A stretch of 63,901 bases of DNA, filler included, from Octopus bimaculoides (Eukaryota), in NCBI RefSeq assembly GCF_001194135.2. It is 7 parts of 7 records of this genome, joined end to end, with 100 filler letters (N's around TTAATTAATTAA, not from the genome) between each part and the next. Parts side by side here need not be neighbours in the genome. Positions count along the whole stretch, not along the records: positions 47,606 to 50,328 come from NC_069009.1; 6 more parts are not named here. One strand, written 5' to 3'. Of the stretch, positions 1-63,901 are shown one piece after another. Under the pieces are notes generated by a model, which saw nothing but the letters and a program-made list of their open reading frames with translations, searched no databases and was not told the origin of the DNA. The translations under genes and the position numbers were made by a program. Within the stretch, counting starts at the first letter, position 1; each line of letters begins with the position of its first letter.

Positions 1-72
<72 letters not shown>
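1..72. repeat. (TTA)n microsatellite
   Basis: Pure ttattatta run from the window start to base 72. Confidence 0.98.
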
Positions 73-73
<1 letters not shown>

Positions 74-290
74 GGCGGTGAGCTGGCGGAATCATTAGCG
101 AGCGGGGCAAAATGTTTCACGGTATTTTGTCAGTCTTCTTGTTCTGAACTCAAATTCCGCCGAGGTCGATTTTGCCTTTCATCCTTTCGAGGTCGATAAA
201 TTAAGTACCAGTGAAACACTGAGGTCGATGTAATCGACTAGTCCTCTCCCACCAAATTTCAAGCTTTGTGCCTTTAGTAGAAAGGATTAT
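73..290 (+). mobile_element. tRNA-type SINE, family A
   Basis: Head taaggcggtgagctggcggaatcattagc, box-B-like gttctgaactcaaattccgcc, core gaggtcgattttgcctttcatcctttcgaggtcgataaattaagtacc, and a TAT-rich tail. The same layout recurs at least 8 times in the window. Confidence 0.85.
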
Positions 291-310
291 TACTATTGTT
301 ATTGTTGTTT

Positions 311-525
311 AAGGCGGCAGGTTGGCAGAATCGTTAGCTCCCGGGCAAAATGTTTAGCGGCATTACGTCAGTCTTTACATACTGAATTCAAATTCCTCTG
401 AGGTCGATTTTGCCTTTCATCCTTCGGAGTCGATAAAATAAGTACAAATTCAGCACTGGGGTCGATTTAATCGACTTAACCCCTTCTCTGAAATTGCTGG
501 CTTTGTGCCAAAATTTGAAATCATT
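311..525 (+). mobile_element. tRNA-type SINE, family A (tandem second copy)
   Basis: Same head and core (aaggcggcaggttggcagaatcgttagc...gaggtcgattttgcctttcatccttcggagtcgataaaataagtac), ending in cattattatcattg. Confidence 0.85.
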
Positions 526-539
526 ATTATCATTGTCGT

Positions 540-3470
540 TGTTTACGTTATTGTTGTTTTGTTTCATATGAGCTGTCCCAAGTCTTACCCAGAGACCTCA
601 ATTAACATCGAGTCGGACGTTTTACTATAGGTGTTAGTTATGATTAGCAACGATACGGGAAGGAGACAAGAATCTGAGAACTAAGATTCTGTTAAATTTA
701 TAATATTTCAGCTTTGAATGATGTTTTAAGAGAATCAAGATGCGGGCAGTACCCATGAGAACAATCTTTTATAGTTCTGATACCTTGAGATTTCTGGTAG
801 TTGGTCATAGTGTTTAAGAGCATCATTTGGTATTGTCCGAAAAACTCCGATGATCACAGGTACAGTAGTTATTCTTAAATGCTACATTTTTGAAACTTCT
901 TTCTGAAGGAGCAAAGATTGTTTGTCAACATAAGTGCTCCGAAGTGCTGTTGCTGAATGTCTCTTGTTGTGAGATTTACAAATAGTAATTTTCTAATTCT
1001 TTCTGAAGGTTTTACTTAATTTCTCAAATATTTTTCAGAAACAGTTTTGTAGTTTGCTGAGATTAGCCTATCTATTGTCAACGTGATCCTCCCCACCTCA
1101 CAAAATCTGGTCTATTGGCTTGTATAGCACAATCATTATGGATTCTAAAGTTCCAAAGAACGGTGATATCATTATTTTTCCACTACTTTAGCAGGGTTAT
1201 GTTCCCACCATTTCTTTTTATATGGGAGTTCAGATTCACAGCATATGATTCAATGCAAATACTGTCCAAGCCTATCATGACGATTAATATATCCATTTGA
1301 GGCAAACATAGAGCATCCAGAGATGCTCTGTTAATTGCTTTCCTGGCTACATCACAAAAGCGGCAGGAAGGATCAGCACCATTTTTAAGAATGCTAGCTT
1401 GATAGTTCCTGGTGGTCAGACACTGATCCTGAGCTGCTCTAACGAAGCCCTCCGTTTCCGATTTTAGTCTAGATGCAGCCAACCGTTGTTGGGACATATT
1501 TGAATTAACATAAATGTCACTGCAATTCCTTACTTTTCCATGTATTTTGCAGAAACTGAGATTCCATTTTATTTGGCTTGTGCTTCTATCTGTCTTGCTA
1601 TAACGGTGGGTTCATGTTTCATTTAGTTGCGTCTCAGTTTAGCTGATCTTTAATTCCTGTACATACGTTCTTTGCTTCTAATACTGAGTACATTTTTTTT
1701 TAACTTACATATTTGCAGACAAGTTTAAGCATCCAGTCATTGGTGTTCTTTACCTAGGCGTCTATCCTCATGGTTGCAGTCTTTAGAGACAGTTGCAGCT
1801 GTATCAGCCCACGCCATCAATCCTTTCGTGGGATGTATAGTCTATCTACATTTACCATCGGATGATGCATGTGATGCATTGTGAGGAGCTTGCGTATTTT
1901 TGTATCAATTTTACTGATTTCGCTGATGGACCATGATTTGTTGTTAAAGCTGTAAGTCACAACAGGTATAGCCAAGGCATTGATTGCAACATTCCTCTTT
2001 TTCGTATTAAGTTTGCTCTTTATGATAGCTCTAACTCTACGACAACATTTTTTTCCGGATTTTTCGCGCATTTGGAGTGCTGGACACCACTCCTTTCACA
2101 TACACCTAAATATTTGTAATTTGTTTCAGGGCCTGATTACTTGATGCTAGTCTATCTGTTGTTCGTTTTCAGGAGTTTTCTCTTGAAGAATGTGGTTTTA
2201 GCATATTTATCAAGGTCGAACTCCATTGTTTTACTACAGTTAAAAGGCATTCCAGTGGTTGATCAGCTTTCGTGTAAAACTTTAGATCATCCATGAAACA
2301 GAGGTAATTGATTTGTCTGTCGTATACTCTGTGCCCATGTTTTATATCATCCAACAACTTACTTAGGCAAATGAGAGCCACGTAAAAGGGTACTGGTGAT
2401 AGAGAATCGCCTTGAAAACTGCTGAAGTTTATCCCGATGCCACCTGCGTTTATAGTACCTGTCTCTGAATTCAGTAGAATTGTTAAGATACAAAAAAAAA
2501 ATGTTTTCCATTGCTTCATAGTATTCGATAAAGTGATTTTATATAATTCCAAGCATTTTTCAGTCCATCTATGGGAAAGCCTGCCAAACGCTTTTTTATA
2601 ATTAATTTATGCAATAGTAAGAGTTTTGCGGCGTTTGTAGCTGTCCTCAAGGACCATTTTATTGATTAAAAGTTTGCTTTTATAACCATACGAGCCACGT
2701 TTACAAGCTCGTTGGGAAATATCTTGTCGGGAAAGTATATGTATATTTAGTAATGATAGACGTTAGTAGTTTATACATTGTTTTAAGACATGTAATTTGT
2801 TGGTAGTTATGGGGGCTACTAGTTTTATCATTTTGGGGAGGCAAGTGACTCTATTTACCAGCCAGGGAGGTTTTTTTTTCCTGAGATCATGCATAATGCT
2901 ATTGTAGAGACAAGGTGAGGGTCCCATGAGATTCGGTGAAAGCATTCAACACGAAGTTAAGGACTTAATCTTTTCCCAGGTGATTTCCATGCTGAATTTC
3001 TCTCAATGCAGACCTGAAGTCTTCAACAGAGATGTCTTTCCATATTTGTTCTTTAGTATATTCAAAGTCTGTGACTTATTGATGAATCCAAGGAGCATCA
3101 CAGTTGTATTTTTTAGGGTGCAAACAGATCGATGGTCCAGAAATTTTGTACTTCTACATCAATATGTGTGATCTCGATAGTTGTGTTAGCTTTTGCTAAT
3201 TTCCTATAAGAACTTTTTTAAAATGTTCCGGAACATATTGTTATCCTTGAAAATGTTTTGATATTTTTTCAATCCTCTTAATCTGTGTTGATTCGGTGTG
3301 GATAATTTACTCGATTTATTTTCAATTGCTTCGACGATTTCGCTTACTCTTTTTATGTCATATTTTCTTTTCAGATTCTTAGCTTTTGGTAGCTTAGCCC
3401 TTTTTTTGCTTTTCATTTCTTGAGTATTTCAATATCAGATGCTTGTTATAATCTCTCCAGATGGTAGGCC
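540..3470 (-). mobile_element. Decayed R4/Dong-like non-LTR retrotransposon (RT + zinc knuckle + RLE)
   Basis: Minus-strand fragments in the expected order: KRKYDIK...DNNMFRN (3204-3416); RT pieces QGDSLSPVPFYVAL and INYLCFMDDLKFY (2169-2552); AINALAIPVVTYSF..DTKIRKLLTMH..VDRLYIPRK (1817-2071); KSETEGFVRAAQDQCLTTRNY..CRFC (1183-1497); then TVPVIIGV and KKIVLMGTARIL near 750-870. Many stops and frameshifts. Confidence 0.9.
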
Positions 3471-3584
3471 TAATCAGAAAAACGCAAACATACACGCATA
3501 TACAATCATATAAAACGTATATATATATATTTACATACACACGAGCACACACAAATACATACTCACACACATAGCCCCCCTACA

Positions 3585-3625
<41 letters not shown>

Positions 3626-4060
3626 NNNNNNNNNNNNNNNNNNNNNNNNNNNNNNNNNNNNNNNNNNNNNNNNNNNNNNNNNNNNNNNNNNNNNNNNNNN
3701 NNNNNNNNNNNNNNNNNNNNNNNNNNNNNNNNNNNNNNNNNNNNNNNNNNNNNNNNNNNNNNNNNNNNNNNNNNNNNNNNNNNNNNNNNNNNNNNNNNNN
3801 NNNNNNNNNNNNNNNNNNNNNNNGATCGCATACCCTAAAATTTCAGGTCCAATATGGATTGCACAGCGCCTCACAAGCCCTATCTGCCTTATAGACGTGA
3901 TCTAGAGAAATCCATGGCAAGATATCCAATGTCAATATGGGTCACAGGCTCAAGAATGTGAGAGCATCATGATCTTAAGCTCAAGCAAAATATCCCCAGA
4001 ATGCGCCATTCTATGCATATGCGGATTATATTAGAATGACCTTCTCCTAGAGACATGCTT

Positions 4061-4109
<49 letters not shown>

Positions 4110-4149
4110 TGAAAACAACTTAATTCTTCAAATCACTACAAATGCTGGA

Positions 4150-4690
4150 CTAGCAATCATTAATGATCTCTCTTAACGAACGACCTCACGTGTATAATCT
4201 TATTAGGTCTTCACTCCAAAGATTATTCTTCATTTTCCAGACAGACTTCAGCTCTGAACAATTTGAAATCCTTGACAAAAGTCAAACAAGCCCCACACTG
4301 AAATGCAACTTACATATATGGGACTCCACAGGGGCTACCTACAAAAAAAAAAAAGAATATTAAAAAATAAAAGAGAAAAAATAATAGCTTGTATTTCAAA
4401 TCTATCATTCGCCTGATTGGCAAAAACTTATTCAGCAACATGCTACAACGACTCACTCACAAATGTACTGATTTTCCTCTCTACTTCTTCTACGGTTACT
4501 ATAACGAGTTTCGCTCACCTGAACTAGTAAGTTCTTATAATTTAGCTCTGCTAATGCACCCATCGCTTTATTCTATTCATCTTTAGTGTGCCAAACCAAA
4601 ATCCTTCATTAATAACTTCTGAATTCTACTGAAGTTCAAATTAAATGTCAACTGCATCGAACTTACCCGTCTTGGAAATGCTACGGGAGC
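4150..4690 (+). mobile_element. L2/CR1-like LINE 3' remnant
   Basis: KSIIRLIG..LQRLTHKCTDFPLYFFYGYYNEFRSPEL resembles the post-RT motif (LxHRRxxxxLxxFYRYYxGxCSxEL) of L2/CR1-group LINEs. Similar pieces occur at 10060-10300 and 11640-11890. Confidence 0.6.
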
Positions 4691-4929
4691 TTTGAATATA
4701 TATATATATAATCAGCATTCTAGGATGGACACACACACACACACACATATATGAGAAACCTATTACTGCATGTATGTATGAAAAAAAAATCTAGTTTCTT
4801 CTTTAGCTGAAAATATTGTACATAGAAAAATGTTGAAAACATATAATGATATGAACAAGTAAGCTGCGATTGCGTATTTTACAGAAAAATTTTAAAAAGA
4901 AGGAAAAGGCGATATGCTGCTGCTCTAAA

Positions 4930-5100
4930 TATTGGTTTCAAATTTTGGCACAAGGCTAGCAATTCGGGGGACGGGGAAAATTGATTAAATCAACCCCGGT
5001 GCTCAACAAGTACCTAATTTATTGGCCCCGAAAGGATGGAAAACAAAGTCGACCTCGGCGGAATTTGAACTCTGAACGTAAAGATGAACGAAATGTCGCT
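4930..5100 (-). mobile_element. SINE family A
   Basis: Reverse complement of the family A core: ccccgaaaggatggaaaacaaagtcgacctcggcggaatttgaactctgaacg. Confidence 0.8.
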
Positions 5101-5214
5101 ATATATGTTCTTTTCTATATCTAATTGCTTGAATTTATCCAGTGAGGAATCCTCCTAACGAAGATACAAAGCTCCACCATTGGAACGTAGATAACAAAAA
5201 CAACGTGATAAGTT

Positions 5215-5545
5215 GAACTTGACAATGGTTTCGCATATTTTTACTGTTCCACTTACAGATTGTGTTTGTTAGCCGGCTGATTTCTTTAACTGATAACCTG
5301 GGGTTTATAAGTGCTGAAGCTTTGAAAGCTGTTATCTGTAGTTACCTTTTTCTCTTTAATTATCGAAGAGATATTCTCACCTATGGGAAGGTGACTTCTA
5401 TGACGGTATATATACTTTTTCTTGTCTGTCCCAAACAACTGTATCCAGCATGTTATAGTTTACTTTCATGTAACATGGAAGTCAATGAAAAAGAGGTTTC
5501 TCGTTATGGAATACTTCGTTGCGGCAAGATCTCTGAGGCTATAAC
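5215..5545 (-). mobile_element. 3' end of a second RLE-type non-LTR family
   Basis: Frameshifted minus-strand pieces DTVVWDRQEK / TVIEVTFP / QSVSGTVKICETIVKF resemble an RLE domain and its C-terminus. The nucleotide stretch aatctgtaagtggaacagtaaaaatatgc is shared with 55391-55420 on the plus strand. Confidence 0.6.
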
Positions 5546-6253
5546 ATTACTATAACATGGGAGCTGCCTCTATTTATTTTTATTAAAGAAAACATTATTA
5601 AAGAGCCGCGTGCGCGCATACACACACACACACACACACACANNNNNNNNNNNNNNNNNNNNNNNNNNNNNNNNNNNNNNNNNNNNNNNNNNNNNNNNNN
5701 NNNNNNNNNNNNNNNNNNNNNNNNNNNNNNNNNNNNNNNNNNNNNNNNNNNNNNNNNNNNNNNNNNNNNNNNNNNNNNNNNNNNNNNNNNNNNNNNNNNN
5801 NNNNNNNNNNNNNNNNNNNNNNNNNNNNNNNNNNNNNNNNNNNNNNNNNNNNNNNNNNNNNNNNNNNNNNNNNNNNNNNNNNNNNNNNNNNNNNNNNNNN
5901 NNNNNNNNNNNNNNNNNNNNNNNNNNNNNNNNNNNNNNNNNNNNNNNNNNNNNNNNNNNNNNNNNNNNNNNNNNNNNNNNNNNNNNNNNNNNNNNNNNNN
6001 NNNNNNNNNNNNNNNNNNNNNNNNNNNNNNNNNNNNNNNNNNNNNNNNNNNNNNNNNNNNNNNNNNNNNNNNNNNNNNNNNNNNNNNNNNNNNNNNNNNN
6101 NNNNNNNNNNNNNNNNNNNNNNNNNNNNNNNNNNNNNNNNNNNNNNNNNNNNNNNNNNNNNNNNNNNNNNNNNNNNNNNNNNNNNNNNNNNNNNNNNNNN
6201 NNNNNNNNNNNNNNNNNNNNNNNNNNNNNNNNNNNNNNNNNNNNNNNNNNNNN

Positions 6254-6285
<32 letters not shown>

Positions 6286-7041
6286 CACTTGATTGAATTT
6301 CAGGTTGTAAAAGTTGCGCGCGCGTGTGGAAAGAGAGATAGAGAGAGTGAGGTGTTGGATGAGAAGAAAGGAAAATGAAGAAATGAAGAAGGGGGAGTAG
6401 GATTAAAAAAAGGAACAGTGATATTATCTGGGTAACTTTCGGAAGAGATATGACAGCAACAAGAACAGCAGCACTTTTAATGTTGACGGATTGATATTGC
6501 TGTTGATGTTGGTGATGGCTGAGCTCGTATTGGTTAAAGATGTTATAATTTAGAGCACCGCAGTAGAGAGAGGTGAGGTGAAATTAGAAGGAGGGAAGGC
6601 GAGTGAGAAATATTGAAATAGAAAAACACGAGAGCCAGAAAAGTGTAAGAGTAACTAACGTTTGCAATTATGGTAATGTTAGGGTAGAAAAAAGTCACTT
6701 ATAATAATAGTAGTAGTAGGATACTGTAAGCGAGCTAACTTTACGTTGGAACTACTGAATTTGGCAGTGCTCAACAAAGCTATCATAATCAGCAGGTGAT
6801 TCTGAAAAACTATATTGTTTTAGCAGTATTATAATTGGCTGAAACCATCGCATTACCATGTTTGGGATATAACTTCAATAGACCATGTAAAACTAGTAGA
6901 GAATTGGATCCGGTAAAATATTAATTATTATCTTAAATATAAATAAAAGCATAAAATGAAAAGGAAAAAAAAAGAGGAAGAACCATATGCCTTCTCTCGT
7001 TTTGCTTTATGAGAGTGAAAGTGAGTGAGTGAGTGAGTGAG

Positions 7042-7098
<57 letters not shown>

Positions 7099-7489
7099 NN
7101 NNNNNNNNNNNNNNNNNNNNNNNNNNNNNNNNNNNNNNNNNNNNNNNNNNNNNNNNNNNNNNNNNNNNNNNNNNNNNNNNNNNNNNNNNNNNNNNNNNNN
7201 NNNNNNNNNNNNNNNNNNNNNNNNNNNNNNNNNNNNNNNNNNNNNNNNNNNNNNNNNNNNNNNNNNNNNNNNNNNNNNNNNNNNNNNNNNNNNNNNNNNN
7301 NNNNNNNNNNNNNNNNNNNNNNNNNNNNNNNNNNNNNNNNNNNNNNNNNNNNNNNNNNNNNNNNNNNNNNNNNNNNNNNNNNNNNNNNNNNNNNNNNNNN
7401 NNNNNNNNNNNNNNNNNNNNNNNNNNNNNNNNNNNNNNNNNNNNNNNNNNNNNNNNNNNNNNNNNNNNNNNNNNNNNNNNNNNNNNNNN

Positions 7490-7547
<58 letters not shown>

Positions 7548-8385
7548 AACATTTGCTACGCAATTCCAAAATTGGAATGAATAACTGGAAGTATAAGTTG
7601 TGATATGTTACTGAATATATTTCTGAATTTGAGATAATTCTTAACCAGTAAATAATAGCATAATCAAACATTACAACACATAGGAAGAAAATACAATTGT
7701 TTGATAAAAGAAAAATAATGAAATAAGACATTTATTTACATAATATTATGTTAGGCATTTGGGTTACAAAATTCCTTCTTGTAGAATAGTCTTTATTTAT
7801 TTTAGTTATTTAATATAGGAATTGGTGAACGTTAGCGTCGTTGCTTACTTACAGACAAGCACTAGTTCTGTAACTACAGTGTTATCCCGTTATTTATTTA
7901 TTTATTTATTGTTTGTTTGTGGTCTGTTTCATGTCGTTGTTTATATTATACATACATGCATTTCATACATACATATGTGTATTTGTGTGTGCGTGTGGAT
8001 GTATGTATATATATACATGTGTGTGTGTATATATGTGATGTGTATGTGTGTGTATGGGTGTATGTGTATGAGCGTGTGTGTGCGTGTGAAGACGCGTGGC
8101 TTAATGCGCTGTGATTGTAAGATTGTAGTTTCGATTCCTGGACCGGGCGATGCGTTGTGTTTTTGAGCGAAACACTTGATTCCATGTTGCTCTTGTTTAC
8201 TCGACAGGCAAAAATTGAGTTACCCAGCGACGGACCGACCGGTGTCCGTCCAGGGGAATAATATATACACCACAGAACTCAGGAATCCGGCCTTTTGAGC
8301 CTATGGCTTGGGAAGGACCGTTGGTATTTTTTATTAATACACACACATATATGTATATGTATGCATATAGATTTATATATATGCA

Positions 8386-8442
<57 letters not shown>

Positions 8443-8622
8443 GTGCATACATATATATATACACATATATATATATATGCGTATACATATATATACATAT
8501 ACATATATATAAATGTACATACATATAAATATATATATACTTACATATACATATACATATATACATACATATAAATACATGTACATATATATATACATAT
8601 ATATGTATATATGTACATATCT

Positions 8623-8655
<33 letters not shown>

Positions 8656-9260
8656 NNNNNNNNNNTATATATATATACATATATATACATATATATACAG
8701 ATATATATATATACAGATATATATATACACATATATACATATAGACATATATATATATATAAACATATATATACATAAATATACATATATATACATACAC
8801 ATATATATATACATACATATATATACATATATATACATATATATACATATATACAAATACATATACATATATATACACACATATATATTCATACNNNNNN
8901 NNNNNNNNNNNNNNNNNNNNNNNNNNNNNNNNNNNNNNNNNNNNNNNNNNNNNNNNNNNNNNNNNNNNNNNNNNNNNNNNNNNNNNNNNNNNNNNNNNNN
9001 NNNNNNNNNNNNNNNNNNNNNNNNNNNNNNNNNNNNNNNNNNNNNNNNNNNNNNNNNNNNNNNNNNNNNNNNNNNNNNNNNNNNNNNNNNNNNNNNNNNN
9101 NNNNNNNNNNNNNNNNNNNNNNNNNNNNNNNNNNNNNNNNNNNNNNNNNNNNNNNNNNNNNNNNNNNNNNNNNNNNNNNNNNNNNNNNNNNNNNNNNNNN
9201 NNNNNNNNNNNNNNNNNNNNNNNNNNNNNNNNNNNNNNNNNNNNNNNNNNNNNNNNNNNN

Positions 9261-9318
<58 letters not shown>

Positions 9319-9667
9319 TAATATTTTCAGATCTGAAAAACAGAAACTTTTACATATGAAATCTTTCAAAAGACGACCCTAAAGTAATTACGTGAAACGT
9401 AAGAAAACTTGTGAAGTGGGCAACGCAGCATCGGAAGTTTCTACTCTACACATTACTATATAAAGGCAATATCATTCCTATCTTCGCCAGCTGTCTGCTT
9501 AAAATTACTGGTACCTATTTTACTGGTCTCAAACGCACCTAATATTTAATTATAGGAACACGAGACGATAAAGTAGGGTTGTTAGTATTTTATGCGATGC
9601 AGTTATTGCTATGACAGATTGGCAGATTATACCACAGTAAAAACGTATTTAATCAGAGGACATGATA

Positions 9668-9890
9668 AACATTGGCTTCAAATTCTGGCACAAAGCCAGC
9701 ACTTTCGGGGGAGAGGGTAAATCGATTACATCGATCACATTACTCAACTCCTTCCTAATTTATCGACTCCGTAATGATGAAAGGCAAAGTCGACCTCGGC
9801 TGAATTTGTATTCAGAACGTAAAGACGAGTGAAATGCCGTAAAGCATTTTGGCTTTTGACCCTACGTTTCTGCCAGCTGGCCGACTAATA
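9668..9890 (-). mobile_element. SINE family A
   Basis: gatgaaaggcaaagtcgacctcggctgaatttgtattcagaacg...cgtttctgccagct is the reverse complement of the family A core and head. Confidence 0.8.
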
Positions 9891-10059
9891 TGACATGATA
9901 AATATTGAAAGAATTATCTATCCTTATTGTCCAATATTATTTGTTTTGTCAGTAAACAAATTGAAAATATTTTACCGTTCCTCTCGAACATTTGAAAGGC
10001 CACTGCTGCAAAACATGTAAAACGTTTTGCATGTCAAACATGTAACCATGCGCAGGGGA

Positions 10060-10300
10060 AAAGATTTCAGAAGACCGACGTTCTGAGAAAGAAGGATTTG
10101 GTATAGGGGTCAGTGGTGGAAGGTGAACACAATATAGGAGACGAGAAGAGGACAGATAAGTGATTCGGGAGTGTCTGAGTGGCAGTGGCACAAAATCGTT
10201 CAGCTTTGAAGAACAAGAGCCACTTAAGTAGCGATAGAAAAATGCAGACGAGATGGTATGTATGTTGGTCAAAGGTTAGAGTAGCGGTTCACAGCCGGAG
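10060..10300 (-). mobile_element. L2/CR1-like LINE 3' remnant
   Basis: The minus ORF contains SAFFYRYLSGSCSSKLNDFVPLPLRHSRITYLSSS, matching the LINE C-terminal FYRYxxGxCSxEL motif. Confidence 0.7.
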
Positions 10301-11182
10301 TCCATATGTCCCTTCGAGATCTATATGAGATTTTATTGCTCAAATTTATGCGCTACATTCTGGTTATATTTTTACATTACGTTTTTTGAATTTACAACAC
10401 CTGAGGAGTTTCTTTATTCTGAGCGGAACTTATCTTGATCTATTTATTGTAAATTGCACAGATCTTTCCCACTATTATGTGGCCACGAAACGCACTTAGT
10501 CTATTATTCACTTTCTTTTTTATAAATTCACTAAACTGAATTAAATTTTTAATCTGATATTTTATAGATTTTATGGATTATAAACTTTTCTTTTGGATTT
10601 TATAGATTTTTGAATCAGTATTTTGAAGAGTACGTTTTTCTTGATGGTGTCTGATCTCCTTCATTGTTTGGATTGCATCTTGGTGGTTCTTCTCTAAATT
10701 ATTAATATATTTTTCATTATAAAATTCAATTTGGTATTATTAAATTGAATATCCTTGTAAGTTTGGATTTTGACATTTCCTAATATTATAATATATATAT
10801 ACATACATACAGCAAATGAAAGACAGAAGATGGAATATACGAAAATTTTATGTTAATAACAACAATTGTTTCGATACATCTAGTATCGATTCCTCTTGGG
10901 TGGGACACTCAACAACTGGTTCAGGAGTATCCGGTGGTGCAGATGTATCTCTTCGGGTGATAGATAAANNNNNNNNNNNNNNNNNNNNNNNNNNNNNNNN
11001 NNNNNNNNNNNNNNNNNNNNNNNNNNNNNNNNNNNNNNNNNNNNNNNNNNNNNNNNNNNNNNNNNNNNNNNNNNNNNNNNNNNNNNNNNNNNNNNNNNNN
11101 NNNNNNNNNNNNNNNNNNNNNNNNNNNNNNNNNNNNNNNNNNNNNNNNNNNNNNNNNNNNNNNNNNNNNNNNNNNNNNNNNN

Positions 11183-11219
<37 letters not shown>

Positions 11220-11227
11220 TATATCTA

Positions 11228-11440
11228 TGTGTGTCTGTGTTTGTCCCCCACCAGCGCTTGAGAACTGATGTTGGTGTGTTTAGATCATTGTAACTTAGTG
11301 GTTCTGCAAAAGAATAGAATAATTACTTGGCTTAAAAAAGTCCTGGGGTCGATTTATTCGACCAAAACCCTTCGGGGCGGTACCCCAGCATGTCCGCAGT
11401 CAAATGATTGAAACAAGGGGGAAAAAAAGATAAAAAACGA
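11228..11440 (+). mobile_element. SINE family B, 3' half
   Basis: gtgtttgtcccccaccagcgcttg...aagtcctggggtcgatttattcgac...ccccagcatgtccgcagtcaaatgattgaaacaag matches the 3' half of the copies at 23516 and 25190. Confidence 0.8.
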
Positions 11441-11510
11441 TACGTAATCATAAAAATTTAGAAGTTTTTAGACATCGAATGGATATGAGGTCACCTCACC
11501 TCCTGAGCAA

Positions 11511-11600
11511 AATAGGAATCCATAGGTAAAAAGGAATCCATAGCTAAAAGGAATCCATAGGTAAAAAGGAATCCATAGGTAAAAGGAATCCATAGGTAAA
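11511..11600. repeat. 17-18 bp minisatellite (aaaggaatccataggta), 5 copies
   Basis: ggaatccatag starts at 11515, 11533, 11550, 11568 and 11585. Confidence 0.95.
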
Positions 11601-11639
11601 AAAAAAAGAATGGATGAGAACCCCTGGCTTAGAGTGTGC

Positions 11640-11890
11640 TGGTGACAGCAGTGAAGCGAACGAGGTGGGGGAGGGAGTACTCCGCACCGGGTGACACTTT
11701 TATGGACTCAGCACTTTTGAGTCTGTTGTATAAGCCCCAGGTGGCACACGTTCCTGCTATTCCACTGGTTGGGGAGCGACATAATGTCGATCAGTCGAGT
11801 GACCTCTCTTTGGATGCTGCCTAAGATGCTTGTATGTGTAGCATCAATACCGTCCTAGATGTGGATATCAGTATTGACTACTTCCTAACC
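11640..11890 (-). mobile_element. L2/CR1-like LINE remnant
   Basis: The minus strand reads SILGSIQREVTRLIDIMSL, resembling the LINE motif LDSIQRRAVRLI. Confidence 0.5.
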
Positions 11891-12924
11891 TAACAGTCTT
11901 GCTCATGAAAACTATTTTTTCACCGACCGTTGTTCGTGAAAAACATATACTAACTTTAATATAGTAACTTAATTTTAATGATAAATTACATAAATTGCAA
12001 TTTGCAAATTGCTCTTGTTTTATTATTTTAAAGGTTATTTTCTTTGATATTACACTTTTAAAAGTATTATCTTCCTAACCACACAACTAACACTACATTA
12101 TATACAGTTTTTTTATTTTATTTTTCAGAATCAGTCCTACATAACAACTTCTCCATAGCAAGCATTTCTCTCATTCCAAGAAATCCATAAATCCTCGATC
12201 TTTGTATTTAATTGCTCCAGTAATAACGTTTAAAACTATATTTAAAAAAATCATATGAAAATATTTCCCTTACATTTAACAATTTACAACATACACCTCT
12301 TTAAAACAATGTTTTTACCAACCTTAAAAGAATTTCTTAATGGACTCGTCAGAGTTAAAATATCAGCTGCTCATTAGAGTTCTATGCTTGGTGTAATTAC
12401 ATTAGAAATATTAGGACTATTGAAGAATATCTACGAATTTTAGTTATTTTGACATGATATTTTTTTACTTATTTCTGGAGGGGTAAAATGTGGCCCAAGA
12501 ATATCCTGAATTGAAAGAATTTATATGGCTGATGGAGTTGTTCTTGTTTAACTACGAGCCAGCCCTGATTGACTAGACGTGTGATTAAAGGCATTCTTAT
12601 GATCCAGTGATAAGATTTGTTAGAGAGACGACCTTACAACGCAAAGGTAAGGCTAAATTAGATTACAAGAGTCGAAATAAAAATGTAACTCTTTATTTCA
12701 AAAGTAGACCTAATTTGTTTTGAATTAAGTTTAGAATTGCCATGTTAAAAGAATTTAAATATCGATAAGATTACAAACACGAAAGAGGGATACACACTAG
12801 AAGAGTTAACAGCGGTTAAAAGTTTGGATTAACAAATAAAAAGCAAATGTCACAACTAGAATTGTAGATGCTTTTGTTGTTTGTTTTCCATTCATATATT
12901 CATATTATTATTTTTATACTTAAG

Positions 12925-13150
12925 GTGGCGAGATGGCTGAACCGTGAGCACGCCAGGCAAAATAAAAAATAAAAAATGCTTAGCAGCATTTCGTCTGCCT
13001 TCATTTCTGAGTTCAAATTCCACCGACCTGACTTTGCCTTTCATCCTTCTGGGGACGATAACATAAGTACCTGTCAAGTAGTAGGGTCAATGAAATCGAC
13101 TTTCCCCTCCCCTTAAAAAACTGCTGGCACTGTGCCAAAATTCGAAACCA
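12925..13150 (+). mobile_element. SINE family A
   Basis: ttaaggtggcgagatggctgaacc...ttctgagttcaaattccacc...gactttgcctttcatccttctgggg...gtgccaaaattcgaaaccattataat. Confidence 0.85.
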
Positions 13151-13973
13151 TTATAATACTTATATTTACTCTAACTTCTCGTAACCAGAAAAGGTGCACT
13201 TCAGTACAATTGCAAAATGATATATTTGAGTATGTATTTTAGTCATATCACAACTTCACTTGAAATATATGCATTGTTTATTTGACACTTGAATTCGACT
13301 AACTCTATTTAAGCACTTTTGCTCACAATAGAGCAAACTTATCAGCAAAAGATCACTGACAATTTTTTGCATAAGTGATTGAGTTTCTACTTCGTTGCGG
13401 GAGAATGAGGTCAAGCCTACTTTTCTGTTATTGTTCTTATCTAATTTTTACCTAACCAGAGACATAGATTAAAGCTAAATTCATCTGCTCTTATTGTTTC
13501 ATTGTTTTATGCAGTATTTCAAGTGTGAAAAGGGATTATTATACAAAGGTTCTATATTCCAGAGAAGAAAAATAAGATTTGAAACGTTTGTTCTTTGCCA
13601 AAATAAAATGAGACGTATTTCCCGATTCATCAATATTCATTTATATATTCTGGAATTAGCGAGATTTTTATTATAGTTATGTTTAAATTGGTTAAATGAA
13701 TCTCTATCGGTTTCGATATGGAGTATTCAGCTGAATTAGTTCTCAGTGGCTGATTATGCTACTTAGCGTAATCGTCAAACGGAATCAACGTGACACAGTT
13801 TCTGACAATTGGACTTTCAGTTACATGGACAATCCACCCGACAGGTTTCAGAACAGTTCCTTCTCAAAAGGGTTGGGTCAACTTGGCTATTAGTAAAAAA
13901 CGCTCAACGAACTTCTTACCCACTCGGCCACATTCATGCGCGTGCACATACTTAGGTGTGTGTGTATGTGTGT

Positions 13974-14021
<48 letters not shown>

Positions 14022-14109
14022 TTGGTGTGTGTATATATAGATATATATATATTCATAGTATTTTANNNNNNNNNNNNNNNNNNNNNNNNNNNNNNNNNNN
14101 NNNNNNNNN

Positions 14110-14121
14110 TTAATTAATTAA
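14110..14121. other. Artificial scaffold linker TTAATTAATTAA inside a 100-bp gap (also at 38047, 43036, 47550, 50373, 57743)
   Basis: The identical 12-mer, which has stop codons in all six frames, is flanked by 44 N on each side at 14066-14165. The same layout occurs at six sites. Confidence 0.95.
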
Positions 14122-14280
14122 NNNNNNNNNNNNNNNNNNNNNNNNNNNNNNNNNNNNNNNNNNNNAGTATCGAAACATTCTTCAAAATACCAATTTTTTA
14201 ACCTGGTTACCGTTAATGGAAACATACAGCCACATCCACAGAAACTCGCTACAGCAGATGAATTCCTGAGACGAAATACC

Positions 14281-14572
14281 GTGGCAGACGAAATACCGCT
14301 AAGCATTTCGCCCGGCGTGCTAACGTTTCTTATTTCTTTATTGCCCACAAGGGGCTACACACAGAGGGGACAAACAAGGACAGACAAACGGATTAAGTCG
14401 ATTATATCGTCCCCAGTGCGTAACTGGTACTTAATTTATCGACCCCGAAAGGATGAAAGGCAAAGTCGACCTCGGCGGAATTCGAACTCAGAACGCAGTG
14501 GCAGACGAAATACCGCTAAGCATTTCGCCAGGCGTGCTAACGTTTCTGCCAGCTCGCCGCCTCCAGCTTCCG
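14281..14572 (-). mobile_element. Young SINE family A copy plus a duplicated 50-bp head segment
   Basis: Near-consensus element at 14331-14572. The segment gtggcagacgaaataccgctaagcatttcgcc(c/a)ggcgtgctaacgtttct occurs at 14281-14330 and again at 14498-14547. Confidence 0.9.
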
Positions 14573-15196
14573 CTATATCAGAACCACACAAGTTTTCCAA
14601 TGATTCAATATATTAAGATGGGGTTTGTGAAGTGGCGTCGAGGTCAAGCTGGCTGGCCTTTCTACTATTTCTTTATAAGTCCTTTACAATATGTTTTTCC
14701 CATTTTCAAGCATTTTAGACGGGCGGTGACTGGTGTGGTCTTGATGAAAATACCGTCCGATTATTCCAGGGAGTTAATGGGTGAATGGAGCCACTTAGGA
14801 GGTCAAATATATATCCTTTGATAGGCATGGATTACCAAAGAATCGTCCGTCTTTTAAGACGGGGTTCCTTCCTTGAAATTGAAACAGCGCAAACGTAAAA
14901 TCAATAACAAAACCGAAACGAAAAACTCCAGAAAAAACACTGCACAAATGTCATATACACACATATGTAAATATTGTATGTTTATAGATACCTGGAGGCG
15001 TTGATTAAACGCACATCTTCCCATCCGTCCATCCATCCATATTTATATACACACATACATACATACATACATTCATGCACATAAACGTACGTTCAGACAT
15101 ACATACACACACATACACACAACACACACACAAACACACACAAACACAAACTCCCACATAAACATATGCATATATAATTACACACTTGCATACACA

Positions 15197-15246
<50 letters not shown>

Positions 15247-16106
15247 NNNNNNNNNNNNNNNNNNNNNNNNNNNNNNNNNNNNNNNNNNNNNNNNNNNNNN
15301 NNNNNNNNNNNNNNNNNNNNNNNNNNNNNNNNNNNNNNNNNNNNNNNNNNNNNNNNNNNNNNNNNNNNNNNNNNNNNNNNNNNNNNNNNNNNNNNNNNNN
15401 NNNNNNNNNNNNNNNNNNNNNNNNNNNNNNNNNNNNNNNNNNNNNNNNNNNNNNNNNNNNNNNNNNNNNNNNNNNNNNNNNNNNNNNNNNNNNNNNNNNN
15501 NNNNNNNNNNNNNNNNNNNNNNNNNNNNNNNNNNNNNNNNNNNNNNNNNNNNNNNNNNNNNNNNNNNNNNNNNNNNNNNNNNNNNNNNNNNNNNNNNNNN
15601 NNNNNNNNNNNNNNNNNNNNNNNNNNNNNNNNNNNNNNNNNNNNNNNNNNNNNNNNNNNNNNNNNNNNNNNNNNNNNNNNNNNNNNNNNNNNNNNNNNNN
15701 NNNNNNNNNNNNNNNNNNNNNNNNNNNNNNNNNNNNNNNNNNNNNNNNNNNNNNNNNNNNNNNNNNNNNNNNNNNNNNNNNNNNNNNNNNNNNNNNNNNN
15801 NNNNNNNNNNNNNNNNNNNNNNNNNNNNNNNNNNNNNNNNNNNNNNNNNNNNNNNNNNNNNNNNNNNNNNNNNNNNNNNNNNNNNNNNNNNNNNNNNNNN
15901 NNNNNNNNNNNNNNNNNNNNNNNNNNNNNNNNNNNNNNNNNNNNNNNNNNNNNNNNNNNNNNNNNNNNNNNNNNNNNNNNNNNNNNNNNNNNNNNNNNNN
16001 NNNNNNNNNNNNNNNNNNNNATATATATACATATATATATATATATATTATACATATATAGACGCACACATATATGTATACATATACATGTGTGTATGTA
16101 AGTACG

Positions 16107-16187
<81 letters not shown>

Positions 16188-16823
16188 CATACATATAAGG
16201 CCTCAGTCTAGTGACTGAAACCGGTAAATAATAAAAGATATAAAACGCTACTGCTACAATCACCACCACCAGCAACAACAAAACCACCACCATCACTTCT
16301 ACCGCTACCACCGCTTACCACCGCCGCCACCAGCAGCACTACTACTACTACTACTACTAATAATAATAATAATAATAATAAAACTACTTCTACAAGTATT
16401 GCAAGTACCAGAAATATTGACCTGTATGCTGCGTCGACTTGCTGCAAATAGCAGCAAAAATCTGCGTTAATGTCATATCCTGTTGCTTTAATGTAGACAA
16501 CATTGCTGTGGTCTTATAATACAGTACATCTAAAAGAATAGAACAGGATGGTCACGGCTGGAATATCATTGACCATAAATCTCTTCAGTTTGACTGAAAC
16601 GGTTACAATAACAAAATTGTCCTTTTTACTGAAACCTCTACGGGAGCGCAAATGCAACCGGAAGTTTGTTAAACACTTTTTCAACTAGCCATATCAATGG
16701 ACAATTAAGTACACACGGAGGCCACACACATACACCACAAAGAAACTTACGTATGTGTGTACATGTGGGTGAACATTTGTGTGTGTGTGGATGTGTGTAA
16801 ATTATGTGTGTATATATGTGTGA

Positions 16824-16855
<32 letters not shown>

Positions 16856-16861
16856 GTGTGA

Positions 16862-16909
<48 letters not shown>

Positions 16910-17273
16910 ATGCATATATATAGATAGATAGATATACGGACATATATGTGTGTACTATGGATATGTACATTTATGATTATAACTGTCTTAGACAAACAAA
17001 TATGGATAGGTACTATCTAGCAATTTAATCTCCTTTTTCTCTCGCCTTCTCTGTCTCTGTCTCCCTCTTCGTTCTGACATATACGTATATTGAGTTCTAC
17101 ACCAGATTATTAGTCTCACACTGTCTAAGCGAATTATATATATTTATATATAGTCAATGCGAGGCAATTTTATCCTCATAAGAGATTATTATATCCGAAA
17201 TTTCACTAGATTAATCACCAACGCCGTTGAGGAATATCTCTTGGATATATATATGGGATCATTGTAAGGATAA

Positions 17274-17492
17274 ATATGATTAAAGAAGAAGAATAGAGAG
17301 CTGGTAAAGATATAAAATTAATTTATTAATATACTGCCCGCCAAAATGTCCTACGTACGTTTCAATTCAGTCCAATATATAATTTGCAATTATATATTGG
17401 ACTGAATTAAAATGTACGTTGGCCATTATTGTTGGCAGTATGTTAATTAATTTTATATCATTACCAACTCACCGTTTTTCTTTAATCATATA
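17274..17492. repeat. Long imperfect palindrome (about 220 bp, 3-nt loop), MITE-like
   Basis: Centre aattcagtccaatatataatt-tgc-aattatatattggactgaatt (loop 17385-17387). The arms keep pairing outward (tactgcc/ggcagta, gatataaaattaa/ttaattttatatc, atatgattaaaga/tctttaatcatat). Confidence 0.9.
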
Positions 17493-18195
17493 TATACATA
17501 TATGTTATATATCTGTGCATATATACACATATTTATGAGCACATACACACAGATATACACACAATTTTATTTTCCACCGAAACTTACTCATTCTTGTAGA
17601 GCGTAGCTTGTGGTTTGAAAGACACACAGCTGATATTTCTAGCTAATCCATTGACCGCATTAGTTGCATCTTATATTAAAATATTCATTCACTATATGCA
17701 ACAGTGGGTGAGCCAATGCCAGCTACACCAACCCAATCCGGACCATCCCCGCCCAACACAAGTGAAATCAAGGCATAGCAAGGTGGAACAGCTCAGCAAA
17801 GCTCAACACAGACACGAGTACAGGTTGCCCAACCCAATCCAGCCTCGCTCTGTTCACCCACTCCACTAATAGATAAAGTCTTAAGGACATATGTGACAGC
17901 CATTTTGCTCTATTACAAAGCCGCGGCCGTGTCACTTGAACATTTCATTGTCTCCGAAAATCTTATCAAACGCTGTTTTCGTCTTTTTAATTTCCGTTCG
18001 TGTCAGATATTTAGATGTAGATCAAATCATCAGTAGCATCATCATCATCATCACCATCATCATCAGCAGCAGCAGCAATAAAGTAGACACAACATATAAA
18101 CCTTTGCTATCAATAAGCAAACACACACACATACACACATATATATATCTACAGACACTCTCTCACACACATACATATATATATCTACAGACACT

Positions 18196-18233
<38 letters not shown>

Positions 18234-18718
18234 TATATATATATCTACAGACACTCACTCACACATCCACATATATCTACAGACACTCACACACACACAT
18301 ATATATATATATCAATAAATACATATAAAGATATATATATATATATATGTATATGTACATATATAAAGAAATAAAAATGCATATATGTATGTATACACAC
18401 ACACTCACACATATGTATATACACACATGCACACACTTTCTCACTGTCCATTTGGTGTGTTCCTCTTCTGTTCGACTGTTCATCTGTTAGTCTATCCGGC
18501 GATCTGTCTGTCTGTCTGTGCGTCTGAATGTCCCTGTATCTGTTTGGCTGTCAAGCTTTTAGTTTGACTGTCAGTCTGTTTGGTTCCAATGTCCAGGTCT
18601 TTCTCTCTCTTTCTTTCTCACTCTCACTCACTCACTCACTCACTCACCCTCTCTTTGTACCTGGTTACTATTTTTGTACGTATGTGAGTGTACGTGTGTC
18701 TGTCTGTATTTATCGCGT

Positions 18719-18764
<46 letters not shown>

Positions 18765-19435
18765 ACTCTCCTTCTTTCTCTCTCTCCTTCTTTATATATA
18801 TATATATATATATACATACACACACACACATATATATATCTATATATAGAGAGAGAAATTAATCCACACACACACACTCAATATATATGTNNNNNNNNNN
18901 NNNNNNNNNNNNNNNNNNNNNNNNNNNNNNNNNNNNNNNNNNNNNNNNNNNNNNNNNNNNNNNNNNNNNNNNNNNNNNNNNNNNNNNNNNNNNNNNNNNN
19001 NNNNNNNNNNNNNNNNNNNNNNNNNNNNNNNNNNNNNNNNNNNNNNNNNNNNNNNNNNNNNNNNNNNNNNNNNNNNNNNNNNNNNNNNNNNNNNNNNNNN
19101 NNNNNNNNNNNNNNNNNNNNNNNNNNNNNNNNNNNNNNNNNNNNNNNNNNNNNNNNNNNNNNNNNNNNNNNNNNNNNNNNNNNNNNNNNNNNNNNNNNNN
19201 NNNNNNNNNNNNNNNNNNNNNNNNNNNNNNNNNNNNNNNNNNNNNNNNNNNNNNNNNNNNNNNNNNNNNNNNNNNNNNNNNNNNNNNNNNNNNNNNNNNN
19301 NNNNNNNNNNNNNNNNNNNNNNNNNNNNNNNNNNNNNNNNNNNNNNNNNNNNNNNNNNNNNNNNNNNNNNNNNNNNNNNNNNNNNNNNNNNNNNNNNNNN
19401 NNNCCCCCCCATCGCACTTCCCGAGTCCTTAACTG

Positions 19436-21673
19436 TTATTGCTCATGTCTATCATGATGATGATGATGATGATGTTGATGTTGATGATGATGATGACGAT
19501 GAAGATGGTGTTGATATCGACGGTGATGTTGACCGTGACGATGACAACAACGACGATGATGATAATGATGACGACGATGTTTGACGATGATGATGATGAT
19601 GGCGATATTGGCCATGGTGAGGATGACGCTGGTGATATTGGTGGTGGTGGTGGTGGTGGTGGTTTTGGTGATGGTGGCGGTGGTGGTGGTGGTGCTGATG
19701 GTGATCATCATCATCATCATCATAATCATCATCGTCATCATCAGGAAAATGGTAATGATGATGACAGCGATTATGATGGCGACGTTAATAACGTTGGTAA
19801 TGGTCATGACGATCACGTCGGCGACGACGACGATGACGGTGTTGTTGATGACGATGATGATGACAGTAATGATGATGACGATGATGATGATATTGATGGG
19901 TCACTTGTTGCGGCAATAGATGCTCTTCTCACTGATCTTATCATCACTTCCATTTCCTTTCGTCATTGGCGTTCTTGTTGTTGCTGTCGCTATTTTTATT
20001 CTTGTTCTTGTCGTTGTTGCTGTTTGTGTTCTTGTCGTTGTTGCTGCTGCTGCTGCTGCTGCTATTTCTGCTGGTCGTTATCGTTGTTGTTTTCGTTGTT
20101 GTTATTTCAGTCTATAATTTTTGTTTGTTGCTCTTATCGTTACTGTAGTCATTCATGTTGTTGGTGTTGTTGTTGTTGTTGTTGCTGCTGCTTTTGTTGG
20201 TTCTTGCAATTGTTGTTGTTGCTATTGCTGTTGTTGTTGTTGTTGTTACACGGTTTTTGTGTTCACATGTTGTGCGAGACATCCGATGGTGTCGTAGTTG
20301 TTGTTTCTGTTGTTGTTGTTGTGGCTGTTGCCGTTGCAGGTAGCATCCTATGGTAGCACACATTTAACCAAGGTGAGACACAATGGGATCGAAACCTGGA
20401 ATCACATGCTTACAAAACAAAAATCTCAGTGACACATCCATGCCTCTTAGGCATTTATCATCGTTGTTGTCATTGTTCTTGCTGTTGAGGTCGTTATTTT
20501 AGTTGTTATTGCAGCTCCTCATGCGAACATTTCTCGCAAGTGTTATTGGTGTTGTTATTGTTGCCAAAACGTATCAGCTGACGTTGTTGCTGCTGCTGCA
20601 GATCTCTCTTTTAGTGTTATTGTTGTTGTTATTATTATTGCCGGTCTGGTATCNNNNNNNNNNTCTCTCTTTTAGTGTTATTGTTGTTGTTATTATTATT
20701 GCCGGTCTGGTATCAGCTGACGTTGTTGCTGCTGCTGCAGATCTCTTTTAGTGTTGTTGTTGTTATTATTATTATTATTATTGCCGATATGGTATTTCTT
20801 GATGTTGTTGCTGCTGCTGTTGATCTCTCTTTTAGTGTTATTGTTGTTGTTATTATTATTGCCGGTCTGGTATCAGCTGACGTTGTTGCTGCTGCTGCAG
20901 ATCTCTCTTTTAGTGTTATTGTTGTTATTATTATTATTGTTGCCGATATGGTATTTCTTGATGTTGTTGCTGCTGCTGTTGATCTCTCTGTTAGCGTTAT
21001 TATTGTTGCCGTTGTTTTTCTTCCCATTATTACTGTTGTTGCTGCTCGTCTATTTGTTGCTTTTGTAGTTGTTATTGTCGTCAGAGGTTTTACTGTTGTT
21101 GTTGTTCTTGCTGTTGTTGCTTCCGGTTTTGTTCGTTATTCCTCATATCACTCTCTTTCTTCTTGTTGCTAATCCCCTTCTCCATGTTGTTGTTATTATA
21201 TTTTATCCTCCTTGCTCTTTTTATGGTTAATTTTGATCTCATATTTGTTGTTCTTGTTCTTGCTGTTTGTTGTTTTCTTTCTTGTTTCATTTGGTCTTTT
21301 TATGTTTATTCTGGATTTCTTGTTTGCAGGTTTTTTTTTCTATTCAACTCTTTCCAATATTGTTGTTGTTGTTGTTAATCTGGATCTCTTATATCTTGTT
21401 TTTATTGTTGTTTATTTTCTCGTTATTGTTGTTGCGCTGAATTTTTGTCTCACAGCAATCGCTGACACACAGTACTGTTGCGGTTATTTTGATGTTCTTA
21501 ATATTAATGTTGTTGTTGTTGTTGTTGTTTTTGTTGTCGTTACTGTTTTGACTATACACCTGTTATTAACGGCACAGTCGCCATTTTTATTGCTTTCATT
21601 GTTGTTTCTGTCGTGGTTCTTTTTGTGTTGCTTTTTCCTTTGCTATTACCACTCAACGAAAAGCTACCATCGC

Positions 21674-21714
<41 letters not shown>

Positions 21715-22626
21715 ATAATAAAGATGATACAAAGAAGGATGATGACGACGCCGACGGTGCCGCTGGTGCCGGTGGAAGTGGCGACGACGAACATGACAGT
21801 GGTGGTGGTGGTGCTGGCGGCGGCGGCGGTTGTGGTAGTGGTGGTAGTAGTGATGGTGATGTTGATGATGATGATGATAAAGAGGATATTGAGTATGATG
21901 ACGACGACGCCGACGGTGGCACAGGTGCTGGTAGTGGTGACGGCGACAAACATGACTGAGGTGGTGGTGGTGGTGGTGGTGGTAATGGTGGTGTTGGTGG
22001 TGATGGTGGTGAGGATGATGGTGGTGGTGATGGAGTGTGCTGATGGTGGTGTCGGTGGTAGTGGTGGTGTTGACGAGTACGAAGACGATAGTAATGAGCG
22101 TGATGATGATGATGATGTTGACGAGGAGGATGAACTGGTTGATGAGGATGATGAGCGTGGATGATTAGAATGATGATGATGCTGATGATGATGATGATGA
22201 TGATCATAATCATGATGTTAATGTTGCTTGTCATTCTCCATAACTTCATCCATCCTATCTATAATGACATCAACTGATTGGTTTCAATGATAAACCTGTT
22301 CCACCCTGCTCTCCCTCCTTCTCCCTCTCCCGACCCTCTCTCTCTCTCTCTCGAGTTTATTTCCATATATTGACTGGAACATCGCCAGCAACAAGTCATT
22401 AAAGTTCCTGTAGAAAGCACTGCCAGAACCCTGATCATCACCCCACCACCACAACCACCATCACTACCACACTCAGACTACTCGCTCCAAGAACTTTCTC
22501 CAGTAAACATCTCTAGTACCACCACCACCACCACCACCATCTCTATCACCTCCACCATCACCAGTTCTATGACTTGACTGACAGTAAGATCATCTCTAAT
22601 ATCGCCACCTCTACCACTACCGCCGC
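19436..22626. repeat. 3.2 kb mosaic of degenerate trinucleotide repeats (GAT/GAC/GGT, GTT/GCT/ATT, CAC/CAT)
   Basis: Seen directly. It produces many overlapping low-complexity ORFs on both strands, with no splice-supported frame. Confidence 0.9.
20570..21000. repeat. Higher-order A/B minisatellite (units about 78-82 bp, period about 160 bp)
   Basis: Unit A (gccggtctggtatcagctgacgttg...) at 20640, 20701 and 20861; unit B (gccgatatggtatttcttgatgttg...) at 20783 and 20942. Confidence 0.9.
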
Positions 22627-23515
22627 NNNNNNNNNNNNNNNNNNNNNNNNNNNNNNNNNNNNNNNNNNNNNNNNNNNNNNNNNNNNNNNNNNNNNNNNNN
22701 NNNNNNNNNNNNNNNNNNNNNNNNNNNNNNNNNNNNNNNNNNNNNNNNNNNNNNNNNNNNNNNNNNNNNNNNNNNNNNNNNNNNNNNNNNNNNNNNNNNN
22801 NNNNNNNNNNNNNNNNNNNNNNNNNNNNNNNNNNNNNNNNNNNNNNNNNNNNNNNNNNNNNNNNNNNNNNNNNNNNNNNNNNNNNNNNNNNNNNNNNNNN
22901 NNNNNNNNNNNNNNNNNNNNNNNNNNNNNNNNNNNNNNNNNNNNNNNNNNNNNNNNNNNNNNNNNNNNNNNNNNNNNNNNNNNNNNNNNNNNNNNNNNNN
23001 NNNNNNNNNNNNNNNNNNNNNNNNNNNNNNNNNNNNNNNNNNNNNNNNNNNNNNNNNNNNNNNNNNNNNNNNNNNNNNNNNNNNNNNNNNNNNNNNNNNN
23101 NNNNNNNNNNNNNNNNNNNNNNNNNNNNNNNNNNNNNNNNNNNNNNNNNNNNNNNNNNNNNNNNNNNNNNNNNNNNNNNNNNNNNNNNNNNNNNNNNNNN
23201 NNNNNNNNNNNNNNNNNNNNNNNNNNNNNNNNNNNNNNNNNNNNNNNNNNNNNNNNNNNNNNNNNNNNNNNNNNNNNNNNNNNNNNNNNNNNNNNNNNNN
23301 NNNNNNNNNNNNNNNNNNNNNNNNNNNNNNNNNNNNNNNNNNNNNNNNNNNNNNNNNNNNNNNNNNNNNNNNNNNNNNNNNNNNNNNNNNNNNNNNNNNN
23401 NNNNNNNNNNNNNNNNNNNNNNNNNNNNNNNNNNNNNNNNNNNNNNNNNNNNNNNNNNNNNNNNNNNNNNNNNNNNNNNNNNNNNNNNNNNNNNNNNNNN
23501 NNNNNNNNNNNNNNT

Positions 23516-23595
23516 CGGGCCGACCAAAGCCTTGTGAGTGGATTTGGTAGACGGAAGCTGAAAGAAGCCCGTCGTATATATATGTGTGTGTGTGT

Positions 23596-23627
<32 letters not shown>

Positions 23628-23845
23628 CTGTCTGTCTGTCTGTGTTTTTCCCCCTAGCATTGCTTGACAAACGATGCTGGTGTGTTTATGCCCCCCGTCA
23701 CTTAGCGGTTCGGCAAAGAGACCGATAGAATAAGTACTAGGCTTACAAAGAATAGGTCCCGGGGTCGATTTGCTCGACTAAAAGGCGGTGCTCCAGCATG
23801 GCCGCAGTCAAATGACTGAAACGAGTAAAAGAGTAAAAAGAGTAA
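23516..23845 (+). mobile_element. SINE family B (internal (TG)n), 5' end in gap
   Basis: cgggccgaccaaagccttgtgagtggatttggtagacgg...(tg)n...cttagcggttcggcaaag...ggggtcgatttgctcgactaaaaggcggtgctccagcatggccgcagtcaaatgactgaaac. Confidence 0.9.
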
Positions 23846-25189
23846 ATTGCAGATAATGTCTGATAATGGTCCTGGCATGAAAGCTTATGCTGTGGTGCGA
23901 CTTCCCAATTTACTTAATTGAAGACGTTGATCCTAGCTAGTTTCCTAGGATCCTACTGTTAAATTGCCAGATACTTTGTCTTGGCCTAGATAACAACATT
24001 AACGATGATGAATGTGTTTTTTAAAATAAAATGGTGTCTTTATGTACCCGAAGTCTTATCGGCTAATCACTTTGATGTCAAACATATTTCAGGGTTTGAA
24101 TAATCAACAGGAGCCTATTCTTGTGTATATTTGATATACAGAAATGAAACAAAAATAATAAAATACGATATAATAATGTAATCCTATAATGACACACACT
24201 ATTGGCTGGAAATCCTGTCAGCAGTTCAATTTAAGCATAGGAAACTGCTTGCGTGGTAGAAGAGCAACGAGGATAAAAAACTAACAAGAGATTTTTTTAT
24301 AGAAAATGTCTACATACACAAATATGCGTTTGTATATATAATTATGTATTTGTGTATGTTTGTGCGTGTATGTATTTGTATTAGAGTGCGTGTGTGTAAT
24401 ACAGATAGATATTCACGCGCGCGCGCATTTGTATATATATATATAATTATGGGAAGAGAATAAGAGAGAGAAAGAGACAGAGAGTGGGATTGAGAGGTGG
24501 GGGGAGATGGCAAGAAATAAGAGAAAATTAACGAGGATTAATTTCCGTTTCGCTATTAATAACAAAACCATAAAAAAAGAAAAACAAATGATGATGGTGA
24601 TGATGATGGTGATGATGGTGATCGTGACGATGATGATGATGATGACGATGATGACAATGTTGGTGAGGATTTTTCCCATATAAAAATGTAAATAACGACA
24701 AGAAAACAAAACAAAAAATTGCTGGAATACGAGAAGTTGATTCAGACGTGAGAACGTCAGGGAGTGGAAAGGAAAAAGATAGAAAGATATAATGGAAAAG
24801 TATGCAAAATAGTAGAGAGAGAGAGCGAGGGGGAGAGAGAGGAAGAGACAGACAGACAGACAGACAGTCAGAGAAGGAGGGAGAGAGAGACTGTGAAAGA
24901 GAGAGAGAGGGAGGAAGGCAAATAGATTGAGAAAGAGAGTGAAGGAAAACTAGCGTCGGAATTGGGGTAAGGAAAAGATAAAATATATGAGAGAGGGGAG
25001 AGACCTGATGCAAAGATGATAAATCTATAAGAGCAGCATTGTACAGTTTTTGATATTCTATAATTGGTGACGATTTATCTGAGACAGTGATTTTGTTAAT
25101 ATCGCGGTATTGTTTGATCTAACACCAGCAGGATGTCATTTTGAACATTCTAGATGAATTTTCCTGATTTTTACAATGTAATGTGCGTA

Positions 25190-25580
25190 CAGGCGTGGCA
25201 CTGTGGTAAAAAAAAGTTTGATTCCTAATCACGTGGGTCTGACTTCGGTCTCACTGCGTGGCACCTTGGGCAAGTGTCTTTTACTATAGCTTCGAACCGA
25301 CCAAAGCCTTGTAAGTGGATTTGGTAGATGGAAACTCTGTTGTGTTTGTGTGAATGTGTGTGTCTTTGTGTCTTTGTTTGTCTCCCACGGTTGCTTGACA
25401 ACCGGTGCTGGTTTGTTGACGTCCCCGTAACTTAGCAGTTCGGCAAAAGAAAACAATAGAATAAGTATGAGGCTTTTTCAAAAAAAATAAGTACTGAAGT
25501 CGATTCATTCGACTAAAAAGAATTCAAGGTGAGGCCCCAGCATGGCCGCAGTCTAATGACTAAAACAAATAAGAGGTAAA
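25190..25580 (+). mobile_element. SINE family B, near full length
   Basis: tRNA-like head ggcgtggcactgtggtaa...ggtctcactgcgtggcaccttgggcaagtgtc, then the same body and tail as 23516. Confidence 0.85.
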
Positions 25581-25832
25581 AGATACTTGCGTGCGNNNNN
25601 NNNNNNNNNNNNNNNNNNNNNNNNNNNNNNNNNNNNNNNNNNNNNNNNNNNNNNNNNNNNNNNNNNNNNNNNNNNNNNNNNNNNNNNNNNNNNNNNNNNN
25701 NNNNNNNNNNNNNNNNNNNNNNNNNNNNNNNNNNNNNNNNNNNNNNNNNNNNNNNNNNNNNNNNNNNNNNNNNNNNNNNNNNNNNNNNNNNNNNNNNNNN
25801 NNNNNNNNNNNNNNNNNNNNNNNNNNNNNNNN

Positions 25833-25863
<31 letters not shown>

Positions 25864-26003
25864 TATATCCGGGAAAGATTCACAGCCTTCTGCACCAATA
25901 AACCATTATTGTTCCTGAAATTTATTTATTATATCTTCTACAGACTACTTCAAGCTGACTAATTTCCTACACCTTGATCCTTATATCTTACATTTACACA
26001 CAT

Positions 26004-26034
<31 letters not shown>

Positions 26035-26504
26035 CTTATATGAAAGTAGGGATGTAGGGTGTATCTCGACAAGGGCATTATTTGTCAGCATCTGTTCTCA
26101 TCGTTGCGTGACACTTATTTAAATGACCTCGAAATAGAATAAAACCAACAGGGCGTAGAAGACGGGGGTAGGAGATGCGGATCAAAATACGACAAGGTAC
26201 TTTTGCATTTGATATTCCGATGTTCTGCCTTCCCACGCCGATACAAACATACGCACACACACGCACACACACACACACATGCGGCCATACTTATATAGAT
26301 AGATATAAACATGCGTAGAAGATAGATATAAACATGCGTAGAAGAGTCAACTTATTTATTGAAAATGAAGAACCTCTTATAAAGTTTTTTTTTTTAAGTC
26401 TTCTAAAGTCTAGTGTATTCTTTTGAAGTCTTATACCATCTTATAAATATTTATTTTGCAGTAAAATACTTACAGCGGAGAGACTTTTGGAGCATCCTGT
26501 ATTC

Positions 26505-26578
<74 letters not shown>

Positions 26579-26797
26579 CTTTTGATGTTTGAAAAAAAAG
26601 TTCGTTTTCCATGTTATATACGTAGCACTCAGGGCAATTGTCTTCTACTAAAGCCTTGTGAATGGATTTGCTAGACAGAAACTAAAAGCCTATCTTATAT
26701 ATGTATATATATATATATATATGTATGGGCCAGTCGATTAGATCGACCCCAATACTCAACTGGTACATAATTTATCGATTCCGAAAGGAAGTACTTC

Positions 26798-27275
26798 TCG
26801 TGGTGTAAAGTGTAAACACCGTACATTGTTCGTAAAAGTTGAACTGTTGAAAAAATTTGACAGTGGTGTGTCTGTGAAAAGATTGTGTGAATAATACATC
26901 GTTGGATATTCGACAGTTTTCGACATAATAAAGGGGTGGGGGAAACAAACAGAAAGACCAGTTACTCTGTTTCTTTGCTAACAGTGAGTCAAAGAAACAA
27001 ATACCTAAAGGGAAATCGAAGAGAGTTGGTCACTGTGTAAAGCTAGATCACGCATTGATGAAGTGGTTTATATTGCGCTAAAGTGAAGGAGTCGAGTTGT
27101 CATGTGATCATGTGAAGGAACAAGCAAAAACATCCTATGTAAAACCTCAAACAAGAATACCAGTGCGATTACACTGAAGGCTGGCTGAAGCGTTTCAAGG
27201 ATTGACATGATTGAAAGTTTCGTGCCGTGTGTGGTGAAAAAGGATCAGCTGAAAATGCTGCTGTTGTTCATCATT
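26798..27275 (+). mobile_element. Tigger/pogo (Jerky-like) transposase fossil, N-terminal HTH-psq + CENP-B HTH region
   Basis: KHRTLFVKVELLKKFDSGVSVKRLCE*YIVGYSTVFDII, then LDHALMKW, YTEGWLKRFK and FRAVCGEKGSA. Contains stops and frameshifts. Confidence 0.85.
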
Positions 27276-27344
27276 GTTCTGACCAAGAGATTGTACAGAT
27301 GGTTGTAAATTCCCAATAGCAAGACAGTGATGAAAATACACACG

Positions 27345-27500
27345 ACGGGCTTCTTTCAGTTCCCGTCTACCAGAACCACACACAAGGCTTTGGTCGAAAC
27401 GAGGCTACAGTAGAAAGACACTTGCCCAAAATGCCATGTATTGGGACTGAAGCCGGAACCATGTGATTGGGAAGCAAGCTTCTTACCACACAGCCAATCC
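27345..27500 (-). mobile_element. SINE family B, 5' half
   Basis: gacgggcttctttcagttcccgtctacc...acttgcccaaaatgcc...ggaaccatgtgattgggaagcaagcttcttaccacacagcc. Confidence 0.85.
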
Positions 27501-28725
27501 TATTTAAAAGAAGAGAAACAAAACGGAGAGTAGGAAGTTAATAGTTGTTCGTTATTAACAGCAAATTATCCATCATTCCATGTATGTATGTATGTATGTA
27601 TGTATGTATGTATGTATGTATGTATGTATATGACTGTGCATGTGAATATTTACATTGCTTCAAGTATGTACGAGTGCGTCTGTGTGCGCATATATAATTT
27701 GCGCTCTGTATTTGTGTGTGTGAATATGTATGTATATGTGTGCGTTTGACAGATGACAGCAAGATGGTTATTCTGTTAAGGCGGTAAATCTAAATACTAG
27801 CCGAGTAGTAACCTTTACAAACTTCTGGCGGGGTTAAAAGGTTGAAGGGAGGCAATATGAAGATATAGATAAAATAAACAAAGCTGCAACCGATGGAGGG
27901 GGGCTGGAACGGCGGCGGGGTGGCTGCTGAATGAATTGGCCTCTGACTTCTTTTTCTACAGCTGTCATATTCATTCAGGACACATCTTCAATAATTGGTC
28001 TTATATATATATATATATATATATATATNNNNNNNNNNNNNNNNNNNNNNNNNNNNNNNNNNNNNNNNNNNNNNNNNNNNNNNNNNNNNNNNNNNNNNNN
28101 NNNNNNNNNNNNNNNNNNNNNNNNNNNNNNNNNNNNNNNNNNNNNNNNNNNNNNNNNNNNNNNNNNNNNNNNNNNNNNNNNNNNNNNNNNNNNNNNNNNN
28201 NNNNNNNNNNNNNNNNNNNNNNNNNNNNNNNNNNNNNNNNNNNNNNNNNNNNNNNNNNNNNNNNNNNNNNNNNNNNNNNNNNNNNNNNNNNNNNNNNNNN
28301 NNNNNNNNNNNNNNNNNNNNNNNNNNNNNNNNNNNNNNNNNNNNNNNNNNNNNNNNNNNNNNNNNNNNNNNNNNNNNNNNNNNNNNNNNNNNNNNNNNNN
28401 NNNNNNNNNNNNNNNNNNNNNNNNNNNNNNNNNNNNNNNNNNNNNNNNNNNNNNNNNNNNNNNNNNNNNNNNNNNNNNNNNNNNNNNNNNNNNNNNNNNN
28501 NNNNNNNNNNNNNNNNNNNNNNNNNNNNNNNNNNNNNNNNNNNNNNNNNNNNNNNNNNNNNNNNNNNNNNNNNNNNNNNNNNNNNNNNNNNNNNNNNNNN
28601 NNNNNNNNNNNNNNNNNNNNNNNNNNNNNNNNNNNNNNNNNNNNNNNNNNNNNNNNNNNNNNNNNNNNNNNNNNNNNNNNNNNNNNNNNNNNNNNNNNNN
28701 NNNNNNNNNNNNNNNNNNNNNNNNN

Positions 28726-28756
<31 letters not shown>

Positions 28757-28759
<3 letters not shown>

Positions 28760-29160
28760 GACCTTGGCATTCTTGGTAAACTGGGTGAGTGGCTGCATGA
28801 CTTCCTTAAAGACAGAAGTCAGGTAGTTACAGCCATTGGTGCTCATTATGAAGTTACTCAAATCCCAAGTGGTGTTCCCCAGGGAACTGTTGTTCCGGGG
28901 CCACTACTGTTCATAATAGCCCTCTTAGGCATGCCCACGGTTACTTGGACAGCCACTGTCACTAGCTATGGCGATGAAACAAAATTTTCACATGTAATAA
29001 GAAAACACGGCGACGTCACAAGCTTACAGCGGGACCTGAATTCGATATACAAGTTGGTCGAAATAAACAACATGCAGTTTAATGCTGTAAAATTTCAAGC
29101 ACTGCACTATCACCTCACGAATGCACTAAAGCCTGCATGTGCAGGACCCAAATGCATTAC
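28757..29160 (+). mobile_element. CR1/L2/jockey-group reverse transcriptase fragment
   Basis: GKLGEWLHDFLKDRSQVV...SGVPQGTVVPGPLLFII...TSYGDETK (degenerate YADD)...LQRDLNSIYK...NNMQFNAVKFQALHY. Confidence 0.9.
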
Positions 29161-29379
29161 AACCAGTCAACGAGGCAATGCTTTTTTTAAGCTGAAGGAA
29201 CGTGTAGTCATCAAGTTATTGACAACGGAAGTCTATAGAGTGTTCGAAATTCACTGAATGTTACAGGCTGTTTTCTGGTATCTCACCTTAGTCAGCAGAA
29301 TGGGCATAGGTAGATGAAGTTTAAAGAAAGAAGGCCAGTACTGAAAACAACTCGATGACAACCATTTACCATAATTTAA

Positions 29380-29790
29380 TATTGATTTCAAATTTTTGCC
29401 ACAAAGCCAGCAAATCTAATGGGAGTGGGTAAGCCGATTATATCGACCCCAGTGCTCAACTGGTACTTATTTTATCGACCCTGCTGAGATGAAAGGCAAA
29501 AATAGATCTCAGCGTAAAAATCAGAACCTAAAGCTGAACGCAATGCCACTATGAATTTTGCCCGGAGTGCTAAAAATTCTGCCAGCTCACCGCCTGATTC
29601 AAATTTTAGTACAGGGTGAACAATTTCGGGGGAGAAGTTTAGTCTGTTACATCAACCAGTACATATGTTATCGACCCCGAAAGGATGAAAAATAAAGTCG
29701 ACCTTGATAGAATTTGAACCCACACTAAAACGGACGAAATGCTGCTACAGATTTCGCCCCACACGGTAATGATTCTGCCAGCTCATCGAC
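29380..29790 (-). mobile_element. Two tandem SINE family A copies
   Basis: Two successive ttggtttcaaatttt/gattcaaatttt...tcgacccc...gatgaaa...aaagtcgacc...ttctgccagctc units, with the junction near 29597. Confidence 0.8.
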
Positions 29791-31763
29791 TCTTGATCAC
29801 TTAACATTAGATGCGGGATATCATTCAAAAGTTGAGATATTGAATGTCAAACGTAGCATACGATACGGAATACCATACGAGCAATTATTAACAATAGATA
29901 CATATNNNNNNNNNNNNNNNNNNNNNNNNNNNNNNNNNNNNNNNNNNNNNNNNNNNNNNNNNNNNNNNNNNNNNNNNNNNNNNNNNNNNNNNNNNNNNNN
30001 NNNNNNNNNNNNNNNNNNNNNNNNNNNNNNNNNNNNNNNNNNNNNNNNNNNNNNNNNNNNNNNNNNNNNNNNNNNNNNNNNNNNNNNNNNNNNNNNNNNN
30101 NNNNNNNNNNNNNNNNNNNNNNNNNNNNNNNNNNNNNNNNNNNNNNNNNNNNNNNNNNNNNNNNNNNNNNNNNNNNNNNNNNNNNNNNNNNNNNNNNNNN
30201 NNNNNNNNNNNNNNNNNNNNNNNNNNNNNNNNNNNNNNNNNNNNNNNNNNNNNNNNNNNNNNNNNNNNNNNNNNNNNNNNNNNNNNNNNNNNNNNNNNNN
30301 NNNNNNNNNNNNNNNNNNNNNNNNNNNNNNNNNNNNNNNNNNNNNNNNNNNNNNNNNNNNNNNNNNNNNNNNNNNNNNNNNNNNNNNNNNNNNNNNNNNN
30401 NNNNNNNNNNNNNNNNNNNNNNNNNNNNNNNNNNNNNNNNNNNNNNNNNNNNNNNNNNNNNNNNNNNNNNNNNNNNNNNNNNNNNNNNNNNNNNNNNNNN
30501 NNNNNNNNNNNNNNNNNNNNNNNNTTTTTTTTTTGCGAGATGTTTGTTTGTATATATTTGTTTTGTATAAACAATTGCTCTCAACGAGAACTCTGAACTT
30601 TGTTACCATAAATTCTAAAGAGAAATGAAATTTATTCATTAAAGAAGGAAAATGAGTAAGAATAAAGGGAAAGTAGATGAGAGAAAAACATGGTAAACAA
30701 CAACAACAACAGCAACAACAACAACAACAACAACAATAATAATAATAATGATAAAATGAATATGTGGCGAAATGTTAAGAAACATCCGTTCACACACGTA
30801 CATGTGCATTACACATATATACAGATGCATATACATACACATACACAAACACACACATATATATATATATATGCGCATACTTTCATATACATACATGTAT
30901 GCACATCTGTACTAATAAAACCTCGTAAAAGGGCTCATATGCAGACGGATGCAAAAAGATATGGACATACACAAGCGAAGATATACAGGCTGACATATAG
31001 AAACTCTCATAGACACAGATGTACATTATGTATGTATGTAGGTATGTGTTTATGTATGTATATTTATATGTATGTGTGTATATATATATATATATGTATG
31101 TGTGTATGTATGTATGTACGTGTGTATGTATGTTTATATATATGCATGTATGTGTGTATATATGTATGTATGTATATATGTATGTGTGTATGTATGTGTA
31201 TGTATGTGTATATATGTATATATATATGTATGTGTGTCTATGTATGTATGTATGCATGCATGCATGGATGAATGTATGTATGCACATATATATATATATA
31301 TATATATATACCCGTACATACATATGTAGCTAGCTAGACAGACTGACAGACAGATAGATAGTTAGATTGATAGATACATACATACATACATACATACATA
31401 CATACATAGCGAGACAAACAGACAGACAGTCAGAAAGATAGATAGATAGATATGTGTATGCATGTATGTACACACACTCACACCCACATATTTAATGACA
31501 TAGCACAAACACACGTCCACACACGTGAAGCGACATATACACAAGACCTTGCTATATGTTCACATGCAAACAGACTTGTAGAAATACAAGCAAACACAAA
31601 CAACGATCCGTACAGCAAAGCACACATGCTTCGTGGTTCATACTGGCGCATTAATACACAGAAGTATTCAGCCACAAAGATGCACAACACAGACTTATAA
31701 ATTCTCATACAAACAAGTCTGTACAAACAGTGAAATACAAACAAACGAACTAATACACACATA

Positions 31764-31813
<50 letters not shown>

Positions 31814-32777
31814 AATCCACAAACTATAATTATGAGTAAACATGTAAAGCGAAGACGTTTTAAAAGAAAGAGCTGCGAGAACGATAGAGATTCGGAAGGG
31901 TAGAGAGGGGCGGAGAGAAAGACGAAGTGATGAGAGAGGGTGGAGTAGAGAAGAAGGGAAAGAGAGAGAGAGGAGGGAATAGGAGGAGGAAGGAAAAAGA
32001 GAGAGTGACAGAGAGAGGGTAGGAGCGATGATATTTGAAACGTATATGGAATTGGTAAAAGGAACGAAAGCAAATTGTGAAGAATGTAGAAAAGGTAGAG
32101 AGGAAAGAGAAAAAAGAGACAGATAAGGTAAAGAAGTTGGTGTGAACGAAAGAGAAGAATGAATTTTTAAAAATAAGTACAATTTTTTTAAAAAATGAAA
32201 CAAGGAATGAAGGGAAGAAGTTAATAACAGATGAATGAAATAAAAAGTATACGAGAAAGACACGATGAATGGATGAAGGATTTTCAAGTAGAGAAGGAAA
32301 GATATGAACAGGGAAAGAATGAAAGATGAAGTGAATGAAAGAAATCAAGGCAGACGGGAAAATGGGAAACGAGGATGGAATTTAGACAGTAACAAGCGAT
32401 AGAAAGAAAAGAAAAGAAAGGAAGGAAGGAAGGAAAGAAAAAAATGCAAGCAAAGTTCATAACGTCTACATACGTACGCACTTACACAAGCATATGTGTG
32501 AGTACGAATGTAGACGTTATGAACGCAGGAGGTTTTTAAGTCTATGTATTGCGAGAATATATTTTTCCTACCTATTAGAGTAACTTCCCTTTTATTCGAC
32601 GGATTTTTATAGCGATGAGAGAGCATCACAGCTCTTAGATCTGGCATTTGATACTCTGAGTCATATTATGACGACTTACTGATGGTCCTAAACTACGCAT
32701 ATATAAATTCTCTATTTATCTAATATCCAGCTCTCATTGTTTTGTTGTCATTTTATTATTATTATCATTATTATCAT

Positions 32778-32815
<38 letters not shown>

Positions 32816-33622
32816 ACCAAAACAGTTTAATTCAAATTCGTTTCGAGTGTGATGCTAGTCGTCAGCCATTTTTTGATGGAACTGGTTGAGTGCCCTTCTT
32901 TCGTTTGTCAACTCATTCGTATATATATATATATATANNNNNNNNNNNNNNNNNNNNNNNNNNNNNNNNNNNNNNNNNNNNNNNNNNNNNNNNNNNNNNN
33001 NNNNNNNNNNNNNNNNNNNNNNNNNNNNNNNNNNNNNNNNNNNNNNNNNNNNNNNNNNNNNNNNNNNNNNNNNNNNNNNNNNNNNNNNNNNNNNNNNNNN
33101 NNNNNNNNNNNNNNNNNNNNNNNNNNNNNNNNNNNNNNNNNNNNNNNNNNNNNNNNNNNNNNNNNNNNNNNNNNNNNNNNNNNNNNNNNNNNNNNNNNNN
33201 NNNNNNNNNNNNNNNNNNNNNNNNNNNNNNNNNNNNNNNNNNNNNNNNNNNNNNNNNNNNNNNNNNNNNNNNNNNNNNNNNNNNNNNNNNNNNNNNNNNN
33301 NNNNNNNNNNNNNNNNNNNNNNNNNNNNNNNNNNNNNNNNNNNNNNNNNNNNNNNNNNNNNNNNNNNNNNNNNNNNNNNNNNNNNNNNNNNNNNNNNNNN
33401 NNNNNNNNNNNNNNNNNNNNNNNNNNNNNNNNNNNNNNNNNNNNNNNNNNNNNNNNNNNNNNNNNNNNNNNNNNNNNNNNNNNNNNNNNNNNNNNNNNNN
33501 NNNNNNNNNNNNNNNNNNNNNNNNNNNNNNNNNNNNNNNNNNNNNNNNNNNNNNNNNNNNNNNNNNNNNNNNNNNNNNNNNNNNNNNNNNNNNNNNNNNN
33601 NNNNNNNNNNNNNNNNNNNNNN

Positions 33623-33661
<39 letters not shown>

Positions 33662-33737
33662 ATAGGTTAAAAAATCATATATTAATTAATATCGATTAAT
33701 TACCAGGAAATATATATATATATATATACACACATAC

Positions 33738-33900
33738 ACGGCGGCTTTCTTTCAGTTTCCGTCTACCAGATCTGCTCACAAGGCTTTGGTCGACCCGAGG
33801 CTATAGTAGAATATACTTGCCCAGGGTGCCATTGTATGGGACTAAATTCGAGACGATGCGGTTGGGAAGTGTGCTTCTTATCTCACACTCATGCCTGCGC
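33738..33900 (-). mobile_element. SINE family B, 5' half
   Basis: ggctttctttcagtttccgtctaccagatc..cacaaggctttggtcgacccgaggctatagtagaa..acttgcccagggtgcc. Confidence 0.85.
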
Positions 33901-34509
33901 TTTTATACATATTTAGAAAATTAAAATAAAGAATAAAAAGGAAAAATAAGAAGTCCTAAGAGAATAAAACGGAAAAAAATGATTAAAATGTAAAAGGAAG
34001 TACTAGACGTAATCGTATAGGAAAAGTCATAACTTTCAGTGGTGGCTCAAAATTCTATAAAACATAATTCTGTTACCACTCGCCATATCGTAGTTCACCT
34101 ATGATGCACTCAGTACATCGCGGTTTTTTCTGGCTTATATATGTAAACATATATCGCGGATTCCTCAGTACACCACTAATCCCTGCGGCCGATAGGCATT
34201 TGCATTTTTTAGATTTTAATTCTTTCTGTGGAAGGTTTTAGGACGTACCACATGCGACAGTCGAAGGATTACTGTACAATAATTTTGTGCCTTACAAGGA
34301 TACAAAAGTCCTTGCAAGTAATCGTAATGGTTGCAGTTTTAATATGGCCTGAAAAGAGAAGTTTGAGGGAATGGACAATTTACTTCTGTCAAACTTTGAA
34401 CTATTATATAACAGCCACAAAATACTAACACGTTTGTGAGCTGTTCTCTCCGTGTTTATCATATTTGCGCACCCATCTTTCACCACCTGTCCGTCTTCTA
34501 CTACGCGGG

Positions 34510-34557
<48 letters not shown>

Positions 34558-34978
34558 NNNNNNNNNNNNNNNNNNNNNNNNNNNNNNNNNNNNNNNNNNN
34601 NNNNNNNNNNNNNNNNNNNNNNNNNNNNNNNNNNNNNNNNNNNNNNNNNNNNNNNNNNNNNNNNNNNNNNNNNNNNNNNNNNNNNNNNNNNNNNNNNNNN
34701 NNNNNNNNNNNNNNNNNNNNNNNNNNNNNNNNNNNNNNNNNNNNNNNNNNNNNNNNNNNNNNNNNNNNNNNNNNNNNNNNNNNNNNNNNNNNNNNNNNNN
34801 NNNNNNNNNNNNNNNNNNNNNNNNNNNNNNNNNNNNNNNNNNNNNNNNNNNNNNNNNNNNNNNNNNNNNNNNNNNNNNNNNNNNNNNNNNNNNNNNNNNN
34901 NNNNNNNNNNNNNNNNNNNNNNNNNNNNNNNNNNNNNNNNNNNNNNNNNNNNNNNNNNNNNNNNNNNNNNNNNNNNNN

Positions 34979-35043
<65 letters not shown>

Positions 35044-35732
35044 TATATTTATATATACCAACATACATACGTACATTGTTACATACATATGTATGCATGT
35101 ATGTATGCATGTAGGTATGTGTGAATGGACGTACGTACATACTAAACAAGTTATTTGAAAATTAATATTGCTTCTATCTGTTATTACAGAGAAATCTTTG
35201 CGATGATATTTGCGCTTTTACTTTATTAAACATCTTCATAATATTTGTCCACCTTTCTCTCCTTCTTTTCCTTTTTTCTTCACCCCTCTCCTTACTGATC
35301 TTCTTCATTTCTCTTTCTTTTGCTTCGTTTCAAATTATTTTGTCTTCTTTTCTTTGTGTCACTTCTTATCTCATTTTGCTCATGAGTTGTTTTTCTTTTG
35401 TTTTTTCTTTCTTTTTAATATATCTACTTTTCGTTCTCCATTGTTTGTTCCTCTCCTTCTTTCTTTCTTTCTTTCTTTCTTTCTTTTTTTCTATCGTTCT
35501 TTGATTCAGGTGTACTTTCTTTCCTAATTTATTTACCCCCGCTTTCTAGCTTCTGCTATTTTCTCTCCCACTTTCTGCCCCCACCCCACTATCGCTCACT
35601 CACTCCCTCTCTATCTTTGTTCTTCGGTTTCTCTCTTTTTTTCTCTCTTATCATCTGTCTGTCTCTCGCTCCCTCCTTTTGTCCGCTCTGTCTGTCTCAT
35701 CCTCTCTCCTCCCTCTCTTTCATTGTCACTGC

Positions 35733-35784
<52 letters not shown>

Positions 35785-36955
35785 TGCTTTATCTCGGTTT
35801 CTCACTCTTTGTCTCTTTACCTGCCTTTCTTTGTCTCACCCTCTGTTTCTCTCTAGCTCTCTCCCCCTCTTCGTTTGTCTCCCTATCTCCCCCTCCTTGT
35901 TTGTCTCTCTCTGTCTTTCCCTCTGTGTCTCTCTCACCTTCTATCTGCCCCTCTCTCTCACTCACTCTTTGTCTCACTCCGTCACTCATTGTCTTTCTCA
36001 TATTTCATTTCTATTATTTCTTCAATCAACTTTTCTTTTCCCCTCCTTTACTTTCCCTTCTCCTTTTTCTTTCCCCCTCTTTCTCCTTTTCCTTTCTCAA
36101 ACTTCACTGCTCTCAACTTTTCTTCCTTTCTTTGCCAGCCTCTTTTCCTCTAGTATTCATTCCCCTTTGTTATCAAGCTTACGTGTGTCGTCTGCTTCCG
36201 TCAATGGAGACATCTTATTTGAAGAAGAGGCCCACTTCAGAATTCAATAAAACTGGTTTTAATAACAGAATGCACTGAACAGAATTACAGAACCAAATAA
36301 ATTAGTAATACTTAATGCCTTCCCCGTCAGCTTCAACAACGAAATTTCCAGTTCGAGCAACAGAACTAACCATTTATTGAATTATAATGTTAAGTAGTTG
36401 CGTATTCCACAGGCCCACTTGTACATTTAATATAATAGCGAAACAGAGGGTGGTCTTTTGAATTACGGGTACGGTTCATCCTACACAGTAAACGGATAAG
36501 TATTTCGTATATACACTTGTGCGCCCTTCAATTGACCCTTAAGGCGGAATGAGCGTGACACTTCGTGTGACAAGACTGGTTGCGTGAATTACAGGAAACT
36601 TTTACGATTCATTTGCTTCTGACATTGGATAGCGGCCATGCTGGAACACCGCCATGAAGTGGTTAGTCGAACAAATGGACAGCACGACTCATTTTTAAAG
36701 CCTGGTAATATTCTATGGAGGTTTAATTAATTTTTTTTTGATATTTTTTAATAACAATGTTATGAGGATGTATACAAACCAACAGTGGCTGTTAAGAAGT
36801 GGGTTGGTAATAAATAAATACAAGGTAACACACACACACACACACACATATCAACAGATATACTTTACGACGGGCTTCTACACAGTTTCCGTAGTGCACA
36901 TTCACTCAGGTACTTGGTCAGTCCAGGGCTATAGCATAAGACTACCCAAGGTGCC

Positions 36956-36987
<32 letters not shown>

Positions 36988-37087
36988 NNNNNNNNNNNNN
37001 NNNNNNNNNNNNNNNNNNNNNNNNNNNNNNNNNNNNNNNNNNNNNNNNNNNNNNNNNNNNNNNNNNNNNNNNNNNNNNNNNNNNNNN

Positions 37088-37131
<44 letters not shown>

Positions 37132-37486
37132 CCGCTGGTGTTGCTGTGTGATAGGTAGCTTGCTTTCTGACCACATGGTCCCGGGTTCAGTCTCATTGCG
37201 TGGCACCTTGGACAAATGTCTTCCACTATAACCCCGGGCCGACCAAAGTCTTCTGAAAAGATATGGTAGACGAATAATGAAAGGAGAGGGGTGGTGGTCG
37301 TGGTAATGGTGATGATGAAGATTATGACGACGATGACGACTATGATGATGATGATGACAATAATAACGAGGTTAACGATGATGATGATGATGATGATGGT
37401 GATGAGGACCATGATGGTGATAAGGAAGATGATGATGACGATGATGGTGACGATGATGGTGACGATAATGATGATGATGATGATGA

Positions 37487-37518
<32 letters not shown>

Positions 37519-37669
37519 CAGCTGTACTGTCCCAGATAAAGTATCAACAGAATTCCATTTTTTTAGCTTTTAATTAAATTTTGCATAGGCAGCAGATGAT
37601 CGAAGATTAAGTTCTTCCTGAAAGAAAAAAAAACACATAAGAAATATACAGAACACACTAACCAAACGT

Positions 37670-38000
37670 AGCGCAGGCGTGGCTGAGTGGTAAGAAGTAC
37701 CACATGGTACTGGGGTTCAGTCACACTGCGTGGCACCTTGGCCAAAGGTCTTCTACTATAGCCTCGGACCAACCAAAGCCCTGCTAGTGGATTGGAAGCC
37801 GGAAACTGAAAGAAGTTCATCGTTAACATGTGTGTGTGTGTGAGTCTGTGCGTTTGTGTGTGTGTGCGTGTGTGAGTCTGTGCGTTTGTGTGTGTGTGCG
37901 TGTGTGTGTGTGTGCATTTTATCCCCATCATCGCTTGACAACAAGCGTACGTGTGTTTAAGTTGCCGTAACTTAACAGTCCAGCAAAAGCGACCGATAGA
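37670..38000 (+). mobile_element. SINE family B (further partial copies at 36865-36955, 37130-37270, 38143-38210)
   Basis: gcaggcgtggctgagtggtaagaag...gttcagtcacactgcgtggcaccttggcc...ctactatagcctcggacc...catcgcttgacaac...gaccgataga. Confidence 0.8.
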
Positions 38001-38102
38001 TTNNNNNNNNNNNNNNNNNNNNNNNNNNNNNNNNNNNNNNNNNNNNTTAATTAATTAANNNNNNNNNNNNNNNNNNNNNNNNNNNNNNNNNNNNNNNNNN
38101 NN

Positions 38103-38140
<38 letters not shown>

Positions 38141-38655
38141 CAGCGTGGCTGTGTGGTACGAAGCTTGCTTCTCTACCACATGGTTCCGGGTTCAGTCCCA
38201 TTGTGTGGCACCGCCACCACAACCACCACTACCACCACGATCCCACCACCGCCACCACCGCCACTGTCACTAGTATCTATGACCCAACCTATGAGGAGAA
38301 ATATCACTAAGCCCTTCTTGTGCTCTACCTACATCTAGGTCTAACATCTAGGTCTGAGCAAATAAGGACGGTGGGGGAGGATGACATCCTTAACTAACCA
38401 CCACCACCAACAAACGATATGGTAACGAGGATATCTGAGCTTCTTTTGATAAACAAACCCTCCCTCCTTTCCCCTACACACTCACTTACCCCCATTTCCT
38501 CGTCTGGTCCCTTTCTCCGCGGCATCGCCACAAATTAAAGCTAAGTGCTTTACCTAAGGAGCAGTTATTGACCTTTTAAACCGATTTGTAAAGTTACACA
38601 CCCCATCAAGCATNNNNNNNNNNCAAGCATATCTGGGGCATCGTATGTATTATGA

Positions 38656-38697
<42 letters not shown>

Positions 38698-39089
38698 ATA
38701 CACGTATGCATGTAAGGATATACGTGCGCGCAGGGCCGTGTGTGTATGCGAGTATGATGGCAGTTTCTTCGCGTCCGAATTCCACGAAGAAGTGTGGCTC
38801 ACCCTCAAAGAACTTTGTAACTTTGTAAAGCGATCCTTAACGCTGCCGGACTTCTCTTCTTGTCTGCGGTCAGTAGTTGGATGGATGAATGGATGGATGG
38901 ATGGATGTACGCATGTATATATGTATGGACAAAAACAGGCGTATTAAATACCATACAACATAAATTCTTGATTCTTTAAAATTATCTCCGTCTCGAGAGC
39001 AGGTGACACGATTACCAAATGGCAATCGAGGCCAGATCCATATAAGAAAGGGAAACAATCTCAAAGATAAAAAACAAAAATCCTCCTAA

Positions 39090-39715
39090 GTTGACATGTT
39101 ATTAGGGATAGAGACGGGTAGTCCATTGGTATCCGATGACAACAAAGTCTGTGTTCTCAGCGATGGGAGCGCATGTGATTCCGCAGTCCAAAGCTGGAAG
39201 GACACAGACGCTCGCAGATGTCACAGCGATAGTCTGTTGACTGGATTGAGGTGGATGCTGCCTTGTGACGTATTTCTCTTGCAGCGTCGAGACATCGTCG
39301 CCGGTCCTCTTCAAAGGTAGCTGCTATTTGTGAGGTGAGAAGCCTCCTCGCTGATCTGTCTGCGGCAGAGACTTCCAGTTCGTCAGGTCTAATGCCGTGC
39401 CATTTGCGGTTACTTTTCAGAGTGTCTTTGTATCTCAATTTAGGTCTTTCTCGTTTGCGTGGGCCCTGCGTGAGCTTGCTGTACAACAGTTGTCTGGGTA
39501 CACGGTTTAAGTCATTCTGATGACATGGCCAGTCCAGCGTAACTGAGTCTTCAACAACATTGACTCAATCCTTGTCGAACAAGCTCTGTCCAGTACTTCT
39601 TGATTTGTCACGCTGTCCTGCCAGTGAAGGCCCATGATCCTGCGCACTGCCCTTGTGTGAAACTGTTCCAGCTATTTAATGTGTCGACGGTATAGAGTCC
39701 ATGTTTGACATCCAG
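39090..39715 (-). mobile_element. RTE-clade (BovB-like) LINE 3' fragment ending in a C2H2 finger
   Basis: LYRRHIK*LEQFHTRAVRRIMGLHWQDSVTNQEVLDRA..IESMLLKTQLRWTGHVIRM, then YSKLTQGPRKRERPKLRYKDTLK...CDICERLCPSSFGLRNHMRSHR* (39486-39157). Confidence 0.9.
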
Positions 39716-39917
39716 TGGCTATTAAGGTTTAGGACAAGTTTATTGTCCAGAGATAAGAGGACACTTTATGGACTGGACAAGTGTTTCTGCTCAGACGCCT
39801 ATTGAGGCACAAACAAGTGCCTCCCCCCTCACCAGACTGTCCTCTAATCTCTAGACAATGAGCAGGTCCTTTTTTGTGGCATGTCAGATTTAGCGTAGTT
39901 GCAGTCCAAGACAACGT

Positions 39918-40013
39918 AGCCAACACTGACCACAGCCAACACTGACCACAGCCAACACTGACCACAGCCAACACTGACCACAGCCAACACTGACCACGGC
40001 CAATACTGACCAC
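39918..40013. repeat. 16-bp minisatellite (agccaacactgaccac), 6 copies
   Basis: Five perfect copies plus one variant (ggccaatactgaccac). Confidence 0.97.
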
Positions 40014-40590
40014 ATACAGCCCCAGCAAAAGTCAATATTAAGCAAAGGAAGAATAGAGCCATCAGTGTACCGAGTGACAAATACACAGCCATAATAAGTC
40101 GACTGAACAGACAGGAAGTCCCTTGATGTTTCCTGTGTTTTAGGGATATGTAAACCCTCCCTGCTAACCCTGGTACCATCTGTCCTCTGTTTAGTATAGA
40201 GAAAGGACAGGAAGGAAGGGAGGGAGAGAGAGAGAGAGGGAGAGAGAGAGGAGGTGCGTGTGTTACGCGCGCGCATCCGTAAGAGAGAGGGTGGGAGAGA
40301 ACAACGCGGTAAAGTATCGTGTGTGAATTAATTGTCTAAGTGTATGTATGTATGTATGTATGTATGTATGTATGTGTGTATAAATGAATGGCTGAATAAA
40401 TTAGTGAATAAATGTGTGTATGCGTGTGTGCGTGTGTGTGTGTGTGTGTGTGTATGTGTGTGTAAATAGACTTTGGCTAAAATGCGTGTATGAATATGTC
40501 TATGAGTTTTTGTACGCGTGTATTTATCTGTATAGTTATATACGTACACACACACACAGATGTATAAGCTCTTCATACAAACATGCCGTT

Positions 40591-40630
<40 letters not shown>

Positions 40631-41517
40631 AATATAGAGATAAAGATATCTAACAAGCAAGTAATTGAGATAGAGGATAGTCGAGATGTGATATACACGT
40701 ATATACAGGCATTGAGTTATACAAACATAGAGACATGTGTAGACAGGCCAACAGACAGATAAACAGAAGGACTGATAGAAAGACAAACAGGCAGGCAGAT
40801 AAACAGAAAAAAAGTTATAAGACAGACAGGTAAACAGATAAATATATAGACAAACAGAAAGATAAACAGACAGATTGACAGACAGCTAAGAGAGACAGAT
40901 ATATAGGCAGAGACAGTTAGACAGCTAAAGACACAGATGTATAGATGGAGGGAAAAAGTGACAGTCAGACGTAGATGTATTTTCAGAAAGACAGAAAGAG
41001 ATGCTATATGCCCGACAGATGTGTTGGCAAATCTGTCTGTCTGTCTTTTTTTGTCTGGCTGTTTTTGGTAGTGACCAATTCTATTTCTCTCTTAAGAAAT
41101 AGGTCGACTCCAGGATAAGGTGAAAGATGTTTTGATCAAGATGCTTCAACGCAATGGGCTCGAACGTGAGACCTCGTGGTTGAGAAGTCATCCACTTGGC
41201 CACGCACATAACTTTTATATTTTATCTATTACTAGTTTCAGTCATTGGACTGTGGCCATGCTGGAGCACCGCCCTGAAGAAGGTGTGGTCGAACAAATTG
41301 ATCCTAATACTGATTTCTTTAAGCTTAGTAACTCATTCTATCGGTCTCCTTTTTGCTGAACCGCTAACGTTGCGGGATGTTAAATGAACCGACACCAGTT
41401 GCAAAGTGGAAGCGGTGGGCAAACACACACACACACACACACACAATACACATGTATATATCTATATATGTGTCTATGTGTCTGTGTATGTATGCACATA
41501 CACGAATATACATATAC

Positions 41518-41566
<49 letters not shown>

Positions 41567-41698
41567 TGCGTGTATGCATGCGTATGAATACATGCTACAT
41601 CGATAGATATATTACATACATACTCGCACATATATATGCATACATACATAAAGATACACACTCGCATGCACACACACTCTCATACACACACACACACG

Positions 41699-41734
<36 letters not shown>

Positions 41735-42069
41735 TCATACATCATACATTATAGATGGCGGCGCGCAGTATCTAGCAGGTGTTACATGGCAAGCTTTCGC
41801 TCCTTGCGAAAACGAGGCCATACTTTGCCTATCTTTGATCAGCTGACTTCCGGCGGGATTAGCTGCAGGGATGGGAGGATTTCAGATAGAGGTGGGGGTT
41901 TGATAATGAGAAGGAAGAGGATGGGTTTGGATAATAGGGAACTTGAGCGTTATAAAGAATAAATGAGATAGAGGAAGATGAAGAAAGGGGCGAGAGGGGA
42001 GAGAGTGATGGAAGTGCCTACGTTTTTTTTGTGTGTATATGATTCAGTGTATGCATGTATGTATGTATG

Positions 42070-42100
<31 letters not shown>

Positions 42101-42848
42101 TGTATGTATGTATGTCGTAAACGAATCAACGTGTCTGTTTGTATATAAGCACGTATATACCTAAGTGTCTGCGTGTGTGTGTACATGCATCTGTCTACAC
42201 ATTTGCACGGGCATGTAGGTGTACGCATATACGTATGAATGAATTTACGTACACACAGATAGGTACAGAAACACAGATGCACATACTCACACACAACACG
42301 CATACACATACACACACGCACACACACAATATGTAACACGATTTTCTCTATGAAATGAGTCACAGTAAAGATTGACGGGAAGAGTAGGAGAAAAAGAGTA
42401 GGAGGAGTGGGCCTTGCTGGATTGGGTTTGCCTTAGAAAGTTCAGAGGAACAGGGGCCGAAGTTTGCTCCTGTACACTTGCTTAGGAGCATAAACACCCG
42501 TCTCTTCCCTTCGACTCACTCATAGTGTTTCTACCCACCGCCACCTGCCCCAACATTACGTACTAACCACCAGCATGGACCAATCTTTCACCCCACTCTC
42601 CTCACCTGGACTCCAGCATTTTGGTATCCCCCCTCCCCACCTCCCGGCTCAGATCTTTTCCTGCGGATGTTAATACAAAGTTGTTTGAAACTGAACCTGC
42701 AGCGCACATCAATACCACTAACCTCGGTCTGTCGGCCAGGAAAAGGTTATGTGGGCGCTGCCCCTTCCTTCTGACAAAAACAGTAAAAATGTAGACGTAG
42801 GAGGGGCACTGAGATGAAATACTGTACGTGTATGTATGCTTATGTGCA

Positions 42849-42881
<33 letters not shown>

Positions 42882-42944
42882 ATGAGTACGCATAGATACA
42901 TATAAGGACACAGATTACATACATGCATACACACACACACACAC

Positions 42945-42991
<47 letters not shown>

Positions 42992-43091
42992 NNNNNNNNN
43001 NNNNNNNNNNNNNNNNNNNNNNNNNNNNNNNNNNNTTAATTAATTAANNNNNNNNNNNNNNNNNNNNNNNNNNNNNNNNNNNNNNNNNNNN

Positions 43092-43123
<32 letters not shown>

Positions 43124-43342
43124 GATATTCATATGTATATATATGGATATATATATATAGTTATATATATAAGCATATATATGTATAAATATATAGTTAT
43201 ATATATATGTATATACATATATATATACATATTATATGTATTTATATGCATGTACATCTATGTATATATATATGTGTGTGTATAGATAGATAGAGAGAGA
43301 GAGAGAGACAGAGAGACAGACAGACAGACAGACAGAGATATG

Positions 43343-43383
<41 letters not shown>

Positions 43384-43641
43384 TATATATATTAATATGT
43401 ACATGCATATACATGCTTAGGTACACGCACACGCACATAGCACAAATAAATGTGTGTTTGTGTGTGTGAAATTCATAGACGCGCACATATATCTGCCTTT
43501 CTGTCTGTATGTATGAAATATTTGCAAACAAGTTTATCCGTATACATACAACCGCTCACACACTCATATATATACGTGTGTACATACACAAACACTCACA
43601 CACACACACGTGCACATAGATGTGTGCATATGTTTATGTGA

Positions 43642-43682
<41 letters not shown>

Positions 43683-44101
43683 TGTTTATGTATGTATGCA
43701 TTATGTATGTATGCATGTATGTATGTGTATTTGACATCAAAGAAACAGGGGAACGAGAATTATGTAAACAACTTCATTGGCTTACAGCTGTTTGTGCTGT
43801 AATGTGTATCTTATAGCTTCTTATTTTAAAGGCTTCGAGGATGCTATAAATTGATGCACGAGCACTCGACTCTGAGTGCACTACATCTTATAGCAGGAAC
43901 AGCTGTAAGCTAATGAAGTAGATTCCATCATTCCTGTTCGCTTGTCATTCGTTTAATTTACTTCGTGACAATTTTTAATAAAATCGCGGAAGTGCATTAA
44001 GTCGAGAATTCAACGAAAATGCAGAAAGAAGAGACTCCGCATATCAGTTCAGTTTAAATTTAGAACAGTTATATAGAATCAATTACTCGACATTTTGAAA
44101 T

Positions 44102-44374
44102 GAATCTGAACAGGAAAGATATCGAGGAAAAAAATCAGAAAACCTAATGAGAATCTGTTTAAAATCCTTTATCCGAAATTCCAAAATCCGAAAGTTTCTT
44201 GAATACTGACAGGTTATGTCAGAATTGGACAATTAAACGAATCTAAACAGGAAAAATATCGAATTTTAAAAATCAAAATACCTAATGAGAATCCATTTAA
44301 GTTTAGTACAGTAAAAATATTTTATCCGAAATTCCAAAATCCGAAAGTTTTTTGAATGCTGACATGTTATGTCA
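44102..44374. repeat. Diverged tandem duplication (unit about 120-135 bp)
   Basis: gaatctgaacaggaaagatatcga..cctaatgagaatc..tttatccgaaattccaaaatccgaaagttt..ttatgtca appears twice (44102 and 44239). Confidence 0.9.
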
Positions 44375-44984
44375 CAAAGTTACAATTGTACAAATTATTG
44401 AAAAGTGCCACCGAGTGCAGATGTTGTGTGCCGCTATGGTACTTGAGTTTGCAAGCAGTGACTATCATGTATTGTTTTGTATAGTCTTGTTTGCACAAGT
44501 TAGCACAAGACGTTATTTTTACGGTAGATCCGAATTTCACCTCCATGTTTGAGTGTAACGTAGATAGCGTCATTACTTGTACTAGTGGAAAGATTGCCCT
44601 CCGGGCGGTTTTCAGCTAGCCATTTGATAACATTTTCACATTTGATTCCCAATTCTGATAATTTTTATATGTTACGTCTAATCATTTCTTTGTATAATAG
44701 TGCTCACTTGCTTAGTAAATATTGCTTTCATTATTTTATCATGGTCATATTCTCTCATTTTTAAACAAACATCAAGATAGTCCAACTACGGAGGGGAAAG
44801 CAGTTTGTCAAGTTTTATCTTCCCCTCAAAGCAACATAGAGATTTCAATTCAACAGTCTACCTGTTGAATTGAAATCATTGTCAAAGAGACTTCCTGAAT
44901 TATGTGGCTGTACAATAGATAGGACAACCAGTTCTTGAAAATCATCGAAACTGGCTTCCTTCGCTAATCCTTTAACAGAAATCT

Positions 44985-45500
44985 TCCTAATTTGAACATT
45001 TTTATTGCTTCATATTGATGTACAGGCACCATTTTTCGTCGCCATTAACGATTCGGTAAAGAAATCGTTACTTGTGTCCATGAGTTGAGCGGTGACGAGC
45101 AAGCAAATCGGCGGAGATTGTGGCTCGTTGATTTTTGTTGTTGTCACTTGAAGCATTCGGAACCCATGCTCCATACTTCTGAACCTTTCCCATCGAGTGA
45201 AGATGCTTCTCTATAACTGTGTGGGAGCATTCCATTTTCTCTGTCACTTCCCTTGTCGTTTNNNNNNNNNNTGATTTTTGTTGTTGTCACTTGAAGCATT
45301 CGGAACCCATGCTCCATACTTCTGAACCTTTCCCATCGAGTGAAGATGCTTCTCTATAACTGTGTGGGAGCATTCCATTTTCTCTGCCACTTCCCTTGTC
45401 GTTTGACGAGAATTTTCGGGCAAAAGTTGGTGTAATCGCTGTTCATCGAACTCAACTAGACGGCCAGAATGAGGTACGTCTTTGAGTCATCTGCTACGGA
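44985..45500 (-). mobile_element. Mariner (Mos1/Hsmar-type) transposase fossil
   Basis: KDVPHSGRLVEFDEQRLHQLLPENSRQTTREVAEKMECSHTVIEKHLHSMGKVQKYGAWVPNAS...RFLYRIVNGDEKWCLY shows the WVPHEL linker and the first catalytic TGDEKW motif. Confidence 0.92.
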
Positions 45501-47144
45501 CACCGAATCCGTTGTTCATAGTCCTCTAAAAACTACCATAACAATTTTACCCCAGGGACTATTTCTCCCTCTGCAGCAAAAGTGTTTCTACATCAGTGTA
45601 CACGAACGTTTGAAACATAATTGTAGGCACCAGTATTTCAAAGAACGTTGTTTAATGTGCCTCTAGTTGAAGAAGAAATGGTTTTTAAAATGAAAACATC
45701 AATTTTTCTCCGCATTGAGAAATAATCAAAGAAATATACAAAAGTCTCGTTCAAGGAACATAAAATTGGTAAGTACACTTAATAATCTTCGTCAACAAAA
45801 TCGCACTTCAAGCCACAAAGAATGGAGTCAGAAATATCGACGCTTCAAACTAATTGAATTACGGAAACGTTTTCTGTTTTTTATAACCTGTCCTGAGGAA
45901 CAGAGACACACATGGTAAAAAGTAAAAAATAAAATTAAGTCGTTATGCTACGAAAGTAACAAATTTGTATTACCAATACAAGTTGATATTTTTTTTTACC
46001 TATTTCTTGTTTCAATCAGAGGCCCACGGCCATGCTGGAGCAGTACTTTGAAAGGTGTATTCAGTCAAATTAACCGAAGTATTTATTTTTCGATAAGTCA
46101 TTGGGCGGCTAGCAATGGCACCATATACGCAGTATATTGTGCATTTAAACTTTATACGATTTCAAAGGGAATAACACGTATGCATTCCATTCTACTGTTA
46201 ATGTGTGTGTGTGTGTATATATATATACGGATATGCACGGATTAACAGAGAAAACGTAACGTGTTGGAGAAGTTGAACGAAAGCGCTTACACATAAAATA
46301 CACACTATACGAAAACTTCTTTCCCAAAGGTTCTGACATTGTTTTTTAAATAGTTAAAAGCATTTTAAATATCTTTCTTAATCCATATACATTACACACA
46401 CACGCAGGCACACGTACACACACATATATATATACATATATATATCAGAAGGAAAATGCACAGAATGGATATACTTTTTTTAAGAACTGAAATATTTACA
46501 TAGTCAACCGGTTTCGTTTTTGCTAATCATGACTAAAAAAAAAGTTAGTGAAGATATTACTATGAAAAGCGAAACTGACTTTGTGAATATTTTATCTCAT
46601 AAAAAATACATAGATTCTATGCTTGTTCGTTCTTTTTTATATTTTTCACTACAATTCACCACGTGGGGGAGAAATCTTTTCAACGAAGCTCTTCACTATA
46701 TATNNNNNNNNNNNNNNNNNNNNNNNNNNNNNNNNNNNNNNNNNNNATAGGGCATTTAAAATATAAGGTCAAATACACTTTCTTTCTTTGCTTGACCTAT
46801 TCTGATGGCCTCACTGTACCACCAACTGTCACGAGTGGGAGCGTGGTGGGTTAGCAAAATTAATCAAGGAATAATGAATAAAGAATAATGAAAGTGTTTC
46901 AGGCTATTGATATCAACTGGAAATTGGGTTAACAATCACGATGTGTAATGGCGGCCATTGAAAGGTGTTTGCTCTATTACAGAATGTTCGAGAACAGAGC
47001 ACAATCAGTGGTAATAAGTCAGTTGGCGAAGTTGTGTCTGTCTGTTTGTATGTCTGACCTTGTTTTGATTGAGTGGTTAGAAAGATTCTCGGAAGTGAAC
47101 AGCGGGATACGTATATAGTTTACATTGTAAGTACAATGCAATAA

Positions 47145-47180
<36 letters not shown>

Positions 47181-47252
47181 TATATATATATATATATATA
47201 CATACATACATACATACATGCAAACTAATATAATAATATAAGTATATATGTT

Positions 47253-47293
<41 letters not shown>

Positions 47294-47437
47294 TATATAT
47301 GGTTATATATACTTTATGTGTGTTTGTATGTATACATATATGTACATATACAAATATGTGTGTATGTATATGTATGTATATTATGTCTATATATATATAT
47401 GTATATATATGTGTGTATATGTATGTATGTATGAATG

Positions 47438-47471
<34 letters not shown>

Positions 47472-47605
47472 CGTGTGTATATATATATGTATATATATAT
47501 ATATANNNNNNNNNNNNNNNNNNNNNNNNNNNNNNNNNNNNNNNNNNNNTTAATTAATTAANNNNNNNNNNNNNNNNNNNNNNNNNNNNNNNNNNNNNNN
47601 NNNNN

Positions 47606-47649
<44 letters not shown>

Positions 47650-48248
47650 CAAACTTCTTTCAGTTTCCATCTCTCAAATCCACTCACAAGGCTTGGAAAA
47701 TAAGGTTGTAGAAGAGAATGAAATGCAAGGCATAAAATATTTTGTCTTGGGACAAACTGGCAAGATGATGCAAATCCTAATCTGTTGGATCCCCAGTCTG
47801 TGGATAGAGGAACAGCCTGTAAGATATATATAGAAGAGCTAAGCTGCAATGAATAATCTAGTAGCAGTCCCAGACAAAATCATGGGTTGCTCTGCCAGGG
47901 TCACAGTGAAATTCTGAAGCCCCCAAAAAGAGTGGAAATACCACTATTGTAGTGAATGGAAATGCAAGACAAAAAAAAAAATACTTTGTCTTTGGATTTC
48001 CTCCCACTTTGCAGAACAAATTATGCTTCTATGAATCCTGACCTGGGGAAACCCATCAATTTCACTGGCACTGTAATCGTCTATAGGACTTGAGACCAAG
48101 ACAAGAAATTAGCAATCGAAAGATATCAACCCCTTTTTTTCTCCCCCCACAAATTGGATTATCAAACAGTATATCCACCTTCTAGGACCTTGAGAGTATG
48201 CCACCATACTCTATATGCACCAGCTTTTCTCCCTTTCTGTTAAAAAAA

Positions 48249-48569
48249 CATTAGGCAAGACACACAACTCTACCTAACTCAGTCAAGCAAATCTGTAAAC
48301 CTTAGGCAAGACACATCACTCTACGTAAGTAAGCTGTAAACCTTAGGCAAGACACACAACTCGACATCCATCAGTCAACCTCTTAGACAAGACACACAAC
48401 CCTACCTAACTCAGTCAAGCAAATCTGTAAATCTTAGACAAGACACATCACTCTACCTAAGTAAGCTGTAAACCTTAGGCAAGACACACAACTCTCAGAG
48501 AAGACACTTCACGTTCCTTTAGACAAAACACTCCATTTTCCCTTCAACAAGACACTCCACTCTACTTAC
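48249..48569. repeat. Variable-length minisatellite (core cttag(g/a)caagacac(a/t)caactctac), about 8 units
   Basis: The core recurs at about 25-52 bp spacing right up to the splice donor of the Q-rich exon. Confidence 0.9.
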
Positions 48570-49637
48570 CTCAAGGTGAATGAAATGGTCGTCTTTGTTT
48601 TGATGTCCAGCCTTTGCAGCAATTTGATTCACAGCTTGCACTGGCGACTTCTGTGCATCTTTCTGCGACAAGCTGCGAACCCCTTGCACCGACTGCTGTT
48701 GTTGCTGCACTGGATTTTGCTGCTGTTGTTGTTGGTGTTGTAAAACGATGTTCTGTTGTTGTTGTTGCTGAGGGTTCACACTTCTCGCTTTAAGCTGCAG
48801 GTGCGCATTTTGTGCTTGTTGTTGTTGCTCTTGTGCCAAGTTCTGCACAGGTTGTTGCTGTTGTGCAACATTCTGTGCAGCTTGCTGCGGTTGTGCAACA
48901 TTCTGTGCAGCTTGCTGCTGTTGTGCAACATTCTGTGCAGCTTGCTGCTGTTGTGCAACATTCTCTGCAGCTTGCTGTTGCTGTTGTGCAACATTCTGTG
49001 CAGCTTGCTGCCGTTGTGCAACGTTCTGTGCAGCTTGCTGTTGTGCAACATTCTGTGCACCTTGCTGCTGCTGTTGTACCACATTCTGTGCACCTTGCTG
49101 CTGCTGTTGTACCACATTCTGTGCAGCTTGCTGCTGTTGTGCAACATTCTGTGCACCTTGCTGTTGTACCACATTCTGTGCAGCTTGTTGCTGTTGTGCA
49201 ACATTCTGTGCACCTTGCTGCTGTACCACATTCTGTGCAGCTTGCTGCTGCTGTTGTACCACATTCTGTGCAGCTTGCTGTTGTTGTGCAACATTCTGTG
49301 CACCTTGCTGCTGTTGTACCACATTCTGTGCACCTTGCTGCTGCTGTTGTGCAACATTCTGTGCTGCAGCTTGCTGTTGCACCATATTCTGTGCAGCTTG
49401 CTGCTGCTGTGCAACGTTCTGTGCACCTTGCTGCTGCTGTTGTGCAACATTCTGTGCACCTTGCTGCTGTTGTGCAACGTTCTGTGCAGCTTGCTGCTGT
49501 TGTGCAACGTTTTGTGCAGCATTCTGCATTGCAGCCTGCTGCTGTTGTGGTAGAATATTCTGTGCAGGTTGTTGTTGTTGCTGCGCATAGTTCCTGTCGA
49601 GGGCTGGGTTACCGACATCATCAGCACCACCAAGTTT
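48570..49637 (-). CDS. Internal exon (356 aa, phase 0-0) of an unidentified glutamine-rich tandem-repeat protein
   Basis: Acceptor (t)n gcttcttcccag|AAA CTT GGT at 49637 and donor CTT GAG|gtaagt at 48570; the length is 1068 nt = 356 codons with no stop. It reads KLGGADDVGNPALDRNY, then about 22 core [A/G]AQNV[A/V]Q(3-5) units, then LQLKARSVNP(Q)n...VQGVRSLSQKDAQKSPVQAVNQIAAKAGHQNKDDHFIHLE. Unit length varies in whole codons. Confidence 0.85.
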
Positions 49638-49957
49638 CTGGGAAGAAGCAAAAAAAAAAAGGAAAATAAATAATAAAAATGAAAACAAAGCAAAATAATA
49701 ATAATAATAATAAATAAGTAAAGACATGTAAATGCCCCTAAAATCTTCAATTTAAATCAATGGCCCTCAAATCGAGGCCATAAGGTGCTTCGGGGTTCAC
49801 ATAAGGTTTTCTTGCTATAATTTAGCCCTTCAACATTCAGATTACTGTGTCAAATGTAAACCTTATTATTTTGAATTGGGTCAAGTGTCTTCTACTATAG
49901 CCTCAGGCTGACCAAAACCCAACTGATCGGATTTGAGAGGCAGAAATTGAAAGAAAC

Positions 49958-49995
<38 letters not shown>

Positions 49996-49998
<3 letters not shown>

Positions 49999-50154
49999 AG
50001 GAATGGCTATGCAGTAAGTAGTTTGCTTACCAACCACATGGCTACGGGTGCAATCCCACCATGTGACACTTTAGGCAAATGTCTTCTTCTATAGCTTCAG
50101 GCTGACCAAAGCTTTGTGAGTGGATTCGGTAGACAGAAACTGGAAGAAGCCCAT

Positions 50155-50156
<2 letters not shown>
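49996..50156 (+). mobile_element. SINE family B, 5' half (another fragment at 49880-49965)
   Basis: ggaggaatggctatgcagtaagtagtttgcttaccaaccacatgg...ggctgaccaaagctttgtgagtggattcggtagacagaaactggaagaagcccatc. Confidence 0.85.
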
Positions 50157-50188
<32 letters not shown>

Positions 50189-50451
50189 AATAAATAAATA
50201 TATATATAAATAAATAAATATATATATAAATAAATAAATATATATATAAATAAATAAATATATAAATAAATAAATATATAAATAAATAAATATATAAATA
50301 AATAAATATATAAATAAATAAATAAATANNNNNNNNNNNNNNNNNNNNNNNNNNNNNNNNNNNNNNNNNNNNTTAATTAATTAANNNNNNNNNNNNNNNN
50401 NNNNNNNNNNNNNNNNNNNNNNNNNNNNTCTTTTTTTTCTTTTTTTTCTTT

Positions 50452-50810
50452 TTACTTGTTTCAGTCATTTGACTGCGGCCATGCTGGGGCACCGCCTTTT
50501 AGTCGAGCAAATCGACCCCAGGACTTATTCTTTGTAAGCCTAGTACTTATTCTATCGGTTTCTTTTTGCCGAACCGCTAAGTTACGGGGACGTAAACACA
50601 CCAGCCTCGGTTGTCAAGCGAAGTTGGGGGGACAAATATAGATATACATATATACGATGGGCTTCTTTCAGTTTCCATCTACCAAATCCACTCACAAGGC
50701 TTTGGTCAGCCCGAGGCTATAGTAGAAGACAAGGTGCCACGCAGTGGGACTGAACCCAGAACCATGTGGTTGGTAAGCAAACTACTTACCACACAGCCAC
50801 TCCTGCACGT
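50452..50810 (-). mobile_element. SINE family B, near full-length young copy
   Basis: cttgtttcagtcatttgactgcggccatgctggggcaccgcc...gaaccgctaagttacggggacg...ggtaagcaaactacttaccacacagccactcctgc. Confidence 0.9.
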
Positions 50811-51709
50811 GTTGCGTCTGACGCGCTCCTAGGAAGTTGCTAATCAAATGTCTTTCACAGCATTACAAAACGAATGATGATGACACTACTAATTTAACTC
50901 CAATAAATCATGTTGATAACGTATCTTCTACGATATTTCCGAGCCGACCAATGCCTTATGAGTGAATTTGACAGAGGGGAACTGTGTGGAAGGCCATCGT
51001 ATACATACGCGTGTGTGTCTTTATGTACGTGTTTGTCCTGCTTCCTACTGCTCAGTATTTTTTCTTAGTCTGTTTGCGTACCTATTATTTAGCGGTTCGG
51101 CAAAAGATTTCGGATAGATATAAGTATCAGACTGTAAAATGCAGTATTACTGAGGTTGATCTTTTCGGCTACAACCATTCCAACGACTGAAACAAATAAA
51201 GGATAAAAAAATAAGTTATAAATATATTATCACTTTTGTAACACCTAAATGCATGAGAAAAAATAAACACACATGGAACGCGTCTAATTTTCAAGTTCTG
51301 TTCGATAAACAACCAGAACGCTGACACATAAACACAAGTGATGAGAGGAGAACAAAGCGATGCGGATCCATTAGCTGTCAAGTGAATTCTGCCAGTTGGG
51401 GTAAATCACTGCTATTAATAGTAAAGAGAGCAGCCAATTTAAACTCAAACAAATTTAATCCCTGAACATGGTGCACAAACCCACTATAGGGTTGTGATTG
51501 GTGAGTATTAACCAATGAAAAGCCAAGAGAAAAGGTCGGTCAACGACAAGCTGGAACTAGAGTTATGCTTTGAGCCACTCCTATAAACAGAATTCGTAGT
51601 CGGATTAATAATGTCAACATTGTTAATTTCACTGTGCAATGGGAAACATCTGGCAGGCGACATAATAGAAACTACCCAACCTCTACATATGTATGTGCAT
51701 ATATGCAAA

Positions 51710-51749
<40 letters not shown>

Positions 51750-51958
51750 NNNNNNNNNNNNNNNNNNNNNNNNNNNNNNNNNNNNNNNNNNNNNNNNNNN
51801 NNNNNNNNNNNNNNNNNNNNNNNNNNNNNNNNNNNNNNNNNNNNNNNNNNNNNNNNNNNNNNNNNNNNNNNNNNNNNNNNNNNNNNNNNNNNNNNNNNNN
51901 NNNNNNNNNNNNNNNNNNNNNNNNNNNNNNNNNNNNNNNNNNNNNNNNNNNNNNNNNN

Positions 51959-52002
<44 letters not shown>

Positions 52003-52889
52003 TATACACACGCACACCACATACACACATACACAAATAGCTAGATAGATAGATGCGAACGTACGCTTGCACATGCACATATACGTAAAATATCAAACTG
52101 CCTATCCTTTTTTGTTTGCTGTTTACCATTTATCTATCATATTACAAGAATGGAAGAGAAAGCAATGTCTGCTCTGAGTGAGGGGTGTAAGAATCTGAAA
52201 GAAAATATTGCAAAGAGAGAGGTGTCAGATAGATAGGTTCAAGTTCATCTCAAGAGTTTCGAATAGTGAATCTAGATTGCAGATATAAAATATATCTCTC
52301 AATATGGCGTTTAAGCTTATGCTACAGAAGTGCAATTTCAACAGACGTTTCTACATCCCGAACAACCAAAAGTCTTAATGCTTTCTTTCGCCATGGCTGT
52401 GTGGTCAAGAATCTCTCTTTACAACCCTATTGTTTCCTGGTCAGTCCCATTCCGCTGTACCTTGGGCATGTGTCTCCTACTATAGCCCGGGGCAACCAAT
52501 GCCTTGCGAGTAAATCTTGTTGACAGAAACGGTGTGAAAGCCCGTCGTATATGTGTGTATGTGTGCGTACGTGAGTACGTGTGTGTGTGTGTGTGTGCAT
52601 GTGTGCGTGCGTGCGTACGTGAGGCCGTGTGTTTGTTTCATGCGTTTCATATGTGCCAACACACGAAACTCTCGACCCTTGAGTCAATCTGTAACTTCCG
52701 TCGATTGTTAGTAAAAAAAACATACACACATATATGTATGTATGTATGTGTGTATGTATGTATGTATGTATGTATGTAAGTGTGTATATATATTTAGTCA
52801 CACGAAGCAGCACTGAATAAAATATTTTCATGTAAGATGATATTTAACGCTCTTGCGCACACCTGGACGTGGTAAGACCTTCCGTTGCC

Positions 52890-52940
<51 letters not shown>

Positions 52941-53766
52941 GGATAGATAGATAGATAGACAAATAAGTATTGTATTGTTCATTTGTTGATAGTATCAGCC
53001 AAAGAAAAAAAAACCCTCAGTTTAGCAAGAGTGAAATATCATTTAATGGCTTACAAGATTCATTAAATGTTTGATCCTTTCCCAATTTCTTTTACAAAGC
53101 TTTCATCGATCCGAGATTATTAGAGAAAGTAATGCACTACTGGTCGAACCTTCTTGCATGTAATTAACCCTAGTAATTTGTCTGTTACTTATAAATATGT
53201 TATTTTCTTTCGCCTGTTCAAGTACAATATAACACATGTACAATGTAATTCTCTCATCGCAACTTCTGAAAATGTCACTGAAGTCTATACTTTCGCTGAC
53301 GAAGTGCAATAACATCAAAACATAGTCTGAGTTGCTTCCCTTACTTGTCAGAAAAAATGTAAATATTAGTCATTGTTAAGCTAATATTTGTCTTTCCCTC
53401 TCCGGTTTAGCATATATAATTAGATTGTTTATGCGGACTGTATTGAATATGTTACCGCTGACATACATATTATGTAAAGGCGTATATACTGCTGTTATAT
53501 AAACTTGTGTTGGTATGTGTTGTAGTAGAATACATTTGGCTTAGTCCATTATTGTCAATGGAGTTTCTTAAATACATCAACAATATTATGTGTGTATGTA
53601 TGTGTGTATACTAGTGTGTTTGTGTTTATGTGTCGATGTATTTATATAGGTAAATATAACAGGTTCTTAGATTGCTTAGATTCATGTTGCGTTCACATGT
53701 GAGTGTGTGTGTGTGTATGTGAGTGTGTGTGTGTGTGTGTGAGATTGTGTGTATGCACACTTCTCA

Positions 53767-53799
<33 letters not shown>

Positions 53800-55299
53800 N
53801 NNNNNNNNNNNNNNNNNNNNNNNNNNNNNNNNNNNNNNNNNNNNNNNNNNNNNNNNNNNNNNNNNNNNNNNNNNNNNNNNNNNNNNNNNNNNNNNNNNNN
53901 NNNNNNNNNNNNNNNNNNNNNNNNNNNNNNNNNNNNNNNNNNNNNNNNNNNNNNNNNNNNNNNNNNNNNNNNNNNNNNNNNNNNNNNNNNNNNNNNNNNN
54001 NNNNNNNNNNNNNNNNNNNNNNNNNNNNNNNNNNNNNNNNNNNNNNNNNNNNNNNNNNNNNNNNNNNNNNNNNNNNNNNNNNNNNNNNNNNNNNNNNNNN
54101 NNNNNNNNNNNNNNNNNNNNNNNNNNNNNNNNNNNNNNNNNNNNNNNNNNNNNNNNNNNNNNNNNNNNNNNNNNNNNNNNNNNNNNNNNNNNNNNNNNNN
54201 NNNNNNNNNNNNNNNNNNNNNNNNNNNNNNNNNNNNNNNNNNNNNNNNNNNNNNNNNNNNNNNNNNNNNNNNNNNNNNNNNNNNNNNNNNNNNNNNNNNN
54301 NNNNNNNNNNNNNNNNNNNNNNNNNNNNNNNNNNNNNNNNNNNNNNNNNNNNNNNNNNNNNNNNNNNNNNNNNNNNNNNNNNNNNNNNNNNNNNNNNNNN
54401 NNNNNNNNNNNNNNNNNNNNNNNNNNNNNNNNNNNNNNNNNNNNNNNNNNNNNNNNNNNNNNNNNNNNNNNNNNNNNNNNNNNNNNNNNNNNNNNNNNNN
54501 NNNNNNNNNNNNNNNNNNNNNNNNNNNNNNNNNNNNNNNNNNNNNNNNNNNNNNNNNNNNNNNNNNNNNNNNNNNNNNNNNNNNNNNNNNNNNNNNNNNN
54601 NNNNNNNNNNNNNNNNNNNNNNNNNNNNNNNNNNNNNNNNNNNNNNNNNNNNNNNNNNNNNNNNNNNNNNNNNNNNNNNNNNNNNNNNNNNNNNNNNNNN
54701 NNNNNNNNNNNNNNNNNNNNNNNNNNNNNNNNNNNNNNTAATACACAGATACATATAAATATATATGTATAAGTATCATATATATACATGTGTGTGTATA
54801 TATGATAACCTTAAAGCCAGGAACTTTTCAGTAACCCCTCGTATATACATACATACATACATACAGACATACATATTCTCATTTGTACCTATCCTCATAA
54901 GTGCATTAGGCTATGTGCTAACAAATTTACACAAAAATCTATAAATTCTAAGTGCTTCGAAGAAAGAGTAAAATAAACTGATACGGATTCTCCAAATCTA
55001 AACTATCAATGGCAAAGTGCAGATTTGCAAGACATTCAAAAGATTCCCCATTTGAGATTCTTTAAGTGAATAAAGGTAAACACTTGGGGGTATGCATCGA
55101 TAGTTCAGCCAACGCACCAACTCTCTTAGCTCAAAAAGATTTGTCGCTCTGTTAGCGACCAGTTTGAACTCTCTTAAGAACTTAAATAAAACTCAAAATA
55201 AAAACATACAAGAATATATACATATATACAAGCCTCCAACTTCTATACCCAGATTATAAATTCATGTTTGCACTGATAATAATTAGGGCTCTTTGTTTT

Positions 55300-55445
55300 G
55301 TAAGTAAGTGCCTAATTGATAATCTGGATAAGCTGGGGGGTTTTTTTCCAGAAAAAGAAATCAACCATCTAACACGCACATTACAGATTCAATCTGTAAG
55401 TGGAAAAGTAAAAATATGCAAGACTTTCTCAAGTTTAAAAGTTGA
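55300..55445 (+). mobile_element. 3' end of the RLE family also seen at 5215-5545
   Basis: DNLDKLG..PEKEINHLTRTLQIQSVSGKVKICKTF, with a nucleotide match to the reverse complement of 5225-5262. Confidence 0.6.
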
Positions 55446-55646
55446 ATTATAAAAAAAAGATTAATCTACATTCCTACGACGGAGCTAGATGTCTTTCTTA
55501 GAAACCAGTTCCTTCCTTACGGGAAGATTTCAAATAACTAAAATTAGAAGAAAACATACACACACATATACACGGTAGCTGTCGACTCGTTAAACGACTA
55601 TGACTATCGCTGACAAATTATCATATTATTCTAGATGTTAAAGACA

Positions 55647-55841
55647 ATTTGTTGAGGTCATCTCTACAGATTTTTCTTATAGAAATTAGAGCCAGCACTA
55701 ATTTTGTTACGACATTTTCGTATCTGAGATGTCTGATGTCATAGTTGTTTATATCATGCATCTCGGATACGAAAAGGTCGTAACAAAATCAGTGCTGGCT
55801 ATAATTTCTATAGAAAGTCTGTATAGATGACCTTAACAAAT
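55647..55841. repeat. Inverted repeat / hairpin (85 and 83 bp arms, 27-nt loop)
   Basis: 55647-55731 (atttgttgaggtcatc...tcgtatctgagatg) pairs with 55759-55841, with about 7 substitutions and a 2-nt indel. Confidence 0.93.
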
Positions 55842-56206
55842 GATGTAATAGCACTGCTAACACAGTAGAACACAGTATTGACTTATAAATACGTTTAATA
55901 TACTTTGTAGTGTATTATAGTTGCATAACGAAATACCGTGTCCCTACACGTCATTACATTTAAAGACAATGGTTGTCATCAATGCCCGTGCTGAAAATGA
56001 AAGTCAGTAACATCTTGTATAACACCATTAAAACTTTTAACACAAAGCCAAGTTGTCAAAGCAAGCAACAACAAGATTACCGGCTTCGTAATCAGGTGGG
56101 TGTTATTTCGAAATTTTCTTCTCTAGGCCATTTGCTTGAACGGAAACTTCGGGAATGTTTCCCTCTGGTTTATCGCACTCTGGAGCGTTGCATCCGGTAT
56201 TTCTGT

Positions 56207-57030
56207 GGCGATCATTCGATAGTAGTGCGCCGCTTGTCAACCAGTACCGGCTGATTGTCAACCAGTAGTCAGCTGGTCAACCAACTGGTCAACGTCTTTG
56301 TTTACATCAATTCGGCAATTTCCGTAAAGAAAGAGGGAAAGGGCGTTAGTCAGCAGGTAGCAGACAGCAGACATTCGCTTTCTNNNNNNNNNNNNNNNNN
56401 NNNNNNNNNNNNNNNNNNNNNNNNNNNNNNNNNNNNNNNNNNNNNNNNNNNNNNNNNNNNNNNNNNNNNNNNNNNNNNNNNNNNNNNNNNNNNNNNNNNN
56501 NNNNNNNNNNNNNNNNNNNNNNNNNNNNNNNNNNNNNNNNNNNNNNNNNNNNNNNNNNNNNNNNNNNNNNNNNNNNNNNNNNNNNNNNNNNNNNNNNNNN
56601 NNNNNNNNNNNNNNNNNNNNNNNNNNNNNNNNNNNNNNNNNNNNNNNNNNNNNNNNNNNNNNNNNNNNNNNNNNNNNNNNNNNNNNNNNNNNNNNNNNNN
56701 NNNNNNNNNNNNNNNNNNNNNNNNNNNNNNNNNNNNNNNNNNNNNNNNNNNNNNNNNNNNNNNNNNNNNNNNNNNNNNNNNNNNNNNNNNNNNNNNNNNN
56801 NNNNNNNNNNNNNNNNNNNNNNNNNNNNNNNNNNNNNNNNNNNNNNNNNNNNNNNNAAGCGAGTGTCTGCTGTCTGCTACCTGCTGACTAACGCCCTTTC
56901 CCTCTTTCTTTACGGAAATTGCCGAATTGATGTAAACAAAGACGTTGACCAGCTGGTTGACCAGCTGACAACTGGTTGACAATCAGCCGGTACTGGTTGA
57001 CAAGCAGCGCACTACTATCGAATGATCGCC
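56207..57030. mobile_element. Non-autonomous DNA transposon/MITE with TIRs of at least 174 bp and an 8-bp TSD (Merlin-like; MULE is the alternative)
   Basis: The termini ggcgatcattcgatagtagtgcg / cgcactactatcgaatgatcgcc belong to arms that differ at 4 positions. The direct repeat atttctgt flanks both ends (56199-56206 and 57031-57038). The interior is an N gap (56384-56856). Confidence 0.9.
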
Positions 57031-57666
57031 ATTTCTGTCTTAGTGCAGAAGTGGACATAGAGATACAAAAGAAAGCGCAGGTATTATATCAAAGTTCTCC
57101 TTCTACAAAGATGGATAAACGAAGTCTAGGGATTCACTCACACTCACCTGAATGACCCTACTGAATTCATCCGTCCTTTTGTATGTTTTATTTTTCGTCC
57201 TGTTGGTATCCAAAGATAACATCCCTCCTTAACGAGCAAGCTTGGTAGGATTGTAGGTTTAGTTGCTGACGGCGTAACCATGCAACAGGTTATACTCAAA
57301 TTTGTATGTCTTATGGGTCTCTGGAGGGGTCACAGGATGCATGAGGAAAGATTTCCAGGCCCTGTGCAACTTAAAGATTTGTACGTTCCATACAGAAACC
57401 TACAAAACTTTAAGTTAATTGAGACCGAATCAAACTCTTTTAAATAATAATATAATGTACTGAGTGCCTCTTTCTTTCCTTGGCCCACTCTCCCCTAAAA
57501 CACACACACACACAATAAATGAAAAATGTATGGTAAATAAACAAACGACAACATGGACTGAATGTAAAAACGAACGAGAGACAAACAGAAGGTGGGTAAT
57601 TCTTCATCAGTTATCGACCAATTGGTAATATTCAGTTTCGCACCATTAGATACACACACACACACA

Positions 57667-57698
<32 letters not shown>

Positions 57699-57817
57699 NN
57701 NNNNNNNNNNNNNNNNNNNNNNNNNNNNNNNNNNNNNNNNNNTTAATTAATTAANNNNNNNNNNNNNNNNNNNNNNNNNNNNNNNNNNNNNNNNNNNNTA
57801 TATATATACAATGGTCT

Positions 57818-57965
57818 TCTTTCAGTTTCTGTCTACCATATCCACTCACAAGGCTTTGGTCTGCCCAAGGCTATAGTAGAAGACACTTGCCCAAGGTGCC
57901 ATGCAATGGGACTGAACCCAGAACCATGTGGTTAGGAAGCAAACTTCTTACCACACAGCCACACC
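57818..57965 (-). mobile_element. SINE family B, 5' half
   Basis: cttctttcagtttctgtctaccatatccactcacaaggctttgg...acttgcccaaggtgccatgcaatgggactgaacccagaaccatgtgg...ccacacagccacacctg. Confidence 0.88.
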
Positions 57966-58367
57966 TGTGTCCTTATATATATATATTCATGCCTAATCAT
58001 GAATGTATAAATTGAAGTAAAGTTATTGGAGATGCCTCAATAAACCTCATGAAAAGAAAGCGAAAAAACCTACACAAAGGACAAATGAAGAAACCAGAGC
58101 TTTTTGTGGATGTAAGCTGGAGTGGATGGCGGGGGGGGGGAACTGCATTTAAGGTGTGGGACGTACTTATAACATAACAAACACTACTGCTCTGATTTAT
58201 TTTTGAGACAGTTACAGGTCATCGGATACTGAAGATGTGAGGTAGGGGAGGAGGGACCGCGTCTGTGTTATTTGTCCTGCTAAAACCTCATAATATGCTT
58301 AATTGTAGTTTTTAGATTTGTAACCCTTTCCGAACCAGGTAAGGCTAATCTATAATNNNNNNNNNNC

Positions 58368-58962
58368 TTGCGATACAAGGACAGGCCTCTGCTCCCCTCA
58401 GCCCGGCTGAGATGTTCTTGCCCTGCAAGGTACTTGACAAGACCCCCCCCCCTGCCCCTTGTGAGTACTGGGGTTGTGTAAAAAGCACCACAGTGGCTGT
58501 GGTAAGCAGCAAACAACAAGCAAAAACAAAAAAAAAACATACCTTCTCTCTCTCTCCCTCTCTGTCTCTCTTAACCATAACCCTAACCCTAACACCCTAG
58601 TGAAGATCGTGCGGGTGTTACGTAAAAGGCCAATCTTTGGTAAAGATCGCTGAAGAAACTTTTTACGGAAAAAGCCAATATTTTGGCCTAGTATCGAAAG
58701 ATCGCCGGTTGGCGCTGCTCTAAGGAAGTATGAAGTATGACAGGAGCAAAGATCAACCAGGAGAAGACGAAAGGCCTCCAGTTTGACCCTTGGAGACGCA
58801 GATCCATGCCAACCAACAGCGTTGTAGAGCGCTGGACGGAAGGACTGGTTAAATTGCTTGGGGTCTGGTTTTGGCCCAGACTTCCAGGTGGACAAGAACT
58901 GGGGATAGGTGACGAGCAGGGGTGACCAATCTCATCCTGAAATGGGCAGAGAGGAAGCTGCC
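58368..58962 (+). mobile_element. Decayed Tx1/L1-clade RT remnant
   Basis: TGAKINQEKTKGLQ, then (frameshifted) VKLLGVWFGPDFQVDKNW and VTNLILKWAERKL at 58730-58960. A weaker upstream piece reads LSPAEM..LDKTP. Confidence 0.65.
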
Positions 58963-59076
58963 TTTCATCCATTCAGGGGTCGATAAATTAAGTACCAGTT
59001 GAATACTGGGGTTAATGTAATCGACTAGTCTCCTACCCCAAAATGGCTACCCTTGCGACAAAATCTGAAACCAGTA
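58962..59076 (+). mobile_element. SINE family A, 3' part, ending in (TAT)n
   Basis: ctttcatccattcaggggtcgataaattaagtaccagttgaatactggggttaatgtaatcgactag...gaaaccag, followed by tattattattatt. Confidence 0.85.
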
Positions 59077-59099
59077 TTATTATTATTATTATTATTATT

Positions 59100-60078
59100 G
59101 TTGTTCTGTAGTTTTATATATATAACGTGCTTTCACTTCACTACCGAGCGCAGCTCTGTGTGCCTTGGGTATGTGCTGTGGTTTGCTGTGGTGCTCTTAT
59201 GTTTACTGTATTGAAAGTGTTTTGCGTAGAATGTGTGCAGTACCCAGTAGTGCAATTTTCTGTATGTTATATATATTTGTAAGTCCTGGTGTTTTTGTTA
59301 TGTATTTGTCTGAATATTTTTTTATTATACCTAAGGCACCTACTATGATAGGAATTGTTTCTGTTTTTAGACTCCACATTCGAGTTACCTCTATTTCCAG
59401 GTCTTTGTATTTTGAAAGTTTCTCCATTTCTTTTAGAGAAACGTTGTCATCTGCTGGTATNNNNNNNNNNNNNNNNNNNNNNNNNNNNNNNNNNNNNNNN
59501 NNNNNNNNNNNNNNNNNNNNNNNNNNNNNNNNNNNNNNNNNNNNNNNNNNNNNNNNNNNNNNNNNNNNNNNNNNNNNNNNNNNNNNNNNNNNNNNNNNNN
59601 NNNNNNNNNNNNNNNNNNNNNNNNNNNNNNNNNNNNNNNNNNNNNNNNNNNNNNNNNNNNNNNNNNNNNNNNNNNNNNNNNNNNNNNNNNNNNNNNNNNN
59701 NNNNNNNNNNNNNNNNNNNNNNNNNNNNNNNNNNNNNNNNNNNNNNNNNNNNNNNNNNNNNNNNNNNNNNNNNNNNNNNNNNNNNNNNNNNNNNNNNNNN
59801 NNNNNNNNNNNNNNNNNNNNNNNNNNNNNNNNNNNNNNNNNNNNNNNNNNGCTTCCAGTGTATATAGGTCCCAGCTCTGTCGTGTCTGTGAATATATTCC
59901 TTCTTAGCCAGGACTGGGCAGCCAGAGATAATATGATTTATTGTTTCTTGTCGATCTCCACATATTCTACAGTTACTTGTTATATTTCTTTTCATTATGC
60001 GTTTTTGGTAATTTCTGGTGGGGAGGCTCTGGTCTTGTGCAGCAATTAAAAATCCTTCAGTCTCTGCTTTGAGTCCTA
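59100..60078 (-). mobile_element. Young 5'-truncated R4/Dong-like non-LTR element within (AAT)n
   Basis: GLKAETEGFLIAAQDQSLPTRNY..CRICGDRQETINHIISGCPVLAKKEYIHRHD (CCHC knuckle); after the gap, IPADDNVSLKEMEKLSKYKDLEIEVTRMW..IPIIVGALG..IQKIALLGTAHILRK* (RLE). Then a 3' UTR. Both ends abut (TAT)n tracts (59077-59099 and 60077-60195). Confidence 0.93.
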
Positions 60079-61281
60079 TTATTATTATTGTTATTATTAT
60101 TATTATTATCATTATTATTATTATTATCATTATTATTATTATTAATATTATCATTATCATTATCATTATTATCATTATTATTATTATTATTATTGTTCTA
60201 TGGAGTGTGTGCATCTATTCTTGAGGGTTTATTTAGGTCATACAATTGATATTAAATTGTCAGTCATGTACTTCACAGTGGGAGGTAATAGGGAGGATGA
60301 AAGTAAGAGGGCGGCGGTGGAGGTTGCGATTTCTTTTTGGTGGGGGCAGGAGATGGCAGTGGCAGACCGCGACAGGCCCAACCCCTACCACCGATCCCAA
60401 CCACCTACCCGGGCACTTATAGAAAAGGTAACACAGCAGACTGAATAAAAAGAAGTTTCCAGACGCACAGACAACCTTCAGTAACAATTCACTTTGGGGA
60501 TCATTCAAGTGGAAACAATTTATATCATTGCTCAATGAATCTGAAATAATGAGAAACCCCCCCCCCCGACACCATTGGCATCATCATCATCATAGTCATA
60601 TTAATGAATGTAATGTGTGTGCCTTGGGTTGACAATTAACTTCCAATTTACTGGTTTTATCTACCCTCTGATCAGTGGTGTATATGTGTGTGCATATTCN
60701 NNNNNNNNNNNNNNNNNNNNNNNNNNNNNNNNNNNNNNNNNNNNNNNNNNNNNNNNNNNNNNNNNNNNNNNNNNNNNNNNNNNNNNNNNNNNNNNNNNNN
60801 NNNNNNNNNNNNNNNNNNNNNNNNNNNNNNNNNNNNNNNNNNNNNNNNNNNNNNNNNNNNNNNNNNNNNNNNNNNNNNNNNNNNNNNNNNNNNNNNNNNN
60901 NNNNNNNNNNNNNNNNNNNNNNNNNNNNNNNNNNNNNNNNNNNNNNNNNNNNNNNNNNNNNNNNNNNNNNNNNNNNNNNNNNNNNNNNNNNNNNNNNNNN
61001 NNNNNNNNNNNNNNNNNNNNNNNNNNNNNNNNNNNNNNNNNNNNNNNNNNNNNNNNNNNNNNNNNNNNNNNNNNNNNNNNNNNNNNNNNNNNNNNNNNNN
61101 NNNNNNNNNNNNNNNNNNNNNNNNNNNNNNNNNNNNNNNNNNNNNNNNNNNNNNNNNNNNNNNNNNNNNNNNNNNNNNNNNNNNNNNNNNNNNNNNNNNN
61201 NNNNNNNNNNNNNNNNNNNNNNNNNNNNNNNNNNNNNNNNNNNNNNNNNNNNNNNNNNNNNNNNNNNNNNNNNNNNNNNNN

Positions 61282-61630
61282 GGTGACGCTTTAGATACAA
61301 ATAATTACAGAGGCATCAAGCTGTTAGATCAGGTTATGAAAGTTACGGAGAGGGTCATAGCCCAACTAATTAGGGAGCGAATCAATTTAGATGAGATGCA
61401 GTTTGGGTTCGTGCCAGGTAAAAGCACCACTGATGCCATATTTCTAGTAAGACAGCTGCAGGAGAAATACCTAGCCAAGGATAAACCTCTGTACCTGGCT
61501 TTCGTTGACATGGAGAAAGCCTTTGACAGGGTCCCCCCGATCCCTTATCTGGTGGTCAATGAGGAAACTTGGGATAGAAGAATGGTTAGTGAGAGCTGTG
61601 CGAGCCATGTACAGAGATGCTGCCAGTATA
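61282..61630 (+). mobile_element. RTE-clade reverse transcriptase fragment in a NUP88 intron
   Basis: GDALDTNNYRGIKLL..MKVTERVI..QFGFVPGKSTTDAIFLVRQLQEKY..LYLAFVDMEKAFDRVP, then after a frameshift WWSMRKLGIEEWLVRAVRAMYRDA. Confidence 0.95.
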
Positions 61631-61767
61631 CATACTGGCATATATACATGTATGTGTGTATACATGTACACATATATATATATATCTGTGTAAACATACA
61701 TACATATATATATCTGTGTATACATATATATATCTGTGTGTATACATGCATACATATGCACACACAA

Positions 61768-61799
<32 letters not shown>

Positions 61800-61890
61800 G
61801 TGTGTGTGTATCACAAAAGCCCCTTCACCACTCTTTCTCATTTTTTTGTCTCTCTCTCTCTCTCTTTCTCTCTCTCTGTCTTTCTTGTAG

Positions 61891-62107
61891 GTCATCCAAG
61901 TTTTCATTGTTGACCGGCCCCTTGTTGGTTCATCCACCGGCTGAGGATAATTATGGCACCGATGCTTGTTCTATCCTTTGTCTACAGACCACCCCTCCTG
62001 TTGTTGTTATAGCGACCAATGAAGGCAAGTTACATCACTGTATTGTCCTTAATGAGAAGAGCGGAAAATCTACCATTCCGGACACAGCCAACTCTGATGA
62101 TTCCAGT
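61891..62107 (+). CDS. NUP88: Nucleoporin NUP88, internal coding exon (beta-propeller region)
   Basis: Acceptor tctttcttgtag|g and donor agt|gtaggt; 217 nt (1+72 codons). [47 protein letters not shown] matches the recalled vertebrate NUP88 sequence [47 protein letters not shown]. Confidence 0.93.
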
Positions 62108-62159
62108 GTAGGTATTCTTACCATTCTGTCTCACAAGTTTATCCATTATCTATCTATCC

Positions 62160-62197
<38 letters not shown>

Positions 62198-62202
62198 ATC
62201 TA

Positions 62203-62255
<53 letters not shown>

Positions 62256-62270
62256 GTCTTCTGTCTGTCT

Positions 62271-62303
<33 letters not shown>

Positions 62304-62381
62304 CATCTGTCTATCTATCTATCTATCTATCTATCTTTATCTATCTATCTCTATCTATAGCTATCTGTCTATCTCACTCTT

Positions 62382-62420
<39 letters not shown>

Positions 62421-62439
62421 CATCATCATCTTTACTTGT

Positions 62440-62670
62440 GCCAGTGACATATGAAAGCACCCATGCTGGTGACATGCAAGAGATACCTGTGCTGGTGACA
62501 CATAAAAGTTATCCACTACACTCTTGGAGTGGTTGGCGTTAGGGAAGGCATCCAGCCATAGAAAGAAACCATGCCAAACCCGATTGGAACCCGGTGCAGC
62601 TCTCCAGCTTCACACTTCCGAGCAAATCGTCTAACCCAGCATGGAAAACGGATGTTAAATGATGATGATG
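62440..62670 (+). mobile_element. RTE-associated SINE or LINE 3' UTR ending in (GAT)n
   Basis: cactcttggagtggttggcgttagggaaggcatccagcc...cagcatggaaaacggatgttaaatgatgatgatg. Confidence 0.6.
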
Positions 62671-62949
62671 ATGGTTCATGCTGGTACAATTTGAGAAGAT
62701 CTGGTGATTCTGAGGACTGCATCAACCTTTGGCCTGGTTTCTACAGCTGCACGCTGTTCCTAACAACACTCCCTTTACAAAATATACTGGGGTGGTTTTC
62801 ACATAGCACCAGCCCTAGAGAGGACACTGTGCAACCAGCAAAACTAAAGGTTCCGATTGATTGAGTTGGACTACATTAGACAGGGAAGTGACTTTATGCT
62901 TGGTGACAAGGCATTAGCCCTTTCCTTTCCATATTCCTGTTGAAAAATA

Positions 62950-63075
62950 CTATCGTCCCCTCTGTGAGTCCGGCTTCTCTAGATTGTTTCTCACCACTTT
63001 GTCCCACGTCTTCCTGGGTCTACCCCTTCCACATGTTCCCTCTACAATTAAAGACCAGCACCTCTTGATGCCGCT
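62950..63075 (-). mobile_element. RTE LINE C-terminal fragment
   Basis: IKRCWSLIVEGTCGRGRPRKTWDKVVRNNL contains the GRGRPRKTW motif typical of RTE C-termini. Confidence 0.8.
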
Positions 63076-63127
63076 GAGAGAATAAAACATATTTACTACA
63101 TTTTTCCCATTTATAATTCTGCATTTT

Positions 63128-63158
<31 letters not shown>

Positions 63159-63178
63159 TTTTACTCTTATTTTTGCAG

Positions 63179-63350
63179 TCCTTGCTTGACCTCCCAGAAT
63201 GCAACAGCGCTCTCTCCACGGACCTCTATGATCAGAGTTGTCTGTATGTCTACGAGAGCGTAGAACTGGAGTTGTCTCTTCAGAGCCACTCCTTGAGAAG
63301 AAATATTCCTATTGAAGACGTCTTCACTTGCCCCATTCATCTTGTGAAAG
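63179..63350 (+). CDS. NUP88: Nucleoporin NUP88, next coding exon
   Basis: Acceptor ttattttt gcag|TCC (phase 0, matching the previous donor) and donor AAA G|gtaaga; 172 nt. CLYVYESVELELSL...FTCPIHLVK matches the recalled NUP88 sequence SLYVFECVELELAL...FSCPVKLHRD. Confidence 0.93.
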
Positions 63351-63804
63351 GTAAGAAGCTCCACAGTTGTTTATTGATCATTTGGCACCTTATTTCCATG
63401 CTGACATGAGGGAGATGGTTTGGATCTTTCTGAATTGATGGGCACCACTTTTCATTTATGTTTTATGTAGTGTTTTTGGTACCGAAACACTTTCAAACTT
63501 CGTATACTTGTACATTTTGTGTTATAGAACAGATAAAATTTTTTGTATTTGAAGTTATTTCATGTAAAAAAAAATTGTCGTATTTCGGTAATTTTAACCA
63601 ATCACTGACGTCTATTGAAGTGAAAACAATTACTGCTGTGGTTTGTCAACAAGACGTTCTGGCGGTGTAATGGGATCTTTTCCCTTGAATAAAATTAGCT
63701 CCGTTGCTTGTCAACAACAACTATCGATGGTACTGTTATTTATGACACCGTTCGTGCATTTGTACTGGTTTTAGCTTTAGGGTTTTAGGGTTATGATTAT
63801 TAAG

Positions 63805-63892
63805 ACATTTGCCCAAGGTGCCACGCAGTGGGACTGAACCCGAAACCATGTGGTTGGTAAGCAAGCTACTTACCACACAGCCACTCCTGCGC
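63805..63892 (-). mobile_element. SINE family B head (tRNA-like region)
   Basis: gacatttgcccaaggtgccacgcagtgggactgaacccgaaaccatgtggttggtaagcaagctacttaccacacagccactcctgcgcc. Confidence 0.9.
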
Positions 63893-63901
63893 CTCTGTTA
63901 A

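What the first reader, a model, noticed from the sequence alone, without database searches (positions are those of the whole stretch)
48570..49637. Unidentified protein exon built from about 22-25 tandem [A/G]AQNV[A/V]Q(3-5) units
Seen: a clean, stop-free, symmetric phase 0-0 exon with canonical splice sites. Unit length varies only in whole CAG/CAA codons, and substitutions are mostly conservative (A/G, A/V, V/M). Unique flanks (KLGGADDVGNPALDRNY; KARS, VRSLS, KDDHFIHLE) bracket the array. Inference: this is not a plain polyQ tract but a roughly 10-residue periodic Q/N-rich module. It could form a coiled coil, a prion-like or phase-separating domain, or the stem of a secreted or Golgi protein, and KAR/S and R/SL might be processing sites. 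I recognise no family, so it may be lineage-specific. Because the exon is symmetric, it could be skipped without a frameshift.
Basis: partly seen in the sequence, partly recalled or inferred. Interest (0 to 1): 0.7.

Follow-up and report, generated by a model that had tools for sequence, protein, structure and literature searches.

The report
Real exon encoding glutamine-rich decapeptide array
This is a genuine, efficiently spliced and well-expressed protein-coding exon that encodes about 22 tandem copies of a glutamine-rich ten-residue unit; it has no detectable relatives, and it is an ordinary kind of lineage-specific low-complexity protein segment rather than a new kind of system.

Summary
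Window 48570..49637 (minus strand) is a 1,068-nt, phase 0-0 internal exon. It has an AG acceptor behind a long pyrimidine tract and a GAG|GTAAGT donor.

RNA-seq from several studies covers exactly this interval. More than 100 reads per raw run splice at 49637/49638 to a single upstream exon (...ELKKHREEEHKG|), and contigs splice at 48570 to a single downstream exon (|KLDIAKQKLQ...). Intron depth is 3% or less of exon depth.

The exon encodes 22 clean [A/G]AQN[V/M][A/V]Q(3-5) units, with about 4-5 decayed units at the edges. Length differences are whole CAG/CAA codons.

No family was found. Pfam and PDB sequence searches gave nothing. An exhaustive HMMER search of 1.84 billion representative proteins found only unrelated periodic arrays, and none matched the unique flanks. 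The gene itself could not be identified because the neighbouring exons lie outside the piece.

AlphaFold (single sequence) predicts long helices with moderate confidence. The segment has no Cys, no Ser/Thr in the array, no N-glycosylation sequons and no dibasic sites. That argues against a glycosylated stalk or a processed precursor.

Most likely it is a recently expanded, helix-prone Q/A-rich low-complexity spacer or self-association module. That function is inferred, not shown. Exon skipping could not be tested.

The parts
48570..49637 (-). Internal coding exon, 1,068 nt, 356 codons, phase 0-0
   Evidence: Translation. RNA depth is confined to it and spliced reads or contigs leave at both ends. 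DNA contigs cross both borders.
49638..49722 (-). 3' splice site: AG at 49639-49638, preceded by an ~85-nt T-rich tract (on the minus strand)
   Evidence: Sequence. 104-146 reads per raw run splice here.
48564..48569 (-). 5' splice site GTAAGT (exon ends ...CTTGAG)
   Evidence: Sequence. Depth steps from ~100x to 0-3x at 48570. Contigs of X9/X15/X20 continue into the downstream exon.
49569..49637 (-). Unique N-terminal flank KLGGADDVGNPALDRNYAQQQQQ (aa 1-23)
   Evidence: no database match.
49521..49568 (-). Decayed leading units PAQNILPQQQQ-AAMQN (aa 24-39)
48852..49520 (-). Core array: 22 units [A/G]A[Q/E]N[V/M][A/V]Q(3-5), aa 40-262. Unit types run AA AA GA GA AV AA GV GA AV AV GA AV GA AV GV GA, then six AA units.
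   Evidence: The 21-nt unit cores are on average 89% identical.
48693..48851 (-). Decayed trailing units and short Q runs: PVQNLAQEQQQ, QAQNAHLQLKARSVNP, Q6-NIVLQH-Q6, NPVQ5 (aa 263-315)
48570..48692 (-). Unique C-terminal tail SVQGVRSLSQKDAQKSPVQAVNQIAAKAGHQNKDDHFIHLE (aa 316-356)
   Evidence: no database match.

Best explanation
SHOWN. The interval is a constitutively included internal coding exon of a single-copy, well-expressed gene on the minus strand. The organism is probably an octopus; that rests on my memory of the flanking SINE and is unverified. The core of the exon is a coding minisatellite: a 30-nt unit duplicated about 22 times. A few unit variants (GCT/GGT at codon 1; GTT-GCA versus GTG-GTA at codons 5-6) occur in blocks and alternations, which is typical of unequal exchange or slippage. 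CAG-codon slippage inside CAA-(CAG)n-CAA runs sets each unit to 9, 10 or 11 residues. INFERRED. The product segment is about 260 residues, 59% Q+N in the core and almost uncharged. It is a helix-prone low-complexity region whose bulk properties (length, Gln density, Ala/Val stripes) matter more than exact register. It most likely acts inside the cell as an extended spacer that also gives weak multivalent self-association, of the Q-rich polar-zipper, coiled-coil-like or condensate-promoting type. This is as described for Q-rich regions of MED15, Whi3 and similar proteins. It does not look like a folded repeat domain, a peptide precursor or a glycosylated stalk.
For: Exon and splicing. Expression: about 666-706 reads per ~12 M sampled reads, roughly 50-60 reads per kb per million, in X37/X38. 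RNA runs from at least seven studies hold the exon. Array anatomy and unit variants. Single copy: DNA contig depth over the unique parts of the exon matches the adjoining introns. Helix propensity: AlphaFold2 single-sequence model has helices 24-140 and 146-283 at pLDDT 70-84, with flanks mostly <55. Composition: 42.7% Q, 18.8% A, 10.4% V, 9.3% N; only 1 R and 1 E in 223 array residues; up to 49 Q/N per 80 residues. Variable unit length (9/10/11) argues against a register-dependent fold. Literature: Q-rich segments overlapping coiled-coil motifs mediate self-association in human prion-like proteins (PMC8386614); polyQ tracts can be helical (PMC6497633); a Q-rich region tunes Whi3 condensates (PMC9060498). 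Neighbouring exon ends are also low-complexity or charged (NNNSS-ELKKHREEEHKG; KLDIAKQKLQ).
Against: No functional data. The rest of the protein is unknown, so localisation (nuclear, cytosolic, lumenal) is open. The AlphaFold model is single-sequence with pTM 0.27, and AlphaFold often draws helices for Q/A-rich low complexity. Hydrophobic periodicity is 5.06 and 10.1 residues with only secondary peaks at 3.38-3.45, so it is not a canonical heptad. Segregating coding SNPs are mostly non-synonymous: A162E, Q69H, M85T, G182A, against one doubtful synonymous site. That fits weak per-residue constraint and equally fits a merely tolerated expansion.
Confidence: 0.45

Rival explanations
1. Tolerated, functionally neutral expansion. 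A coding minisatellite grew recently inside an exon and persists only because it keeps the frame and is harmless. The array has no specific role.
For: Units are very similar at the DNA level (mean 89% over the cores, with a homogeneous block of six AA-type units), which suggests recent growth. Unit length is heterogeneous. Four non-synonymous SNPs segregate in the array, against at most one synonymous. No homologue exists anywhere.
Against: The exon is included in essentially all transcripts seen and the gene is well expressed. Distinct unit variants are about 1:1 synonymous to non-synonymous, against roughly 1:3 expected without constraint. That is only a weak hint of purifying selection, since the numbers are small and the variants are not independent.
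Confidence: 0.3
2. Involucrin-like glutamyl-donor scaffold. The dense Gln array serves as a transglutaminase substrate that is cross-linked into a structural matrix.
For: It shares its format with involucrin: short Gln-rich tandem repeats making up most of a coding segment (PMC2192633). The 223-aa core has 109 Gln and no Lys, which would suit an amine-acceptor role.
Against: There is no sequence similarity to any known substrate. There is no evidence on tissue or localisation. RNA runs from many studies hold the exon, which suggests broad rather than barrier-tissue-restricted expression, although the tissues are not known to me.
Confidence: 0.08
3. Lumenal or extracellular stalk of a Golgi or secreted protein, possibly cut at KAR/S or R/SL.
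For: The neighbouring exon ends are K/E/H-rich and coiled-coil-like, loosely like Golgi stem proteins such as GOLIM4. That comparison is from memory only.
Against: Alignment of the flanks to the recalled GOLIM4 sequence scores no better than shuffles (36 vs 34.2 +/- 4.1; 161 of 500 shuffles reach the score). The exon has no Cys, no Ser/Thr in the array, no N-x-S/T sequon among 33 Asn and no dibasic site. There are no basic residues between units, so no repeated peptide could be released.
Confidence: 0.1
4. Not protein-coding: an exon of a non-coding RNA or a UTR whose open frame is a by-product of the repeat.
For: Within the array, four of the six frames are open for most of its length, so the array's openness alone proves nothing.
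Against: Only frame 0 stays open through both unique flanks (64 codons) and the decayed units. It continues open through 12 upstream and 10 downstream codons of the neighbouring exons. Every length difference between units is a multiple of 3.
Confidence: 0.03

Closest known systems
Involucrin central repeat segment (mammals)
   Same: Short, Gln-rich tandem repeats (10 residues in the human protein, from my own knowledge) built by duplication of a short DNA unit. They fill a large part of the coding region, and the region is evolutionarily young and variable (PMC2192633).
   Different: No sequence similarity. Involucrin units are charged (E/K/H/L-rich), whereas this array is almost uncharged. 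The whole involucrin coding region sits in one exon, whereas this is an internal exon of a multi-exon gene. A transglutaminase role was not tested here.
RRBP1/p180 basic decapeptide array (vertebrates)
   Same: A tandem decapeptide array (54 units) inside a larger protein with coiled-coil parts (PMC3362647). Rotating the consensus as I recall it (NQGKKAEGAQ) gives GAQNQGKKAE, which shares GAQN with GAQNVAQQQQ.
   Different: The p180 repeats are strongly basic; this array has no Lys and a single Arg. No TM anchor or Lys-rich region could be examined. The four-residue match is within chance for Q/A/G/N-rich units.
Q/N-rich prion-like and coiled-coil-overlapping domains (MED15, CBP, FOXP2, Whi3; yeast prion domains)
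   Same: Very high Q+N, almost no charge, helix propensity and interrupted Q runs. In those proteins, self-association and condensate tuning are the documented roles (PMC8386614, PMC9060498, PMC6497633).
   Different: Those regions are irregular in sequence. This one is a strict ~30-nt coding minisatellite with an Ala/Val stripe. No aggregation or condensate data exist for it.
Disease-type polyglutamine tracts / opa (CAX) repeats
   Same: Gln runs are encoded by mixed CAG/CAA, and length changes by whole-codon slippage.
   Different: The longest pure Q run is 6, and each run is interrupted by six non-Q or mixed residues. This is unlike the long uninterrupted, expanded tracts whose amyloid nucleation was studied in PMC10624427.

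Membership tests
Any curated protein family (Pfam-A) | Score at or above the family's gathering threshold | tested here: not met
   The only hit is HC2 (PF07382) at 23.9 bits against a cut-off of 40. It is compositional.
Any protein with the same exon (orthologue or paralogue) | Alignment that covers the unique flanks as well as the array | tested here: not met
   phmmer against 1.84 billion representatives gave 70 hits, the best at 132 bits. All aligned essentially to the repeat-rich part of the query (mostly residues ~15-310), none to the unique N-flank or the C-terminal tail, and all were unrelated periodic arrays. Word-indexed searches with the flanks and with the neighbouring exon ends found nothing. 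Caveat: the organism's own proteome appears to be absent from these libraries.
Q/N-rich (prion-like) domain, Michelitsch-Weissman criterion (from my knowledge: at least 30 Q/N in 80 residues) | Q+N density | tested here: met
   Maximum 49 Q/N per 80-residue window.
Q/N-rich (prion-like) domain | Self-templating aggregation or heritable conformer | not testable with these tools
   Needs experiments (SDD-AGE, DAmFRET, a Sup35-fusion assay).
Canonical heptad coiled coil | Hydrophobic periodicity near 3.5 residues over long stretches | tested here: not met
   Periodogram peaks lie at 5.06 and 10.12 residues, with weaker peaks at 3.45 and 3.38. Power at exactly 3.5 is low. Unit lengths of 9/10/11 shift the register.
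Canonical heptad coiled coil | Long alpha-helix | tested here: inconclusive
   AlphaFold2 single-sequence model has helices 24-140 and 146-283, pLDDT 70-84, pTM 0.27.
Disease-type polyQ tract | Long uninterrupted Gln run | tested here: not met
   The longest run is 6 Q.
Repeated-peptide prohormone / polyprotein precursor | Basic (usually dibasic) cleavage sites between repeated units | tested here: not met
   No KK/KR/RK/RR anywhere in the exon. One Arg in the 223-residue array.
Repeated-peptide prohormone / polyprotein precursor | Signal peptide | not testable with these tools
   The N-terminus of the protein is outside the piece.
Mucin-like or glycosylated stalk | Ser/Thr/Pro-rich repeats or N-x-S/T sequons | tested here: not met
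   0 Ser/Thr in the array, 0 sequons, 0 Cys.
Involucrin | Sequence similarity, or being a transglutaminase substrate | not tested
   No involucrin-like hit appeared in Pfam or the representative search. The enzymology cannot be tested here.
RRBP1/p180-kinectin family | N-terminal TM anchor, Lys-rich region, basic decapeptides, long C-terminal coiled coil | tested here: not met
   The units are not basic. The other features lie outside the piece and could not be tested.

The most novel reading that the evidence does not exclude
The exon belongs to a cephalopod-restricted orphan gene. Its strictly periodic, uncharged Q/A/N/V decapeptide array is a selected functional module, for example a self-templating or condensate-scaffolding helix bundle, or a transglutaminase-cross-linked matrix protein. 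Copy number would vary among individuals and tune that function.
Probability: 0.1. Interest if true: 0.55.

Novelty: new member of a known kind. Interest (0 to 1): 0.25.

Why it matters
The practical value is for annotation. A 1-kb repeat exon like this is easily collapsed, gapped or left out of gene models. Here it is shown to be real, spliced and expressed at a substantial level, and it has coding polymorphism. If the gene proves to be lineage-restricted and the array functional, it would be a tidy natural example of a "designed-looking" periodic Q-rich helix for studying how interrupted polyQ behaves. As it stands, it is one more lineage-specific low-complexity coding repeat.

Tried and rejected
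1. Identifying the gene.
- Three word-indexed protein searches found nothing: whole exon plus neighbouring ends; unique flanks only; the exon-skipped junction peptide padded with X (two searches were rejected parameter settings).
- An exact-ORF look-up found nothing.
- Two metagenome DNA scans found nothing: a unique flank, and a degenerate two-unit pattern.
- Literature searches for the peptide, for the SINE sequence and for octopus glutamine-rich repeats found nothing.

2. GOLIM4/GPP130 idea. A resemblance recalled from memory (ELKK.H..EEEH.K.G) was no better than shuffled queries when aligned to the recalled human sequence, so I dropped it.

3. RRBP1 idea. The shared GAQN is only four residues and the charge character is opposite. 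I kept it as an analogy of format, not as homology.

4. Top HMMER hits (P0001, P0002, P0005, P0057, P0068 and others). I inspected them. They are unrelated 5- to 11-residue periodic arrays in unrelated proteins.

5. RNA genes. Rfam and tRNA scans of the piece gave only sub-threshold noise.

6. Long reads. None were available, whether PacBio or Nanopore, so array copy-number variation and full-length isoforms could not be examined.

8. Variants at 48723, 48727 and 48735. They lie in the stretch 48717-48770, where reads from other polyQ genes cross-map (spurious joints), so I do not rely on them.

Full report
**What is there**

On the minus strand, window 48570..49637 translates without a stop into 356 residues. 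The other five frames of the interval each carry 2-5 stops.

The interval has canonical splice signals. Upstream there is a T-rich tract of about 85 nt ending ...CTTCTTCCCAG|AAACTTGG. Downstream the donor reads CTTGAG|GTAAGTAGAG.

**Is it an exon?**

Yes. Three raw RNA-seq runs (X36-X38) and contigs of several older RNA runs were laid on the piece.
- Depth is about 80-150x from 48570 to 49637. It is 0-3x in the downstream intron and below 1x in the upstream intron next to the acceptor.
- At 49638, 129, 104 and 146 reads (X36, X37, X38) leave the genome into one and the same sequence, with 98-99% agreement. In frame it reads ...ELKKHREEEHKG before the exon's KLGGADD. Three X37 reads extend this to ...NNNSS-ELKK... 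(table 5c; my translation).
- At 48570, contigs of X9, X15 and X20 continue into one sequence that reads KLDIAKQKLQ in frame.
- A 194-nt unspliced contig at about 1% of the exon's depth is the pre-mRNA.
- Neither neighbouring exon lies within the piece. The introns are therefore longer than about 690 nt (upstream) and 960 nt (downstream).
- Genomic DNA contigs of three runs cross both borders uninterrupted. The structure is therefore genomic, and its depth is that of a single-copy locus.
- The raw libraries are unstranded. The strand follows from GT-AG and from the only consistently open frame.
- Reads on the exon amount to roughly 50-60 per kb per million sampled reads in X37 and X38. RNA runs from at least seven studies hold the exon.

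**Anatomy of the array**

TRF reports period 30, 23.2 copies, over 48822..49527. Parsed by codon:
- Residues 40-262 are 22 units of the form [A/G]-A-[Q/E]-N-[V/M]-[A/V]-Q(3-5), with 9, 10 or 11 residues each.
- Decayed units precede the core (PAQNILPQQQQ, AAMQN) and follow it (PVQNLAQEQQQ, QAQNAH..., Q6NIVLQHQ6, NPVQ5).
- The flanks are unique: an N-terminal KLGGADDVGNPALDRNYAQQQQQ and a 41-residue C-terminal tail.
- Length differences sit in the Q runs. The three commonest forms, in 13 of the 22 units, are CAA-(CAG)1-3-CAA, so they reflect CAG-codon slippage.
- The six-codon cores come in a few variants: GCT or GGT at codon 1, and GTT-GCA or the linked pair GTG-GTA at codons 5-6.
- These variants are arranged as an alternating GA/AV middle part and a homogeneous block of six AA units at the 3' end. 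Mean core identity is 89%.
- This is the signature of a coding minisatellite that grew by repeated local duplication.
- The open frame inside the array is not independent evidence of coding, because four of the six frames are open across most of it. The unique flanks and the neighbouring exons fix the frame.

**Variation**

Several coding SNPs segregate.
- 49153 G/T gives A162E. T is found in most RNA runs, in X1 and in X22; the window's G is found in X5.
- 49431 C/A gives Q69H.
- 49384 A/G gives M85T. It is at about 46% in X38, absent in X37, and present in X9.
- 49093 C/G gives G182A.
- Allele fractions in X37 and X38 look like ordinary heterozygous or homozygous states.
- No indel and no novel unit junction appears in any run. 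Short reads, however, cannot count units, and no long-read run could be listed.
- Four non-synonymous changes against at most one doubtful synonymous change suggest weak constraint on individual residues.

**What is it related to?**

Nothing detectable.
- Pfam gives one sub-threshold compositional hit. PDB sequences give none.
- An exhaustive phmmer search of 1.84 billion representative proteins returns 70 hits, the best at 132 bits. Every one aligns only to the repeat-rich part of the query and none to the unique flanks. On inspection they are unrelated 5- to 11-residue periodic arrays in unrelated proteins.
- Searches with the unique flanks and with the neighbouring-exon ends find no protein sharing even a few five-residue words. 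The gene, or the organism's whole proteome, is therefore not in these libraries.
- For that reason "lineage-specific" remains probable but unproven.
- The flanking SINE copies and the AT-rich microsatellites look to me like an octopus genome. That is memory, not a test.

**How it probably works**

The core is 49% Q, 23% A, 13% V and 10% N, with one Arg and one Glu in 223 residues. The whole exon has no Cys, no N-x-S/T sequon and no dibasic site, and the array has no Ser or Thr. Three consequences follow.
- These features argue against a glycosylated or disulfide-bonded extracellular stalk.
- They also argue against a precursor that releases repeated peptides. KAR/S and R/SL are single sites of no recognised type.
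- A remembered likeness of the neighbouring residues to GOLIM4 did not exceed shuffled controls.

AlphaFold2 without an alignment draws two long helices (24-140 and 146-283) at pLDDT 70-84, with mostly low-confidence flanks and pTM 0.27. Hydrophobicity is periodic at 5.06 and 10.1 residues, with weaker peaks at 3.38-3.45 and little power at 3.5. Units of 9, 10 and 11 residues keep shifting the register. A classical heptad coiled coil is therefore not indicated.

A helix-prone Q/A-rich low-complexity rod is the reading that fits best. Q density (49 per 80 residues) meets the usual Q/N-rich criterion, while the longest pure Q run is only 6. That is unlike the long expanded tracts studied in PMC10624427.

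By analogy with Q-rich regions that overlap coiled-coil motifs (PMC8386614), with helical polyQ (PMC6497633) and with the Whi3 Q-rich region (PMC9060498), I take the most likely role to be an extended spacer with weak multivalent self-association. I put this at about 0.45. The main rival, at about 0.3, is that the array is merely a tolerated recent expansion. An involucrin-like transglutaminase substrate (format analogy, PMC2192633) and a lumenal stalk are minor rivals.

**Verdict**

The secretory and processing ideas are not supported, and skipping is untested.

This is a new member of a well-known kind, a lineage-specific low-complexity tandem-repeat coding segment. It is of modest interest unless the full-length protein or experiments show a specific role.

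Noticed in passing
window 48246-48569 (minus strand; first ~320 nt of the downstream intron): The intron begins inside a minisatellite. A motif like (TTAG)GTAGAGTG(A/T)TGTGTCTTG(C/T)CTAAGG recurs about 9-10 times, starting at the real donor GAG|GTAAGTAGAGTGGAGTGTCTTG (TRF periods 24, 41 and 132). Several copies carry donor-like TTAG|GTAGAG. RNA depth there is only 0-3x, so these decoys are not noticeably used.
   Followed up: partly
window 49842-49950 (+), 49997-50154 (+), 47650-47694 (-): Three copies or fragments of one short interspersed element, each abutting a microsatellite ((AT)n, (CA)n, (ATAA)n). The two + copies are 78% identical over the whole alignment, with the conserved part in the 3' ~80 nt. 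RNA depth over them is hundreds to thousands, because reads from many genomic copies pile up. ARAGORN and Rfam find no tRNA in them.
   Followed up: partly
window 49153 and 49431: The window carries the minority allele at two coding sites (A162 and Q69). Most RNA and several DNA runs have E162 (G>T) and H69 (C>A). X37 carries both alleles at each site and X38 is almost entirely the alternative allele.
   Followed up: yes
window 48727: Low-level T>C (A>G in the mRNA, which would be Q304R) in 4-6% of X37 and X38 reads. This is the direction expected for A-to-I editing. It lies in the CAA/CAG stretch 48717-48770, where reads of other polyQ genes cross-map, so it is unreliable.
   Followed up: partly
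window 49640-49722 (minus strand): An unusually long (~85 nt), almost pure T/A-rich tract with (ATT)n precedes the acceptor. It attracts cross-mapping low-complexity reads and spurious 'opposite strand' joints with the CAA/CAG stretch.
   Followed up: no
window 49528 (run X22): DNA run X22 shows loose ends with a palindromic GATCGATC-containing sequence. This suggests a proximity-ligation (Hi-C-type) library rather than anything biological at this locus.
   Followed up: no
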